Shown piece by piece: positions 1-64,000 of a DNA stretch of 64,000 nt. Origin of the DNA: an uncultured Poribacteria bacterium (lineage in GTDB: Bacteria; Poribacteria; WGA-4E; WGA-3G); contig OX638351.1 in the NCBI GenBank assembly GCA_951813565.1, forward strand, positions 4,800,001 through 4,864,000, written 5' to 3'. The number at the start of each line of letters is the position of its first letter. Within the stretch, counting starts at the first letter, position 1. Position numbers and translations under genes: made by a program. The notes below the pieces were generated by a model. The model had not been told where the DNA came from. It was given only the letters and a program-made list of their open reading frames with translations, and ran no database searches.

Positions 1-214
1 CATCAACCATCTCACGGACAATGTGTAGATTTGCCGATTCACCCTGAAACGCACCATCTAAATCAACAAGGTGTAAGTATTCTGCGCCTTCTGCATGCCA
101 CCGCGTTGCCATTTCCACAGGTGAATCTGAAAAGACAGTCTCCTGTTCCGCGATTCCCTGTACCAGATTTACACACTTGCCACCACGTAGGTCTATTGCC
201 GGTAAAATTTGCAC
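1..214 (-). CDS. hisA: HisA isomerase (ProFAR isomerase), 5' part; runs off the window edge
   Basis: Not in the ORF track. Manual translation from GTG at 214: MQILPAIDLRGGKCVNLVQG...AEYLHLVDLDGAFQG, with the PAIDL and HLVDLDGA motifs of HisA; GGAAAGGA RBS upstream. Confidence 0.92.
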   Translation of the reverse strand, partial: MQILPAIDLRGGKCVNLVQGIAEQETVFSDSPVEMATRWHAEGAEYLHLVDLDGAFQGESANLHIVREMVD

Positions 215-229
215 TGTTGTTCCTTTCCA

Positions 230-1129
230 CTATTCTTCTCGGAAGATTCCGAGTAACTTCAATTGCGCTATTGAGATAATAGCGATAATGATAAATAACA
301 CCCATCCGATTGTTGCTGCGTAGCCGAGACGCATAAACTGAAAGCCGTTTTTGTAAAGATACATCACAATGGTTGAGCCAGCATCAGCAGGTTCACCGCC
401 ATTCGTTAAAATATATGGCAGGTCAAAGAGTTGAAATGAACCAATCATAGATACGACAATCACAAAGGCAATAACTGGTCGTAAAGAGGGGAGCGTGATA
501 TGCACAAACGACTGCCACCAATTCGCACCGTCGACCGCCGCTGCCTCATACAATTCCTGTCGAATTCCTTGTAATCCTGCTAAAAAGTAGATCATGTTGA
601 ATCCTGCCCACTGCCAAACACCTGTTAGTATAACCGCAGGCATTACATATTTACCCTCACTTAGCCAGCCTATTTCCTTACCAAATAGTATAAATTCATT
701 GTTGATTAATCCGGCGCGTTGGTCATAGATAAGATTAAATATAATTGCAACAAATACACCAGCAACCAGGACAGGGGCGAAGAAGGCGAGTCGCAGAAAA
801 TTCTTTCCTTTAACGAACTTTGCGTTGAGCAGAATTGCGAGTAGTAATGCTATCGGTAATTGGAGTATGAGCGTGCCAAGTGCAAAATATGTCGTATTCC
901 ATAGTGATTTCCAGAAAATCGGGTCACGAAATAGGTCTGTAAAGTTACTGAAGCCAACAAAGATTCTACTTTGGAATCCGCGCATCTCATAAAAACTCAT
1001 GATGAGCGATGAGATTAGCGGGTACCCCATAAAGATTACAAAGAGAATATAAAATGGCGCAATAAAAAGATAAGGAGCGACTTTCTGTTGCTGATTCCAA
1101 AAGTTATATCTATTCCGTTCCGTTTTCAT
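230..1129 (-). CDS. Carbohydrate ABC transporter permease (MalF/UgpA-like)
   Basis: Multiple TM helices; EAA loop 'LYEAAAVDGANWWQSFVHITLPSLRP'. Confidence 0.92.
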   Translation of the reverse strand: MKTERNRYNFWNQQQKVAPYLFIAPFYILFVIFMGYPLISSLIMSFYEMRGFQSRIFVGFSNFTDLFRDPIFWKSLWNTTYFALGTLILQLPIALLLAILLNAKFVKGKNFLRLAFFAPVLVAGVFVAIIFNLIYDQRAGLINNEFILFGKEIGWLSEGKYVMPAVILTGVWQWAGFNMIYFLAGLQGIRQELYEAAAVDGANWWQSFVHITLPSLRPVIAFVIVVSMIGSFQLFDLPYILTNGGEPADAGSTIVMYLYKNGFQFMRLGYAATIGWVLFIIIAIISIAQLKLLGIFREE

Positions 1130-1144
1130 CAGTAACTCCTAATT

Positions 1145-1418
1145 TAACGTGATTTTGATATAAGAAATTGGTTCATCACGTAGATCCAATTGAACCAAGA
1201 CAGACCCAACGTAACACCCAAAACGTCAGTCTTTGCTCCAGCGGAGCAATATGTCTATAGCAGCTATCCGAACCGACGTTTCCGCTCCAGCAGAGCGGTC
1301 CGTAATTTTATCACACATAGCACTCCGCTGGAGTGCTGGAACATATCCGTCATCAAATATGCGATAGCGTGATATTATTGTGTTGGATTTCTCTAACCTA
1401 CATGTCGAACTCACGTTA
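1145..1418. mobile_element. MITE with TAACGTGA(G/T)TT(C/T)GA terminal inverted repeats, carrying REP-like hairpins
   Basis: Left taacgtgattttga, right tcgaactcacgtta; internal gctccagcggagc / gcactccgctggagtgc hairpins; the same end motif recurs near 28012, 39273 and 56940. Confidence 0.6.
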
Positions 1419-1443
1419 ATTTATAGTAAAACCTATAATTATA

Positions 1444-1811
1444 CTATACTTTGGACAATTTTAGCTGTTTTCGTGAGGTTGGGTTAGAGAAAAACATATA
1501 GTTTTCATATTGGACACCTGTCGCCCCGCTGGGGCTGAAGCGGGTTGTTTACCGCGTTTCTATACACCTATCGCCCCGCTGGGGCTGCCCAAAAGGTATT
1601 TTTGGACGAGTTCTTTCAGCAAGCAAAATCGCAGAAAATATAAATAATATAAGATGACACCTTAGCCCCAGCGGGGCGACAGGTATATAGAAGAAGGTAA
1701 TTGCCGCTGTCTAAAGCCCCAGCGGGGCGACAGGTGTCCAATATTTTGCTTTGGACACCTAACAGTTTCTCAGCAAGTCCTCGAACAATATGTAAATTGT
1801 CCAAACTATAG
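1444..1811. mobile_element. 368-bp MITE with ends of the IS4/IS701-like element at 24711-27135; four internal GCCCCGCTGGGGC hairpins
   Basis: TIRs ctatactttggacaattt / aaattgtccaaactatag; 10-bp TSD tataattata (1434-1443, 1812-1821); near-identical copy at 38632-38997. Confidence 0.85.
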
Positions 1812-1819
1812 TATAATTA

Positions 1820-2723
1820 TAGTTAAAATCATAAATATATTTACATTTTTCCGTTTTTGTGATAATAGTTATATTATGAGATATTCACAAGACGGACGAA
1901 AACGCGTTCTTGATTTCATAGCAGATGGTAATAGTAAAGCAGAAACTTCTCGCAGATTTCAAGTTTCACGCCGTTGTATCTATAACTGGTTAGACGCAGC
2001 CGACCCTTTTACTTACGAAAAACCGGGGCCTCGTAAACCTTATCGGCTTGACCCAGAAGCACTCGCTGAACATGTCAAAGAGTTCCCAGACAGCACGCAG
2101 AAAGAACGCGCTGCACATTTTGGCGTGTCGCAGCGTTGTATCTGTTATCATCTGAAAAAGATCGGATACACACGTAAAAAAAGACATTCACCTACAAGGA
2201 ACAATGCGCTGTAAAACAGGATATCTATCGCGCTCAGCTTCAGATGGCACTTCAAAACGGAAAAATACCTGTTTTTGTTGATGAAAGCGGTTTTACTACA
2301 GAAAGTGTTCGGCAGTATGCTTATGCGCCGAAAGGAGTTTGCGTTACGGATAAAATCTCAAGTAATCGGTATAGAAGCACGACGCTCATTGCTGCGCAAA
2401 TCCAGGGGCGTTTTACAGCACCTGTGCTTTTTGAAGGTGCTTGTGATACGCTTGCCTTCAATGCGTGGCTTGAGAATGTGCTGTGTCCACTACTTGACGC
2501 ATCGCATGTTGTCATATTGGATAATGCGTCTTTCCATAAAAGCCAGCAAACAGAGGCATTGATTACTGCTTCCGGTGCGAGTTTACTTTTTTTACCTCCG
2601 TATTCGCCTCAACTTAATCCTATTGAAAGAGATTTTGCGAACATAAAGCGCAAATGGGAATACAATGCCGAAGCGTCAATTGACGAAATCATAAAAATGT
2701 CCAAGTAATTATGGTTTCCACTA
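1820..2723 (+). mobile_element. IS630 family insertion sequence
   Basis: TA duplication, imperfect TIRs tagttaaaatcataa / ttatggtttccacta, two-ORF transposase. Confidence 0.9.
1876..2708 (+). CDS. IS630 transposase (orfA 1876-2214 + orfB to 2708, joined by predicted -1 frameshift)
   Basis: HTH N-terminus; AAAAAAAG slippery site at RKK; the -1 frame reads into VFVDESG...LDNASFH...PYSPQLNPIE (DDE). Confidence 0.88.
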
Positions 2724-3066
2724 TAATGGGACACTTCTGTAGCGCAAACTTTATGAAGTTTAAGAAAATGAATCGGTAATTTTGCGAGGTTAGGAAACCT
2801 CGCCAGCAGAGGTGGACACATGGCTTGTGCAGACAGGAAATTACCGAATTAAAAAATTAATCTTCATTTAGTTTGCGTCTCATAAGGCACAAACTAAAAG
2901 TTTGTGCTACAACTTCTATTGTCCATTATCTTTCCAAGACAAGTTTAGCAAAGTGTCCCAATAATTTCAAAGTTCACTATACATAAAAATATTAGATGTT
3001 TATCTTTCAGTTTGTGGCGTTTGTAGTCGCGCAATTTATTGCGCCTCTTATATTTACAGTATATGC

Positions 3067-4422
3067 CTACATTTTCCCCCAACGTTCTTGATCTTTTGCA
3101 ATAATTGATCTGACCCTTTCAGCGAGTTCCGTCAAGGCTTGCCGAGGTGTCTGTTTTTCAGTAACGGCATTGAAAATCGCATCATTCAACAAATCCGCTG
3201 CTTCAGACCAATAGGGATTCTGATAGCGTGGCGGTAAATCGGGCGCAAGCTCAATAAACAATTCTCCAAGTGGCTGCCCTCCCAAGTAAGCATCTGGTTC
3301 TTTGTAAATTGGTGCGTCCCATGCTGCTTTGAGAGGTGGAATAATCCGCGTTGTTTCATAACGGTTAATCAGACCTGCTTTATCAAAATAGGCGAATTTC
3401 AGTAGTTCCCATGCCAAGTCTGGATTTTTGCACTGCTTTGTGATACCGATCATTGTACCACCACGTGTTGTGGTGCGTCTATCTCCTACTTCCCACGCTG
3501 GCATACCGATAGCCTTCCACTTACCTGTCATCTGTGGCACTTGACTTTTGAGGATACCGACATACCAATCCGGTGCGAGGATAGAAAGTATCTTACCGTC
3601 TTGCATTGCAGCGAAGTTGCTTGGATCACCATGCCAAGTCCCATAAACCGGCGTAGCGATTTTGTGTTCATTGAACAGCGATGTAAAAAACGCTAAGGTT
3701 TCAATTGCAATATCACTATCAATAACAACGTTTCCTTCTGCATCAAAAAATCCACCGCCTCTTTGCAGCAGCAGGTTAAAATAGTCGCTTTCTGTCTTGT
3801 TATCCAACACAATCGCATATTGGTCAATTTTACCGTCACTATCAAGGTCGCGAGTAGCTTTCTTCCCAGCAGCAATAAAATCATCCCACGTTTCAATATC
3901 GGTCATTTCAACACCGGCTGCTTTAAAAAGGTCATCTCGGTACAGCAGAACAACGGGATGTAAGTCATGTGGGATACCAAAGATTTTCCCACGGTATGAC
4001 CACGGTGTGAAGCGGCTGACGACAAGTTTATCCATCCAACCTTCACTTTCTAAACGGGGACGAAGGTCAACAAAACCAACCTCGTCTATATCTCCTTTTA
4101 AGAAACGACCAATAGATGTAATTTCCACTTCAACAACGTCCGGTGCACCAAAATCGGATAGCAGGGCGGTGAGAAGTTTATCGTGCATCGTGCCACCATA
4201 ATTGATGAGTTGAATGTTAATTTCTGGATGTAATACCTCAAAGATTGGCACGCGTGCCTGATATTCTTCGTAATGGGTGTTGGCGAAAATCCAAAATTCC
4301 AGATTTTCACCTTTTTCTTTCGCAGGCGCAAAAATGAAAAGGCAGGAGATGAGAAAAAGAACCAACATGACCATCGGTCCCTTGCCGAGTGGAAAACCCT
4401 CTATATCATAAGGAATACGCAT
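3067..4422 (-). CDS. Sugar ABC transporter substrate-binding protein
   Basis: Family 1 extracellular solute-binding features; likely start MRIPYDIEG at 4422 with GAGG RBS; hydrophobic anchor. Confidence 0.85.
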   Translation of the reverse strand: MRIPYDIEGFPLGKGPMVMLVLFLISCLFIFAPAKEKGENLEFWIFANTHYEEYQARVPIFEVLHPEINIQLINYGGTMHDKLLTALLSDFGAPDVVEVEITSIGRFLKGDIDEVGFVDLRPRLESEGWMDKLVVSRFTPWSYRGKIFGIPHDLHPVVLLYRDDLFKAAGVEMTDIETWDDFIAAGKKATRDLDSDGKIDQYAIVLDNKTESDYFNLLLQRGGGFFDAEGNVVIDSDIAIETLAFFTSLFNEHKIATPVYGTWHGDPSNFAAMQDGKILSILAPDWYVGILKSQVPQMTGKWKAIGMPAWEVGDRRTTTRGGTMIGITKQCKNPDLAWELLKFAYFDKAGLINRYETTRIIPPLKAAWDAPIYKEPDAYLGGQPLGELFIELAPDLPPRYQNPYWSEAADLLNDAIFNAVTEKQTPRQALTELAERVRSIIAKDQERWGKM

Positions 4423-4471
4423 AAATGCCTCTAATGTAAGCCTAATTGATTTCAGCATTGTCAAATTTGAC

Positions 4472-4500
4472 TTGACTTTTTCAAATTTAACCATTAAAAT
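4472..4500 (+). promoter_or_regulatory. Putative sigma70 promoter
   Basis: TTGACT-17 nt-TAAAAT upstream of the FmdB-family gene. Confidence 0.5.
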
Positions 4501-4550
4501 TTATCAAATCATGTGTATTTTATCAACAAAGAAATGAAGGAGAATTTTAT

Positions 4551-4859
4551 ATGCCTACGTATGATTATAAGTGTCTTGAGTGTGATATTCAGTTTGAGAA
4601 GTTTCAAGGTATTACAGCACCACCGCTTGAAGAATGTCCTGAGTGTAACGGTAAAGTAAAACGACTCATCGGAGCGGGTGCTGGATTGATTTTCAAAGGG
4701 TCCGGTTTTTACATTACCGATTATCGGAGTGAAGGATACAAAGAATCCGCAAAGAAAGATAAAAACGCATCGTCAGACAAAAGCGAAAAAAGCAAGAAAA
4801 AAGAGAAGAAAACTGACACAAGTAGTGAATCAAAGACCAAGCCCAGTGACTCCGACTAA
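4551..4859 (+). CDS. FmdB family zinc-ribbon protein
   Basis: MPTYDYKCLEC...CPECNG...IFKGSGFYITDY and a Lys/Ser-rich tail. Confidence 0.9.
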   Translation: MPTYDYKCLECDIQFEKFQGITAPPLEECPECNGKVKRLIGAGAGLIFKGSGFYITDYRSEGYKESAKKDKNASSDKSEKSKKKEKKTDTSSESKTKPSDSD

Positions 4860-4987
4860 ATGATAGTAAAATATGAGAATATACGTACTCCCTTGTAGGC
4901 GCGGTTTGAAACCGCGCCTATCGCAGTGATAAGAAAATCACGGTTTGATAATAATAGTTGCTAATACGCAACTTTTTAGGAGATGCT

Positions 4988-5932
4988 TTGCACAATCATA
5001 GCCACCAACATCACCATCACGAGGAAGAACATTCACATAACCATCAGACACATCTGCAGAAGAAATTTAAGATTGCGGTGTTTGTTACGTTTTTTGTCTT
5101 CCTTGGAGAAGTTATCGGAGGAATCTGGTCAGGAAGTCTTGCATTGCTAAGTGATGCTGCGCATGTGATGTCTGATGTGATCTCACTTCTGATAAGTTGG
5201 TTGGCTATCTATTTATCAACTCGTCCTGCAACATCATCCCGCACTTTTGGGTATCATCGCGCTGAAGTTTTCGCAGCGTTTCTCAACGGAGTGTCGCTCA
5301 TCGGTATCTCCGGTTGGATTTTTTACGAAGCATACAACAGATACAATTCACCTACTGAAATTAAGGTGACCGGCATGTTTATTGTGGCATGTCTCGGCTT
5401 TGTTGCGAATCTGTTTATCTTATGGCAACTGCATGGTGAAAGTCATGGCAACCTAAACGTTCGGAGCGCGGTGCTTCATGTGATAGGGGACACGCTTTCA
5501 TCTGTTGCTGTTGTCGTTGGTGGTGCGATTATATTTTGGACAGAATGGTACCCAATTGATGCGATCCTCAGCTTCCTCATCGGTGGGGTAATACTCTTTG
5601 GTGCCATTAATGTGACGAGAGAAGCGGTTCATATCCTGCTTGAGAATTCGCCGCGCAATGCTGACGCACACACTGTGGCTAAACATCTTTGCGATTTAGA
5701 TGCCGTTAAAGATGTGCACGACATGCACATTTGGTCATTATGTTCCAACTATAGCGCATTGAGCGCACACGTGGTCATTCACGAAAATACTACCCTTGCG
5801 CATGACCAGATTCTGCAACAAATTAACACCGAATTGCAACAACGTTTCGGGATTAACCATACAACCCTCCAACTTGAACAGGTTGCGTGTACACAAGCAG
5901 GAAACCTGCTTTGCAATGCGCAACACTCATAA
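4988..5932 (+). CDS. Cation diffusion facilitator (CzcD/ZitB-like) with His-rich N-terminus
   Basis: SLALLSDAAH, HVIGD and VHDMHIWSL motifs; likely TTG start after AGGAG. Confidence 0.9.
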   Translation: MHNHSHQHHHHEEEHSHNHQTHLQKKFKIAVFVTFFVFLGEVIGGIWSGSLALLSDAAHVMSDVISLLISWLAIYLSTRPATSSRTFGYHRAEVFAAFLNGVSLIGISGWIFYEAYNRYNSPTEIKVTGMFIVACLGFVANLFILWQLHGESHGNLNVRSAVLHVIGDTLSSVAVVVGGAIIFWTEWYPIDAILSFLIGGVILFGAINVTREAVHILLENSPRNADAHTVAKHLCDLDAVKDVHDMHIWSLCSNYSALSAHVVIHENTTLAHDQILQQINTELQQRFGINHTTLQLEQVACTQAGNLLCNAQHS

Positions 5933-5957
5933 CCCTGCTTCTTAACAACTTAACCAT

Positions 5958-6566
5958 TTAACCGTGTTCTTCTTTTAAACGGTGTGCTTTCCGAATCAGC
6001 GAGACATCTTTTGAAAATCTTTGAGTTGCTCTGACGAGTCCGTCTACATGGGACACCATATCTCTTTCAACTTGCACAATGCGATTCATCAAATAAGGTT
6101 GGTTGCTTTTTTGTATGGCTTTTCTTATTATTGAGAGAAGGTACATATAGATCGTATCTGCTTCACTTCCCTCAATAGCGATTGCTATGGCAAACGCCTC
6201 ATCTAATGAAATTTTCCCACTTTCTACCTTCGATTCATGAGCATTGAGAGCGTCTATAATTTCTTGAATCGAAATATCAGGTAGTGGTGCTATCGGTGAG
6301 GAAGATTTTTCAGTGTTTCCAGCAGATATAGGCGTGTCAATTCCGAAAGCTTCTACACACAAAGCGCGACCGAAATCTACAAGAATATAGTGTTGCCACT
6401 CCTCGGTACTCATCCTTTCCCAAAATCGCGCTATCCGTTCATCAACATCCCCCAAAAGTAGTGCGAAAGATGCGTACAATTTGGCTTGTCGCAGTTCAAG
6501 GTCTTGACAAATATCAAAGAGTTCTTCTAAAGTCAATGGTTTTCCTTTCTTAAAAGTAGTAGGCAC
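5958..6566 (-). CDS. Ferritin/rubrerythrin-like four-helix protein
   Basis: Helical protein with E and EExxH-type ligands (LELRQAKLY, EEWQH, IEGSE, VSH). Confidence 0.5.
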   Translation of the reverse strand: MPTTFKKGKPLTLEELFDICQDLELRQAKLYASFALLLGDVDERIARFWERMSTEEWQHYILVDFGRALCVEAFGIDTPISAGNTEKSSSPIAPLPDISIQEIIDALNAHESKVESGKISLDEAFAIAIAIEGSEADTIYMYLLSIIRKAIQKSNQPYLMNRIVQVERDMVSHVDGLVRATQRFSKDVSLIRKAHRLKEEHG

Positions 6567-6671
6567 ATGCCGTGTACCATAATTATCGTTAGATATAAAA
6601 CATTCACTGGTAGGCGCGCTTTGTGAGCGCGCGGGTGATGGGATCGTTTATTGTAATATCTACTATATCTT

Positions 6672-7709
6672 CTATATTTGAAGCGGCAAAGAAATTGCAG
6701 CACCAGACGATATACTCCGCGTGACCGCTTCCGTAAACTCCATATACTTAACCCCAGTGTCAAAATCGGTATGTGTGATAATCTCCTCACCGCGGATAGC
6801 ATTCACAAACTCTTCTTCTACTCGCCACGCACCTTCTTCCTCAGCGGGAATATCAATTTCATTCAATTCATCGTCTTCTTTTTGACCACCGTAGAGTTTA
6901 TTTCCTGAGAATCGCAAAGTCCCTTGACTGCCAAAAATAAAAACCTCAGGCGCACCAGCCAACCCAGTTACTGCAGAGATTTGCATGTGAAGTTGTGCAC
7001 CGCAGGCAAGTTCACCGACAACATCAATATGTTCAGGAATACGGACTGCCCGCATGACACCTTCAGCATCAGGACGCATTTTGACGAACGTTTTACCTAT
7101 TGCCATAATTTTTGTTGCTTCTCCGACCCAGCGCATCAATGCCTCATACCAAATTCCCATACTCATGATATTCATGCCACTGAGATCAAAATCTTGCCGC
7201 CACTGCAGCGGTGATTCGCTATCCAGAAACGCGCCGCCTGCACACACTTCAATGGCAAGCACGTCTCCGATATACCCTTCAGCAATCAGACGTTTTATTG
7301 TTTTGTCAACTCGGAGTGTCATCGGTGAAGGAACAATCTGCGCGGTAAGTCTTGATTTCCGACGTGCCATCATACGCATTGCGTGTGCTTCACGGGCGTT
7401 CATTGCCATTCGTGCCTCACACATCACATGCTTGTTTGCCATAAGTGCTGAAACGGTTGCACGGCAGTGCATGTAGGGCCATGTTCCAATGACGATCGCA
7501 TTCGTTTCTTTATCGTCAATTGCATTCTGCCAGTTGTCGTAGATTTTAGGGATGCCGAACTCGTCCGCTACCCGTTGCGATGACTCACGACTCCGATTAC
7601 AAACGCCAATAATCTCAACGTCATCAATTGCTTGTAGTCCTGGGATATGTCGTGATGTTGTGTTTCTGCCTGCGCCAATGATACCGACTCGGACTGTTTC
7701 TGATGCCAC
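6672..7709 (-). CDS. Gfo/Idh/MocA family oxidoreductase
   Basis: VGIIGAG Rossmann motif; KHVMCEARMA variant of the EKP motif. Confidence 0.88.
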   Translation of the reverse strand: MASETVRVGIIGAGRNTTSRHIPGLQAIDDVEIIGVCNRSRESSQRVADEFGIPKIYDNWQNAIDDKETNAIVIGTWPYMHCRATVSALMANKHVMCEARMAMNAREAHAMRMMARRKSRLTAQIVPSPMTLRVDKTIKRLIAEGYIGDVLAIEVCAGGAFLDSESPLQWRQDFDLSGMNIMSMGIWYEALMRWVGEATKIMAIGKTFVKMRPDAEGVMRAVRIPEHIDVVGELACGAQLHMQISAVTGLAGAPEVFIFGSQGTLRFSGNKLYGGQKEDDELNEIDIPAEEEGAWRVEEEFVNAIRGEEIITHTDFDTGVKYMEFTEAVTRSISSGAAISLPLQI

Positions 7710-7790
7710 TTAATTTGCTCCTTCACCTTCTGTATTGTAATTTTGATTTTATCAGAAAATCGCAGTCCTGTCAAGGGAACTTCTTCAACA

Positions 7791-8029
7791 AGGTGTGTAA
7801 AGTTTTTGTAGAAATCCGCACAACTCCTATTTTAGGGGGGGAATGCCAAAAGGCATTCATACCCGGTGAATGACTAAATGTCGTTCATACCGTTGATTTC
7901 TTGATTTGGTGCCTGCTGCCCGTTGCATGGCACGTCCTGCGCAGTAGCGGGACAGGGACCCCGCCCTACAGTGGAAAACGCCGCGTAATCATTGCAAATT
8001 GAACCTATGTAACCAATATTTACACACCT
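7791..8029. mobile_element. MITE with GGTGTGTAAA ends (IS256-like) carrying REP and AATCAAC-hairpin modules
   Basis: aggtgtgtaaa / tttacacacct; homologous to 62577-62753 and 57380-57499. Confidence 0.7.
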
Positions 8030-8134
8030 TTTTCTGCAGATTTTCTTGACATTCCTGATAATACCAAGTATAATTAACGAAAATCGTGTAATAATAACCA
8101 ATTTGCCACGGTTTTTGATATTAGCATGATATAA

Positions 8135-8153
8135 GATAATGAGATTCGTTATC
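8135..8153. promoter_or_regulatory. Fur box
   Basis: gataatgagattcgttatc, 16/19 match to GATAATGATAATCATTATC, upstream of iron uptake genes. Confidence 0.8.
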
Positions 8154-8199
8154 AATTTACAATTAACTCTCAAGTCTATTTGGAATTTGATTTGACGGA

Positions 8200-8240
8200 C
8201 TATCTAATATGATATTGAAACTCAATATCATATTAGATAG
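8200..8240. promoter_or_regulatory. 41-bp palindrome with perfect arms containing a second Fur-like box
   Basis: ctatctaatatgatattga-aac-tcaatatcatattagatag; core 8211-8229 is 15/19 to the Fur consensus. Confidence 0.7.
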
Positions 8241-8251
8241 GGTTTATATTT

Positions 8252-9466
8252 ATGAAAAAACAAATGATTTTCCCGACAATTCTGGGGATTTTTATTTTAC
8301 TTAGTGTTGGTGCTGTTGCTGATGACAACCCATTTTCCGTTTCTGGATACGGCATAATTAATTACGCTAACTTTGATTGGGAACTTGACCCGAACAGACG
8401 TGCAGCCATTGACGTAGAACGATTCGTTGTCGCACCGAAATACCGTATCAATGACACCATCCGACTTGAAGCGGAAATAGAATTTGAACACGGTGGCACC
8501 GGTAGCACGATGGAATTTGACAAATTTGAAGAGTTTGGCGAGTTCGAAACGGAAATTGAAAAAGGCGGTGAAGTGATCGTAGAAAAACTCGCTGCTGTTT
8601 TTTCTATACAACCTGCCCTTAACTTCCGCGTTGGGCATATCATTGTCCCTATAGGGCTTGTTTCGAAACGGCACCGACCACAACACTACTTTACCACAAC
8701 CCGTCCTGAAGCAGAGGCACATATCATTCCGACTATATGGCACGAAACCGGTGTTGAAATTTTTGGCACACTCGGTGCTTTGAAATACCAAGCGCAAATT
8801 ATCAATGGTTTGGACTCAACCGGCTTCAGTTCTCGGCACTGGATTGTCCGCGGACATCAGTTGCGGTTTGAGACGGTCAACGCTGAGGCACCCGCGTTTG
8901 TCGGACGACTTGATTATGCGTTTCATGAAAACGCAACCGTCGGTATTTCTGGTTATTTTGGAGACACTGCGGCAAATCGACCGAAACCGGATGTGAATTT
9001 TGATGCTCATGTCGGGATTGTAAGTCTACACGGATTTTACGAGGTGAATGCAGTAAGAGTCCGAGGATTGTTCTTATGGGGAGCACTTGAAAATGCTGAC
9101 AAGTTGTCTAAAGTCAACCGCACTCTCTCCAATAACCTCAATGTGAAGCGCACACCGATAGGTAGTTCAGCAATCGGTTGGTATATTGAAGCGGGTTACG
9201 ATGTACTATCATTGTTCAGAAAAGCCAAAACATCCTCACATGTATTGGATGTGTTTGCACGTTACGATTATTACGATACGATGGCGAGTGTTGAAGGGAC
9301 TATCTTTGACAATCCTCGGTGGGAAAGAACCACGTGGACTTTTGGGATTAACTACCACGTGCACCCGCAGTTGGTATTCAAGAGTCACTATTCACTACGA
9401 CGGTTAGCTACCAAAGACAAAAACAAGGAAAATACTTTGGCAGTTGGTTTCGGTTTTCAATATTAA
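8252..9466 (+). CDS. Outer-membrane porin-like beta-barrel of imelysin/DHOR iron uptake loci
   Basis: Signal peptide, EIEFEHGG motif, amphipathic beta-strands, C-terminal GFGFQY; gene context. Confidence 0.75.
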   Translation: MKKQMIFPTILGIFILLSVGAVADDNPFSVSGYGIINYANFDWELDPNRRAAIDVERFVVAPKYRINDTIRLEAEIEFEHGGTGSTMEFDKFEEFGEFETEIEKGGEVIVEKLAAVFSIQPALNFRVGHIIVPIGLVSKRHRPQHYFTTTRPEAEAHIIPTIWHETGVEIFGTLGALKYQAQIINGLDSTGFSSRHWIVRGHQLRFETVNAEAPAFVGRLDYAFHENATVGISGYFGDTAANRPKPDVNFDAHVGIVSLHGFYEVNAVRVRGLFLWGALENADKLSKVNRTLSNNLNVKRTPIGSSAIGWYIEAGYDVLSLFRKAKTSSHVLDVFARYDYYDTMASVEGTIFDNPRWERTTWTFGINYHVHPQLVFKSHYSLRRLATKDKNKENTLAVGFGFQY

Positions 9467-9520
9467 CACATATTTGCGCGGTAGGAGACCGCGTTTAAAA
9501 ACCAAAAAACGGAGATTTTT

Positions 9521-10603
9521 ATGAAGTTCTATAAAATTTGGACAATTTTTTGTTGTTTGCTCATCACACCTGCTCTAATAGTAGGATGTGGAGACGATGT
9601 AGAGGATGTGGATCTCGGTGAATCTTATGATGCTGGTACTATGCTTGATGATTTTGCTAATACAGTGGTGTTAGCAACCTATTCTGATTTAGATAGCAAA
9701 GCAGGTGAATTGTTGGCTGCAGTCAAGGCATTAGAGGCTGATACCACGCAAGCAAATCTTGAAAAAGCACAACAGGCGTGGAAGGCAACGCGAACACCGT
9801 GGGAGCAGAGCGAATCGTTTCTGTTCGGCCCTGTTGATACACAGGGACTTGATCCAGCTTTAGATAGTTGGCCGGTTGATCACGTCAACCTACAATCTGT
9901 TTTAGATAGCGATGATGATCTAACCGTAGATTATGTCAGTGGATTAGAAGATACTCAGAAAGGTTTTCATACCATTGAGTTTCTGTTATTCCGAGATGGC
10001 GATCAGCGCAAGGCATCGGATATAACTGAACGCGAACTTGAATACCTTGTATCGTCAACTGAAAATCTCAAGGCGAGCACTTCTCAACTGAAATTGGCTT
10101 GGGCACCAGAAGGTGAAAATTTCAGCAGGACTGTTGCGTCAGCTGGTGAGGAGGGAAATGCTGTCTATCCTTCACAGAGTTCCGCTGTGCAAGAAATGGT
10201 CAACGGTATGATTACTATTGCCGATGAAGTTGCTAACGGGAAGATATCTGACCCTTACAACGAATCGGACACAACCCTTGTTGAATCCCAATTTAGCTTC
10301 AATTCCATCTCAGATTTCCAAGACAATATCCGAGGAATTCAGAACGTCTACATGGGGAAATTCGTAAATGATGGTCAAGGGTTGAATGAATTTGTTAACC
10401 GTAAAGATGCTGACTTAAATTCCCGTTTCCAAACGGAGATACAGAAGGCGATTGACACCATTGGAGAAATTCCGGATCCCTTCCGCGATTCAATTACTGG
10501 CAGTCGTTCTGCAGTTCAAGCAGCTATTGATGCTGTCAGTAAAGTTCAGTTGACGCTTGAGCAAGATATACTTCCGCTTGTTCAGGGTAGTGAGTTTAAT
10601 TAG
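9521..10603 (+). CDS. Imelysin (peptidase M75)-like iron-regulated lipoprotein
   Basis: Lipobox IVGC; DSWP and GFHTIEFLLF (GxHxxE) motifs. Confidence 0.88.
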   Translation: MKFYKIWTIFCCLLITPALIVGCGDDVEDVDLGESYDAGTMLDDFANTVVLATYSDLDSKAGELLAAVKALEADTTQANLEKAQQAWKATRTPWEQSESFLFGPVDTQGLDPALDSWPVDHVNLQSVLDSDDDLTVDYVSGLEDTQKGFHTIEFLLFRDGDQRKASDITERELEYLVSSTENLKASTSQLKLAWAPEGENFSRTVASAGEEGNAVYPSQSSAVQEMVNGMITIADEVANGKISDPYNESDTTLVESQFSFNSISDFQDNIRGIQNVYMGKFVNDGQGLNEFVNRKDADLNSRFQTEIQKAIDTIGEIPDPFRDSITGSRSAVQAAIDAVSKVQLTLEQDILPLVQGSEFN

Positions 10604-10645
10604 CACAACATAAGCGTGTTTTGTCAGCACGCAAGACTATTTCGT

Positions 10646-10680
10646 TTTTGTTGGAACAGTCACTGACTGTTCCAACAAAA
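10646..10680. repeat. Perfect inverted repeat with 17-bp arms
   Basis: ttttgttggaacagtca-c-tgactgttccaacaaaa between imelysin and DHOR genes. Confidence 0.75.
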
Positions 10681-10692
10681 GTAGCAATAAAT

Positions 10693-12096
10693 ATGAAGTA
10701 TTTTCACACAGTTCTATATCTTACAGTGTTGGTATCTATCCTAATTGGGTGTAACTCCGAACAGCCAACAAATATCTTAAATTCCAATGCCTCTATAGAT
10801 TCCACAGGTGCGCTTTCTGGTGGTGATACAACTATTTTTGACGCATCAAGCCACGCATTTTCTATTCCTGCTCCTAATCTTTCCGCAGCAGCACTTGAAA
10901 AACACTTGGAAGGCGATGTTGAATTTGAAGCAGTATTTGTCACTGCACCGGCTGTGGTGAATCCCGGTTTAGGACCTATCTACAACAACGTTTCATGTAT
11001 CAACTGCCATAGCCGTGATGGCAGAGGTCGCCCGCCAGGTGTCAATGAAGGGCTGGTATCATTGCTCTTAAGACTAAGTCTCCCGAAGAATGATAATATG
11101 GCAGATGGAAAGCCTCCAATTCCCGTGCCAGGCTATGGGAGGCAGTTGAATAACCGCGCAATCGTTGGAACACCCGCAGAAGGCACAGTTAAAATTGAGT
11201 ATTCCGAGCAACCGTTAACAACGGAGGATGGAACGCGCGTGCATCTCCGCTATCCAAATTATACCATTACGAACACTTACCACCCGCTACCTGAAAATGT
11301 AGAGGTATCACCGCGTGTGGCACCAGTTGTCTTTGGACTCGGCTTATTAGAAGCAATTCCTGAAAGTACGATTTTGACTTACGCTGACGAAATTGATGTT
11401 AACGGAGATGGAATCTCTGGCAAACCCAACTATGTGTGGGATGTAGTTAAAAAGCGTTACGCGCTTGGTCGTTTCGGATGGAAAGCGAACCAACCGACAC
11501 TTCTTCAACAGGTCGCTTCTGCCTATCATGATGATATGGGTGTGACGACCTCACTGTTCCTCATAGAAAATTCGGCGGGACAACCACAACTTACCGAAAA
11601 CAGGACAACCCCTGAGGTTAGCGATGAAATTTTAGACGTGGTAACGTTTTACGTGCAAACGTTGGCGGTACCTGCCAGGCGAAATGTGGATGACCCACAG
11701 GTCATGCATGGTGAGCAGCTTTTTGCACAAGCACAATGTGCGAGCTGTCATATTCCAACGTTACGAACTGGCGTTCTGTCGGGCGTTCCTTCAGTCAGCA
11801 ATCAGACTATTCATCCTTACACAGACCTATTGTTGCATGACATGGGACATGGTTTAGCAGATAATCGTCCTGATTTTCACGCAAGCGGAACAGAGTGGCG
11901 GACACCTCCATTGTGGGGTATCGGTTTAGTGAGAACAGTTAATGGACACACCAATTTTCTCCATGATGGCAGGGCGCGCAACCTAATGGAAGCAATTCTC
12001 TGGCACGGTGGGGAAGCAGAAAAATCACGACAAGCCGTTTTGGAGATGTCAAAAGCGGAACGCGATGCACTTATTGCGTTTTTAGAGTCTTTGTGA
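10693..12096 (+). CDS. Di-heme oxidoreductase family (DHOR/DUF1111) lipoprotein
   Basis: Two CxxCH motifs (CINCH, CASCH); GRFGWKA, WRTPPLWG, LHDGRA; lipobox LIGC. Confidence 0.9.
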   Translation: MKYFHTVLYLTVLVSILIGCNSEQPTNILNSNASIDSTGALSGGDTTIFDASSHAFSIPAPNLSAAALEKHLEGDVEFEAVFVTAPAVVNPGLGPIYNNVSCINCHSRDGRGRPPGVNEGLVSLLLRLSLPKNDNMADGKPPIPVPGYGRQLNNRAIVGTPAEGTVKIEYSEQPLTTEDGTRVHLRYPNYTITNTYHPLPENVEVSPRVAPVVFGLGLLEAIPESTILTYADEIDVNGDGISGKPNYVWDVVKKRYALGRFGWKANQPTLLQQVASAYHDDMGVTTSLFLIENSAGQPQLTENRTTPEVSDEILDVVTFYVQTLAVPARRNVDDPQVMHGEQLFAQAQCASCHIPTLRTGVLSGVPSVSNQTIHPYTDLLLHDMGHGLADNRPDFHASGTEWRTPPLWGIGLVRTVNGHTNFLHDGRARNLMEAILWHGGEAEKSRQAVLEMSKAERDALIAFLESL

Positions 12097-12123
12097 GAAA
12101 TCTCATTCTATAAGGAGAAAATA

Positions 12124-12480
12124 ATGATAACAGTAGCAAATCGAATTTATGTTGCACCTGAATATTACGAGGAATTTGAGGAACGATTCCGAAATCGGGC
12201 ACGACTCGTTGATGGAATGCCTGGATTTATCTCTAATCAGGTTTTGCGACCTGTCAATGATGGTGATCCTTACGTGGTATTTACACTCTGGGAATCACGG
12301 AAGGATTTTGAAAACTGGGTTGATTCTGAGGAATTCCGTAAGGGACACGCACAATCTGGCACTATGCCGAAAGAGGCGTTTACACAATCCAACAAACTGG
12401 AATTGCACGAGGTGTTTCTGGATTCTACTCAACCCGACCTAAAGGAAGAACCGCGGGGAGGTCCGTTTAAGGTTCACTAA
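12124..12480 (+). CDS. IsdG/MhuD-like heme-degrading (ABM-domain) monooxygenase
   Basis: N-terminal Asn (ANRI), FEERF, PGF, WES..F..W, His ligand in FRKGH; heme uptake context. Confidence 0.78.
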   Translation: MITVANRIYVAPEYYEEFEERFRNRARLVDGMPGFISNQVLRPVNDGDPYVVFTLWESRKDFENWVDSEEFRKGHAQSGTMPKEAFTQSNKLELHEVFLDSTQPDLKEEPRGGPFKVH

Positions 12481-12702
12481 AAATAAAAGCAGAAAAAGCG
12501 ACGTTAGAACTGGGTATACCCTCAACTGCCAATTGTAAGTTATTACCCAAGTTTCTAATAGAATCAAAAATTGATTGCAAAATGACCGCATTTTCGTTTG
12601 CGGGTTTTTCGCACGCGCGCCTTTTCTGTATCTATTAGGATACGCTACCATCCTTGCAATTGTCAAGTAAATTGTAGGATGACTCAAGCGAAGGAGAACG
12701 TT

Positions 12703-14658
12703 ATGGTTTTCAATTGGAAAAAATGGGTTTTGTCAACACTCATCTTTTGGCTTGCCTCTACAATATCAAGCTACTCCGAAAACGGGAATGAAATATCTAA
12801 AAGCGGCTATCACGTAGAATTAGATCCTGTTGTGGTAACTGCCACAAGGACACCCCACCGTCTAAAAGATACACCTGTTATTACAAATCTGATTACACGT
12901 GCAGAAATTGAAGCAACAGGCGCTGAGAACATCGGAGAAGTGCTGGAGCACAAAGCTGGCATTATTATTCATCGTGATGGGCATGGGGACGGCGTGCAAC
13001 TTCAAGGGCTTGATTCGGAATACGTGCTAATTCTCGTGGATGGTGAACCGCAGGTTGGGCGCATCGCCGGTAAACTTGACATGGCACGAATGGCTGTTGA
13101 AAATGTTGAACGGATAGAAATTGTCAAAGGCGCCACTACCTCCCTTTTCGGTAACGCCGCACTCGCTGGGGTAGTAAATATCATCACTCGCAAAGCTGTG
13201 TCACCTTTCTCTGTTCAAGTTTCTCAAAGCATTGAGCAAAACAACAAGTTTGATAGCAGAGGCACTGTTGGATTGCAACAGGGGAAACTCAACGGGTTAT
13301 TTACGCTCAGTGCAAACCGCCGAAATCCAATTGATTTAGATACATCTGATCTCACAACTACAATTGATGGTTATGCTAATATAACGAGCACAATTCGGAC
13401 AGAATATCTACTTACAACCGCAACAAATCTTGTATTTTCTGGACAATATTTCACGCAGGACCAAGAAGGTATCAGTGAAACCGATTCCATCATATATGAC
13501 CGTCTCGGTGATATTAAAAACTTCAGTGGAAGTATGGGAATAGAACATGAATTTGGCTTTGGCAACCCGCAGCGTGTCTCTCCGACTTTACTGACAGGAA
13601 AAATTTACGCAACCCGATATGACGATGAGTCAACTGTTATTGATAGGGGGACGAAGGCAACATCATCTCAAAATCTCAACATTCAAAACCTCCTCAAGGG
13701 CGAAATTCAGTTTGATACGACTCTTTGGAAAAAACACCGGCTAACGCTCGGTGGTGAGGTGATTCTTGAAAATTTACAATCTCAACGGATTGAAGGTGGG
13801 GAACGCGGTATTTTTACGAATTCTCTCTTTATCCAGAATGAGTTCCGACCTATTTCTACGTTTGCCCTTGTCATTGGTGGGCGTTTAGATAATCACTCCG
13901 AATTTGGAACACATTTCAGTCCAAAGTTGAGTTCCTTATATCGCGTGACAGACGATTTTCGGATTCGTGCTTCTTATGGACAAGGCTTCCGCGCACCAGA
14001 CTTTAAAAACCTTTACCTCAACTTCACAAATGTCACTTCCGGTTACCAAGTCTTGGGCAATCCAAGCCTTCAACCTGAATCCTCACACAACTGGAATCTG
14101 GGAATAGAATATCAGATATTCAACGGTTTGCTTGGTAGAATCCACATGTATCGCAATGACTTGCACAATCTGATAGAAGCAGAACGGATCGGGCAGAGTG
14201 GAGCAGGTGGAAGCAAGTTTGAATATCAGAACATTAGCGAGGCATTTACAGAAGGGATTGATCTGGAAATCATCATTGGTAGTATTGGCGGATTTACTTC
14301 GGGTGTCGGATATGCGTATCTGCGCGGTGCGAATAAAACGACTGGGTTGCCGTTACTGAACCGTTCAACACACAACGGCACACTCAAATTAGTATATTCA
14401 CATCTCAATAGTGGTTTTCAAGTTGATCTGCGTGGAAGATACGCAAGCCAGTGGGGTTTCTTTGACGATGGAGATAAAGTACTTGAACCTCAAGAACTTG
14501 CACCGAGTTATTGGGTATGGAACATCCGTACTGCAAAGACACTCTTCAAATCACTCAAAGCCTCAATTGGATGTAACAATATATTTGATTTCAAAATTCC
14601 AACATTTTACACGTTTGTTGGCCGTTCATTTTATGGCGGCTTGTCTTTGGCATATTAA
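12703..14658 (+). CDS. TonB-dependent receptor (probably heme/iron)
   Basis: VVVTATRT, plug ILVDG / ERIEIVKG, GFRAP and GNPSLQPE motifs; start after AAGGAG. Confidence 0.92.
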   Translation: MVFNWKKWVLSTLIFWLASTISSYSENGNEISKSGYHVELDPVVVTATRTPHRLKDTPVITNLITRAEIEATGAENIGEVLEHKAGIIIHRDGHGDGVQLQGLDSEYVLILVDGEPQVGRIAGKLDMARMAVENVERIEIVKGATTSLFGNAALAGVVNIITRKAVSPFSVQVSQSIEQNNKFDSRGTVGLQQGKLNGLFTLSANRRNPIDLDTSDLTTTIDGYANITSTIRTEYLLTTATNLVFSGQYFTQDQEGISETDSIIYDRLGDIKNFSGSMGIEHEFGFGNPQRVSPTLLTGKIYATRYDDESTVIDRGTKATSSQNLNIQNLLKGEIQFDTTLWKKHRLTLGGEVILENLQSQRIEGGERGIFTNSLFIQNEFRPISTFALVIGGRLDNHSEFGTHFSPKLSSLYRVTDDFRIRASYGQGFRAPDFKNLYLNFTNVTSGYQVLGNPSLQPESSHNWNLGIEYQIFNGLLGRIHMYRNDLHNLIEAERIGQSGAGGSKFEYQNISEAFTEGIDLEIIIGSIGGFTSGVGYAYLRGANKTTGLPLLNRSTHNGTLKLVYSHLNSGFQVDLRGRYASQWGFFDDGDKVLEPQELAPSYWVWNIRTAKTLFKSLKASIGCNNIFDFKIPTFYTFVGRSFYGGLSLAY

Positions 14659-14779
14659 CCATACGGTAGGGACTTCCAAAGAACCTTACCGAGAATTGGG
14701 CAAATCACTAATTGCTAATTATCGAAACCTTGGCAGAATACTGTATGGTATTCTGCACTAAAAACAAAAGGAGTTATCT

Positions 14780-14900
14780 GATGAAAAGGTTCATGTGCTT
14801 ACATAACCTAATTTTTAGCACAATTTTACTTTTCGTCTTAACTTTCAGGATCGCAGTTTTTACTGCGAATGCTGAACTTCACCAGAATACTCACGGTTGA
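14780..14900 (+). pseudogene. Remnant of a secreted-protein gene (signal peptide only)
   Basis: AAGGAG RBS, signal peptide ending ANA-E, stop shortly afterwards. Confidence 0.35.
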
Positions 14901-15020
14901 CACAGCCGTGAGTATTGGACTTATGTTATTCACAGAAGGCAACTACATTGGTAGAACTTAAAAACTAAAACGTATGTAATTCGCAATTTAGCCACGTATG
15001 TGCTAAAAAAAGGAGGGAAC

Positions 15021-15251
15021 ATGGGTTACAAAACCAACTTTTTATCACAGTCCGAAACATGTGCCATCTATCAATGCCTTGATGGTCATATTCACCTTAA
15101 ATACCGATCCTTGGACATTACTATGGATCCTGATGAATTCTATCAGGTTGCTGAAGTTTTTTCTGACGCCTTACGCACGTTACGTAAGGCCGAAGAACCT
15201 GCGAACGATACAATCAACCTTGCAGACTTTGAAGTGCTGCCAAAAGTTTAA
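15021..15251 (+). CDS. Small hypothetical protein with C..C..HxH motif
   Basis: Strong AGGAGG RBS; CAIYQCLDGHIHL; lies between the receptor and hmuY. Confidence 0.65.
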   Translation: MGYKTNFLSQSETCAIYQCLDGHIHLKYRSLDITMDPDEFYQVAEVFSDALRTLRKAEEPANDTINLADFEVLPKV

Positions 15252-15299
15252 TTATTTCATGTTACGCGCCTATGCTGGTGCCTCTAAAAGGAGAAAATC

Positions 15300-15986
15300 A
15301 TGGATAGAATCAAAGAACACCTCAATTGGAATATTGTGATCTGGTTTATGTTATTTCTCGGTGTCTTTATCTTTTTCAGTTGCGTTTCCGTAGATGAAAG
15401 CGAGGTTGAAAAAATACTCGCGGACTCTAATGCTACAGATGAAACGTCAGATCCATCTACGACTACTGATGATCTGGCTTTGATTGACGAACCCGTTGGC
15501 TTGGAAGCACATACATTCACAATTGATGCCACAAACAGAGAGGAGTGGGTTTACTTTTCTTTTCAAACTGGCGGTGTGATTGAAATCGCGGATGCTGAAA
15601 ATTCTGAAGATTGGGATATTGGATTTCAAATAACAAAAGTTAAGCTTAACGGTGGCATCAGCGGACCGGGAATGGGAAGTGTTGTTATGCTTACTGACAC
15701 AACTTTTGAAGATGTAACAGTTGCCCCAGAAGACGGATATCGCGCTGATACAGAAGACACGCTTGCTATCGTTCCGCAGAGTGAAAAAGGATGGTATATC
15801 TATACGGGTCCACCAACACATTGGATTCTACCTTTAGAAGACCGCGTGTTTGTGGTTAAAGGCGCAGATGGAACTTTCGCTAAAATCCGTTTTATAGGAT
15901 ATTACAAAGACAACGAAAACAAGCAGGACAGCGGTTTTGTGACGTTTGAGTATGTCCATCAACCCGACGGAAGTCGTAATTTCTAA
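15300..15986 (+). CDS. hmuY: HmuY family heme-binding lipoprotein
   Basis: Lipobox FFSC; WVYFSF, WDIGF, LNGG.SGPG, GWYIY, FAKIRFIGYY motifs. Confidence 0.85.
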   Translation: MDRIKEHLNWNIVIWFMLFLGVFIFFSCVSVDESEVEKILADSNATDETSDPSTTTDDLALIDEPVGLEAHTFTIDATNREEWVYFSFQTGGVIEIADAENSEDWDIGFQITKVKLNGGISGPGMGSVVMLTDTTFEDVTVAPEDGYRADTEDTLAIVPQSEKGWYIYTGPPTHWILPLEDRVFVVKGADGTFAKIRFIGYYKDNENKQDSGFVTFEYVHQPDGSRNF

Positions 15987-16100
15987 TTTCGGTCAAACAT
16001 TTATATAGTCTTATAGGGTAACTTATAAAGATACCCTTTCAATCGTATATACAGAAGAACTGAACACTGAGTTCATGAAACGTTGGATATGGAATCTATA

Positions 16101-16191
16101 ATACCAAATTACCCTAAATCGTAGGGGCGGGTCTCTGTGCCCGCCCTTACCATCGGCAATGAAAACAATGCAATTCTCGTTAATTTGGTAT
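16101..16191. mobile_element. Small MITE with ATACCAAATT ends containing a GTAG REP
   Basis: ataccaaatta ... taatttggtat with internal gtaggggcgggtctctgtgcccgccc. Confidence 0.6.
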
Positions 16192-16197
16192 AAAACT

Positions 16198-16220
16198 TAT
16201 TTATGCACTATGCATAAATA
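16198..16220. promoter_or_regulatory. Palindromic candidate operator upstream of hmuT
   Basis: tatttatgca-cta-tgcataaata, perfect 10-bp arms. Confidence 0.4.
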
Positions 16221-16282
16221 CGCATCAAATCTCCTTAACCTCAATAGGTTCCATGCCAACTATTCATCTTCAGGAGGGTAAA

Positions 16283-17236
16283 ATGCAAATTATTCGCTCA
16301 AACTTTGGCAAAGCATGGATTTTAAGTGTTTTAATTTTCACTTTGTTTGGTGTAGTTGTATGTTTTGTTGCTGCCAATCCAATTGAGGTCAAAGATACAG
16401 AAGAAAAGACAGTAATGATTACTTCTTCGGAACGTATCGTGAGTCTCAACGGTAGCACAACTGAGATACTGTTCGCGTTAGGTGTAGGTAAGAAGGTTGT
16501 CGGATGTGATGCCTCATCAACATATCCCAAAGATGTAAAGAAAAAGCTGCGAAGTGTTGGGTATCAGTACGGATTAAACGCAGAGGGAATCCTCTCTTTG
16601 AAGCCGACACTGGTAATCGGACGTGACGATGTAAAACCACCACAGGTCGTTGAACAACTCCGCATGGCGGGTGTGACTGTTCTATTGCTTAAAGAGCCTC
16701 GTACTTTTGAAACAGCCAAAAAACGGTTGCTAACTATTGGCAAAGCAGTTGGATGTGAGAAGAAAGCTAAGGAGTTAACAAAAACTTTAGAAACAGACAT
16801 CAAGAAATTGGAAAAGAAACTAAGCTCACGTGAAGGGAAACCAAAACAGAAAGCGTTGTTTTTATATCTGCGGGGCACACAAACCACTTTGGTGTTAGGC
16901 AAGGATACTGCACCGGGAGCAATGTTTGAGATTGTCGGTGCAGAAAACGCTGCAGAGAACATCAAAGGAAACAAACCGATGACTGCTGAAGCAGTAATTG
17001 CTGCACAACCAGATGTGTATGTGCTGTTTACCACAGGGCTGGAATCGGTTGGCGGCGTTGACGGGTTACTCAAATTGCCAGGATTGGCACACACGCCAGC
17101 GGGTAAAAATAAACGTGTCGTGGCTTTAGATGGGCAATATTTATCTGGATTTGGACCCCGTTGTGGGCGCGCCGCGCTTGAGCTTTTCAGAGGCATCTAT
17201 GAAGTTGAAGGCCATTTTATCGCGACAGGTGAATAA
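16283..17236 (+). CDS. hmuT: Heme ABC transporter substrate-binding protein
   Basis: RIVSLNGSTTEILFALG, VGY Tyr ligand, EGILSLKP, GFGPR. Confidence 0.88.
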   Translation: MQIIRSNFGKAWILSVLIFTLFGVVVCFVAANPIEVKDTEEKTVMITSSERIVSLNGSTTEILFALGVGKKVVGCDASSTYPKDVKKKLRSVGYQYGLNAEGILSLKPTLVIGRDDVKPPQVVEQLRMAGVTVLLLKEPRTFETAKKRLLTIGKAVGCEKKAKELTKTLETDIKKLEKKLSSREGKPKQKALFLYLRGTQTTLVLGKDTAPGAMFEIVGAENAAENIKGNKPMTAEAVIAAQPDVYVLFTTGLESVGGVDGLLKLPGLAHTPAGKNKRVVALDGQYLSGFGPRCGRAALELFRGIYEVEGHFIATGE

Positions 17237-17261
17237 TCTTGGCTCCAGCATTTAAGGGAAT

Positions 17262-18257
17262 ATGCAAAAACGGACAAAGATTCTTCTAATCCTCATCGGT
17301 TTACTTCCGGTATCGATTTGTGTAGCGGCAGGGATAGGTGCATATCAAATTCTACCTTGGAATATTCCAAGAGTTCTTCTTTTTCGAGAGGACGGTTTCG
17401 CGGTACTTGTCTATGTTCGTTTTCCGCGTGTTGTCTTGGCGGCACTTGTTGGGGCAATGTTAGCAATATCCGGGACAACCCTTCAAGGCATTTTTCGGAA
17501 TCCATTGGCAGATCCAGGATTAATCGGTGTCACCGCAGGGGCAGGTTTAGGCGCATCGTTATGGATTGTGCTGATTGGTGGCGGTGCATTGGGTATGTGG
17601 GGACTTCCTGTCGCTGCATTTGCATGTGGGATGCTCGTGACTATCGGTGTCTGGAAAATATCGGAGTCACACGGCAAGGTCCAAACAGTAACACTATTGT
17701 TGGCGGGAATTGCTCTCAACAGTCTCGCGGGTGCATGTATTGGGTTAATGACGTTCTTGGCTGACGATGAACAACTGCGTAGTCTAACTTTCTGGTTGCT
17801 TGGTGGTTTTGGTGGTGCAACATGGAATGTTGTCCTTGTAACGCTCCCGATTACAATTGCAGGAATGTTTGTGTTGTTACAACAAGCATCCGCGCTGAAT
17901 GCAATCAGTCTCGGTGAATCTGAAGCATACCACCTCGGCGTACCAACTGAAACTTTGAAAAGATGGTCTGTTTTTGGAGTCGCTCTAACAGTAGGTGCAG
18001 CAGTTTCAGCCGCGGGTGGAATCGGTTTTGTTGGACTCGTCGTTCCGCATCTGTTGAGACTCATGGGCGGTGCAGATCATCGGTATGTATTGCGCGGCTC
18101 AGCATTGGGTGGTGCAATACTGTTGATCTTAGCAGACCTCTTCTCACGAACCGTCGTTGTTCCTGCCGAATTACCGGTCGGTGTGGTTACCGCATTAATC
18201 GGTGGGCCATTCTTTTTGTGGCTTCTCATCAGATTCAAACGCGAGGTTTTTCTATAG
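17262..18257 (+). CDS. hmuU: Heme ABC transporter permease (FecCD family)
   Basis: RFPRV, FRNPLADP, IGFVGLVVPH, ELPVG motifs. Confidence 0.9.
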   Translation: MQKRTKILLILIGLLPVSICVAAGIGAYQILPWNIPRVLLFREDGFAVLVYVRFPRVVLAALVGAMLAISGTTLQGIFRNPLADPGLIGVTAGAGLGASLWIVLIGGGALGMWGLPVAAFACGMLVTIGVWKISESHGKVQTVTLLLAGIALNSLAGACIGLMTFLADDEQLRSLTFWLLGGFGGATWNVVLVTLPITIAGMFVLLQQASALNAISLGESEAYHLGVPTETLKRWSVFGVALTVGAAVSAAGGIGFVGLVVPHLLRLMGGADHRYVLRGSALGGAILLILADLFSRTVVVPAELPVGVVTALIGGPFFLWLLIRFKREVFL

Positions 18258-18282
18258 GTTCACAGGAATGAAGGGTAAATTC

Positions 18283-18447
18283 ATGATTGAATTGGAAGAA
18301 GTTGGTTATCAGATCAACGGAAATTGGTTAGTGCGAGACATCGACCTTACAATTAAGAATGGTATGTTATGGGGATTCGTCGGTCCTAATGGTGCAGGTA
18401 AATCCACACTTCTACGTTTAATTTCAGGTGAACTTATACCACATTAA
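18283..18447 (+). pseudogene. hmuV: Truncated heme ABC ATPase (Walker A only)
   Basis: 54 aa ending GPNGAGKSTLLRLISGELIPH*; the stop codon comes from a MITE end and no continuation is seen. Confidence 0.85.
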
Positions 18448-18841
18448 CTTGATTCATATTTATGGAGCAGTTAGGAAAACGTACCTTATGCGTCAATTTA
18501 AGGATATACCCTCTTGTGGGAGCGAATCAACGCAGCATGCGCGTCCGGCATGCTGCCAAATCAACGCCAAATGCGCTTTTTGGCATTTGTCGGGTTTTCA
18601 ACCCCGATTTTCTTCTGTAGGAGCGACCTCCCGGTCGCGAGCTGGAGCTCGCTCCTACAGAATGTCCGAGGCGACAAGTCATGGCGAATACCACGCGTAT
18701 TCGCCCAAGTGCGCTTGGCGTTGATTTGGCAATGAATTGCGCGACTACAAACGCTTTTTTTCTTAAATTGACAGTTATGGAGCGGTTAGGAAACCGCTCC
18801 TACCGTCCGGAAAATGCGATAAATCCCGTTAATTTGGTATA
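18435..18841. mobile_element. Composite MITE (TATACCAAATTAAC ends) with nested CGTCAATTTAAG-ended MITE (18491-18773), REPs and AATCAAC-hairpin modules
   Basis: tataccacattaac / gttaatttggtata; the right part is the reverse complement of 39177-39260. Confidence 0.7.
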
Positions 18842-19159
18842 AAAACACCGTACCAACCAATAGAAATAGAGTAACACTATTTTTCCAAGTCATTTTGCCC
18901 CTTAAAAAATTGAAGATTAAGAAATTAAGTTTGCCTTATTAACGAGATTTATTCCATTAAGTTTAGGCTGGTTGCAGTCAGGGTTATTTAGTTTTAGGGT
19001 TTTGGCACATTTTCGTCAAAAAGTCGCGAGCTGGATCTCGCTCCTACAAGAAGAGGCTTTTGAGATAAGTCAGAAACTACTGGAAAATTGAATGGCTCTG
19101 GGGTATAATTACAAAAGCATTTGTAAAACGTATTGCGCATTGTGATGCTGGAGAAAAAG

Positions 19160-20965
19160 ATGTTCAATCGCCAAGAGGCAACAGATACCCCGCACCTAAA
19201 CCTGACCTTAATTGAAAAAATTAGGCGAAAATACGATTTAACACCTTCCATCACGCTAATCCTCGGACTGACAACACTATTTTTTGTCATATTCCTTATA
19301 TACCCCCTCCTTTATGTTTTTAAAGAAGCATTCTGGGTTGAAAATAAATTGACCCTGAAATATTTTGAACTCATGGTAACCGATCCAAACAAAAGAGAAC
19401 TGGTTATCAACAGTTTCAAGATCGGCATAATGGTTACACTGATGACGAGCATCATTAGCCTTCCGTTGTCATACTTTCTCACCCGTTATCGGTATCCAGG
19501 TCGGAATCTGTTGCGTTCCATCATTCTAATTCCGATGATAATGCCGCCTTTCGTTGGTGCCATCGGCATGCAAAAGTTTTTCGGACAATATGGCAGCATA
19601 AACATGTTTCTTGCCAAACTTAATCTGATGGATTTTACCGAAGCTGAACCCATTGACTGGTTTGGTGGCGGGTTCTGGGGTGTAGTGTTGCTGTCAACTT
19701 TGCATCTTTACCCGATAATGTATCTAAACATTGTTGCTGCACTGGCAAATGTTGATCCGAGTTTAGAGGAAGCAGCAGAGAATCTTGGGGCATCAAGGTT
19801 TCAAATATTCAGGAGAATAACACTGCCTTTGATGATGCCCGGTTATTTTGCTGGCGCGATTCTCGTCTTTATCTGGGCATTCACAGACCTCGGCACGCCA
19901 CTCATTTTTGACTATAACAAAGTGATTGCAGTAGAAATCTTCCGACTTGTGGTTGCTGCAAACTTGAATCCGATGGGTTATGCGCTTGTAGTCCTTGTTA
20001 TTGTGTTGACAGCACTCGCTTTTTACGCCTCTAAACGATGGACAGGAAGCAAACATTATGAAATGCTCGGACGGGGACACGTAACCTCACGGGAGGTAGA
20101 TGCAAAGTGGGGGATGCGATGCATCATTTACACATTTATCGGCGGATTGACGTTTACTGCATTACTACCACATATCAGCGTTATTTTGGTATCCTTAACA
20201 CCGGATGCAAGCCAATGGAACTTAACTGTGCTGCCGAAATCGTTGACCTTTTCACACTATATTGAGACGTTTACACATTCCGACACACTACCGAGCATTC
20301 TCAACAGTCTGAAATACAGTATCTTCAGCACGTTAATTGCACTTATTGTCGGTGTAGCAATCGCATATCTCCTCACACGTAAACGCATTCCGTTCCAAAA
20401 TTTGTTAGATGCGGTTGCAATGTTACCCTTAGCACTACCTGGTGTCGCGATTGCCTTCGGATATATGGGCAGTTTCTCAGACACTTCTTTTCTGCTACGG
20501 AATCTTCCAGAGGGTCTTATTGCTGTTATTGATCCGAGAAAAAATCCAACGTTTCTCTTAATTGTTGGTTATGCTGTGCGGCGGTTGCCGTATATGTTAC
20601 GTTCAATATATGCGGGTTTCCAGCAAACCAGCATAAGCTACGAAGAAGCATCACAGAACATGGGCGCAACGCCAGTTAGAACCCTTTATAAAATCACGTT
20701 ACCATTGGTATTTGCGAATATCCTTGCTGGTGCTATTCTGGTTTTCTCCTTTTCTATGCTTGAGGTAAGTGAAAGCCTGATTTTAGCAACGCAAAATCAG
20801 TACTATCCCATTACAAAAGCAATTTGGTCGCTCTCCCAACGCGTTGGACAAGGCCCGTACATCGCAAGCGCACTTGGCGTTGTCGGGATGTTAATATTAA
20901 TTGCTTGTTTGCTTGGGGCAGGTCGTGTTCTTGGTGGAAAGTTAGGCGAAATATTCAGGATTTAG
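19160..20965 (+). CDS. Fe(III)/thiamine-type ABC transporter permease (FbpB/ThiP-like, two TM domains)
   Basis: Two EAA loops (LEEAAENLGA, YEEASQNMGA); many TM helices. Confidence 0.85.
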   Translation: MFNRQEATDTPHLNLTLIEKIRRKYDLTPSITLILGLTTLFFVIFLIYPLLYVFKEAFWVENKLTLKYFELMVTDPNKRELVINSFKIGIMVTLMTSIISLPLSYFLTRYRYPGRNLLRSIILIPMIMPPFVGAIGMQKFFGQYGSINMFLAKLNLMDFTEAEPIDWFGGGFWGVVLLSTLHLYPIMYLNIVAALANVDPSLEEAAENLGASRFQIFRRITLPLMMPGYFAGAILVFIWAFTDLGTPLIFDYNKVIAVEIFRLVVAANLNPMGYALVVLVIVLTALAFYASKRWTGSKHYEMLGRGHVTSREVDAKWGMRCIIYTFIGGLTFTALLPHISVILVSLTPDASQWNLTVLPKSLTFSHYIETFTHSDTLPSILNSLKYSIFSTLIALIVGVAIAYLLTRKRIPFQNLLDAVAMLPLALPGVAIAFGYMGSFSDTSFLLRNLPEGLIAVIDPRKNPTFLLIVGYAVRRLPYMLRSIYAGFQQTSISYEEASQNMGATPVRTLYKITLPLVFANILAGAILVFSFSMLEVSESLILATQNQYYPITKAIWSLSQRVGQGPYIASALGVVGMLILIACLLGAGRVLGGKLGEIFRI

Positions 20966-21483
20966 AGATGTCGCGAGCTGGATCTCGCTCACAAGATTCC
21001 GTGTGGAATGTCTTGAAAATTATCACAAAGCATGGTATATTTTAAACACCCGCTAACAGATATTTTGAGGTAGAAACATAAGGATTCCATCTATGAATCG
21101 TCATGCATAAGTTAGCTAAAAGCCCTTTGCGGTATCCGGGTGGTAAATCCAGAGCATTGAAACAGATTTTTCCACTAATTCCGCCGAACATTTCGGCGTT
21201 TCGCGAGCCATTTGTCGGTGGCGGTTCCGTTTATTTTGCTGTCCGAAGCATTTTTCAAAACCATATTAAATCCTACTGGATTAATGGCCTCAATTACGAT
21301 CTCTACTGTTTTTGGAAGCAGACGCGAGACAATGTCGCTGAATTAGTCGAGACACTAACAAACATAAAAGCGGACTATAGCAATGGCAGAACCCTATTTG
21401 CAAAATTAACGGAAGATAAGGATTTATTGAACCAAGACAGAGATATGCTACCTGAATTTGAACGTGCTGTGCGGTTCTTTGTT

Positions 21484-21700
21484 GTCATAGGTACCCACTA
21501 CCTAAAGGTAGGGGCTTGTGCTTCCTTGCGACTGCGGTTTTCTCAGAGAGTTGACCGTCTTATTGTCGCTCCACTTTAGGCAGCCAAGCCTGCCCGTTTG
21601 ATATTGATAGCAGCGTTGGTGTCTCTGTCGTGGTGTGACCCACATTCGGGACATGTCCACTGCCTATCAGAAAGAGAGAGTTCTTTGTTATGGTATCCAC
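21484..21700 (-). ncRNA. Predicted TnpB omega/reRNA scaffold (5' boundary approximate)
   Basis: Right-end region conserved between both copies; position inferred from known TnpB systems. Confidence 0.55.
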
Positions 21701-22688
21701 AATCACTACAAGGTTTTGTTGTTGCTATCCATTGAGAGATTCGCACAAGTTTTTTGCCGTGCTTCACACACTTCTGTTCCAATATCTGAAGAAACTGGTA
21801 GAAAGAATGGTCAGAAACTTTACGTCCCCATAATCGTTTCATACCGTCAAGGTTCAGCGTTTCAAAAATGAGTGTGTCAAACTCTACACAAAGTTCGTGG
21901 GCAAGTTTCCACTGCCAATCTTCTCTTTGTCGGGCAACTTTTCTGTGTTGCCTTGCCAAAGCACGACACGCACGATAATAGTTGTTAGAACCTTTGACTT
22001 TACGACTGAGTGCTTTGTTGAGAGATCGCAGCGTCTTGAGTGATTGTTTGAAAAACTGCGGGGATTCTATCTTGTTGCCTTCGTCGCTTGTGAGGAATGT
22101 TTTGTTTCCGTAATCAAATCCTGCGCTCTTACCCGTCTTAGATTTAGGTTCGGAATCGTCAACATTCTCGCACGAAAAGCATATCCAATAGTCACCGCAC
22201 CTGTCACATTTGATGGTGATCGTCTTGATTAGCCCTTTGATTTCACGGTGTTTGTGAAACGAAAACCATGTATCTATACAGTTGATTTTGATACGATTAT
22301 CTTCAAGTTTGTAGCCCGCTTGTGTGAAGGTCATGGAGTTGTATTTGTGTCTCGGTTTGATTTTCGGTCTACCCACTTTACGCGTTGTTTTACCTGATTT
22401 GCGGCTTGCTATATTTTGGAAAAATGCGTCTTGAGATTTACCATAACGTAGGACAACGTCTTGAACAACTTGACTTGGCAAGTCCGCCCAGTGTGGTTTA
22501 GTTGTCTTTTTAAGTTTTGTGACGTGTGCCTTCAGACGATACGCAGACAAATTTTTGCCGAACATGCGATAATACCTACGTGCCAAACGCATGATATGCA
22601 CATGGATTTGCCACATATCATCAAGCATATTACCAAGTTTGATTGTGTTAGATTGGTGTTGAAGTTTGAACTTGTGAGATTTTCTCAT
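21576..22688 (-). CDS. tnpB: TnpB RNA-guided endonuclease
   Basis: RuvC D (GFDYG), E (IFETL), D (DRDTNAAINI); CxxC-CxxC zinc ribbon. Confidence 0.95.
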   Translation of the reverse strand: MRKSHKFKLQHQSNTIKLGNMLDDMWQIHVHIMRLARRYYRMFGKNLSAYRLKAHVTKLKKTTKPHWADLPSQVVQDVVLRYGKSQDAFFQNIASRKSGKTTRKVGRPKIKPRHKYNSMTFTQAGYKLEDNRIKINCIDTWFSFHKHREIKGLIKTITIKCDRCGDYWICFSCENVDDSEPKSKTGKSAGFDYGNKTFLTSDEGNKIESPQFFKQSLKTLRSLNKALSRKVKGSNNYYRACRALARQHRKVARQREDWQWKLAHELCVEFDTLIFETLNLDGMKRLWGRKVSDHSFYQFLQILEQKCVKHGKKLVRISQWIATTKPCSDCGYHNKELSLSDRQWTCPECGSHHDRDTNAAINIKRAGLAA

Positions 22689-23321
22689 TGTCCACTTTGA
22701 CCTTCAATATAGTCTTTTATCACTTCAAGAGCTACAATATAGTATGATATATTATACCACATTGTGATTAGATTGAAAGTATATTTTAAATCAAAACTTT
22801 CGCCGTCTACATCCCCTACCTAAAGGCAGGGGGTTTGACGGGGAGTGCTAAACCGAATTACCTTCTCTGGTATTGTCGATTCAGGCGGATATTCACAAGC
22901 AGCTTATGAAAAACGATTTACTGATTCATCTATTGCGCGAGCTAAGATGATTTCGCAATATCTTTCGGGAGTCAAAATCACATGTGGAGATTACACTGAT
23001 TCGCTCTTCCAAGATGGTCAAGATGTCTTTATTTTTCTTGATCCTCCCTATTGGAAGGCGACTGAATCAAAACTGTATGGCACAAGAGGCACGTTGCATA
23101 CTTCATTTGACCATGCCCAATTCGCAGAAAATATGAAAAAATGTTCTCACAAGTGGTTGATAACCTATGATGATTCGCCTGTTATTCGGGAACTTTTTGA
23201 TTTTGCAGAAATTCAAGAATGGACTTTACAATATGGAATGAACAATTATAAAAAAGATTTCGCAGCAAAAGGGAATGAGTTGTTTATCAAAAATTACTGA
23301 TATAAGAGTAAGGAATTAGGT

Positions 23322-24503
23322 GTGAACACGGAAATCTTAAACTATTTTCTACCACCACGTATTGAATTTGGGGAAGGTGCCATCGCAAACTTGGCTGAAC
23401 ATGTTGCGGCTTTTGGTGGCAAAAAACCGCTTATCGTTAGCGATGCGGGTATCCGCAAAGTGGAAATATTAGATCAAGCGGTCGCGCCGTTAGACGATGC
23501 AGATTTACCTTATGCGACTTATGAGGATATTGAACCGAATCCCACAGATATAAGCATCGGGCAAGGTGTAGAAACCTATCGAAAAGAAAAATGTGATGTT
23601 GTTGTTGCCGTTGGTGGTGGGAGTGTGATGGATGCTGCAAAGGCTATCCGTCTCTTAACAACCCACGAGCCGCCATTGGAACCGTACTATGTTGACTCGG
23701 ATGGGGCAGATAGGATTCGCGGAGATATGCCACCTTTGATATGTGTGCCAACGACAGCGGGGACCGGTAGTGAAGTATCTCAAGGAGCAATCATTACCGA
23801 CACCTCATTACAGACGACTGATCGTTGGCGAAAGCGCGCTATTGTCACCCGCTATAATATGTCAAATCTTGCGCTGCTTGATCCTGTGTTGACCGTGGGA
23901 ATGCCACAAGCATTAACTGCAGCAACTGGCATGGATGCAATCACACATGGGATTGAGGCGTATGTAGCGACAAAATATCACCCAATTTCTGAAGGCGTAG
24001 CGTTGCAAGCATTGCAAATATTAGGAGCAAATATCCGAACAGCATATCACCATGGAGAAAACATTGAGGCGAGAGGAAAAATGTTGTTAGGTTCATGTAT
24101 GGCAGCATTTGCGTTTCAGAAAGGTCTCGGTGCGGTTCATTCCATTGCACACCAATTGTCAACAGACGCACCTATCCCGCACGGTGTCGCTAATGCAATA
24201 CTCCTACCTCCTGTGATGGAATTTAACCTGCCCCATGTGATTGACAAGTATGCTGATGTTGCTGATGCTTTAGGCGTTAATGTAGCAGGTATATCTAAAG
24301 GTGAGGCAGCGTGCGCCGCAATTGATGAAATTCGTGAATTAAACAAAGAGTTTAATATGCCCGAAGGACTCGGGGAAGCTGGATTAGACAGAGAAATGAT
24401 TCCGAAACTTGCAGCCGATTCAATGCTTGACCACTGTCATAAACTCAATCCGAGACAGTGTTCAGAACAAGATATGCTTTATTTGCTCAAGGAGGCTTTC
24501 TAA
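23322..24503 (+). CDS. Iron-containing alcohol dehydrogenase
   Basis: GGGSVMD, PTTAGTGSE, DAITHGIE, HSIAH, PHG motifs. Confidence 0.92.
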   Translation: MNTEILNYFLPPRIEFGEGAIANLAEHVAAFGGKKPLIVSDAGIRKVEILDQAVAPLDDADLPYATYEDIEPNPTDISIGQGVETYRKEKCDVVVAVGGGSVMDAAKAIRLLTTHEPPLEPYYVDSDGADRIRGDMPPLICVPTTAGTGSEVSQGAIITDTSLQTTDRWRKRAIVTRYNMSNLALLDPVLTVGMPQALTAATGMDAITHGIEAYVATKYHPISEGVALQALQILGANIRTAYHHGENIEARGKMLLGSCMAAFAFQKGLGAVHSIAHQLSTDAPIPHGVANAILLPPVMEFNLPHVIDKYADVADALGVNVAGISKGEAACAAIDEIRELNKEFNMPEGLGEAGLDREMIPKLAADSMLDHCHKLNPRQCSEQDMLYLLKEAF

Positions 24504-24863
24504 CTGTTTGAATGCAACGGGAAAGACAAACTATGGTGGATTATTGTAATAATTGGACACTTTACTTGTAGGAGCGATCTCCGAATCGCGACGAAACGGC
24601 TTGATAGTCGGGAATCGGAGTTCCCCCCGCCAAATACCATACGCGCATTTGGCGTTGATTCACAGTTCAAGAATGTCCAATTAATTCTAAAATCTACCAT
24701 AATTACGCTACTATAGTTTGGACAATTTGATCCTGTCAGGACTTCCGAATAAGTGTAAAAACTGCAATATAAAGGCTCTTGTATCTCTGAGTTTTGTATG
24801 AAATCACTGTATTTTGCGATATTTTTTGCCAAGATCGTCAAAAATGTGTAAATCTGCTCAGTT

Positions 24864-27040
24864 TCACGTAGTGTCTTCATCTATTTTTAGATTTTTTTCT
24901 AAGTTTTGTTTCGGATCGTTACTCGCAGAAAAATATTGTTGTTGGAAACATTGTCGCAAATAAGCGGTCATCAATCCGCGTGTCAGATGTTTCGCTTTAT
25001 ACCAATGCATATTTAGGGCAAGCAACACGTCTGCTACGCCAAGAGACACATCCTCGTTTTCTATATCCGATACTGTGTTTGTGAAAATGAGTTGTGTGAG
25101 ACTTGCTGCGACAAAACTCAGTTGTGCGAACCGGTTCAAACTTGGACGCTTTCGGATTTGATATGTATCAAAGCCGAAGTTCTGTTTAACATCCCGAAAT
25201 GCCGTTTCAATCTTCCACCGATTTTTATAGTGTCGGATGACATCGGCTACTGAGAGTTGTCCATCAGAAGTGAATAAACAAAAATACTGATAGGGTTTAG
25301 ACTTCTTTTTGCGTATGCGTATCACAACGAGCCTGACATCCTCTGGACACATCTTTGTGCGCACGATTTTATCTGCGACAGAAAGTGTCTCGTTTTTCAC
25401 GACAATATCTCTATACTTCAGATAGGGTAGATGCACACGATTTCCATAACGCCGTGGTCTACCTTGTTTCGGTTGTTTCGGTCGCGTAGGTATTTGATAG
25501 AACACAGCATTTGACTTTGCGCGACAGAGTAAATGATGTCCTTGTGAAAGGATCAAGGTAAACACTTTGCGTTTATTATAGTAAATCCCGTAATTACTTA
25601 TACACTTTTATAATATCATCAATAGAGGTCTCAGCGTTGTATTGACGTATCCGCTTGATGTTGGCGAAATCCTTCTCAATCGGGTTCAACTCCGGTGAAT
25701 ACGGCGGTAAAAACAACAAACTCGCACCGCAATCCCGGATCAATGCCGCCGTCTGTGAACCTTTGTGGAAAGACGCATTATCCATAATCACAACATGGCT
25801 ATCGTCAAGCAATGGACACAACATTTCCGAAAGCCAACTGTTGAAGGCGACCGCGTCGCAACTGCCCTCGAAAAGCACAGGTGCTGTGAAACATCCATCA
25901 AGCCTTGCAGCAATCAGCGTCGTGGTGGTATACCGATGGCTTGGCACTTTATCTTCAACACGGACACCTTTCGGGGCATAAGCATACCGACGGAAAGTGG
26001 TTTCAGTGAAACCACTTTCGTCAAGATAAACCGGTGTTTTGCCATGCGCCTGTGTCTCTTGTTGAAGTGCCGAAAGATACTCTTGGCGTTTTATCGGACA
26101 CTGTTCTTTGTAGGTCGTGGTCTTTTTTTTCGCGTGATATTGAGTTTTGAGAAGGCATAAAAGATGCCATTTGTTGAAACACCGAAGTGTTTAGCACGTT
26201 CGGCGAGTGTGGAATCTGGGAAATCGGCAACATGTTGCTGAAGTGCGTCATAATCAATATCTCGGGGCCCTTTGGGTCCCGGTTTTTCACAGGCGAAGGG
26301 GTCTTCTGCTTCCAACCAGTTATAGATCGTTCTTCTTGAGACACGAAAAGTGCGTTCTGCGGCGGCTTTACTGCCACCATTATTGATGAAATCAAGCACG
26401 CGTTTGCGTAAATCTGTTGAATATGCCATAATTATAAAGGCTAGCATAAATCCCAGAAAATGTAAACTTATTTTCAAGATCTACTATAAAACCTCTGTCA
26501 AATACGATGAGACCGGGTGGTATATTGGCACAGATGCGCTTGAGCACCTCAAGACTTGTATCCCGTTTTTTTTCCGGGACACATGACCCTCGCAGCTAAC
26601 GGAAAAAGCTGCGTGCCTTGTGGCGTTTCACAGAGCCATCCTATCGCACCGAACTCGTGTCCGTGGTGGAACTTGGATTGGTTCTTGTTTCGCTTCTGAT
26701 AACGGGTGTTTCTGAAGAAATGCGTGCCATATTGGTGAGAACCCGCATTGGTAGACTTGGTTTCATCATAGACATAGACACCCTCGCTGAAAACGGATTG
26801 AACTTGTTGTGTCAGAACTGATGCAAGTTCATCAGCACACCACAGGCTACGATTGAGAAACTTCGGCAACGCCCAATAGGTCGTTGAAGGTCTTGTTGAT
26901 TGATATATCTGTGTCATTGTTCCACGATGCGGTGTATTTATCAAACCTGAGACAATGGTGCGAAAATGATTAAAATTGTTATACTTGAAGAGAGGTCTAA
27001 AATCTGATAGCATGTGTTCTAAGCGGAAAAGAGGATCCAT
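24864..27040 (-). pseudogene. IS4/IS701-like transposase (frameshift in an A8 run plus IS630 insertion)
   Basis: YVYDET, reconstructed IVFDRGF|NKRKVF, YKNRWKIETAFRDVKQ (YREK-type motif). Confidence 0.85.
25579..26486 (-). mobile_element. IS630 family insertion sequence
   Basis: TA duplication at 25577-8 / 26487-8; orfA MAYSTDLRKRV..., A8G slippery site, -1 frame reads into YLDESG...MDNASFH...SPELNPIE. Confidence 0.9.
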
Positions 27041-27175
27041 TTTGATGTCCTTTCAAAATAGTGTTGTTATATTCTGAAAGGATAACCTCTTTTCTGCTTT
27101 TGTGTCAAAAAAACTTAAAACTGTCCAAAGTATAGTAATAATAAGCGAAACGTAAAAATATTTCTTCATATCAAA

Positions 27176-27928
27176 TTACTCCTTTGATAAATTTAAAAAA
27201 ACGTAGGGATCAATACCCCCATCGGGGTATGTGTAAATTTTGAAGTGACTTGGTATATCAGATTCTAAAATGATACCCTTTGTTATGTCACGAAAACCAT
27301 CGTCTGGATGTCCCGTAGAACGAGCAACATATCTTTCAACACTACCGTCCGGATATTCCCGTGTATCCCATTCAACGTAACGGACACCTTTTATGATCGG
27401 ATAAATGAGTCCACTTCGTTTATAAGTTGCTCCTTCAGCTTGTATACCTTGTTGATATAACTTAACTCGAACACGAACGAGTAACTCTTGATGAGGAATC
27501 TTTGACATATTCTCCCAGAAAACATTCTCCTTATCCTTTGGAATACCCATCTCCTCTGGAATTTCTGGATAGGGTCCAAAGCCATTTGGTGACACTGAGA
27601 CTTTTGCATCCGTTAGTGTTTCAGATTGCTGTTGTTCTGCCGCTTCCATATTACTTTCAGCTTCAGCGGTTACTTCTGTTATAGCTTTCTCTGCGGTTGG
27701 TGTCTCGCTTTCTGCAGGTACTATATCCATAGTCTGTTCCGCTACGCTGTTCGTATCATAGACTTTTTTGGCTGCCTCCGATTGGTGCAGCAGTTCCTCT
27801 GCCTCAGCAGCAGCCTTTCTCTCATCTGCCGTATCGTGCTGATACCACAACACGCACGCAACAGCAAACACAATCAGGAAGCCAATACCACCGAGAACCC
27901 ATTTGTTGGTGAGAATATCGCGATACAT
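27176..27928 (-). CDS. Hypothetical membrane-anchored protein
   Basis: AGGAGG RBS, N-terminal TM helix, acidic linker, VSPNGFGPYPEIP and GIDPYVFL motifs. Confidence 0.75.
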   Translation of the reverse strand: MYRDILTNKWVLGGIGFLIVFAVACVLWYQHDTADERKAAAEAEELLHQSEAAKKVYDTNSVAEQTMDIVPAESETPTAEKAITEVTAEAESNMEAAEQQQSETLTDAKVSVSPNGFGPYPEIPEEMGIPKDKENVFWENMSKIPHQELLVRVRVKLYQQGIQAEGATYKRSGLIYPIIKGVRYVEWDTREYPDGSVERYVARSTGHPDDGFRDITKGIILESDIPSHFKIYTYPDGGIDPYVFLNLSKE

Positions 27929-28082
27929 CGTAAACCTCCTTATGTTGTATGAAAAGAATAGAACAACCACGCCAAGCAAAATATAGATTTGCTTGCAATT
28001 TTAAACAATTATAACGTGAGTTTCATAAATTATTAGTATAACTACTTGTGCTAGTTACCCCTCTGTAAAGAACTAACCACTA

Positions 28083-28455
28083 TATATCCTACACTCCGCA
28101 CTTGTTTTAATAGGTTTTTATAATATCTGTGTAAACTCACATCACACATCTAAATTGTTTGCTAAATATAGACCACACAAGGGTTTATCAAATAAATATC
28201 GAAAAACGCGAATCAGAAGTGCGGAGTGTAGGATATATCGTTACAAGACATATATATAACCTACATTCCGCAGTTCTTTTTTAGTATTTTGGCACTTATT
28301 AAAGGTCTATAAACCCTTTTAGATATTGGATTCTTCAATTTTTTGTAATCTGATTGAATCCTGGAATTAATTCACATTAGGTCAAAAAACAGTGAAATTT
28401 GGGCATCAAAATTGCCATAAATCCTGTATTCATGCACTCCGGAATATAGGATATA
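28083..28455. repeat. Two adjacent MITE-like units with ATATCCTACACTCCGCAC inverted ends
   Basis: atatcctacactccgcac...gtgcggagtgtaggatat (about 28083-28238) and a degenerate second pair (about 28254-28455). Confidence 0.55.
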
Positions 28456-28476
28456 ATATTTTGTCTTATAACGATA

Positions 28477-28585
28477 ATTATACTTATACTTCATACAAAA
28501 GTCAACATAAATTTGCGCAATTTCTGTGAAATTTCGCAAATTATCGCAAATTTCTATTGACTTTTTGTATGACTTCTATTATAAC
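28477..28585. promoter_or_regulatory. Back-to-back sigma70 promoters within an inverted repeat
   Basis: Minus strand TTGACT-17-TATAAT (28505-28477); plus strand TTGACT-17-TATAAC (28557-28585). Confidence 0.65.
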
Positions 28586-28698
28586 TATAGTTCGGACAGT
28601 TTGCAATTAATGTTATCATACTTTTTCTAAAGTCCCAGCGGGCGAAATGTGTATAACTACAATTACAAATGAAAACTCAAAAACTGTCCAAACTATAG
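28585..28698. mobile_element. 114-bp MITE with ends of the IS4/IS701-like element
   Basis: ctatagttcggacagttt / aaactgtccaaactatag. Confidence 0.8.
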
Positions 28699-28706
28699 TA
28701 ATTACG

Positions 28707-30926
28707 CTACGGAGACAGGTTAATAGGCACAATCCATCCCTTTGTGTCGGCAGGTTTGTAGGTATTATCCCGTAGATAATCCGAAGTGTGCCATAAGCAG
28801 AGGCTTTTTCCGTCCGGCATCCAGACGATAGAGGCGAGTTTCATTGATGTACGGGCAATCGGATATTTCTTGCCACTATCTAAGTCATATATCCAAATCT
28901 TCCAACGGAGTCCAACACAATCTTCACGTTCTAAATATGCTAACCGTTTCCCAGTTGGCGACCATGCAGGTGCAGTGTGCTTGATAATTTGGTGTTTCGC
29001 TGATTCGTCAGTAATTCCTGCAATGTGAAGCCGTTTATCAAAAAAAGGGTCAGCACGATTGCTTCCGGAAAGCACGTAAGCGATTTGTGTGCTGTCGGGT
29101 GACCACCGCAACTGCCGGACACGTTGATGTTGCGTTGGAATCTGTTTCAAACGTTCCCCTTCTACATTTTGGATACGTATCGCTGCGTACGGCACTGTTC
29201 CGTTGCCGACTTTTTGATCTTGTGTCACCTCAAAAGCGAGTGTATCTCCATCTGGCGACCAAGAAGGCGCGTGCCAATAGGTGTACTCTTGCCGAGTTCG
29301 TTTAAATAAAACTCGCGCAACGCTCCTACTGCCGCTACCGTCACTGTTAATCCGATAAATATAGTCATAACCCTTTTCGCGCCGTCTAAACGCCAATTGA
29401 TTAGCAGTAGGTGACCAAGTTGGTGCTGCACCTTTTACCAGTTTTTTGATATGTCCAAATTTCCAATCGGCAGTCAAAATAAATCGATCACCATCTATTT
29501 CGGCTTCAAATGCCAATAGACGACTATCCAATGACCAAGAAACATGTGGATTGTAAAACTGACCGGTATGGAGTTTTCGCGATCGTTTCCCCTCTTTGTC
29601 CATAATCCAGAGTTCACTCGCCTTCCAATAACTTCCACTCAGATCGGTTCTTTTCAGCATGGCAACGCGTTCACCATCTGGACTCCAATAAGGGTATTCT
29701 GCACCTTTGATCAGATGTATTATCCGAGGCTTTCCACAAAAGTTGGTGTTCAACAGCATCCCATCTGTTTCTTCAAATTGCCCAAAAGCAAATCTATCTA
29801 TCCATACTTGTTCCTTATTCGGTAGTTCAACCTGATACCAATTCTGTGCGGTTTGAAGAATCGGCAAGTACGTGCCATCATTGAGTCGGTATAAAGGTGA
29901 AGTTCCATTTTTCTCTGCATAAACAGGCGCATTATCACGCGTAACAAAACCATGCTCACGTGTATCATCTGCAATCGGTGTACTTTCGGTGGCATTGGCA
30001 AACGCATAGATTGCACCGTCAGTAGATGCTGCATAGAGGACACCATCTGAAATCGCAGGTGCTGCATTCACAGGACCGCCAACCTGATGAGACCAAACTT
30101 CTGTTTTAGACGTTGTATGAATCGCATGAATTTTTCCATTGAGCGCACCGATATATACGAAACCGTTTGCAGTGATCGGAAAACTCTCACTTCCTTCTGT
30201 ATATTTACGCCATAAATTCGTGTTATACTGTGGAATAACGGGACGAAACTCTGCATTCGTACATCCATATTCTATTCCGTTGATTGTAACCATGCGTTGA
30301 CGTTCCGACTTAAGTTTACCAGTGATGGCATCCAGTAGGTAAATTCGTGTTGGAAATGCGCCAGTATAGACTGTGCCATCAAAAACAACTGGCGGTGAGT
30401 CCATCCAACCTCTGGCTTTGAATTCCCAAAGGACGTCTCCCGTTTCTGCATTAAGCGCGTAGAATAGGTTATCACGTGTGCTGAAATAGACGCGTCCTCC
30501 CCAAACAACAGCTGAAAAACGGATTGCACTGCCAGCATTGAAAACCCATTTTATTCCCCATTCTTTAGCATCTAAAGCATAAAGTTTGCCATCTGTAGAA
30601 CCGATATAAAGTATCTCGTTAGCTACCACCGGAGATGCGCTTATAGGACCGCCAGTCTTAAATTGCCACAACAACTGTAGTGGAGGCTTAAGTTTCTTGT
30701 CCGGGCTTTTGCCTGATAACTGCAAGTCGTGCATAAACATGTGCCAATCTTCAGCACGAAGAGGGGTAATAGGCGGCGTAATGACTTCAGGAGAATCGGT
30801 CTTTGGGGCAGGTGAATTCTGAGGTTTATCTGGCGAATTACAAGCCAAAAGGAAAAACAGAGGGACGAAAAAAAATAAAAATGCTATGAAAATTATGAAT
30901 TTTGCGTTTTGAAGCATGATTAGCAA
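28707..30926 (-). CDS. Lipoprotein with PQQ-like (BamB-type) beta-propeller, SH3-like domain and TolB-like PD40 repeats
   Basis: Lipobox LLAC; SPVV..LYIGSTDGKLYALD repeats; NWYQVEL..WI; multiple P.WSPDG repeats. Start may be 30917. Confidence 0.8.
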   Translation of the reverse strand: MLIMLQNAKFIIFIAFLFFFVPLFFLLACNSPDKPQNSPAPKTDSPEVITPPITPLRAEDWHMFMHDLQLSGKSPDKKLKPPLQLLWQFKTGGPISASPVVANEILYIGSTDGKLYALDAKEWGIKWVFNAGSAIRFSAVVWGGRVYFSTRDNLFYALNAETGDVLWEFKARGWMDSPPVVFDGTVYTGAFPTRIYLLDAITGKLKSERQRMVTINGIEYGCTNAEFRPVIPQYNTNLWRKYTEGSESFPITANGFVYIGALNGKIHAIHTTSKTEVWSHQVGGPVNAAPAISDGVLYAASTDGAIYAFANATESTPIADDTREHGFVTRDNAPVYAEKNGTSPLYRLNDGTYLPILQTAQNWYQVELPNKEQVWIDRFAFGQFEETDGMLLNTNFCGKPRIIHLIKGAEYPYWSPDGERVAMLKRTDLSGSYWKASELWIMDKEGKRSRKLHTGQFYNPHVSWSLDSRLLAFEAEIDGDRFILTADWKFGHIKKLVKGAAPTWSPTANQLAFRRREKGYDYIYRINSDGSGSRSVARVLFKRTRQEYTYWHAPSWSPDGDTLAFEVTQDQKVGNGTVPYAAIRIQNVEGERLKQIPTQHQRVRQLRWSPDSTQIAYVLSGSNRADPFFDKRLHIAGITDESAKHQIIKHTAPAWSPTGKRLAYLEREDCVGLRWKIWIYDLDSGKKYPIARTSMKLASIVWMPDGKSLCLWHTSDYLRDNTYKPADTKGWIVPINLSP

Positions 30927-31079
30927 AGTAAGCGTAACATGTAGAATATATGAAGTAACGAAAATCCGTTACCACTAATATAACATGTGGACACATATAT
31001 GTCAACTTTTCTTGAAATTGTGTCAATTTTGTGATAAAATTCCTTTTTTACAAACATAACCCGATGTCAAGCACAAACG

Positions 31080-32342
31080 GTGAAAGAAATGAATAAATTA
31101 TTGGCAGAGGTAGACCCACAAATTGTTGAAATTACCACCAAAGACTTGGCACGCCAGCAAAATTCTCTTATGCTGATTCCATCGGAGAACTATGCCAGCC
31201 GAGCTGTTATGGAAATTCAGGGGAGTATCTTAGCAAATAAATACGCAGAAGGGTATCCTGGTGAACGTTACTATAATGGTTGTGAGTTTATGGATGACGT
31301 GGAATCGCTTGCAATTGAACGCGCTAAAGCACTCTTCGGTGCTGAGCACGTCAACGTCCAACCACATGCTGGCACACAGGCGAATATGGCAGCCTATCAT
31401 GCACTGCTTGACCCTGGCGACACTATCTTAGCAATGTCTCTCAGTCACGGTGGGCATCTAAGTCATGGCGATAAAGTGAACTTTTCTGGTCGTTATTACA
31501 ATGTGGTTGCTTACGGCGTAGATGCTGAAACTGAGTTAATTGATATGGAAACGGTTGCGAGTCTTGCAGAGCAGCATCGTCCAAAACTAATCGTTGTCGG
31601 GGCAACCGCATATCCACGTCACTTTGATTTTGCTATGTGGCGGCAGGTTGCCGATTCCGTTGGGGCATACTTGCTTGCAGATATAGCACATATTGCAGGT
31701 CTGATCGCGGGTGGTGTTCATCCTGACCCGGTCCCATACAGTGATGTGGTTACAACAACAACACATAAAACCTTACGCGGTCCTCGCGGCGCGATGATAA
31801 TGTGTAAAGCTGAACATGCAGCCAAGATAGATCGTGCTGTTTTTCCCGGTTTACAAGGTGGGCCCTTCCTGCATACAATCGCTGCAAGGGCAGTTGCCTT
31901 TAAGGAAGCGAGCGAACCTGAGTTTAAAATATATCAAGCACAGATTGTAAAAAATGCTAAAGCACTTGCCGAGAGATTAATTGAAAATGGGTTTAGATTA
32001 GTGAGTGGTGGCACAGATAATCACCTGATGTTGTTAGACTTGACTTCAAAATATGAAAAATTGAGTGGTAGACAGGCAGCGGATCACCTTGAAGATGCAG
32101 GCATTATTGTCAATAAAAACAGTATCCCATTTGACAAAAGGAAACCGAAAACGACAAGCGGTATAAGACTTGGCACCCCTATGGTTACAACACGTGACAT
32201 GAAAGAAGATGAGATGGTTCACATTGCTGATTTTATCACTGAGACACTTGAAAATAGACAGAAAGCATCTATTAAACGGCGAATCCGAGAAAAGGTCCAA
32301 GAATTCTGTGGGCAATTTCCGATTTATGAATTTCTAAATTAG
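31080..32342 (+). CDS. glyA: Serine hydroxymethyltransferase
   Basis: [29 protein letters not shown]. Confidence 0.97.
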
Positions 32343-32458
32343 GCTATGCCCATCCAATTTTGTGGTATAGAAGTCGAGAGTTGGAGCTCGCGACTACAAG
32401 AAGAGGCCTTTGAAAAAAGTAAGAAACTATTGGAAAATTCAATGGCTTTAGGTACACT

Positions 32459-33853
32459 TTGTGTGCTGTAACCGATAATATCAAAAATTTGGACTACAAA
32501 GCGGCACTCGACTATATTGAGCAGTTCATTGATTATGAAAGAAGTCCGGACTTTGCGCGTCAGGCACGATTCTACAATCTGAATCGCATCTCGCAGTTAT
32601 TAGACCTTCTTGGTAATCCGCACGATAGATTAAAAGTGATCCATGTCGCAGGGAGTAAAGGAAAGGGATCAACCGCAGCACTCATCGCATCGGTACTAAC
32701 ACATGCAGGCTATAAAACGGGTTTATTTACATCCCCACATCTTATTACACCGAGAGAACGGGGTCGTATTGATAATGAACTCATCTCAGAGACAGAAGTT
32801 GCCTACTATATTGCAAAACTAAAACCCGCGATTGAAACCGTTTCTGCTTCCGAATTCGGACGTGTTTCGTTTTTTGAAATATACACTGCACTTGCTTTTA
32901 CTTATTTTGCTGACAAAGCAACTGATTTTGCTGTGATTGAAGTCGGCTTAGGGGGACGACTTGACGCAACAAACGTTGTCTCACCCGTAACATCTGTTAT
33001 TACCCCAATTGGATTAGAACACACGACGATATTAGGAGAAACATACACCGAAATAGCGAGCGAAAAAGCAGAGATTATAAAACAGGGGTGTCCCGTAGCA
33101 CTTGCACCGCAACATCCTGACGCACGTGCTGTTATTGAAAAGGTAGCGAGTGAACGTAACGCACCGATTATTGAAGTCAAGAATTTTGTAGGGCGAGACC
33201 CTGATATTTCAGTTTCACAGATTGTTCTAAATTCCGAAGGCGGAACTGTTGCCCAGCAATTTGACGTTGAGACAGATTCAGAGTGTTATTCACAACTCAC
33301 GTTGCCACTACTTGGACACCATCAGTATGTAAATGGGACAACTGCCATCGCAGCAATTGAATGTCTAAAACAGAAAGGATATGTAATTTCGAAAGACAGT
33401 GTTTATGCGGGCTTTAAAAATGTGAATTGGTACGGACGGATTCAGCGAGTTATGTCCTCACCGCTTGTTGTGCTGGATGGTGCACATTCATCTATCTCAA
33501 TGGAAGCGTTATGTCGTGCTATTTGTGAAAATTTTCGTTACACTCAGGTGATTTTTATCGTTAGTATTATGAAAGATAAGGATTTAACCGCAATTGGCGA
33601 GATTATTTCAAAAACCGCTGATCACGTAATTGCAACACAAGTTTCCGATAACCCGCGTGTCCTGTCCGCAGAAACGATACAAAATACTTGGTCGGGTATA
33701 TGTCCGAAGATCACAACATGTCCAACCCCAAAAAAAGCAATTTCGACAGGTTTATCGTTAGCGTCACCAACGGATCTAATCTGTGTCACGGGTTCGCTTT
33801 ACCTTGTTGGAGAAACACTCAAATTTTTTAATTTGGAATACGAAAAAATATAA
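32459..33853 (+). CDS. folC: Folylpolyglutamate synthase/dihydrofolate synthase
   Basis: HVAGSKGKGST, FTSPHL, EVGLGGRLDATN, LDGAH, TGSLYLVG; start uncertain. Confidence 0.95.
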   Translation: MCAVTDNIKNLDYKAALDYIEQFIDYERSPDFARQARFYNLNRISQLLDLLGNPHDRLKVIHVAGSKGKGSTAALIASVLTHAGYKTGLFTSPHLITPRERGRIDNELISETEVAYYIAKLKPAIETVSASEFGRVSFFEIYTALAFTYFADKATDFAVIEVGLGGRLDATNVVSPVTSVITPIGLEHTTILGETYTEIASEKAEIIKQGCPVALAPQHPDARAVIEKVASERNAPIIEVKNFVGRDPDISVSQIVLNSEGGTVAQQFDVETDSECYSQLTLPLLGHHQYVNGTTAIAAIECLKQKGYVISKDSVYAGFKNVNWYGRIQRVMSSPLVVLDGAHSSISMEALCRAICENFRYTQVIFIVSIMKDKDLTAIGEIISKTADHVIATQVSDNPRVLSAETIQNTWSGICPKITTCPTPKKAISTGLSLASPTDLICVTGSLYLVGETLKFFNLEYEKI

Positions 33854-33868
33854 AAAGAGAGGTTTTTA

Positions 33869-36238
33869 ATGCGTGAAATTATTTGCAAAAGACGGTGGCT
33901 AAATTGGAAGATATTTCTGGCATGTTTACCAGTTTTGAGTTTAGCCACCGTAGTTTTTGCCCAAACAGACTCTCCTCCTACCGTGCCAGATGTGCCTCCT
34001 ATATGGTGGATTGCACCAATTGGTGCGATTATCGCTTTAGGTTTTGCATTCCACTTCTATCGTGCAGTAATGAAACAGGACGAAGGGAATGAAACGATGC
34101 GTGAGATCGCGCAATCTGTCCGCGAAGGTGCGATGGCGTATCTTAGGCAACAATACAAAGTGGTCGGCATTGTTTTCGCTGTCCTCTGCCTTATCTTTAT
34201 CTTTATGGCTTTTGTCCTTGATGCCCAAAATAGGGTCGTCCCGTTTGCCTTTCTTACAGGCGGTTTTTTCTCAGGACTCTGCGGTTTCTTAGGTATGAAA
34301 ACAGCGACTAACGCATCCGCGCGTACTACAAGTGCGGCGATGCAGGGGCTTAATGCTGGGTTAAAAGTTTCGTTCCGCGCCGGTGCTGTCATGGGATTGA
34401 TCGTCGTTGGGTTTGCACTGCTTGACATCACCGGATGGTTTCTCATTCTTTATTATATTTTCCCAAAGGTATTACCTGGTTTTTTAGAAGTGAACCCGCT
34501 ACCGCAAATTACTGTGATTATGCTCAGTTTCGGTATGGGTGCTTCAACACAAGCACTGTTTGCCCGCGTCGGTGGCGGCATTTATACTAAAGCAGCCGAT
34601 GTTGGTGCGGACCTTGTCGGGAAAGTTGAAGCAGGAATACCGGAGGACGATCCGCGCAATCCTGCTGTCATTGCAGATAACGTTGGCGATAATGTCGGTG
34701 ATGTCGCAGGTATGGGTGCCGACCTCTACGAATCTTATGCAGGCTCAATCCTCGCGACAGCTGCACTTGGTGTTGCTGCTGTTGCTGCTAAAGACCATGA
34801 TAACCTTGCTCTTCAGCTGAAATACCTCTCTGCTCCAATGATTATTGCAGGTATCGGGGTGCTTCTCTCTATTTTAGGTATCTATTTGGTGCGGACAAAA
34901 GAGGGCGCGACAATGAAACAGTTGATGGGTTCCTTGAACCTCGGTATCAACGGTAGTGCTTTAGGTATTGCCGTTATAGCACTCCCTGTGCTGCTTTACC
35001 TTAATCTTCCCAATAAGTGGCAGATTTGGGGCGCAATTGTCACAGGGCTTGTCGCAGGATTAGTTATCGGCAAAGTCACGGAAATTTTTACCTCTCACGA
35101 ATATAAACCTACCCGTGCCATCGCAAAGCAAGCACAAACCGGCCCCGCAACAGTTATTATTGAAGGTGTTGCTGTTGGCATGGAATCAACTGCGATCCCT
35201 GTTATAACAATTATCGCTGCAGTTGCTATTAGTTACTATCTTCCCGGTGGCACAAGCGAACCGTTAATGGGACTTTACGGTGTCGGTATCGCGGCGGTCG
35301 GTATGCTGGCAACGCTTGGTATTACGCTTGCCACTGATGCTTACGGACCCATTGCAGACAACGCTGGTGGAAACGCTGAAATGGCGAAACTTGACGAAAG
35401 CGTCCGAGAACGTACAGATCAGTTAGACGCACTCGGTAATACGACTGCTGCAACCGGTAAAGGTTTTGCTATCGGTTCAGCAGCGCTGACCGCACTCGCG
35501 CTCTTGGCAGCCTATCTTGAAGAAATACGCTACGGACTAATCCACTTAGCAGGTAAAGATGTACTCGCTATCCCTGGCGAAGGTAATATTGACACGTTGA
35601 AAGTCACAGTAAGCCAATTCATGGATTACTATAACGTTACGCTGATGAACCCACAAGTTCTTATCGGTCTGTTTCTCGGTTCAGTAATGGCGTTCTACTT
35701 CTGTGCGTTGACGATGAAAGCTGTTGGACGAGCAGCAGGTGCTATGGTAGAAGAGGTACGCCGTCAATTTCGCGAAAAACCCGGCATTATGAAAGGCGAG
35801 GAGAAGCCGGATTACGCCCGATGTGTCGCTATCTCTACAGTTGGCGCGCAACGCGAGATGATCTTCCCTTCGCTAATTGCTATCGTTGTGCCTGTTGCTG
35901 TCGGTTTACTTTTTAATGTTGCTGGTGTGCTTGGATTGTTAGCAGGTGGATTGGCAACAGGCTTCGTTTTGGCGATCATGATGGCAAACGCTGGTGGTGC
36001 ATGGGACAACGCAAAAAAGTTTATTGAAGAAGGTAAACACAAAGATGAATACGGTGAAAAGGGCTCAGAACAGCACAAAGCCACGATTGTCGGTGATACC
36101 GTTGGCGATCCCTTCAAAGACACCTCAGGTCCTTCGCTTAATATCCTGATTAAGTTGATGTCTATGGTTTCTGTTGTGTTTGCGGGTCTCATTGCAAAAT
36201 ATGGTGACGCATTCAGCAAGTGGATCGGCATGCAGTAG
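33869..36238 (+). CDS. hppA: Membrane-integral cation-translocating pyrophosphatase, K+-dependent, Na+,H+-PPase-like
   Basis: DVGADLVGKVE, DNVGDNVGD, GNTTAATGKG, GDPFKD. Confidence 0.95.
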   Translation: MREIICKRRWLNWKIFLACLPVLSLATVVFAQTDSPPTVPDVPPIWWIAPIGAIIALGFAFHFYRAVMKQDEGNETMREIAQSVREGAMAYLRQQYKVVGIVFAVLCLIFIFMAFVLDAQNRVVPFAFLTGGFFSGLCGFLGMKTATNASARTTSAAMQGLNAGLKVSFRAGAVMGLIVVGFALLDITGWFLILYYIFPKVLPGFLEVNPLPQITVIMLSFGMGASTQALFARVGGGIYTKAADVGADLVGKVEAGIPEDDPRNPAVIADNVGDNVGDVAGMGADLYESYAGSILATAALGVAAVAAKDHDNLALQLKYLSAPMIIAGIGVLLSILGIYLVRTKEGATMKQLMGSLNLGINGSALGIAVIALPVLLYLNLPNKWQIWGAIVTGLVAGLVIGKVTEIFTSHEYKPTRAIAKQAQTGPATVIIEGVAVGMESTAIPVITIIAAVAISYYLPGGTSEPLMGLYGVGIAAVGMLATLGITLATDAYGPIADNAGGNAEMAKLDESVRERTDQLDALGNTTAATGKGFAIGSAALTALALLAAYLEEIRYGLIHLAGKDVLAIPGEGNIDTLKVTVSQFMDYYNVTLMNPQVLIGLFLGSVMAFYFCALTMKAVGRAAGAMVEEVRRQFREKPGIMKGEEKPDYARCVAISTVGAQREMIFPSLIAIVVPVAVGLLFNVAGVLGLLAGGLATGFVLAIMMANAGGAWDNAKKFIEEGKHKDEYGEKGSEQHKATIVGDTVGDPFKDTSGPSLNILIKLMSMVSVVFAGLIAKYGDAFSKWIGMQ

Positions 36239-36265
36239 TTGGCATCCCTAAAGGAGCAAGCAAAT

Positions 36266-36787
36266 ATGAAAATAAATAACACTTTCGGACTTTTCTTGGG
36301 TTTACTCGTCCTTTTCACAATAGGGTGTCAGCAGATACAGAATCAGATGAAGGTGGAACCTGATGGGACTACCGTATCTGTTTCAGTTGATGACGATATA
36401 CCTGACATAGAACCGTCCGTCGGTAAGGTTTTCATTGGTGATGCAGATGGAAGATTCGGTACAGATAAATATACCTTGAATACCACTTCAATAAACGGGG
36501 ATACGTTGACAATAAATGTATCCTATAGTGGTGGATGTGAAAAACATGAAATGACGCTCGTTGTGTCGGAATCATTTTTGGAATCTTTTCCTGTTCAACT
36601 CCATGTTTCCCTTGCACATAATGCTAACGGTGACACCTGTGAAGCATATCCAACTGAAGATTATCACTTTGATCTTACACCAATCAAAACTATGTATCAA
36701 GAGGCATACCAACAGGAAGCAGGGACAATTATTTTACGCCTCAAAGATGCTCCGAATGTAGAACTTCTTTATGAATTCACAATGTAA
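36266..36787 (+). CDS. Hypothetical lipoprotein
   Basis: AAGGAG RBS, lipobox TIGC, YSGGC and GDTCEA motifs. Confidence 0.7.
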   Translation: MKINNTFGLFLGLLVLFTIGCQQIQNQMKVEPDGTTVSVSVDDDIPDIEPSVGKVFIGDADGRFGTDKYTLNTTSINGDTLTINVSYSGGCEKHEMTLVVSESFLESFPVQLHVSLAHNANGDTCEAYPTEDYHFDLTPIKTMYQEAYQQEAGTIILRLKDAPNVELLYEFTM

Positions 36788-36877
36788 TAATAATTATCAA
36801 ATCTCGGCACTGTAGGGAAACCATTCCCTTGTTTCTACCTGTCGCTTCTTTAGCATTTTGTAGGAGAACATAGCCAA

Positions 36878-38557
36878 ATGTCCAATAAACTGAAACCCCG
36901 AAGTTATGTGATTACCGATGGACCCGACCGTGCTGCTGCCCGCACGATGCTTATGTTCGGCGATGGCGGACTGGCACCAGAGGACCTTGACAAACCGATT
37001 ATCGGGGTTGCTAATACATGGATTGAGATCGGACCTTGTAATTTCCATTTAAGACGACTCGCTGCTAAGGTTAAAGCCGGAATTCGCGATGCGGGTGGAA
37101 CACCTCTTGAATTCAATACCGTTAGCATCTCTGACGGTATCACAATGGGAACAGAGGGCATGAAAACCTCGCTTATCAGCCGAGAGATTGTTGCTGATTC
37201 AATTGAATTAGTCTCCATTGGTAACATGTTTGATGCTGTTGTCGCGCTGTGCGGATGCGACAAGACTGTCCCCGGCACTGTGATGGCGTTAGCACGTTTA
37301 GATATTCCATCGCTCACGCTTTACGGTGGTTCAATTATGCCGGGCAATTTTCAAGGACGTGATGTTACTATCCAAGACGTTTTCGAAGCAGTTGGTCAGC
37401 ATGCTGAAGGCACTATCACAGTAGAAGAATTGGACGATCTGATTAGCAAAGGATGTCCCGGTCCTGGTGCATGCGGCGGACAGTTCACCGCTAATACGAT
37501 GGCAACTGCAGTTGAAATGTTGGGTATTGCTCCGATGGGTAGCGGAAGCGTGCCTGCTGTGGCAGAGGAAAAGGACAACGAGGCGTATAAAGCGGGACAA
37601 CTCGTTATGGATATGCTCGCTGCTGATCGTCGTCCCAGTCAGATTATCACACGCAAATCTCTTGAAAACGCGATTGCCTCTGTTGCAGCAACTGGCGGTT
37701 CTACGAATGGTGTTTTGCACCTCCTCGCTATTGCACACGAAGCACAAATCCCGTTGACGCTTGAAGATTTCCACACTATTAGTCAAAGAACACCTGTATT
37801 AGCAGACCTAAAGCCCGGTGGACAGTTCGTTGCTACTGATCTGTATGAGGCAGGTGGGATTCAGTTCTTAGCGAAACGTCTGGCAGAAGCTGGATTGATT
37901 CATACCGATGAACTCACCGTTACAGGAAAGACCATTGGTGAAGAGGCGAACGCGGCGACTGAAGCTGAAGGTCAGAGAGTCGTTAGAGCAGTAGACGAAC
38001 CGCTCAAACCGACCGGTGGATTTGCTATCTTGAGAGGTAATCTTGCACCAGATGGATGTGTGATTAAGTTAGCTGGTCAGGACAAAACGCTTCATCGTGG
38101 TCCCGCGCGTATCTTTGAACGCGAAGAGGACACTTTCGCTGCCATCAAAGGTGGAGAAATAAAATCCGGTGATGTTATCGTTATCCGTTATGAGGGACCC
38201 GTCGGAGGCCCCGGTATGCGTGAGATGTTAGGCGTTACAGCAGCAATCGTCGGTGCAGGCTTAAGCGAAGATGTGGCACTGCTAACCGATGGTAGGTTCT
38301 CTGGTGCTACGCACGGGTTTATGATCTGCCATGTTGCACCTGAGGCAGCAAAAGGTGGTCCTATCGCTATCCTCCAAGAGGGTGACGAAATCGTAATTGA
38401 CGCTGAGGCACGCCGACTTGACGTTACGCTCTCCGATACTGAAATCCAAGCACGTTTTGAAAAATGGACTCCTCCCGAACCTCCCTATACACGCGGTGTC
38501 ATGGCGAAATATGCAAACGCTGTCTCTTCTGCCTCTGAAGGTGCTGTGACGGGATAA
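36878..38557 (+). CDS. ilvD: Dihydroxy-acid dehydratase
   Basis: [35 protein letters not shown]. Confidence 0.95.
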
Positions 38558-38631
38558 AATCTGCCTTTTTCCAACCCATAGATATTCTATAGTGTCAGTT
38601 TAATCGTTCTTATACCATTTCTATAAAATAA

Positions 38632-38997
38632 CATACTTTGGACAATTTTAGCTGTTTTCGTGAGGTTGGGTTAGAGAAAAACATATAGTTTTCATATTGG
38701 ACACCTGTCGCCCCGCTGGGGCTGAAGCGGGTTGTTTACCGCGTTTCTATACACCTGTCGCCCCGCTGGGGCTGCCCAAAAGGTATTTTGGACGAGTTCT
38801 TTCAGCCAGCAAAATCGCAGAAAATATAAATAATATAAGATGACACCTTAGCCCCAGCGGGGCGACAGGTATATAGAAGAAGGTAATTGCCGCTGTCTAA
38901 AGCCCCAGCGGGGCGACAGGTGTCCAATATTTTGCTTTGGACACCTAACAGTTTCTCAGCAAGTCCTCGAACAATATGTAAATTGTCCAAACTATAG
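38632..38997. mobile_element. Second copy of the 368-bp MITE, nested in an ATACCA-ended MITE (38612-39136)
   Basis: Near-identical to 1444-1811; 10-bp TSD tataaaataa (38622-38631, 38998-39007). Confidence 0.85.
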
Positions 38998-39053
38998 TAT
39001 AAAATAACATACCTTTTAATAAATAGCTGGTTCGTAGTCGCGCAATTTATTGC

Positions 39054-39087
39054 CAAATCAACGCAGCATGCGCTTGTGGCATGCTGC
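39054..39087 (+). repeat. 34-bp AATCAAC-hairpin module inserted in a GTAG REP
   Basis: Filled site here; the same REP is uninterrupted at 3023-3047. Confidence 0.7.
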
Positions 39088-39644
39088 GCCTCGGACATTC
39101 TAATTCGAAAGGGAAATTCATTTATAGAATTGGTATTATTTATTGGGACAGGTTCTTATACTTGTCCCAACGTTGTTATACCAAATTAACAGGATTTATC
39201 CTATTTTCCGGGCGGTAGGTGCGGTTTCCTAACCGCACCATAAGCGTCAATTTAAGAAAAGTAATACCAATTCTAACGTGAGCTTGATAATTAGAATAAA
39301 TTTAGATGTCCGGTGGGTAGAGCGTAGCGAAACCCATAAATCAACGCCAAATGCGCGTGTGGCATTCAGCGGGACTGAAGAGCGTTTGACATATTCAGAA
39401 TATACCTAACAAGAAATTACCGAATTAAAAAATTAATCTTCATAAAGTTTGTGCTACAACTTCTATTGTCCATTATCTTTCCAAGATAAGTTTATCAAAG
39501 TGTCCCAATAATTTCAAAGTTCACTATAAATAACCCTGCAGGGAAAACTTGCCTATTAAAGTATTTTACGTTATAATAAAAAATAAGAAGAACTTTTAGG
39601 CCACCCAATATCACACCGTCCAAAATCCATAGGAAGATAGAGAA

Positions 39645-40475
39645 ATGGCAAAACCTACCCTTTTTAACACCGATTTTTGCTCACATTTTAAGACAAATAA
39701 GGCACACAAGACAATACTGGGTTTGATAACATGTTGCTTCCTTATGTTCGTTATAACTGTCAACGTGTTCACAGCTGATCACGTAACTGCTTCCAATGTT
39801 GAAGAAATCATCAAACATATAGATCAACTCTATCGCAGTAAAACGAGTCATGCAGACATGGAGATGCATATTGTCACCCCACATTACGAACGAACATTAA
39901 AGATGTTAATTTGGACAAAGGGAACGGACAAAACTTTTATTCGAATTACCGCACCAAAGAAAGAACAAGGGGTCGCTACATTACGTATTGGAAACGAAAT
40001 GTGGAATTACCTGCCGAAAGTAAACAAAACGATGAAGATTTCGCCATCAATGGTGATGGGCTCGTGGATGGGGTCAGATTTCACAAATGACGATTTGGTC
40101 AAAGAATCGTCAATGCTTGACGATTATACATACCAACTGATTACACCAGAAGATGCATCTGCCGATTTGCTTTATGTTCAACTTATCCCTAAGGAGGACA
40201 CCTCAATCGTTTGGGGCAAAATTATTGCAGCAGTCCGAGCAACTGATTATATACCGGTGTGGCAGCATTTCTATGATGAAAAAGGGAAATTGATGCGTGT
40301 CTTAAATTTCAAAGAGATTAAAACGTTTGGCCGCAAAACTATTCCTTCTGTCATGGAGATGATTCCACAAAACAAAGGTGGACATAAAACGGTTGTTCGA
40401 TGGTTGAGTGCTACATTCGACTCAAACGTTGATGATAAAATCTTTACACGCAGAAATCTTCAAAAAAGAAGATAA
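39645..40475 (+). CDS. Outer-membrane lipoprotein-sorting protein (LolA-like)
   Basis: MWNYLP and SWMGSDFTNDDL motifs; adjacent to LolCDE-like ABC genes. Confidence 0.85.
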   Translation: MAKPTLFNTDFCSHFKTNKAHKTILGLITCCFLMFVITVNVFTADHVTASNVEEIIKHIDQLYRSKTSHADMEMHIVTPHYERTLKMLIWTKGTDKTFIRITAPKKEQGVATLRIGNEMWNYLPKVNKTMKISPSMVMGSWMGSDFTNDDLVKESSMLDDYTYQLITPEDASADLLYVQLIPKEDTSIVWGKIIAAVRATDYIPVWQHFYDEKGKLMRVLNFKEIKTFGRKTIPSVMEMIPQNKGGHKTVVRWLSATFDSNVDDKIFTRRNLQKRR

Positions 40476-40499
40476 TCTGTTAACCATTAGGAATCCAAT

Positions 40500-41066
40500 A
40501 TGGGCTTTAGAATAAAACAAAATTCATCTCGAAAAATCAGAACGCACACATCTATCTACCTAACTTGCCTTATTTTAAGTCTAATATTTTGCACCTCAAT
40601 TCAAGCACAAGAGTCTACCCTAACTAAGAAATTCGGTATTGGATCTCAGGGAGCTACACCCGCATTTGGAGGCATTAGTTTTCGGTATAATGGACTGGCG
40701 CCCGTATACCTTCAAACCGTCGGACGTTTTATTCTCAATGATGAAGATGGAGACCACATGTTAGGTGCAGGCGTTTCGTATGCCATCTTTGAACACCGGG
40801 GCAAGTGGAACGAGGCACGACTTTATTTCACCTTAGAAGGCGGCTGGCGCTATAAAACACAGATGGATCTCCAGAAAGATATTACCAAAACTACGACTCT
40901 GGCAGCTGGAATCGCTTTTGGTGGTGAACTCGTTTTTTCACTTGGCGGGATTCCGCTCGGATTAAACATCGGGATCGGTCAAGGAATTGGAAGAGAGATC
41001 AACAGTTCTCAGACTAAAGGGCTTGCTGGTGTTTACGTAGGAGCGGGTATACATGCCTATTTTTAG
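40500..41066 (+). CDS. Hypothetical small outer-membrane beta-barrel protein
   Basis: Signal peptide, Gly-rich amphipathic strands, C-terminal GIHAYF. Confidence 0.6.
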   Translation: MGFRIKQNSSRKIRTHTSIYLTCLILSLIFCTSIQAQESTLTKKFGIGSQGATPAFGGISFRYNGLAPVYLQTVGRFILNDEDGDHMLGAGVSYAIFEHRGKWNEARLYFTLEGGWRYKTQMDLQKDITKTTTLAAGIAFGGELVFSLGGIPLGLNIGIGQGIGREINSSQTKGLAGVYVGAGIHAYF

Positions 41067-42675
41067 GTCTTTTTCTTTGTACCTGTTTTCCATATTGGTT
41101 CTTTGCATGTCCCTATTGGGATGCTCAAAGATGCTTCGTAAAGATGTTAAACCAGTTTCCGTTATACCTTTCTCTTTTGAGCAGTACGAAATTGCCATCG
41201 GTACAGCGAAACACCAGCAAACCGTTTTGACAGGGTTTCTTTCAGGAGATTCTATCGCGGAACTCGCTGTAGTGAACATTGACGAAAACGGTGCACGTCA
41301 TTTACGTATCTATACGTTTAGTGAGGACACTTGGGTGTCGAAACTTGAGACAACGCTGCGTCCAGAAGTGTTGTTCGTTGACATCGCACATATTGGTGGA
41401 CGGGACAAACTCATCACCTACGAGCATGGTCGTTTAAACTGGTTCGATCCTGAATTGGTAAGGGAACACACACTAATAGAGATTACTACCAACTACAAAG
41501 CAATTGCTGCGGGTGAAATCCCTCATGTTGACATCACCCGAGACTTAAATGGAGACGGACTGGATGACATAATTGTCCCAGATATTGATGGTTTTTGGAT
41601 AGCGACACAATTGAACAGCGGTTCGTTCACCGATCCGGTAAAACTTGGACCTCCCGACCCCTTCCTTGATGAGACACCCATGGACGAGGCGCGCAGCTAC
41701 CGCGAGGTGGGGATAAACGCCTTGACGGTTCTCTGGTACCTGAGTCGTTTCCATCAGATGGATTACGATCAGGACGGGCGCACTGATCTTGTGTTCTGGA
41801 ACATTGACCATTTTGATGTTTATCGCCAAGATGAGCACGGAATGTTTTCTACAGTGCCCGAAACCTTCACTGTTGACGTGCCGTTTGATACGGATGGTGC
41901 CTACTCAATCGCCTTCGGATTCAGTGGTGAAAACATGTTTGCACTTATCTCTGGTTTCAGAGAAAACACCAAACGGAGAGTACTATATACATTCAGAGAT
42001 ATGAACGGTGACGGCGTGACGGATATGGTGGTCCTCGCATTAGAGGGGCGCAGTCTGGGAAAACAACGAAGCCTGTACGAAGTCCATTTCGGAACATCAC
42101 GTCTCAACAGTATAGTGTTCACGCCAGATGTTAATGTGACGATCCAACCGCGAGGTACTGCTGGAGGTTTACTGCCTTGGGGCTATTCGTCCCAATGGTT
42201 ACAGGATTTTGATGGAGATAGCAATATTGACATTCTGTTCAAGGACGTAAAAACCACTATCGGTGGGATGGCCCGAGCGATGGTCGGCAAATCCATCGCA
42301 ATAGATATCGAATTATATCACATGGAAAACGGTGTCTATCCCAAAAAGCCTGTTACCACGCATAAAATCAGACCGAACTTTGATCTGTTTGAGAAAAAAA
42401 GAGTTTTCTTCCCAGCAGTACTGTTAGGCGATGTGAACGGCGACAAACGCCCAGATTTACTAATAGGGAAAGACTGGAAAGAGATGCATGTCTTTCTCGG
42501 TATACCAGGACCGAAACTATTAGCACAGAAGCCCCAAACGGTGGCAGTGGCTATGCCTGAAGACGAGCGAAATATACAATTAGTACCTCTCAATAAAGAC
42601 AACAAACAGGATATCCTCATATACCACAAGTCTACCACCGAACCGCATCGAGTAACAGTGTTGGTCGCACGATAA
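41053..42675 (+). CDS. FG-GAP/VCBS-repeat lipoprotein
   Basis: Lipobox LLGC; repeated DxNGDGxxD loops. Confidence 0.8.
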   Translation: MPIFRSFSLYLFSILVLCMSLLGCSKMLRKDVKPVSVIPFSFEQYEIAIGTAKHQQTVLTGFLSGDSIAELAVVNIDENGARHLRIYTFSEDTWVSKLETTLRPEVLFVDIAHIGGRDKLITYEHGRLNWFDPELVREHTLIEITTNYKAIAAGEIPHVDITRDLNGDGLDDIIVPDIDGFWIATQLNSGSFTDPVKLGPPDPFLDETPMDEARSYREVGINALTVLWYLSRFHQMDYDQDGRTDLVFWNIDHFDVYRQDEHGMFSTVPETFTVDVPFDTDGAYSIAFGFSGENMFALISGFRENTKRRVLYTFRDMNGDGVTDMVVLALEGRSLGKQRSLYEVHFGTSRLNSIVFTPDVNVTIQPRGTAGGLLPWGYSSQWLQDFDGDSNIDILFKDVKTTIGGMARAMVGKSIAIDIELYHMENGVYPKKPVTTHKIRPNFDLFEKKRVFFPAVLLGDVNGDKRPDLLIGKDWKEMHVFLGIPGPKLLAQKPQTVAVAMPEDERNIQLVPLNKDNKQDILIYHKSTTEPHRVTVLVAR

Positions 42676-42720
42676 GCAAATCATCGGTTTACTTCTTAAG
42701 TAATCCATTTACCTACTACT

Positions 42721-43935
42721 ATGATACTCAAAATTGCGTTCCGCAACATCTTCCGACAAAAGCGACGTACAATCCTAACTGCCCTCGCCATGATTGTCGG
42801 GTTTACACTCTCCTCAATAGTCATCGGTCTATCTGATGGTGCGTATTCTAATATCATTGAGATGTTTACCGGAAGCCGTATCGGCCACATTCAGGTGCAT
42901 CGTGAAGGCTATCATGATAAACCATCTATCTATAAAACGATTAGTGACTATGAATCCATTGGTGAAACAATTCATAGTAACACGAATGTTAAAGCGTGGA
43001 CACCAAGAGTTTATGCAGGTGGACTCGGTTCGGTTGGTGAAAAAAGCACGGCTGTACGAATCATTGGGGTTGATGTGGCACGAGAGACCAAAGCAACTCA
43101 ATTTGATAAGAAAGTGTTTGAAGGGAATACTTTAGCTAAAACTGCTTCGCGTGAAGCTGTTATTGGGAAAGGACTTGCGAGAACACTTTCTGCAACGTTG
43201 GGCAGTAAAATCGTGATTTTTTCGCAAGCTGCCGACGGTTCAATTGCAAATGACGAGTATACGATTGTTGGTATTACAGAAAGTGACGATAACATAACGG
43301 ATCGGATAACCTGTTATCTACACATTGAAGATGCACAGGAACTATTTGTACTTGAGGGACGTGTCCACGAAATCGTTGTGATTGTATCAAATATCAATAA
43401 GGTTGGCAAAATAACCGAAGCAATTAAAGAAAGTCTTAACGATTCAACGTTTGAGGTCCTACCTTGGCAAGTGGTAGCAAAGTCCTTTTATGATGCGATG
43501 CAGACTGATAAGCAAGGAGATGCTGTTGCACGTCTCATCATTATGCTTATTGTTGCGATTGGCGTTCTCAACACCGTCCTGATGTCCGTGTTGGAGCGGA
43601 CTCGTGAATACGGTGTGCTGAAGGCGGTTGGAACAAAACCTATCCAAATTTTCTGGTTAGTTATCTGTGAAGTGGTGATCATCACTATTGGCAGCATTGC
43701 TATTGGTGCCTTACTCGGTGTTATAATCAATTATGTGCTGTCCATACACGGTCTCACTTATGCTGAAGGGTTGACTCTCGGCGGCGTTGAATTTGGAACA
43801 ATGTATGCTGAAGTCAACGCTCAATGCGTATTGATTCCAGGTATCACTGTTATGTTGTCGGCGACACTTGTCGGTTTGTTTCCAGCAATAAAAGCTGCCC
43901 GGATTATGCCTGCAAAAGCGATGCGAACACATTAA
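42721..43935 (+). CDS. FtsX-like/LolC-E ABC permease
   Basis: AFRNIFRQKRRT, ERTREYGVLKAVG. Confidence 0.88.
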   Translation: MILKIAFRNIFRQKRRTILTALAMIVGFTLSSIVIGLSDGAYSNIIEMFTGSRIGHIQVHREGYHDKPSIYKTISDYESIGETIHSNTNVKAWTPRVYAGGLGSVGEKSTAVRIIGVDVARETKATQFDKKVFEGNTLAKTASREAVIGKGLARTLSATLGSKIVIFSQAADGSIANDEYTIVGITESDDNITDRITCYLHIEDAQELFVLEGRVHEIVVIVSNINKVGKITEAIKESLNDSTFEVLPWQVVAKSFYDAMQTDKQGDAVARLIIMLIVAIGVLNTVLMSVLERTREYGVLKAVGTKPIQIFWLVICEVVIITIGSIAIGALLGVIINYVLSIHGLTYAEGLTLGGVEFGTMYAEVNAQCVLIPGITVMLSATLVGLFPAIKAARIMPAKAMRTH

Positions 43936-44009
43936 ATGGTTGTCAGTTATCAATTGTTGGTTGTCAGAAAGAAATTCCTTTTTACTGGTAGCCGAAAACT
44001 ATCAAAACT

Positions 44010-45239
44010 ATGTTCTTAATTTTAATTAAACTCGCATGGAGAAACATCTTACGGAATAAACGCCGCACGATCATTGCGTCAATAGCAATCAGTATCGGGT
44101 TGGCAGCCCTTATCTTCGGAGATGCTTTCATGATAGGGATGATGGAGAATTTGATTAAAACGGCTACCGATTCCTTCATCGGTGATGCACAGATTCATCG
44201 GCAAGGATTTGGAGACACGCAAGAGGTCTCAATGACCATTCAGGAACTTGATAAAGTGGGCGCGAATCTGGCTAAGGAAGCGAACGTCCAATATTTTACT
44301 CGAAGAACGTACTCTTCTGGAATGATTACATCATCGGCAAATAGAAGTGCAATTAACCTCGTCGGTGTACAACCGTCTACAGAAAAATTCCTATCTCAGA
44401 TTGATGATGCGATTACGGAAGGTGTCTTTTTTGAAGGTGTGAACGAACATGATATCGTCATCGGTAGCAAACTTGCAGAAATTCTGGAAGTTGAACTCGG
44501 AGATAAGGTGATTGTGACAGTCGTTCAAGCCAAAAGCGGAGATTATTTTGAAGATTGGTTTCGTGTTTCTGGGATATATTATTTTGCTGACGCAGCAATG
44601 AGCAGTGGTATGGCGTTTGTTCGTCTTAAAAAGGCACAACAGATGCTTGCTATCGGTAAAAATGTCCATGAAATAGCAATTAAGTTTACTTCTACCGAAT
44701 ATGGTCAAGACAAGCAGCTGCCATTTTGGGAGGCATATTCTCAACATGGTAACGAAGTACTCAGTTGGACAGATATTCTACCACAATTGCCAAAAGTGTT
44801 CGAAATGTCACAATATAGCAAATATGTCATGGGAGTTGTCTTGTTTGGAGTGGTTATTTTTGGTATCATCAACACGCTTTTTATGTCTTTATACGAGCGA
44901 ATGTTTGAATTTGGCGTGTTACGTGCCGTTGGCACACGTTCTTTCGGCATGGCGCGTATCGTCTTATTTGAAGCAAGTGCTTTGGCAATTGTGAGTATTG
45001 TACTCGGTGCAATACTCGGTTTTGTATTGACAGCGATATTTACCCGTATCGGTCTTGATTATACCGGTAATGAAATGATGGGCGTAACGGTACAAGAGTT
45101 CATCTTTCCTGTCCTAACGATTGAACAGTTTATTATTTATCCTGTGGCAGTCTTCATTTTCACTATCATTGCCGGATTATATCCTGCTTGGCATGTTGCC
45201 AAAATGTCTCCGGTAGATGCAATGCGGCGCAGTTTTTAG
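44010..45239 (+). CDS. FtsX-like/LolC-E ABC permease (paralogue)
   Basis: AWRNILRNKRRT, ERMFEFGVLRAVG. Confidence 0.88.
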   Translation: MFLILIKLAWRNILRNKRRTIIASIAISIGLAALIFGDAFMIGMMENLIKTATDSFIGDAQIHRQGFGDTQEVSMTIQELDKVGANLAKEANVQYFTRRTYSSGMITSSANRSAINLVGVQPSTEKFLSQIDDAITEGVFFEGVNEHDIVIGSKLAEILEVELGDKVIVTVVQAKSGDYFEDWFRVSGIYYFADAAMSSGMAFVRLKKAQQMLAIGKNVHEIAIKFTSTEYGQDKQLPFWEAYSQHGNEVLSWTDILPQLPKVFEMSQYSKYVMGVVLFGVVIFGIINTLFMSLYERMFEFGVLRAVGTRSFGMARIVLFEASALAIVSIVLGAILGFVLTAIFTRIGLDYTGNEMMGVTVQEFIFPVLTIEQFIIYPVAVFIFTIIAGLYPAWHVAKMSPVDAMRRSF

Positions 45240-45248
45240 GGAGTTATC

Positions 45249-45950
45249 ATGGAACAGACGCAAAGAACAGAAGTTATTGTGACTCAAGATGTAACAAAAG
45301 TTTATGATGCTGATAGGATTCCTGTTAATGCTCTTAACGGTGTTAACTTAACCATTCAATCCGGAGAATTTACGGCAATTGTTGGTCCCTCCGGTTCGGG
45401 AAAAACAACCCTTCTCAACATAATTTCTGGGTTAGATGCTCCCACGGAAGGCAAAGTTTTGCTTTCCGACAAGGTACTATCAGAGATGACCGGCAATGAA
45501 CTCTCTGACTTTAGACGGGATAATATTGGTTTCATTTTTCAAGCTTATAACCTAATTCCCGTCCTAACAGTTGAGGAAAATGTTGAATACATCATGCTTT
45601 TAGCAGGTGTGCCGAAAGCAGAGCGGCATGACCGAGTTGTTGCAATGCTTGAAGCAGTTGGACTAAAGGATGTTGAAGGCCGACTCCCCACGCAGCTTTC
45701 AGGTGGACAACAGCAGCGCGTCGCTATCGCTCGCGCTATGGTCTCTGAACCTACCATCATTCTTGCAGACGAACCGACAGCCAACCTTGACTCTAAAACT
45801 GGTGCAGACCTGCTTGTGATGATGAGTCAACTCAACGCGGAAACTGGCATGACGTTTATCTTTTCAACTCATGATCCGATGGTGATGGAAAGCGCAAAAC
45901 GGTTGATTACATTCCGCGATGGACAAGTAGACACTGATGAGACGAAATAG
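45249..45950 (+). CDS. LolD-like ABC ATP-binding protein
   Basis: [23 protein letters not shown]. Confidence 0.92.
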
Positions 45951-45962
45951 CGAATTAGACAA

Positions 45963-47183
45963 ATGAGAAAAATTGTAACGCTCGTTCTCTGTCTCGTGCT
46001 AATCCTGTTTATCAGAATCGCTAACGCAGAACTCCAACTGGGTGGCTACTACAAAAACTTTTTTACAACTTTTAATTCTCCATCCACCAGCGAACCGATG
46101 ATGGGTGCTGTGGTCAACCGACTCCGACTCAATCTCTCTTATACCCCTGCGGATTCACTTTCCTTTGCCTTTGCCTACGATTTTACCCCGCGTGTTCAAG
46201 ACCCTTTGCTTTTTACCGAATCTGCATTTGCTGTTGGCATCGCTTCATCCCGTTATCGCTTGGTAGACTTTGATCCTCGAATATATCCAGATGAGGACGA
46301 ACCGATCGGCAATGTCGGCATTTATCATAATCTTGATCGCGCTTCGGTGCAGTTTAGTACAGATTTCGCTGACATCTCTATCGGTCGGGACGCAATTGCT
46401 TGGGGCAGCGCACGGATTGTCAATCCAACCGATGTTGTCGCGCCTTACACCTACGATCAGTTGGACACAGAGGATCGCGTTGGGGTGGATGCAGTTCGTG
46501 TCCGAATTCCTGTTGGTGCACTGGGAGAAGTGGATACCGGCTATATCTTCGGTGCCGATTTCAACTTTGACAAGAGCGCAATTTTCCTCCGAACACAATT
46601 GAATGCTGTTGAAACAGACTTTTCGGTCTTACTTTTGGAATTTCAGAGAGACCTGCTTGTCGGTTTGGATGTTACACGTGGTATTGGAGGCGCGGGATTC
46701 TGGTTCGAAACTGCTTATGTGTTTGCCGAATCTTTTGCTGACGAACCTAATGCGTCAGACAACTATCTGCGCACCTCTGTTGGTTTGGATTATAGCTTCG
46801 GTGGTGAAACTTATACATTTATCGAATACCATTTCAATGGAGCAGGCACAAACAAACCGAAAGATTTTCTCGCCAATTTAGACCAATCCGCATATACCCG
46901 TGGCGGTGTTTATCTGCTCGGTGTCCATTATCTTGCCCCCGGATTCACCCACCAACTCACACCGCTAATCAGTTTCAGCGGACAATTGTTGTTCAATCTT
47001 TCCGATCCATCAGCATGGATTGCTCCACAGATTGCATATAACATCGCAGAGGATATTCATATCTCTGTTGGCAGTTTTTTCAGCTTCGGAAAACGACCCA
47101 CAAACGAGGATTCACCTGAATTTCAATCAGAGTTTGGCAGTTATCCCAATCTTTTCTTTACCTCATTTCGTATTTATTTTTAA
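45963..47183 (+). CDS. Hypothetical outer-membrane beta-barrel protein
   Basis: Signal peptide, GRDAIAWG..NPTD motif, C-terminal RIYF. Confidence 0.7.
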   Translation: MRKIVTLVLCLVLILFIRIANAELQLGGYYKNFFTTFNSPSTSEPMMGAVVNRLRLNLSYTPADSLSFAFAYDFTPRVQDPLLFTESAFAVGIASSRYRLVDFDPRIYPDEDEPIGNVGIYHNLDRASVQFSTDFADISIGRDAIAWGSARIVNPTDVVAPYTYDQLDTEDRVGVDAVRVRIPVGALGEVDTGYIFGADFNFDKSAIFLRTQLNAVETDFSVLLLEFQRDLLVGLDVTRGIGGAGFWFETAYVFAESFADEPNASDNYLRTSVGLDYSFGGETYTFIEYHFNGAGTNKPKDFLANLDQSAYTRGGVYLLGVHYLAPGFTHQLTPLISFSGQLLFNLSDPSAWIAPQIAYNIAEDIHISVGSFFSFGKRPTNEDSPEFQSEFGSYPNLFFTSFRIYF

Positions 47184-47244
47184 TGCTCGTGTTTTATGCA
47201 TCCCGATGTTTGTGGAAATGGAAATCTTTGGCATCTGTCTATCA

Positions 47245-47282
47245 AACATGATATTATGTATATAACATGGTATTATGTATAT
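47245..47282. promoter_or_regulatory. Tandem 19-bp quasi-palindromic repeat, candidate metalloregulator operator
   Basis: aacatgatattatgtatat + aacatggtattatgtatat, about 60 bp upstream of a CDF gene. Confidence 0.5.
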
Positions 47283-47342
47283 TCAGAGCAGAAATTACCA
47301 ATTGTGTAAAACAATATCGTTCCTACGAGCAGGCAGAAATAA

Positions 47343-48044
47343 ATGGATAATTGCTGTCACGAAAAAAGCAGTGAACTTGAAGAACTCAGCGAACGGCAAT
47401 CCAGAACACTGTGGATTGTGCTTGGCATTAACGGTGTTATGTTCTGTTTAGAATTAATCGTTGGTCTCCTGGCGGGGTCAGTGGCATTGCAAGCCGATTC
47501 GCTTGATATGTTGAGTGACACTTTAGTTTACGGTTTCAGCCTTTATGCAATTGCAAAAAGTGGGCGATGGCGTGCAGGTGCAGCCTTGCTTAAAGGTAGC
47601 ATCATGGCAATCTTTGGCATCGGTGTTCTGTTCCAGAGCGTCTATAAATTCCTCGCGGGCGGTATCCCAGAGTCGCATTTCATGTTTATTATGAGTGCGC
47701 TCGCCTTGGTTGCTAACGCCAGTTGTCTGCTTCTGTTGTCGAAACACAAAACAGACGATTTAAACATGCGCTCAACATGGTTGTGTTCCCGTAATGATAT
47801 TATCGCAAACATAAGTGTTTTCGTAGCAGCTGTACTCGTTGCTGCTACTCAATCCAAACTGCCAGACGTAGTGGTGGGTCTGCTCATCACAAGTATCTTC
47901 CTTAAGTCCGCGATCTCTATTCTAAAGGATTCGTATAGGGAACTACGTCAGCCAATCGTACAGTCCCCTAAACAACCCGCTATCCCCGAACTCTGTGTAG
48001 CAGGTACATGTCCAGTTAACGCTTGCCATTGTGATAGCTTATAG
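47343..48044 (+). CDS. Short cation diffusion facilitator with Cys-rich termini
   Basis: SVALQADSLD, WLCSRND; N-terminal CCH, C-terminal C..C..CHC. Confidence 0.85.
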   Translation: MDNCCHEKSSELEELSERQSRTLWIVLGINGVMFCLELIVGLLAGSVALQADSLDMLSDTLVYGFSLYAIAKSGRWRAGAALLKGSIMAIFGIGVLFQSVYKFLAGGIPESHFMFIMSALALVANASCLLLLSKHKTDDLNMRSTWLCSRNDIIANISVFVAAVLVAATQSKLPDVVVGLLITSIFLKSAISILKDSYRELRQPIVQSPKQPAIPELCVAGTCPVNACHCDSL

Positions 48045-48311
48045 TCAAATCTAATACCATTTCTAATTGACAAATTATCATATCGGTTTTCTGTATAAAT
48101 TACCTGTAGGTCGGGTAGGGCAGTGAAACCCATAAATCAACGCTATGAATGCCTGTTGGCATTCATACCCGCCAAATGCCTCAATGGCATTTGTAGCGTT
48201 GATTTCTTGATTTGGCGCATGCTGCACCTCTTTGAACTTGTGGACGGAAACCCACGGCGTGTGCGGACTACCTTTAAGCGCATATTTAACATCGGAATTA
48301 TTTATGCACAC

Positions 48312-49556
48312 TGAAGTGCTACCGTTTATTCAGACCAAAATTTAGCAAAGTTAAGACAAGTTTTTTTGCTCAAATTCCACAGGTGTCAAATACCCTAACG
48401 CTGAATGAGGGCGTTTGTGATTATACACTTGCGTAATAAAATGCCCAATGCGGGCTCTCGCTTCGTGGATGTTCTCATAGGCGTTGAGATGAACTTCTTC
48501 TTCCTTGAGCGTGCGGATAAGTCTTTCAGCATATCCGTTCTCCCAAGGACACCCTCTTCGGGCGACTGAAATCTCTATCCCATGATACCTAAGCAGTGAG
48601 ATATACGCATCTGAAAGATACTGAACGCCTTGATCAGAATGATGGATCTCTGGAACACTTTGACATAATGCTGTCTCTAAGGGTTTCAACGCCAGAGATT
48701 GCGTCAAGTGTCGACTGATATGCCACCCCCTGATCATGCGAGTGAAGACATCCATGAGCAGACAAACATAGATGAAGTGTCCTTTGAGACGGACGTAGGT
48801 AATATCGCCTACCCAGACCTGATCACATCGGGAGACATCAAGGTTTTCAAGGCGATTACCCCAGGGACGCACACCCGCAACGGATGTCGTGGTTTGACAG
48901 ACACGTTTGACAGAAACCGAGAGGTTGGCGGATTTCATCAATCGGGCAACACGCTTATACCCGATGGTGTATCCGCCACGCACTAACAACTGTGTGATAC
49001 GTCTATATCCGTATGTTGGATATAGCAAAGATAACTTCTCTATTTCATCCCGGAGGCCCGCTTCACACGGGTCCTGCTTGGGGTGATAATAGAGATTGCT
49101 TCGGTTGAAACCGAGCGTCTCACATATCTGCCGAACCGAAAAGTCTATCCGTAATGCTTCAACCATTTCTCGCTGCTCCATCGGGGTCAACTCAAGTAAG
49201 TTGAGGCTTTTTTTTGGATGTCAAGTGCCAGGGTCAACCGCCCAACGAGTTGCTCAAGTTGGGCGATCCGATCCGCAGAGGCATCAGACTGTTTATCAGC
49301 GGGTTCAAAGAGGGTCGCCGCATTTTCAAGAAGCTGTCGCTTCCACTTTGAAAGTTGTTCATCGCTGAGGCTATGTCGCCGACACACTTCTGCTTGGGAA
49401 CTTTGACCGCTCAGTGCCTCAAGAACAACTTCGGCTTTAAACTCGGGAGTGAAGTTTCTTCGTTTTCGTTTCGCCATCGGATACTCCTTTCAAGTAGATG
49501 GATATTATACCATAATCTTGTCTTAGAGAGTGGCCCGAATTTCCGGTGGCAGTACA
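48312..49556 (-). mobile_element. IS3 family insertion sequence
   Basis: TG...CA ends with imperfect 26-bp TIRs; 3-bp TSD CAC. Confidence 0.92.
48351..49477 (-). CDS. IS3 transposase OrfA (49187-49477) / OrfB, predicted -1 frameshift
   Basis: A8G slippery site; WVGDITY, HHSDQG, ENGYAE, YN..RPHSALGY. Confidence 0.9.
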
Positions 49557-49573
49557 CACCCCTCATTTAATTG

Positions 49574-51251
49574 CTTACTATTACCCATAAGTTTATGGAA
49601 CATGTCCATCAATAAGGTTCTGACCGATATTGTTTTGTGTGTATTGGTGAAAAAGAGCAAAGGTGTCAGAAATATCACTAAGCCTTTACCATCCTCTCCA
49701 AATAACGGTCACTCCAGGTTTACCATCGGACTTTCGTCCTAAAAAGCCACCCAGTTTGGCGATCCAAACAACGACTTCAGACACAGTTGGTAGTTTTTTC
49801 GGTAAAATGTGCGTCTTATGTGTTATACAGTAAAGTGCTTTCCACTCAACTTCAGTCAATATATGTGTGCAGTCCGTATCCGGTGCCTGCCGATTGATGA
49901 TTGTCAACCAATAAAGACGCCAAGCAATCACGCTCAGCAGGGCAATAAAGCGTAGGAGTCTCTCTTGGGTTTGGAAGCGGACTTCCTCAACTTTCGTTCC
50001 TGATTTGAGGATTTTGAAATAGACTTCAATGTGCCAGCGTTGCGTATACCAGTCTACCCGTTCAATCGCATCTGAGAAATCTGTGACTTTCACATTTGTA
50101 AGGAGCAGCCATTCCACAGGTGTTGTGCCATCGGGTGGGTTCGTCTCTATCACCCATACGAGATATATTTCCACAGCAGGCAGCTCTTGGGAGCGTGATG
50201 CTTGCGAACGATGCGGTGGGAGAAGCGTCGTTTTTGTGAAACTAACGCTCAGAGTTGCTTCTCGGGCAGGTTGGGCACCACGCGCTGCAACTTGTATGCT
50301 AAACTCACCAGCAACCGGTAGACTTTCTGCTAAAGCACGCAATCTACCAACATCATTATCAACCACACGATCTTGCGCAGCACGCATTACAAAAGGCATC
50401 TCTTGTGCTTCAACGAAAAACTCATAAATATCAGCTTCACGATCACAAATGCAAATCACCTCAACACCTTCTGGGGCTTCGGATTTTATTGCCGACACTG
50501 CTTCAATCCACTTGTAGCTCTCTTTTTCTACCAGCGGTCTGGATTTCCGTTTTTTTTCTTGTGTCGGCGCATCCCGAACCCACACTTTATCTGTCAAACA
50601 CCCAAGCGGGAGCCCCGACCCACTCACGATGAGTGTCGTGTGTTTGACAAAACCATAATGGTGATGAGACGAGGCACCAATCGGACCTAAACCTTCTGTT
50701 GACGGGTGATCGGTGTAATCCAGATAGGTTGTATCTTGTATAGCAAACACACGCTGATACGCACACATCCGCGCAATCGTCTGTCTAAAGTGAGGTGCCA
50801 ATATCTTCTCTGAAGAAACCTTTTCATTATCAAATAACGATAGGCACCCTTCACCGATGCCCAATCGCCACACGCAGCGTTGATGGTTGCGGTAGGATGT
50901 GCCGCCAACGCATCTGCAACGCTGAGCAACCTTTTATTTAGACGGGCATCTCCCAAATCAAGACCCGTAAACTCTTCAATACTCCAAGATGTAGATAACT
51001 CTTTCTTGTTTGTAGACATCATTATTCACTCCAATGTATCAGATCCATAAGTGTTACTTGTGTTGGTAATAATATCTATTGAACATAACACAAATGTTCT
51101 TGATATGCAAGTATATTATGACCCAATGACCCAAGCGAAAATACACTTATCTTGACAGCACAGGTGAATGTAAATCAAGAAAATAGATGTCTGCACTTTA
51201 TGTCGAATTTATGATCAATAGTAAGAATTTCGACTTATGGGTAATAGTAAG
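49574..51251 (-). mobile_element. IS4 family (IS50/Tn5-like) insertion sequence
   Basis: Perfect 19-bp TIRs cttactattacccataagt; no TSD. Confidence 0.88.
49590..51022 (-). pseudogene. IS50/Tn5-like transposase pseudogene
   Basis: LGDARLNKR, QDTT, DREAD, YTQRWHIE..K; 1-bp deletion near 50835 and an in-frame TAA after WRGW. Confidence 0.85.
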
Positions 51252-52595
51252 CCTTTAGGTAGGGGATGTCCACGGCGAAAGTTTTGATTTAAAATATACT
51301 TTTCAATCTAATCACAATGTGGTATAATATATCATACTATATTGTAACTCTTGAAGTGATAAAAGACTATATTGAAGGTCAAAGTGGACAATGAGAAAAT
51401 CTCACAAGTTCAAACTTCAACACCAATCTAACACAATCAAACTTGGTAATATGCTTGATGATATGTGGGAAATCCATGTGCATATCATGCGTTTGGCACG
51501 TAGGTATTATCGCATGTTCGGCAAAAATTTGTCTGCGTATCGTCTGAAGGCACATGTTGCGAAACTCAAAAAAACAACTAAACCACACTGGGCGGACTTG
51601 CCGAGTCAAGTTGTTCAAGACGTTGTCCTACGTTATGGTAAATCACAAGACGCATTTTTCCAAAATATAGCAAGCCGCAAATCAGGTAAAACAACGCGTA
51701 AAGTGGGTAGACCGAAAATCAAACCGAGACACAAATACAACTCCATGACCTTCACACAAGCGGGCTACAAACTTGAAGGGAACCGTATCAAAATCAACTG
51801 TATAGATACATGGTTTTCCTACCACAAACACCGTGATTTCAAAGGAACTATCAAGACAATCACAATCAAACGCGATAGGTGCGGTGACTATTGGATATGC
51901 TTTTCGTGCGAGAATGTTGACGATTCCGAACCCAAACCCAAGACAGGTAAGAGCGCAGGATTTGATTACGGAAACAAAACATTCCTCACAAGCGACGAAG
52001 GGGACACAATAGAATCCCCGCAGTTTTTCAAACAATCACTCAACACGTTGCGATCTCTCAACAAAGCACTCAGTCGTAAAGTCAAAGGTTCTAACAACTA
52101 TTATCGTGCGTGCCGTGCTTTAGCAAGACAACACAGAAAAGTTGCCCGACAAAGAGAAGATTGGCAATGGAAACTTGCCTCAAAACTTTGTGTAGAGTTT
52201 GACACACTCATTTTGGAAACGCTGAACCTTGACGGTATGAAACGATTATGGGGACGTAAAGTTTCTGACCATTCTTTCTACCAGTTTCTTCAGATATTGG
52301 AACAGAAGTGTGCGAAGCACGGCAAAAAACTTGTGCAAATCTCGCAATGGATAGCAACAACAAAACCTTGTAGTGATTGTGGATACCATAACAAAGAACT
52401 CTCTCTTTCTGATAGGCAGTGGACATGTTCCGAATGTGGTTCACACCACGACCGAGACACCAACGCTGCTATCAATATCAAACGGGCAGGCTTGGCTGCC
52501 TAAAGTGGAGCGACAGTAAGACGGTCAACTCTCTGAGAAAACCGCAGTCGCAAGGAAGCACAAGCCCCTACCTTTAGGTAGTGGGTACCTATGAC
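51252..52595 (+). mobile_element. Second copy of the IS605-type TnpB element, left end truncated
   Basis: Homologous to 21484-22847 but starts in the middle of the LE hairpin, abutting the IS50-like TIR; RE ends tatgac. Confidence 0.9.
51391..52503 (+). CDS. tnpB: TnpB RNA-guided endonuclease
   Basis: About 18 aa differences from the first copy by manual count; D-E-D and zinc ribbon intact. Confidence 0.95.
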   Translation: MRKSHKFKLQHQSNTIKLGNMLDDMWEIHVHIMRLARRYYRMFGKNLSAYRLKAHVAKLKKTTKPHWADLPSQVVQDVVLRYGKSQDAFFQNIASRKSGKTTRKVGRPKIKPRHKYNSMTFTQAGYKLEGNRIKINCIDTWFSYHKHRDFKGTIKTITIKRDRCGDYWICFSCENVDDSEPKPKTGKSAGFDYGNKTFLTSDEGDTIESPQFFKQSLNTLRSLNKALSRKVKGSNNYYRACRALARQHRKVARQREDWQWKLASKLCVEFDTLILETLNLDGMKRLWGRKVSDHSFYQFLQILEQKCAKHGKKLVQISQWIATTKPCSDCGYHNKELSLSDRQWTCSECGSHHDRDTNAAINIKRAGLAA

Positions 52596-52620
52596 TGTTG
52601 AGTGATTCGTTCACTTGGAA

Positions 52621-53226
52621 TTAAACCGTTGAAAACATGCCTTCTTCTGAAAAAACATGCTGCATCGGAACATCCCACGGTTGCGGATATGTGTCATCTA
52701 CAAGTTGGACCTGAAATGTTATACCGATTGTGACAGCGTTCGGACAGGTAGGCAGAAAACGGTCGTAAAACCCTTTTCCGTATCCGAGGCGATAGCCGTT
52801 TGAATCAAAAGCGGTACCGGGAACGATGATGAGTTGGAGTTTATCGGGTGGGAATATAGGGCAGTTTTCATTGGGTTCAAGTATCCCATAAGGATGTTCA
52901 ACTAAATCTTTTTCCAAATTCTGAATACATCTGGGTATCAATTGACCGCTTTTCGTATCTAAAACTGGCGCGATAATCTCTCTACCTTGATTGAAAAAAG
53001 ATTCAATTAGTTCGTGTGTTCCTACCTCACTTTTCATGCTAAAATAAACCATAACCGCATCAAAACAGCATTCTTTTTCACTTTTTTCACTTCGCTGAAT
53101 CCATTCAATCACATGTGTCCCAATCTGTCTGCTGTGTCTGGCATGCTCAGTGGGTGAAAGGTTTTCGCGTTTCCGTAGTGTTTCTGCGCGAATGGTTTCC
53201 CGTTTTTGCGCTATTGGTATGTCCAT
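52621..53226 (-). CDS. 5-formyltetrahydrofolate cyclo-ligase
   Basis: YGILEP, IVPGTAFD..GYRLGYGKGFYDRFL, WDVPM. Confidence 0.92.
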   Translation of the reverse strand: MDIPIAQKRETIRAETLRKRENLSPTEHARHSRQIGTHVIEWIQRSEKSEKECCFDAVMVYFSMKSEVGTHELIESFFNQGREIIAPVLDTKSGQLIPRCIQNLEKDLVEHPYGILEPNENCPIFPPDKLQLIIVPGTAFDSNGYRLGYGKGFYDRFLPTCPNAVTIGITFQVQLVDDTYPQPWDVPMQHVFSEEGMFSTV

Positions 53227-53349
53227 TAATTTTTCTGGTATAAAAGTCGCGAGCTGAAGCTCGCTCCTACAGGAAGAGGTTTGCTGTGCGATAAATAATG
53301 AACTCACAATTTGAAAGTGGATAAAGCACTATTTACATATAAAACTTTT

Positions 53350-54696
53350 CTATTCTTCCCATTCAATTTGGTGTATATGTTTGGCAAGCGCGTCGCGGAA
53401 AGTAGAAGGTTTCATTGAAAGTAACTTAGCTGCTCTCGTCTTGTTCCCTTGTGTCTTCTGCATCGCCCAAGCAATAAGTTCGCGTTCAGTGGACTTGATA
53501 ATTTCGTGGAAAGAGGTCAAATTCGGTGTATTGTCAAGTTTTTGAGATGTCGGTAACTTTAACTCAATCGGGATTTCTTCAGTCGTAATGTCAGTTCCAT
53601 TGTTAACAGCAACAAGTCGCTCAATGATATTTTCCAGTTCGCTGACGTTTCCGGGCCACGGATACTCAGTAAGGATGTTGACTGCATCAGGTCTTATGCG
53701 AATGGCTTGATGCGGTGAAAAAATATCCAAGAAATGGTTAATCAGCATCGGAATATCACTTTTTCGTTCGCGTAGTGGGGGTAGGAACAAAGGGATAACA
53801 TTCAATTGATAATAGAGGTCTTCAAGAAACTCATTGCGTTTCGTTTTCTCTTTCAGGTTTTCACGGGACGTTGAAATGATACGTAAATCTACGTCAATAG
53901 GTTCAGTTTCAGATGGGACTGAAAGTTTGCGTTCTTCTAACACAGCTAATAATTTTGCCTGTCCGTCAAGCGAAATAGTATCTACATTTGCAATAAAAAG
54001 TGTACCGTGGTTCGCCAATTGTAGTTTGCCTTGCCAAGATTGATTGCCAAAAAGTTCTGATTCAATAGCATCGGCAGAAAGACCATAACAATTGATGCCA
54101 ACATAAGGCTGATGCTGCCGTGAACTCCGGAGATGTATCGTTTTTGCTAAGAGCGATTTTCCTGTGCCTTCCTCGCCGTAAATCATAACGTTGCTGTCAG
54201 TAGAAGAAACTTTAGGTATTAATTTGAAGATTTCTTGGATCTGTTGACTTTTTCCGATGAGTATTTGGTAAAGAGAAGGTTCTTGGTTTGTATCAGATGT
54301 TTTGAGAGATGGTTGTGTATTTTCAACAGGTGTTTTGCCTCTCAACGCTTTGAGTTTATCCAACATGAGAATTAACTCATCGCTTGAAAAAGGTTTTTTT
54401 ATGTAGTTGTATGCGCCGAATCTAAGCGCCTCAACAGCGGTCTCAACACTTGCGTAGGCAGTCATCACAATTACGGTGATATGTGGATGTTCTTTTTTCA
54501 CTCTCTTAAGAAAATCAATCCCGTGCATCTGTGGCATCCGCAAATCGGTTACCAGTACGTCAAACGCCTCTTGTTGTAGAAGTTGAAGCCCTATCAATGG
54601 CGATTCGACAGCAATAGCATCGTAATTAGATTCCCGTAAATCATCGCGTAGAGTCATGCGTTTTAATTTCTCATCATCAACAACAAGGATTTTCAT
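53350..54696 (-). CDS. NtrC-like response regulator (REC-AAA+-Fis HTH) with degenerate AAA+ domain
   Basis: ILVVDD, TDLRMP, GEEGTGKS, WPGNVSEL; lacks GAFTGA, Walker B reads FIANV. Confidence 0.88.
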   Translation of the reverse strand: MKILVVDDEKLKRMTLRDDLRESNYDAIAVESPLIGLQLLQQEAFDVLVTDLRMPQMHGIDFLKRVKKEHPHITVIVMTAYASVETAVEALRFGAYNYIKKPFSSDELILMLDKLKALRGKTPVENTQPSLKTSDTNQEPSLYQILIGKSQQIQEIFKLIPKVSSTDSNVMIYGEEGTGKSLLAKTIHLRSSRQHQPYVGINCYGLSADAIESELFGNQSWQGKLQLANHGTLFIANVDTISLDGQAKLLAVLEERKLSVPSETEPIDVDLRIISTSRENLKEKTKRNEFLEDLYYQLNVIPLFLPPLRERKSDIPMLINHFLDIFSPHQAIRIRPDAVNILTEYPWPGNVSELENIIERLVAVNNGTDITTEEIPIELKLPTSQKLDNTPNLTSFHEIIKSTERELIAWAMQKTQGNKTRAAKLLSMKPSTFRDALAKHIHQIEWEE

Positions 54697-54706
54697 TTTT
54701 GACCTC

Positions 54707-56470
54707 CTATGTCTGTTCTTGTGCAGCAATTGGCAATTTTACTGTAAATGTTGAACCGCTTCCTACTTCGCTCTCTACTTCAATAACTCCTTGATGTTGT
54801 CTGACAATTCTGTCAGACACTGAAAGACCAAGTCCTGTCCCTTTTTCAGTAATTTGTGTGGTGTAAAATGGGTCGAAAATTCTGTCTTGAACGGATTCTG
54901 AGATACCGATTCCAGTGTCAATAACCTTAACGTAAACAATAGGTTTGCCTATTAAGGCATCCAAAATTATTTCACCAGTTTGAAATAAAAGCGTTCCACC
55001 ATCTGGCATTGCGGTAATAGCATTCAATGCAAGGTTGAGGGTGACCTGTTCTAATAGGTGTTTATCGCCATGAATAAGTGCAATTTGATCTTGGAAGTCT
55101 TTTTCTATTTTTATGCCTTTTTCGGATGCCCCGTATCCGATCAATCCTATTGTTTCGTTAACAACATCATTCAGATTAATGGCGGTTAGGGTTAATTCAT
55201 GTGGTCGGGAAAAATCCAGTAATTTTCCGATTGTCGCTTCAATACGCCGAATGGCTTCCTCCATTAAACCGAGATATTCTTGTGTTTGTTCAATGTTTTT
55301 CGGGTTTCGCTGTATACGAAGGATGCAGTTCAACAAGCCATCAAGCGGATTGTTTATTTCATGTGCAACACCCGCAGCTAATTCACCGATTGCCGCCATC
55401 TTTTCTGAAAAGATAAGTTGCTGCTCCATCCTTTTTCTATCGGTTACATCGCGAGAAACGAGTACGGTGCCAAGGTAATTATCTTCATCGTCCCGAACAG
55501 CAGCATAGGTATTTTCTAAGTGTTTTTCCCCTACTTGCTGGTTCTTTCTTTCAATTGCCTCGCTCCCTTCAGAAAAATCCTGTGAGATTTGGGCAAGTGT
55601 TTCAGTACTTCCGAATTGCAGGTCTGTGTTCATTTCTAAATCAGTTTGCTCTCTCTGAATCGATTGTGCGGCTTTGTTGAAGAGGGTCGTCTGATTAGTA
55701 GAATCTACAAAAACAACACCTTCCTGCATACATTCAATAATAGATTGCAATTTATTACGTTCAAAAACAACCTCTTTTCGAGTTTCAACGAGTTCATCAA
55801 CCTTTTCTTCTAAATTCTCTTTGAGTTCCCGTGTTTCAGTTTCGCGTTCTCGGGCAGTTTGCGTAATTGTTGTTGCCAGATAAACAGAAAAGAAAAGCGT
55901 ACTGGTAAAAACAAATAGCACACCAAAGATATAGACTGGGTCTTGCCACAACTCATTGGGTAGAAAATTATTCAGCGGATAGTGTGGAAGAATCTCAAAA
56001 TACTCAAGGAAAATGAGTGAACTTAATAGGACAGTATTTAGTGTTGCTAATATATAGCTGACACGTTTTGACAAGATGATACTTGCAATAATCAGGTGAA
56101 AAATAAAATAAAATATAAAAGGATTCTCAACACCGCCGCTGAAGTGGATGAGAGCAATCAACGACAGCAAATCAAGAATAATATGGATGCACGATTGCCG
56201 TTTGATGGACTTCAACCGCTGCAGTTCTGGTGCTTTGCGATACATCCGCGGTTCAAAGTTGTACAGGACCATCAGACCCGCTGTGATATAAAGCGGAATG
56301 GGGTTCGCAATCATGTCCCACGCTAAATTGGCAACCGTTACGGTGAAGAAAACACCTGCGATTGCAATCCAACGAAGGCGGACTAACCATCCGATTTGCT
56401 TGATTAACTCCAGTTTTAACGGCAGTTCATCATCGACTGCTTTTTCCGGGAACAATTGTGTCTGTTCCAT
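54707..56470 (-). CDS. Membrane sensor histidine kinase with PAS domain
   Basis: TM region, PAS, AHEINNPL, NLALNA, DTGIGI, GTGLGL. Confidence 0.92.
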   Translation of the reverse strand: MEQTQLFPEKAVDDELPLKLELIKQIGWLVRLRWIAIAGVFFTVTVANLAWDMIANPIPLYITAGLMVLYNFEPRMYRKAPELQRLKSIKRQSCIHIILDLLSLIALIHFSGGVENPFIFYFIFHLIIASIILSKRVSYILATLNTVLLSSLIFLEYFEILPHYPLNNFLPNELWQDPVYIFGVLFVFTSTLFFSVYLATTITQTARERETETRELKENLEEKVDELVETRKEVVFERNKLQSIIECMQEGVVFVDSTNQTTLFNKAAQSIQREQTDLEMNTDLQFGSTETLAQISQDFSEGSEAIERKNQQVGEKHLENTYAAVRDDEDNYLGTVLVSRDVTDRKRMEQQLIFSEKMAAIGELAAGVAHEINNPLDGLLNCILRIQRNPKNIEQTQEYLGLMEEAIRRIEATIGKLLDFSRPHELTLTAINLNDVVNETIGLIGYGASEKGIKIEKDFQDQIALIHGDKHLLEQVTLNLALNAITAMPDGGTLLFQTGEIILDALIGKPIVYVKVIDTGIGISESVQDRIFDPFYTTQITEKGTGLGLSVSDRIVRQHQGVIEVESEVGSGSTFTVKLPIAAQEQT

Positions 56471-56484
56471 ATCAGTCGGTCTCT

Positions 56485-56772
56485 CTATTTCATGTAACGG
56501 ACTTCACCATCAACTTCAATGGTATCAACGATCGCCATGACAACGCCATCAACAGGTTTGTTGCTGGTCACACTCGTCTGACGCGCAGAACTTCCTGTTG
56601 CTATCAACACGATTTCACCGATGCCAGCACCGACCGCGTCAACGGCGACTGTGTATTTCCGCTCTAATTCTCCATCTAAATTCACATCTTGGACAATCAG
56701 CAATTTGCTACCGACAAGTTTCTCATCTTTCTGTGTAGCGACGACTGTCCCCGTGACCTTTCCAAGTATCAT
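56485..56772 (-). CDS. EutN/CcmL family microcompartment vertex (BMC-P) protein
   Basis: MILGKVTGTVVATQKD...VAVDAVGAGIGE..GSSAR...PVDGVVMAIVD. Confidence 0.93.
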   Translation of the reverse strand: MILGKVTGTVVATQKDEKLVGSKLLIVQDVNLDGELERKYTVAVDAVGAGIGEIVLIATGSSARQTSVTSNKPVDGVVMAIVDTIEVDGEVRYMK

Positions 56773-57128
56773 TCACAAACCTTTCTTGTTAGGCGAGATC
56801 TCTATCAAGCGCCTATTTCAACATAATCAAATTGAGGTACAAAACTGTGCACTCTTGAGTATTCAAAATTATACACGATAGCTGTTGAAATTTCAAGAGG
56901 TAATCTAAATATCATCTAATACAGGAATTTGACTAAAAATAACGTGAGTTTGATAAATCCCGTAGGGAATCAACACCGAATGCGCCTATGGCATTCGGTG
57001 GGGTAGAACGGAAATGGACAATAAAAACAGACCCTAAAGCAGGGTTATTTAGTTTTAAGAATTATCAGTTCCTGAGTTTTACTGTGAGTTTATATCGTCC
57101 GTCGGGTAGAGCTTGCGAAACCCATAGG

Positions 57129-57499
57129 CGTCAATTTAAGGATTTATTTCAGGTTTCACACATTTTAACCCAAACAACACCGCAACCCCGATTGTAGGGG
57201 CGGGTCTCTGTGCCCGCCCGTTGTTTAAATACATCAGATATGGCGGGGCACCAAATCAACGGTCCGAATGCCCTTTGGCATTCCCCGTCCGGCATGCTGC
57301 CAAATCAACGCTGAATGCCAAAAAGCGCATTTGGCGTTGATTCACTCCCACAAGAGCGTATATCCTTAAATTGACGGCTATGGGGCACCAAATCAACGGT
57401 ATGAATGCCTTATGGCATTCCCCGGGACCCCGCTCTACAGTGGAAAACGCCGCGTAATCATTGCAAATTGAACCTATGTAACCAAATATTTACACACCC
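57129..57499. repeat. Mosaic of a CGTCAATTTAAG-ended MITE (57129-57376), REPs, AATCAAC-hairpin modules and an IS256-like MITE right end
   Basis: Shares segments with 18491-18773, 7947-8028 and 62668-62753. Confidence 0.65.
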
Positions 57500-57617
57500 A
57501 TGTGTTGAAAGAATATTTGACAAACGGGTGTGTTTGTGTTGCTATGTAGGTGGTGTGGCAACGGGTGTCACACGTTGTTCGATTGACCGCAGAGATCGTA
57601 TTTAATAGGAGGATCAC

Positions 57618-57738
57618 ATGGGCATGAAAATACTGACTGTCTTCGCTGTATGCTTTACATTTTCCACTGCTATAGCGTATGCGTATCAGGCAGAATTTGA
57701 ATATCGCGAAGGGGTTATGGTAGGTGTAGGTATCGGGC
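57618..57738 (+). pseudogene. 5' fragment of a secreted-protein gene truncated by a MITE
   Basis: AGGAGG RBS, signal peptide (AYA), then runs into a CTAGTGG-ended repeat. Confidence 0.5.
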
Positions 57739-57854
57739 CTAGTGGTTTTGTCGAGATTCGGAGATCGCTCCTACAGAACACCCTCTTTGTAGGAGGGAAC
57801 TTCGATTCCCGACTACTGACACGAATCGCAATTTTAGTGTAGACACTCCACTAG
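57739..57854. mobile_element. CTAGTGG-ended MITE carrying REP hairpins
   Basis: ctagtggttttgtc / gacactccactag; internal gctcctac...gtaggag. Confidence 0.55.
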
Positions 57855-58939
57855 CCTGAGTTATATCCTCATAATCATTGAGATGAACTTCTTCCTCTTT
57901 GAGAGTCCGGATGAGTCTTTCAGCATACCCGTTCTCCCACGGGCAGCCTCTCTTTGCTAATGAAATCTCAATCCCATGACGATTGAAAATGGAAATATAT
58001 GCCGTTGAAAGGGACTGAACACCTTGATCAGAATGATGGATCTCTGGCACGTTTTGGTGTCCTGCCTGTTCTAAAGGTTTCAGGGTTAGAGATGTGTTCA
58101 AATGGTGGCTCACCTGCCACCCTCTTATCATGCGAGTGAAGACATCCATAAGCACCGAAACATAGACGAAGCGTCTGTAGAGACGGACGGACGTTATACG
58201 CCAACCCAGACCTGATCGCATCAACAGATGTCAAGGGTTTCAAGCCGATTGACCCAGGGCTGTGGACCTTCAAGCGATCTCGTGGTTTGACAGCAACCGA
58301 GAGATTATCTGCTTTCATCAATCGGGCAACGCGGCGATACCCAACGGTGTATCCCAGACGCAGCAGCAAGTGCCTGATGCGCCTATACCCATATTTCGGA
58401 TAACGTCTACATAACTTCTCTATTTCCTCTCGGAGAACCTCTTGAGAAGGGGCACTTTTGGGGTGATAATAGAGAAGACTCCGGTTGAAACCGAGTGTCT
58501 CAGAAATCTCTCGAACCGAATAATCTGTTCAAAACGTTTCAATGAGTTCTCGTTTCTCAGACGCAGTTAGCTCAACCAAGTTGAGGCTTTTTTTCGATGT
58601 CTAACGCCACGGTCAATCTCCCAACGAGCTGCTCAAGGTGAGCAATCCGTTCCGCCGCGTCTTCAGAGGAAACCTTATTCCTGGATCCAAACACAGACGC
58701 TGCGTTTTCAACGAGTTGCTGCTTCCACTTTGAGAGTTGATCTTCGCTGAGGTTATGGCGGCGACACAGTTCTGCTTGTGAACTTTCACCGCTGAGTGCC
58801 TCAAGAACGATTTCCGCTTTAGACTCAGCGGTGAATCTTCTTCGTTTTCGTTTCGCCATCGGAGACTCCTTTCAAGTGAGATTGTTATTATATCACAATC
58901 TTGGTTTAGGGGGTGGCCCTAATTTCCGATGGCAGTACA
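57855..58939 (-). mobile_element. Degenerate, 3'-truncated IS3 element related to 48312-49556
   Basis: Left end tgtactgccatcggaaatt; orfA 58572-58859; frameshifted orfB; right end missing. Confidence 0.85.
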
Positions 58940-59263
58940 AGAATAATGAATAGGGCTATACTTGCAATTACTCCCACAAGAAAGAAAAAACTGCGAAAAC
59001 CCACTTAAGAATTTGTATAGCAAGCCACGCGATTGCCCCAACGACTAAAATTCCCAGAATTATGAGTAGAATATTTCGCATAAGTCTATAAGGCGTTTAG
59101 TGGATACTGCTATAGTATTTCCGCAGTACTTATTCAGCGATGTTAACCAACGGAGGGCGGATATCAAATCCGCCCTAAATAAGCTTGAGTAGTATTGTAC
59201 GATTTGAGTTTGCCTCACGGTGTGATTTCCACAACATTAAATGGTGCTGTGTTCAACACCCAT

Positions 59264-60016
59264 CTATTTCTTGAGGCTACCCCATGTGACAGCCAGTTTC
59301 GCTTTTGGGTCAACAGCGAGGCCGCTTGCCAGACCATCTTTCATGACAGATTTAATATCATCCTCGCTCAACACGGTATTGAAGATGACGAATTCATCGA
59401 GGAGACCTTGCCACTGTCGGCTACCACCCCAATCTCCAATCCTGCCGGGGTCAAGGACACCAGGGTTATTACCCCAGTCGCTCTCAGCGTCAAGTTCGCC
59501 ATTGATGTAAAAACGGATTTTCCCTTCCTTCGCGCTATAAGCGGTTGCAATATGTATCCATTTGTTCATTTCACCGCCTACCACAGCGAAGTTGGCGAAT
59601 TTATCGTTGCCACCAGGGTTGCTGTGAATAGAAAATTCAACTTTATTATTCGTATGCAACTGATAATGGATGTCACCCGGTTTCCATCCATTGACGTTGA
59701 AGAAGACTCGCCATCCATTTTCTCGACCAGTGCATTTGACCCAGTGTGCGAATGTGATTTCTTCGAACGAACCCATCCTCTTATTGATGTTAACCCATTC
59801 GTTTGTGCCGTTTAGTTCAATCGCTTTGCCGATTTGACCATCAACATATTTTCCACCTTGAGCTTCACCGTCAAACCCATTTCCGGAAAAATCTTTAGCA
59901 TCACCATCAAAAAGCCACGCTGCGACAATCATATCATCTGTGATTTCTGCTGAACCGAGCATGTTGAACCCTAAGACGAGTAGTAGACTTAGGGCAAATA
60001 TGGTAACTCTCAACAA
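59264..60016 (-). CDS. Secreted LamG-like jellyroll protein with C-terminal AVDP..KL..TWG.LK motif
   Basis: Signal peptide, WLFDG, WIHIATAY, FYING, GLLDEFVIFN. Confidence 0.85.
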   Translation of the reverse strand: MLRVTIFALSLLLVLGFNMLGSAEITDDMIVAAWLFDGDAKDFSGNGFDGEAQGGKYVDGQIGKAIELNGTNEWVNINKRMGSFEEITFAHWVKCTGRENGWRVFFNVNGWKPGDIHYQLHTNNKVEFSIHSNPGGNDKFANFAVVGGEMNKWIHIATAYSAKEGKIRFYINGELDAESDWGNNPGVLDPGRIGDWGGSRQWQGLLDEFVIFNTVLSEDDIKSVMKDGLASGLAVDPKAKLAVTWGSLKK

Positions 60017-60169
60017 AATAAACCTCCTGTCGTTATAGAAAAGTAGATAATTTTTGATGTTCTAATACCTTGCGCAACATTACTTAAATCACAATATAAA
60101 TTAATTTATCACGACAACAAATTAAATGCAACAAAATTGTGTCAAGCTGCGCGAATCTGTGGATTATGT

Positions 60170-61057
60170 TTATATGGATCTGTGTTTAGCGACACCGCGC
60201 GGGTTTTCAAAGGCATCTACCCACAAATGGCACCACTCTGCGTGATCTGTCAGGACAGTATCAGGATTTTTGCGGCTGCGAACAATAAAATCGGGGTGTG
60301 CCGTTCTGCCTGTGTGATGTCCTGTCGTCTGAAAACGCAGATCCAACGACCATCGGCATCGATCTGATTTGTTCGGCTGAGATCGGTGCGGTGTAAAACG
60401 GCTCAGCAAGATGATGTCGCCTCGATAACATTCTAACATCATCGGTTCAACGTCCGGCATCAGGTCGGGCACAATCATGGTGCCGCCCTCTTTCTGATGT
60501 GTAAGGTATCCAATATCTTCTGTAACACCGGGCAACGCTTCAAGACATCCCATTTCAATTGTACTATCGCCTAATGGTAGCCAACAGGTGACGATATTTG
60601 AACCTTCTGCCTCCTCCATCATAACACCAGCGTCTTGATGCCACGGCACACCACCTGCCCAACTTGCGTTTCCGTCAACCACTGGCGGTTTCGCGCGCAC
60701 ATGCTGAATCGGGTTGCATGTTATCTCAGGACCGACAATTCCTTCAATTACATCAAGCAAATTGTCGTTTCTCATGAAGTCAAAGATAGCTTTGCCCCGA
60801 TAGTGCATAATATCCATACCGCTTCCGATTTCACCGGACTGTGCAAGGAGTTTTCCGAATCGCCTGTCAAAAGGGTCATCTTCGTAAAGGTTTTCAATCT
60901 TTCCGTCCTGATGTAATGCGTTGGCACGTTCTGATATCCAATCCTCAATTTCGTCAATGACCGGTTGGGTATCTGCATCTGTTAATGCATTTTTGACCAC
61001 CAGAACTCCCTTTGTCCGGTAAGTTTTTTTTTGTTCTTGCGTTAGTTTCATAAGCAT
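60170..61057 (-). CDS. Phytanoyl-CoA dioxygenase (PhyH) family protein
   Basis: PWHQD, TPHRS.PN.S..R: HxD...H triad and Arg. Confidence 0.9.
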   Translation of the reverse strand: MLMKLTQEQKKTYRTKGVLVVKNALTDADTQPVIDEIEDWISERANALHQDGKIENLYEDDPFDRRFGKLLAQSGEIGSGMDIMHYRGKAIFDFMRNDNLLDVIEGIVGPEITCNPIQHVRAKPPVVDGNASWAGGVPWHQDAGVMMEEAEGSNIVTCWLPLGDSTIEMGCLEALPGVTEDIGYLTHQKEGGTMIVPDLMPDVEPMMLECYRGDIILLSRFTPHRSQPNKSDRCRWSLDLRFQTTGHHTGRTAHPDFIVRSRKNPDTVLTDHAEWCHLWVDAFENPRGVAKHRSI

Positions 61058-61195
61058 TCTCCTAATAAGTGCTTTTAGCGATTATAATAGCATTAACGCG
61101 AGCAGTAGACAAGGAGAAATAGATTTTGGTATGGTAATCTAAATCAACCTTTTGGTCGGTAGACATCTATCTTCATAGAATTTGAGAAATTGAGG

Positions 61196-61990
61196 TTATT
61201 CTGCGGGTTCGGGGGTGGTTAAATCACCACTCAAGATTGAAGGACACCAGAATTTCTCAATATACTGAACGACTAACTGCGTTCCTTCTTCATGGCTCAC
61301 ATAGGGAGGCTTAAAAGGATTATACATTGCATCAGTTAAATCACGAACTAACACAACGTTGAAACCCCATCGGACCATCTGCTTAATAGCAAAGGAACGA
61401 CCCAGCACACACATATTGGTATGCACACCCATAATAATAATGTTCTGAATCTCTTTATGAGCGAGCAGGTTGTACACCTCTTGTCCGTTATCACTGATAG
61501 CATCTATGTCATCAATTTCAATTGCTGGATGTTGACGGTGCCATGCGCCATACATGTTTGTTTCACCTGTGTCTGAACCACCATCGGATGCGTCTACAGG
61601 CTGAGGTGGGTCTGGCATTTCACGTTCCTGTGGCGGTTCTGCCTTCGGAATCTCAAGTATGGCAGTACGTGCGGGATGGTCCTTATAGAAATCTATGGTA
61701 TCAGAAGGCGCATGGATTATCTGGACACCTCGTTGCCTGGCACGTTGCAGCACGATGTTCATTCGCGGTGCCATGATGTTCACGCGTTCAGTTGCTCCCC
61801 AGGACCAATGTTTATTCCACATGTCAACGACAATGATAGCGGTTTCGCCTGCTTGCCAGTTGACCTCTTCCTCAATGATTCGCCATCCGTTTCTTCCAGC
61901 AGTGCGCGCTTCCTGTCTTCGAATTGAAAGCGAAAGTGCTTCTCCGGAAGGGGTTGTGGAAAAAGCAGAACGTGCTATATCAAATATCAT
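61196..61990 (-). CDS. Isochorismatase-family cysteine hydrolase
   Basis: IIVVDMW, GVHTNMCV, VRDLTD. Confidence 0.8.
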   Translation of the reverse strand: MIFDIARSAFSTTPSGEALSLSIRRQEARTAGRNGWRIIEEEVNWQAGETAIIVVDMWNKHWSWGATERVNIMAPRMNIVLQRARQRGVQIIHAPSDTIDFYKDHPARTAILEIPKAEPPQEREMPDPPQPVDASDGGSDTGETNMYGAWHRQHPAIEIDDIDAISDNGQEVYNLLAHKEIQNIIIMGVHTNMCVLGRSFAIKQMVRWGFNVVLVRDLTDAMYNPFKPPYVSHEEGTQLVVQYIEKFWCPSILSGDLTTPEPAE

Positions 61991-62059
61991 AATTAGTGTC
62001 TCCTATAAGAAAGTTTTATAACTTTGAGTATCTTGACAAAAAATTTGCGAAGATTAACA

Positions 62060-62524
62060 TTATACCTCTTTTCGTAAAACGTACGCATCATCACCGTTGC
62101 TATAGTATCTTTTACGAATACCGTAAACTTCAAATCCGAATTGTCTGTAGAGTCCTCTTGCTGCGGTATTATTGACAGAAACTTCAAGAAATACTTCCTC
62201 TCCCGCGTTTTTCCGAACAATTTCTAATGCGGAGGCGAGTAGATATTTTGCCACACCGCATCGCCTATATTCAGAGGCTACGGCAATATTCAGGATGTGT
62301 CCTTCACAGCGGAAGATGTAAAAGACAATATATCCGATGACTTCGTTATTTAGCCGGGCAATATATAAATGCGTATATGTTTTTCTTTTACGAAGTTCCT
62401 GTTTAAAAAATGATTCAGACCATGGATCGGGGAAGGCTTCGTTTTCTATCGCCATTACCTGTTCAAGGTCTTTTTGTTGCATCTGTTCAAAGATAATTTC
62501 TGGATAAGGTTTCTCAATTGTCAT
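62060..62524 (-). CDS. rimI: Ribosomal protein S18-alanine N-acetyltransferase
   Basis: FPDPWS, HILNIAV..YRRCGVA, LEV..N..A..LY..FGF..RKRYY. Confidence 0.88.
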   Translation of the reverse strand: MTIEKPYPEIIFEQMQQKDLEQVMAIENEAFPDPWSESFFKQELRKRKTYTHLYIARLNNEVIGYIVFYIFRCEGHILNIAVASEYRRCGVAKYLLASALEIVRKNAGEEVFLEVSVNNTAARGLYRQFGFEVYGIRKRYYSNGDDAYVLRKEV

Positions 62525-62576
62525 TTTCGGAATTTTAGCATAATGGGTTTGTGGTGTCAAGAGAGTGATTGTTGGC

Positions 62577-62753
62577 GGGTGTGTAAAGTTTTTGACAAGA
62601 ACTGTCCAACTCTTATTGTAGGGGCGGGTCTCTGTGCCCGCCTGTTGCTTGGCACATCCTATGCAATGGCGGGGCACAGAGACCCGCCCTACAGTTGAAA
62701 ACGCGAAAAATTCTTCGAAAATTGAACCAACGTAACAAAATATCTACACACCC
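62577..62753. mobile_element. IS256-like MITE enclosing an inverted REP pair
   Basis: gggtgtgtaaa / tctacacaccc; flanks attgttggc / attgttggg; gtaggggcgggtctctgtgcccgcc and its inverse inside. Confidence 0.75.
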
Positions 62754-62822
62754 ATTGTTGGGGTGTGGATGTTTTCGATTCAGACAATCAGGTGTGAGGT
62801 TTTAGAAACATTTGAGAATAAA

Positions 62823-62857
62823 AGAAAAGGCAGGTAACATCTCTGCTACCTGCCTTT
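62823..62857 (-). terminator. Rho-independent terminator
   Basis: aaaggcaggta / tacctgccttt stem followed by a T-run on the minus strand, just after the 62877 stop. Confidence 0.65.
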
Positions 62858-62876
62858 GATATTGTTAATAACCTTG

Positions 62877-63863
62877 TTATTTTTTCTGTTGCAACTGACG
62901 TATCACCGCCTCTGCAAAGTCCGCATCCCAGTCTTCTGAGAGTGTGTCCCTAATGAGAGCAAGTTTCTCCGCTCTGTTGCCGGGCGTATCTTCTGATAAG
63001 ACGTTTTGGACATGCAAGGTAATAGCATTCTGCATCTGCTGCTTCTGGTTTTCAAGTGCCATCCGGTCTGACTCGGTAGGGTATAGATGTCCAAGTTCCT
63101 CTTGAGTGAGGTATGGAATTGCAAAAGCCCCAGGATATTTTTTTCTGATTTCCAATTTTAAATCAGACACCTCTCTTTTGAGATGTTCCTGCCATGTTTG
63201 CAACTTGGGTTCATCTTTCTCTGACGCCAAGTCCTTTTGAGGCGTTTGCGAAAAGCGGTTCCCCCGTCCCTCCATAAGTAGATTTCTATGAGAAGGATCA
63301 TCACGATCAGGTGCCTCATTCACGTACCTCTCGTCTGTGATGAGAGGCTCATTCTGTTTGAGCCATTGTTTGAGTCTCGCGAGTGCCTCCTGTTTCTGTT
63401 CTAAGTCGCGCGTCGCCAGCTTGCCGAAGGTATCCATTTCTTCACCAAAGCGCCGGTAATCTGCGATGGCTTTTTCTTTCTCGGCAATGAAGTTTTTGAG
63501 ATGCATCCCCCATTCTGGAGACAGTGGGTCTCCCCACTCTTTTAGATTCTCAAGTGCCATTGAAATCTCTTTTTTACTCCATTCTGGAGAGAGTCCTCTG
63601 TAACGCTTTTGGGTGTCTAAATCTAATTGAGATAAATACTCATCTTGACTGTTTTGCACCTCCGCAATAACATGTTCGATCAAAGACACGTCGGTAAGCA
63701 TAGGGTCTTTGGAGGTATCAGTGCGTTGAACTTGTTGATCTGTCGATGCACTTCTTTTTAGAGGCTTGCGTTCCTGGTCTCTCAAGGAGATAATCACCCC
63801 TATTACGACTAACATAAGAATGAGTAATCCACAAATGCTCGTTGTTCTCTGTCTTGTTGTCAT
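62877..63863 (-). CDS. Hypothetical membrane-anchored helical protein
   Basis: GAGGTG RBS, N-terminal TM helix, coiled-coil character. Confidence 0.7.
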   Translation of the reverse strand: MTTRQRTTSICGLLILMLVVIGVIISLRDQERKPLKRSASTDQQVQRTDTSKDPMLTDVSLIEHVIAEVQNSQDEYLSQLDLDTQKRYRGLSPEWSKKEISMALENLKEWGDPLSPEWGMHLKNFIAEKEKAIADYRRFGEEMDTFGKLATRDLEQKQEALARLKQWLKQNEPLITDERYVNEAPDRDDPSHRNLLMEGRGNRFSQTPQKDLASEKDEPKLQTWQEHLKREVSDLKLEIRKKYPGAFAIPYLTQEELGHLYPTESDRMALENQKQQMQNAITLHVQNVLSEDTPGNRAEKLALIRDTLSEDWDADFAEAVIRQLQQKK

Positions 63864-64000
63864 AGATGTTCACCTCACTCCACAAAGACATGCATTCAGG
63901 ATCTTCGGGAGAAAGTTTTTTTATCTCCGCGAATATCCGCTTTATCTCTGTATTTGCAGCACTTACTGCGGCAGTTGCATCATAGTAATTGCTCCATGCG

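Follow-up and report, generated by a model that had tools for sequence, protein, structure and literature searches.

The SDRs of Elhai et al. (2008) are reportedly 21-27 bases long, nest in each other and show compensatory structure together with site-specific changes of the flanking bases. Contexts with and without an SDR are said to exist, often inside other repeats or other SDRs. PATEs are non-autonomous derivatives of IS200/IS605, and the peel-and-paste chemistry of IS608/ISDra2 loses no target bases. Rickettsia palindromic elements (RPE) are 100-150 bases long. In non-LTR retroelements, target-primed copying gives asymmetric junctions with small deletions. According to the accessible text of PMC4390886 and PMC5861425, SDR5 inserts into HIP1 in a precise-looking manner, and SDRs are reported there only from the Nostocaceae. 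Excerpts of PMC3733652 describe CGTC REPs, likewise without a known transposase, as well as Rickettsia palindromic elements and intragenic REPs that are inserted in protein genes which stay open. The available part of PMC3116915 argues that single REPs are immobile and are left over from doublets. Elements of the IS200/IS605 group have a single-strand hairpin substrate, left and right ends and no target duplication, as stated in the available part of bioRxiv 10.1101/279083.

The window analyzed here is a stretch of 64,000 nucleotides from the genome of an uncultured Poribacteria bacterium (G000), where it is part of one 5.43-Mb contig with 43% GC. The Poribacteria family that holds G000 is denoted f1; other labels denote genera (g13, g9, g10) or genomes (G001 etc.). 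An earlier note on the window had described an intact REP, a second copy of the same REP carrying an insert, and about 14 related modules. Re-reading of the sequence showed both REP copies to be as described. The insert in the filled REP comprises 34 bases (39054-39087), and the G at 39088, just past this module, pairs with the final C of the leader. The heptamer AATCAAC occurs 26 times in the window, compared with 15.7 +/- 3.7 in shuffled sequences. Fourteen of the 26 are leaders of modules at the places indicated by the earlier note, several of them being parts of composites and not separate simple copies, and the remaining 12 are without a module hairpin. A search of the window against Rfam gave no match. 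A repeat of about 390 bases with GCCCC-type REPs (38621-39009), of which there are several 98-100% copies in G000, directly precedes the filled REP. The features are summarized in Table 1.

Table 1. Modules and associated features of the window (positions in the window; a slash within a motif marks the point of insertion)
Feature	Position	Strand	Remarks
REP, empty copy	3023..3047	+	Same REP type as 39034..39092
Bulged-stem module, hairpin 7838-7863, leader 7901-7908	7838..7908	-	Second bulged module, 7865-7900, nested in leader
Two direct-tandem modules in GGGAG/GGGTT REP	18523..18591	+	CG-leader 18523-18556; CA-leader 18557-18591
Module in REP type of 39034, interrupted by CAT-head hairpin family	18690..18728	-	Left limit approximate
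Module at GT-A-GG type site	24629..24662	-	G-leader; target A overwritten
Beta-propeller/SH3 gene	28707..30926	-	No module found inside; in g13 homologs one codon site holds an in-frame module
GTAG-tagged REP split by one module	39034..39092	+	Split at C/G step of 3' arm
Module: CA + AATCAAC leader + 9-bp stem, 7-base loop	39054..39087	+	-13.1 kcal/mol, z -4.4
Module with chimeric arms	39337..39370	+	Two flanks = two different REP types
Composite	48133..48214	.	+ module 48133-48168; hairpin common to - leader 48207-48214, which contains nested module 48171-48206
Module	56966..56999	+	First stem pair A-T for G-C (compensatory variant)
Bulged-stem module	57252..57286	+	Followed by loop and 3' arm of another module
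One hairpin, leader at either end	57301..57344	.	+ 57301-57335; - 57309-57344
Bulged-stem module	57389..57423	+	Empty form of its REP has single A instead

The module consists of two variable bases (XY), the leader AATCAAC, a hairpin and a terminal G that pairs with the C of the leader, and is 33-36 bases long. Of the 2358 AATCAAC sites in G000, 439 precede a perfect stem of 6 bp or more, compared with 0.9-1.8% for ten control heptamers. Using an iterative scanner, 654 modules were detected in G000 and 2 in the reversed genome; 640 of the 654 are 34-36 bases long. A stricter start filter removed 64 of them, leaving 590. Interrupted copies are under-counted, since a second scan left 172 residual leader-plus-arm starts. 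The total for G000 is about 600 modules. The straight type (n=422) has a 9-bp stem and a loop of 7-8 bases that usually begins with GC and ends with G, and the bulged type (n=166) has a stem with a 2-base bulge. The cores of long ORFs, which make up 72% of G000, hold 12 of the 654 scanner modules, about five of which look genuine.

Covariation was determined in 28 hand-picked copies, seven from the window and 21 from low-copy genomes, caught with a pattern that fixed the central bases. In six of the ten stem pairs both bases have changed, and the covariation score of 0.284 compares with 0.132 +/- 0.016 in shuffles, none of 500 of which reaches it, and with at most 0.092 when the partners are slid. 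The AATCAAC leader is present in all 28 aligned copies, which were selected by that leader. In a set of 90 distinct stems, pairing is often absent at the second pair, and the two AT pairs at the center hardly vary. Folding of the module as a single strand is under selection, as are the leader and the pairing. The covarying stem proposed in the earlier note is supported, except that one of its four examples, gaacgac/gtcattc, has a C-A mismatch and shows no compensation. Stem mismatches lean towards better folding of the reverse strand (A-C 35 vs G-T 20, p 0.058; C-T 15 vs G-A 2), in counts that are not independent because of chimeric arms, so that the reverse strand is favored only weakly as the one that may move.

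In G000 the 590 modules form 104 flank clusters, which comprise many REP types and also the loop, the 3' end and the leader of other modules. The module is accordingly not a fixed internal part of one MITE. The REP type of 39034..39092 is represented in G000 by 158 empty and 86 filled copies, and in G055 filled and empty units are adjacent in one tandem REP array. On the basis of the flank contexts and the filled/empty pairs the module is a separate, very small unit, as the earlier note had suggested, and it almost certainly is or was mobile. The empty alleles used in these comparisons are repeat families or species at 71-93% identity and not parent-daughter pairs. Among the matches listed from sequencing runs there was no unique-site empty allele; contigs break at repeats. 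Most copies share few flank contexts, and multimers are mostly direct tandems or nests. When other short insertion families were sought de novo, nests of AATCAAC modules made up most of the output. The proposal that the modules target REPs holds for the many REP types that are filled in G000, but it is not a rule. The targets in G001 (12 stretches of 20 kb picked for their copies) are non-palindromic GGATTAC-type tandem repeats, entered at C/GG, and in g13 a gene is the target of an in-frame insertion. The GGATTAC-type repeats, which are the main target of the modules in G001, cluster around multi-copy genes, and these are presumed to resemble Uma2- and Rpn-type nucleases.

The straight form of the module was found in 78 of the 111 other f1 genomes and in none of 64 genomes of other families. 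The bulged form is present in 95 of the 111, including all 39 of the genus, and was found once in one of the 64 genomes outside f1. G001 and G053 carry the bulged form; neither form was found in genera g9 and g10 or in genome G108. Among the matches listed in species-representative genomes (at least 80), 77 are from Candidatus Poribacteria and 3 from 'uncultured bacterium'. Sponge metagenomes are among the runs that contain the module, and there is no RNA run among those listed. In viral contigs a loose pattern matched 12 stretches, all of them chance non-hairpin matches in ORFs, and two strict patterns gave 0 and 1 match, the latter without the 3' arm. The best reading of this distribution is inheritance of the modules through one Poribacteria family. 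A description of this element in Poribacteria was not found in a literature search that covers few subscription papers. The modules form a real family of mobile repeats of very small size that, within the literature covered, had not been described.

The module inserts as a single unit and without target duplication. The 223 distinct contexts in G000 represent 450 of 509 junctions, and restriction to contexts whose matched empty form was seen at least 2 times left 21 junction families. Nine of the 21 look precise, with two bases added and a lost G replaced by the G of the module. The other 12 are not clean insertions. Four of them gain two bases and have an A or C overwritten, and another four gain one G and have the A of an N-A-GG site overwritten. 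Of the remaining four, TA is missing from one, two are short of two bases, and one has gained the module without any loss. A non-G base is overwritten in nine of these 12 families, and a same-flank G-variant empty site was found for none of these nine. The loss of target on the leader side is 0-4 bases (0-2 in the junction families, 3-4 in the gene described below). Landing occurs directly 5' of target bases rich in G, in most cases GG. The hairpin is followed by G in 34 of 41, 34 of 38 and 14 of 19 flank clusters of G000, and in 98 of 101 contexts in other genomes (GGG in 86), where the search pattern forced GG for most. The junction is asymmetric: the hairpin end is exact, with G beside a G-rich target, and the leader end is variable. 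At one target, C/GGGAGGG, the XY dinucleotide is CA, GG, CG, AG or TA and therefore belongs to the donor. G-variant empty sites are rare in four REP classes (4 vs 133, 12 vs 213, 5 vs 118 and 3 vs 242, or 1-6%) and number 26 vs 56 in a fifth. Since they exist, a choice of such rare variants could mimic some of the overwriting. Judged from these site counts, mimicry by target choice would be least likely for the leader class, that with 3 vs 242 empty and 126 filled sites.

The preferred explanation, held tentatively and a little short of probable, is a folded single strand that is joined or primed exactly at its G end and healed at its leader end by microhomology. The module would be a non-coding, non-autonomous unit that travels as a short folded single strand, with DNA likelier than RNA. 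A protein would recognize the leader together with the stem's constant AT pairs and would join the hairpin-G end exactly, or the G end would prime through G:C pairing with the target. Host repair would then heal the leader end where target and donor flank match over 1-3 bases. Such healing would account for the XY brought along from the donor, for the overwriting and for the small deletions, an argument that is partly circular because the product always displays the match that explains it. Most copies would have arisen later, by amplification of the filled repeats themselves, and crossovers within hairpins would have given rise to chimeric, double-leader and leaderless forms.

The in-frame insertion was studied in the best 30 loci from 112 genomes, ranked by likeness to the filled allele; 7 are filled and 23 empty. 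The module adds ten residues and the gene stays open, with a conserved tryptophan codon replaced. One filled lineage has a G-leader, and another has an A-leader and a different loop; the target's own C precedes each. Both lineages show a net gain of 30 bases with 3-4 target bases lost, and in one of the lineages the leader of the module is decayed. On the tree of the flanking gene at least three changes are needed, and a single filled clade is rejected (p-AU 2.6e-92). The simplest reading of these sequences would be at least two independent gains at the codon site, and losses or gene conversion may add to the patchy tree. The site is filtered by selection for the reading frame. In G000 one cluster comprises 162 related proteins (e.g. 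C1:3462329-3464224), which are beta-propeller-like by eye.

Among the other modules of the window, the module at 7838..7908 has the C of the leader replaced by G. A contig of run X4 has a single A in place of the 35 bases 57389-57423 (joint 57388-57424); the sequence is multi-copy, so this is not a strain allele. Besides the double-leader hairpins of the window (57301-57344, 48133-48214), leaderless hairpins exist elsewhere. A second family of micro-elements, with a CAT head and a hairpin, the same loop types and the opposite polarity, gave about 105-123 matches in G000. It inserts at AAT/G within the stems of AATCAAC modules, the example in the window being 18690-18728.

With double-leader and leaderless hairpins and with flanks from different REP types, the modules seem to act as crossover points. 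Chimeric arms, hairpins with two leaders or none, and mixed flanks show recombination inside the modules, and few contexts account for most copies. Both observations would suit an origin without any dedicated enzyme, in which stalled hairpins and repeats exchange sequence through template switching or short-patch gene conversion and the copies spread as host repeats are amplified. Such an origin is decidedly improbable, given that neither the 7-base leader nor the central AT pairs vary between stem lineages or among four genera, whereas the outer pairs covary, that boundaries lie within 0-3 bases of the unit, and that unrelated unique coding DNA was entered more than once.

The earlier note had named an HUH Y1/RAYT enzyme as the mobilizing agent. 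An enzyme of this kind (RAYT/TnpA-REP or a remote relative) would bind the hairpin, cut one end and join it to a 3'-OH of the target. In G000 there are five IS605-type and five RAYT-like Y1 matches, with RAYT genes at C1:5070800-5071267 and 242023-242493 among them, and also many GTAG REPs. The absence of target duplication fits, and the N-A-GG targets read CC/T on the reverse strand. As described in the available part of PMC8266576, TnpA-REP cleaves close to hairpins, at CT (and CA), and joins 3'-OH ends that are free in vitro. However, no Y1 enzyme tracks the modules, and the proposal is now considered unlikely. PF01797 was not found in 7 of the 112 f1 genomes, including G001 (97% complete, 78 copies), G023 (one contig, 42+96 module pattern matches) and G010, all with many modules. 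The profile of the commonest RAYT type of G000 matched 19 of 39 genomes of the genus but gave no match in G055 (187 straight copies), G014, G023 and G001, and it is common (7 of 11 and 19 of 29 genomes) in f2 and f3, families almost wholly without modules. The earlier note had also pointed to a search for a Y1/RAYT gene flanked by the motif; no Y1 gene of G000 is specifically module-flanked, and the copies nearby lie within the RAYT's own REPs. Furthermore, the targets in G001 are not hairpins, and many junctions lose target bases, unlike those of peel-and-paste. A divergent HUH enzyme outside the profiles, or one recently lost, is possible. For all genes discussed here absence means 'not found', because all genomes are metagenome assemblies. 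The TnpB gene of an IS605-type element lies in the window at 51391-52503, with 43 related ORFs in G000. A resemblance of the module to IS605/TnpB ends was not seen in G000, and no gene-sized insert between orphan module halves was present among those listed.

The asymmetric junctions and the small deletions would also fit target-primed copying of an RNA intermediate in a SINE-like manner, in which CC-3' of the target pairs with the G tail of the RNA and the far end is healed by microhomology. G000 encodes DRT4 and a further reverse transcriptase whose neighbors are Cas1 and a CRISPR array. An RNA route is distinctly unlikely in view of the distribution of RVT_1, which only 17 of the 39 genomes of the genus have and the module-rich G006, G012, G048, G049, G001 and G023 lack, so that neither Y1 nor reverse transcriptase is detectable in G001. 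In addition, the orientation of modules relative to the sense strand of tandem neighbors shows no clear bias (88 vs 109). The stand-alone reverse transcriptase (465 aa) and Cas1 are located at C1:3988991-3992061, with the CRISPR array beyond 3992700, and a module sits between the reverse transcriptase and Cas1 genes. The DRT4 antiviral reverse transcriptase (C1:811749-813284) exceeds the NCBIfam cut-off.

A tyrosine recombinase that acts on a folded single strand, as the integron integrase or XerC does on folded sites, drew attention by its co-occurrence with the modules. Six of the nine PF00589-negative genomes within f1 are without the module and a seventh has one, compared with 5 of 102 PF00589-positive genomes without it. 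The only tyrosine recombinase of G000 is an unusual protein of the catalytic domain alone (207 aa) with all catalytic residues. The co-occurrence is explained by kinship, because five of the six negatives belong to outlying genera. The recombinases do not form one group of orthologs; G001 and G023 have members of a different 310-aa family without a BLAST match to that of G000. G045 and G050 have 30 and 91 pattern matches and no recombinase match; the G000 type lies in a syntenic position, with a conserved palindrome of its own upstream and no module next to it; and a single strand exchange should delete no target bases. This reading is therefore very improbable, and as a co-occurring enzyme the tyrosine recombinase was rejected, since orthology fails with at least three unrelated types. 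The sole tyrosine recombinase found in G000 is encoded at C1:4771354-4771977 on the minus strand and is syntenic in the genus; the upstream palindrome is strongly conserved, with 11-base arms and a 14-base spacer. Most of f1 is without the high-scoring 300-aa Xer-like proteins of the sister families, and 9 of 111 genomes gave no recombinase match.

Among the 27 genes listed as module-flanked on both sides in G000, no enzyme was recognized by eye from the N-terminal sequence. No multi-copy protein family near modules is clearly enriched in G000, and the neighbors of modules in 22 low-copy genomes (30 loci) share no common enzyme gene. A search for IS110 found none in G000. In five genomes the Ku profile gave no match, the GxxExxY/PDDEXK_3 profile gave one marginal match, and the Y2/IS91 profile gave none, with the control likewise silent. 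Cas1 was rejected as a candidate: it is present in four of five genomes and absent from G006, and its target duplication is not seen. A leading/lagging test gave 277 of 509, with a GC skew that yields no usable replichores. The cumulative GC skew does not divide the G000 contig cleanly into two replichores, which is consistent with heavy rearrangement. The analysis yielded neither an enzyme nor an intermediate of the movement. The enzyme would probably be a vertically kept protein outside the Y1, reverse-transcriptase, IS110 and Ku profiles. A broader proposal, that the modules use an unrecognized host-encoded mobility pathway that is neither a transposase nor a reverse transcriptase nor a classical site-specific recombinase, with one end exact, the other healed by microhomology and ten codons writable in frame, is possible but rather doubtful.

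The movement of repeats shorter than 40 bases has been an open question since the SDR report, and the module provides testable rules for it: the leader does not vary, the stem is free in sequence but paired, the G end is fixed, a dinucleotide is carried over, and the target is GG. Near-complete genomes with many copies and without a detectable Y1 transposase or reverse transcriptase are a natural exclusion. The 112 f1 genomes, which include module-free genera, make the enzyme searchable by comparison of gene content. An enzyme that pastes a 35-base strand beside GG would be of interest as a tool for writing short inserts. The modules themselves add ten residues to proteins and act as apparent crossover points in intergenic DNA.

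Compared with described systems, the module differs from MITEs in its asymmetric ends without terminal inverted repeats or target-site duplication. With Rickettsia palindromic elements it shares insertion into genes whose frame stays open; it is much shorter, and genes are a rare target. Absence of target duplication and a hairpin single-strand substrate, the latter inferred for the module, are features in common with IS200/IS605 and PATEs. However, the module has one hairpin instead of two subterminal ones, a variable leader-side flank instead of a conserved tetranucleotide, and junctions at which target bases are lost or overwritten. Like GTAG and CGTC REPs it is a mostly extragenic, high-copy hairpin of 20-40 bases with an unpaired tag at one end. 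The tag is the 7-base AATCAAC and not GTAG or CGTC, the module moves as a singlet into empty REPs and a gene and not as an inverted doublet, and, unlike REPs with their RAYT, the modules do not flank a RAYT gene and are present without Y1 genes. The closest known kind appears to be SDR1-8 of the Nostocaceae, whose mechanism is unexplained as well, and by analogy the module probably works like them. As far as the available SDR texts describe them, both are non-coding repeats of very small size that insert in a precise-looking manner and have no known enzyme. The traits reportedly shown by SDRs are likewise seen in the module, namely filled and empty contexts, a compensatory stem and changed flanking bases. 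The module differs in that it is longer than the reported SDR size, belongs to another phylum, has no fixed palindromic target and is shown to insert in frame into genes.
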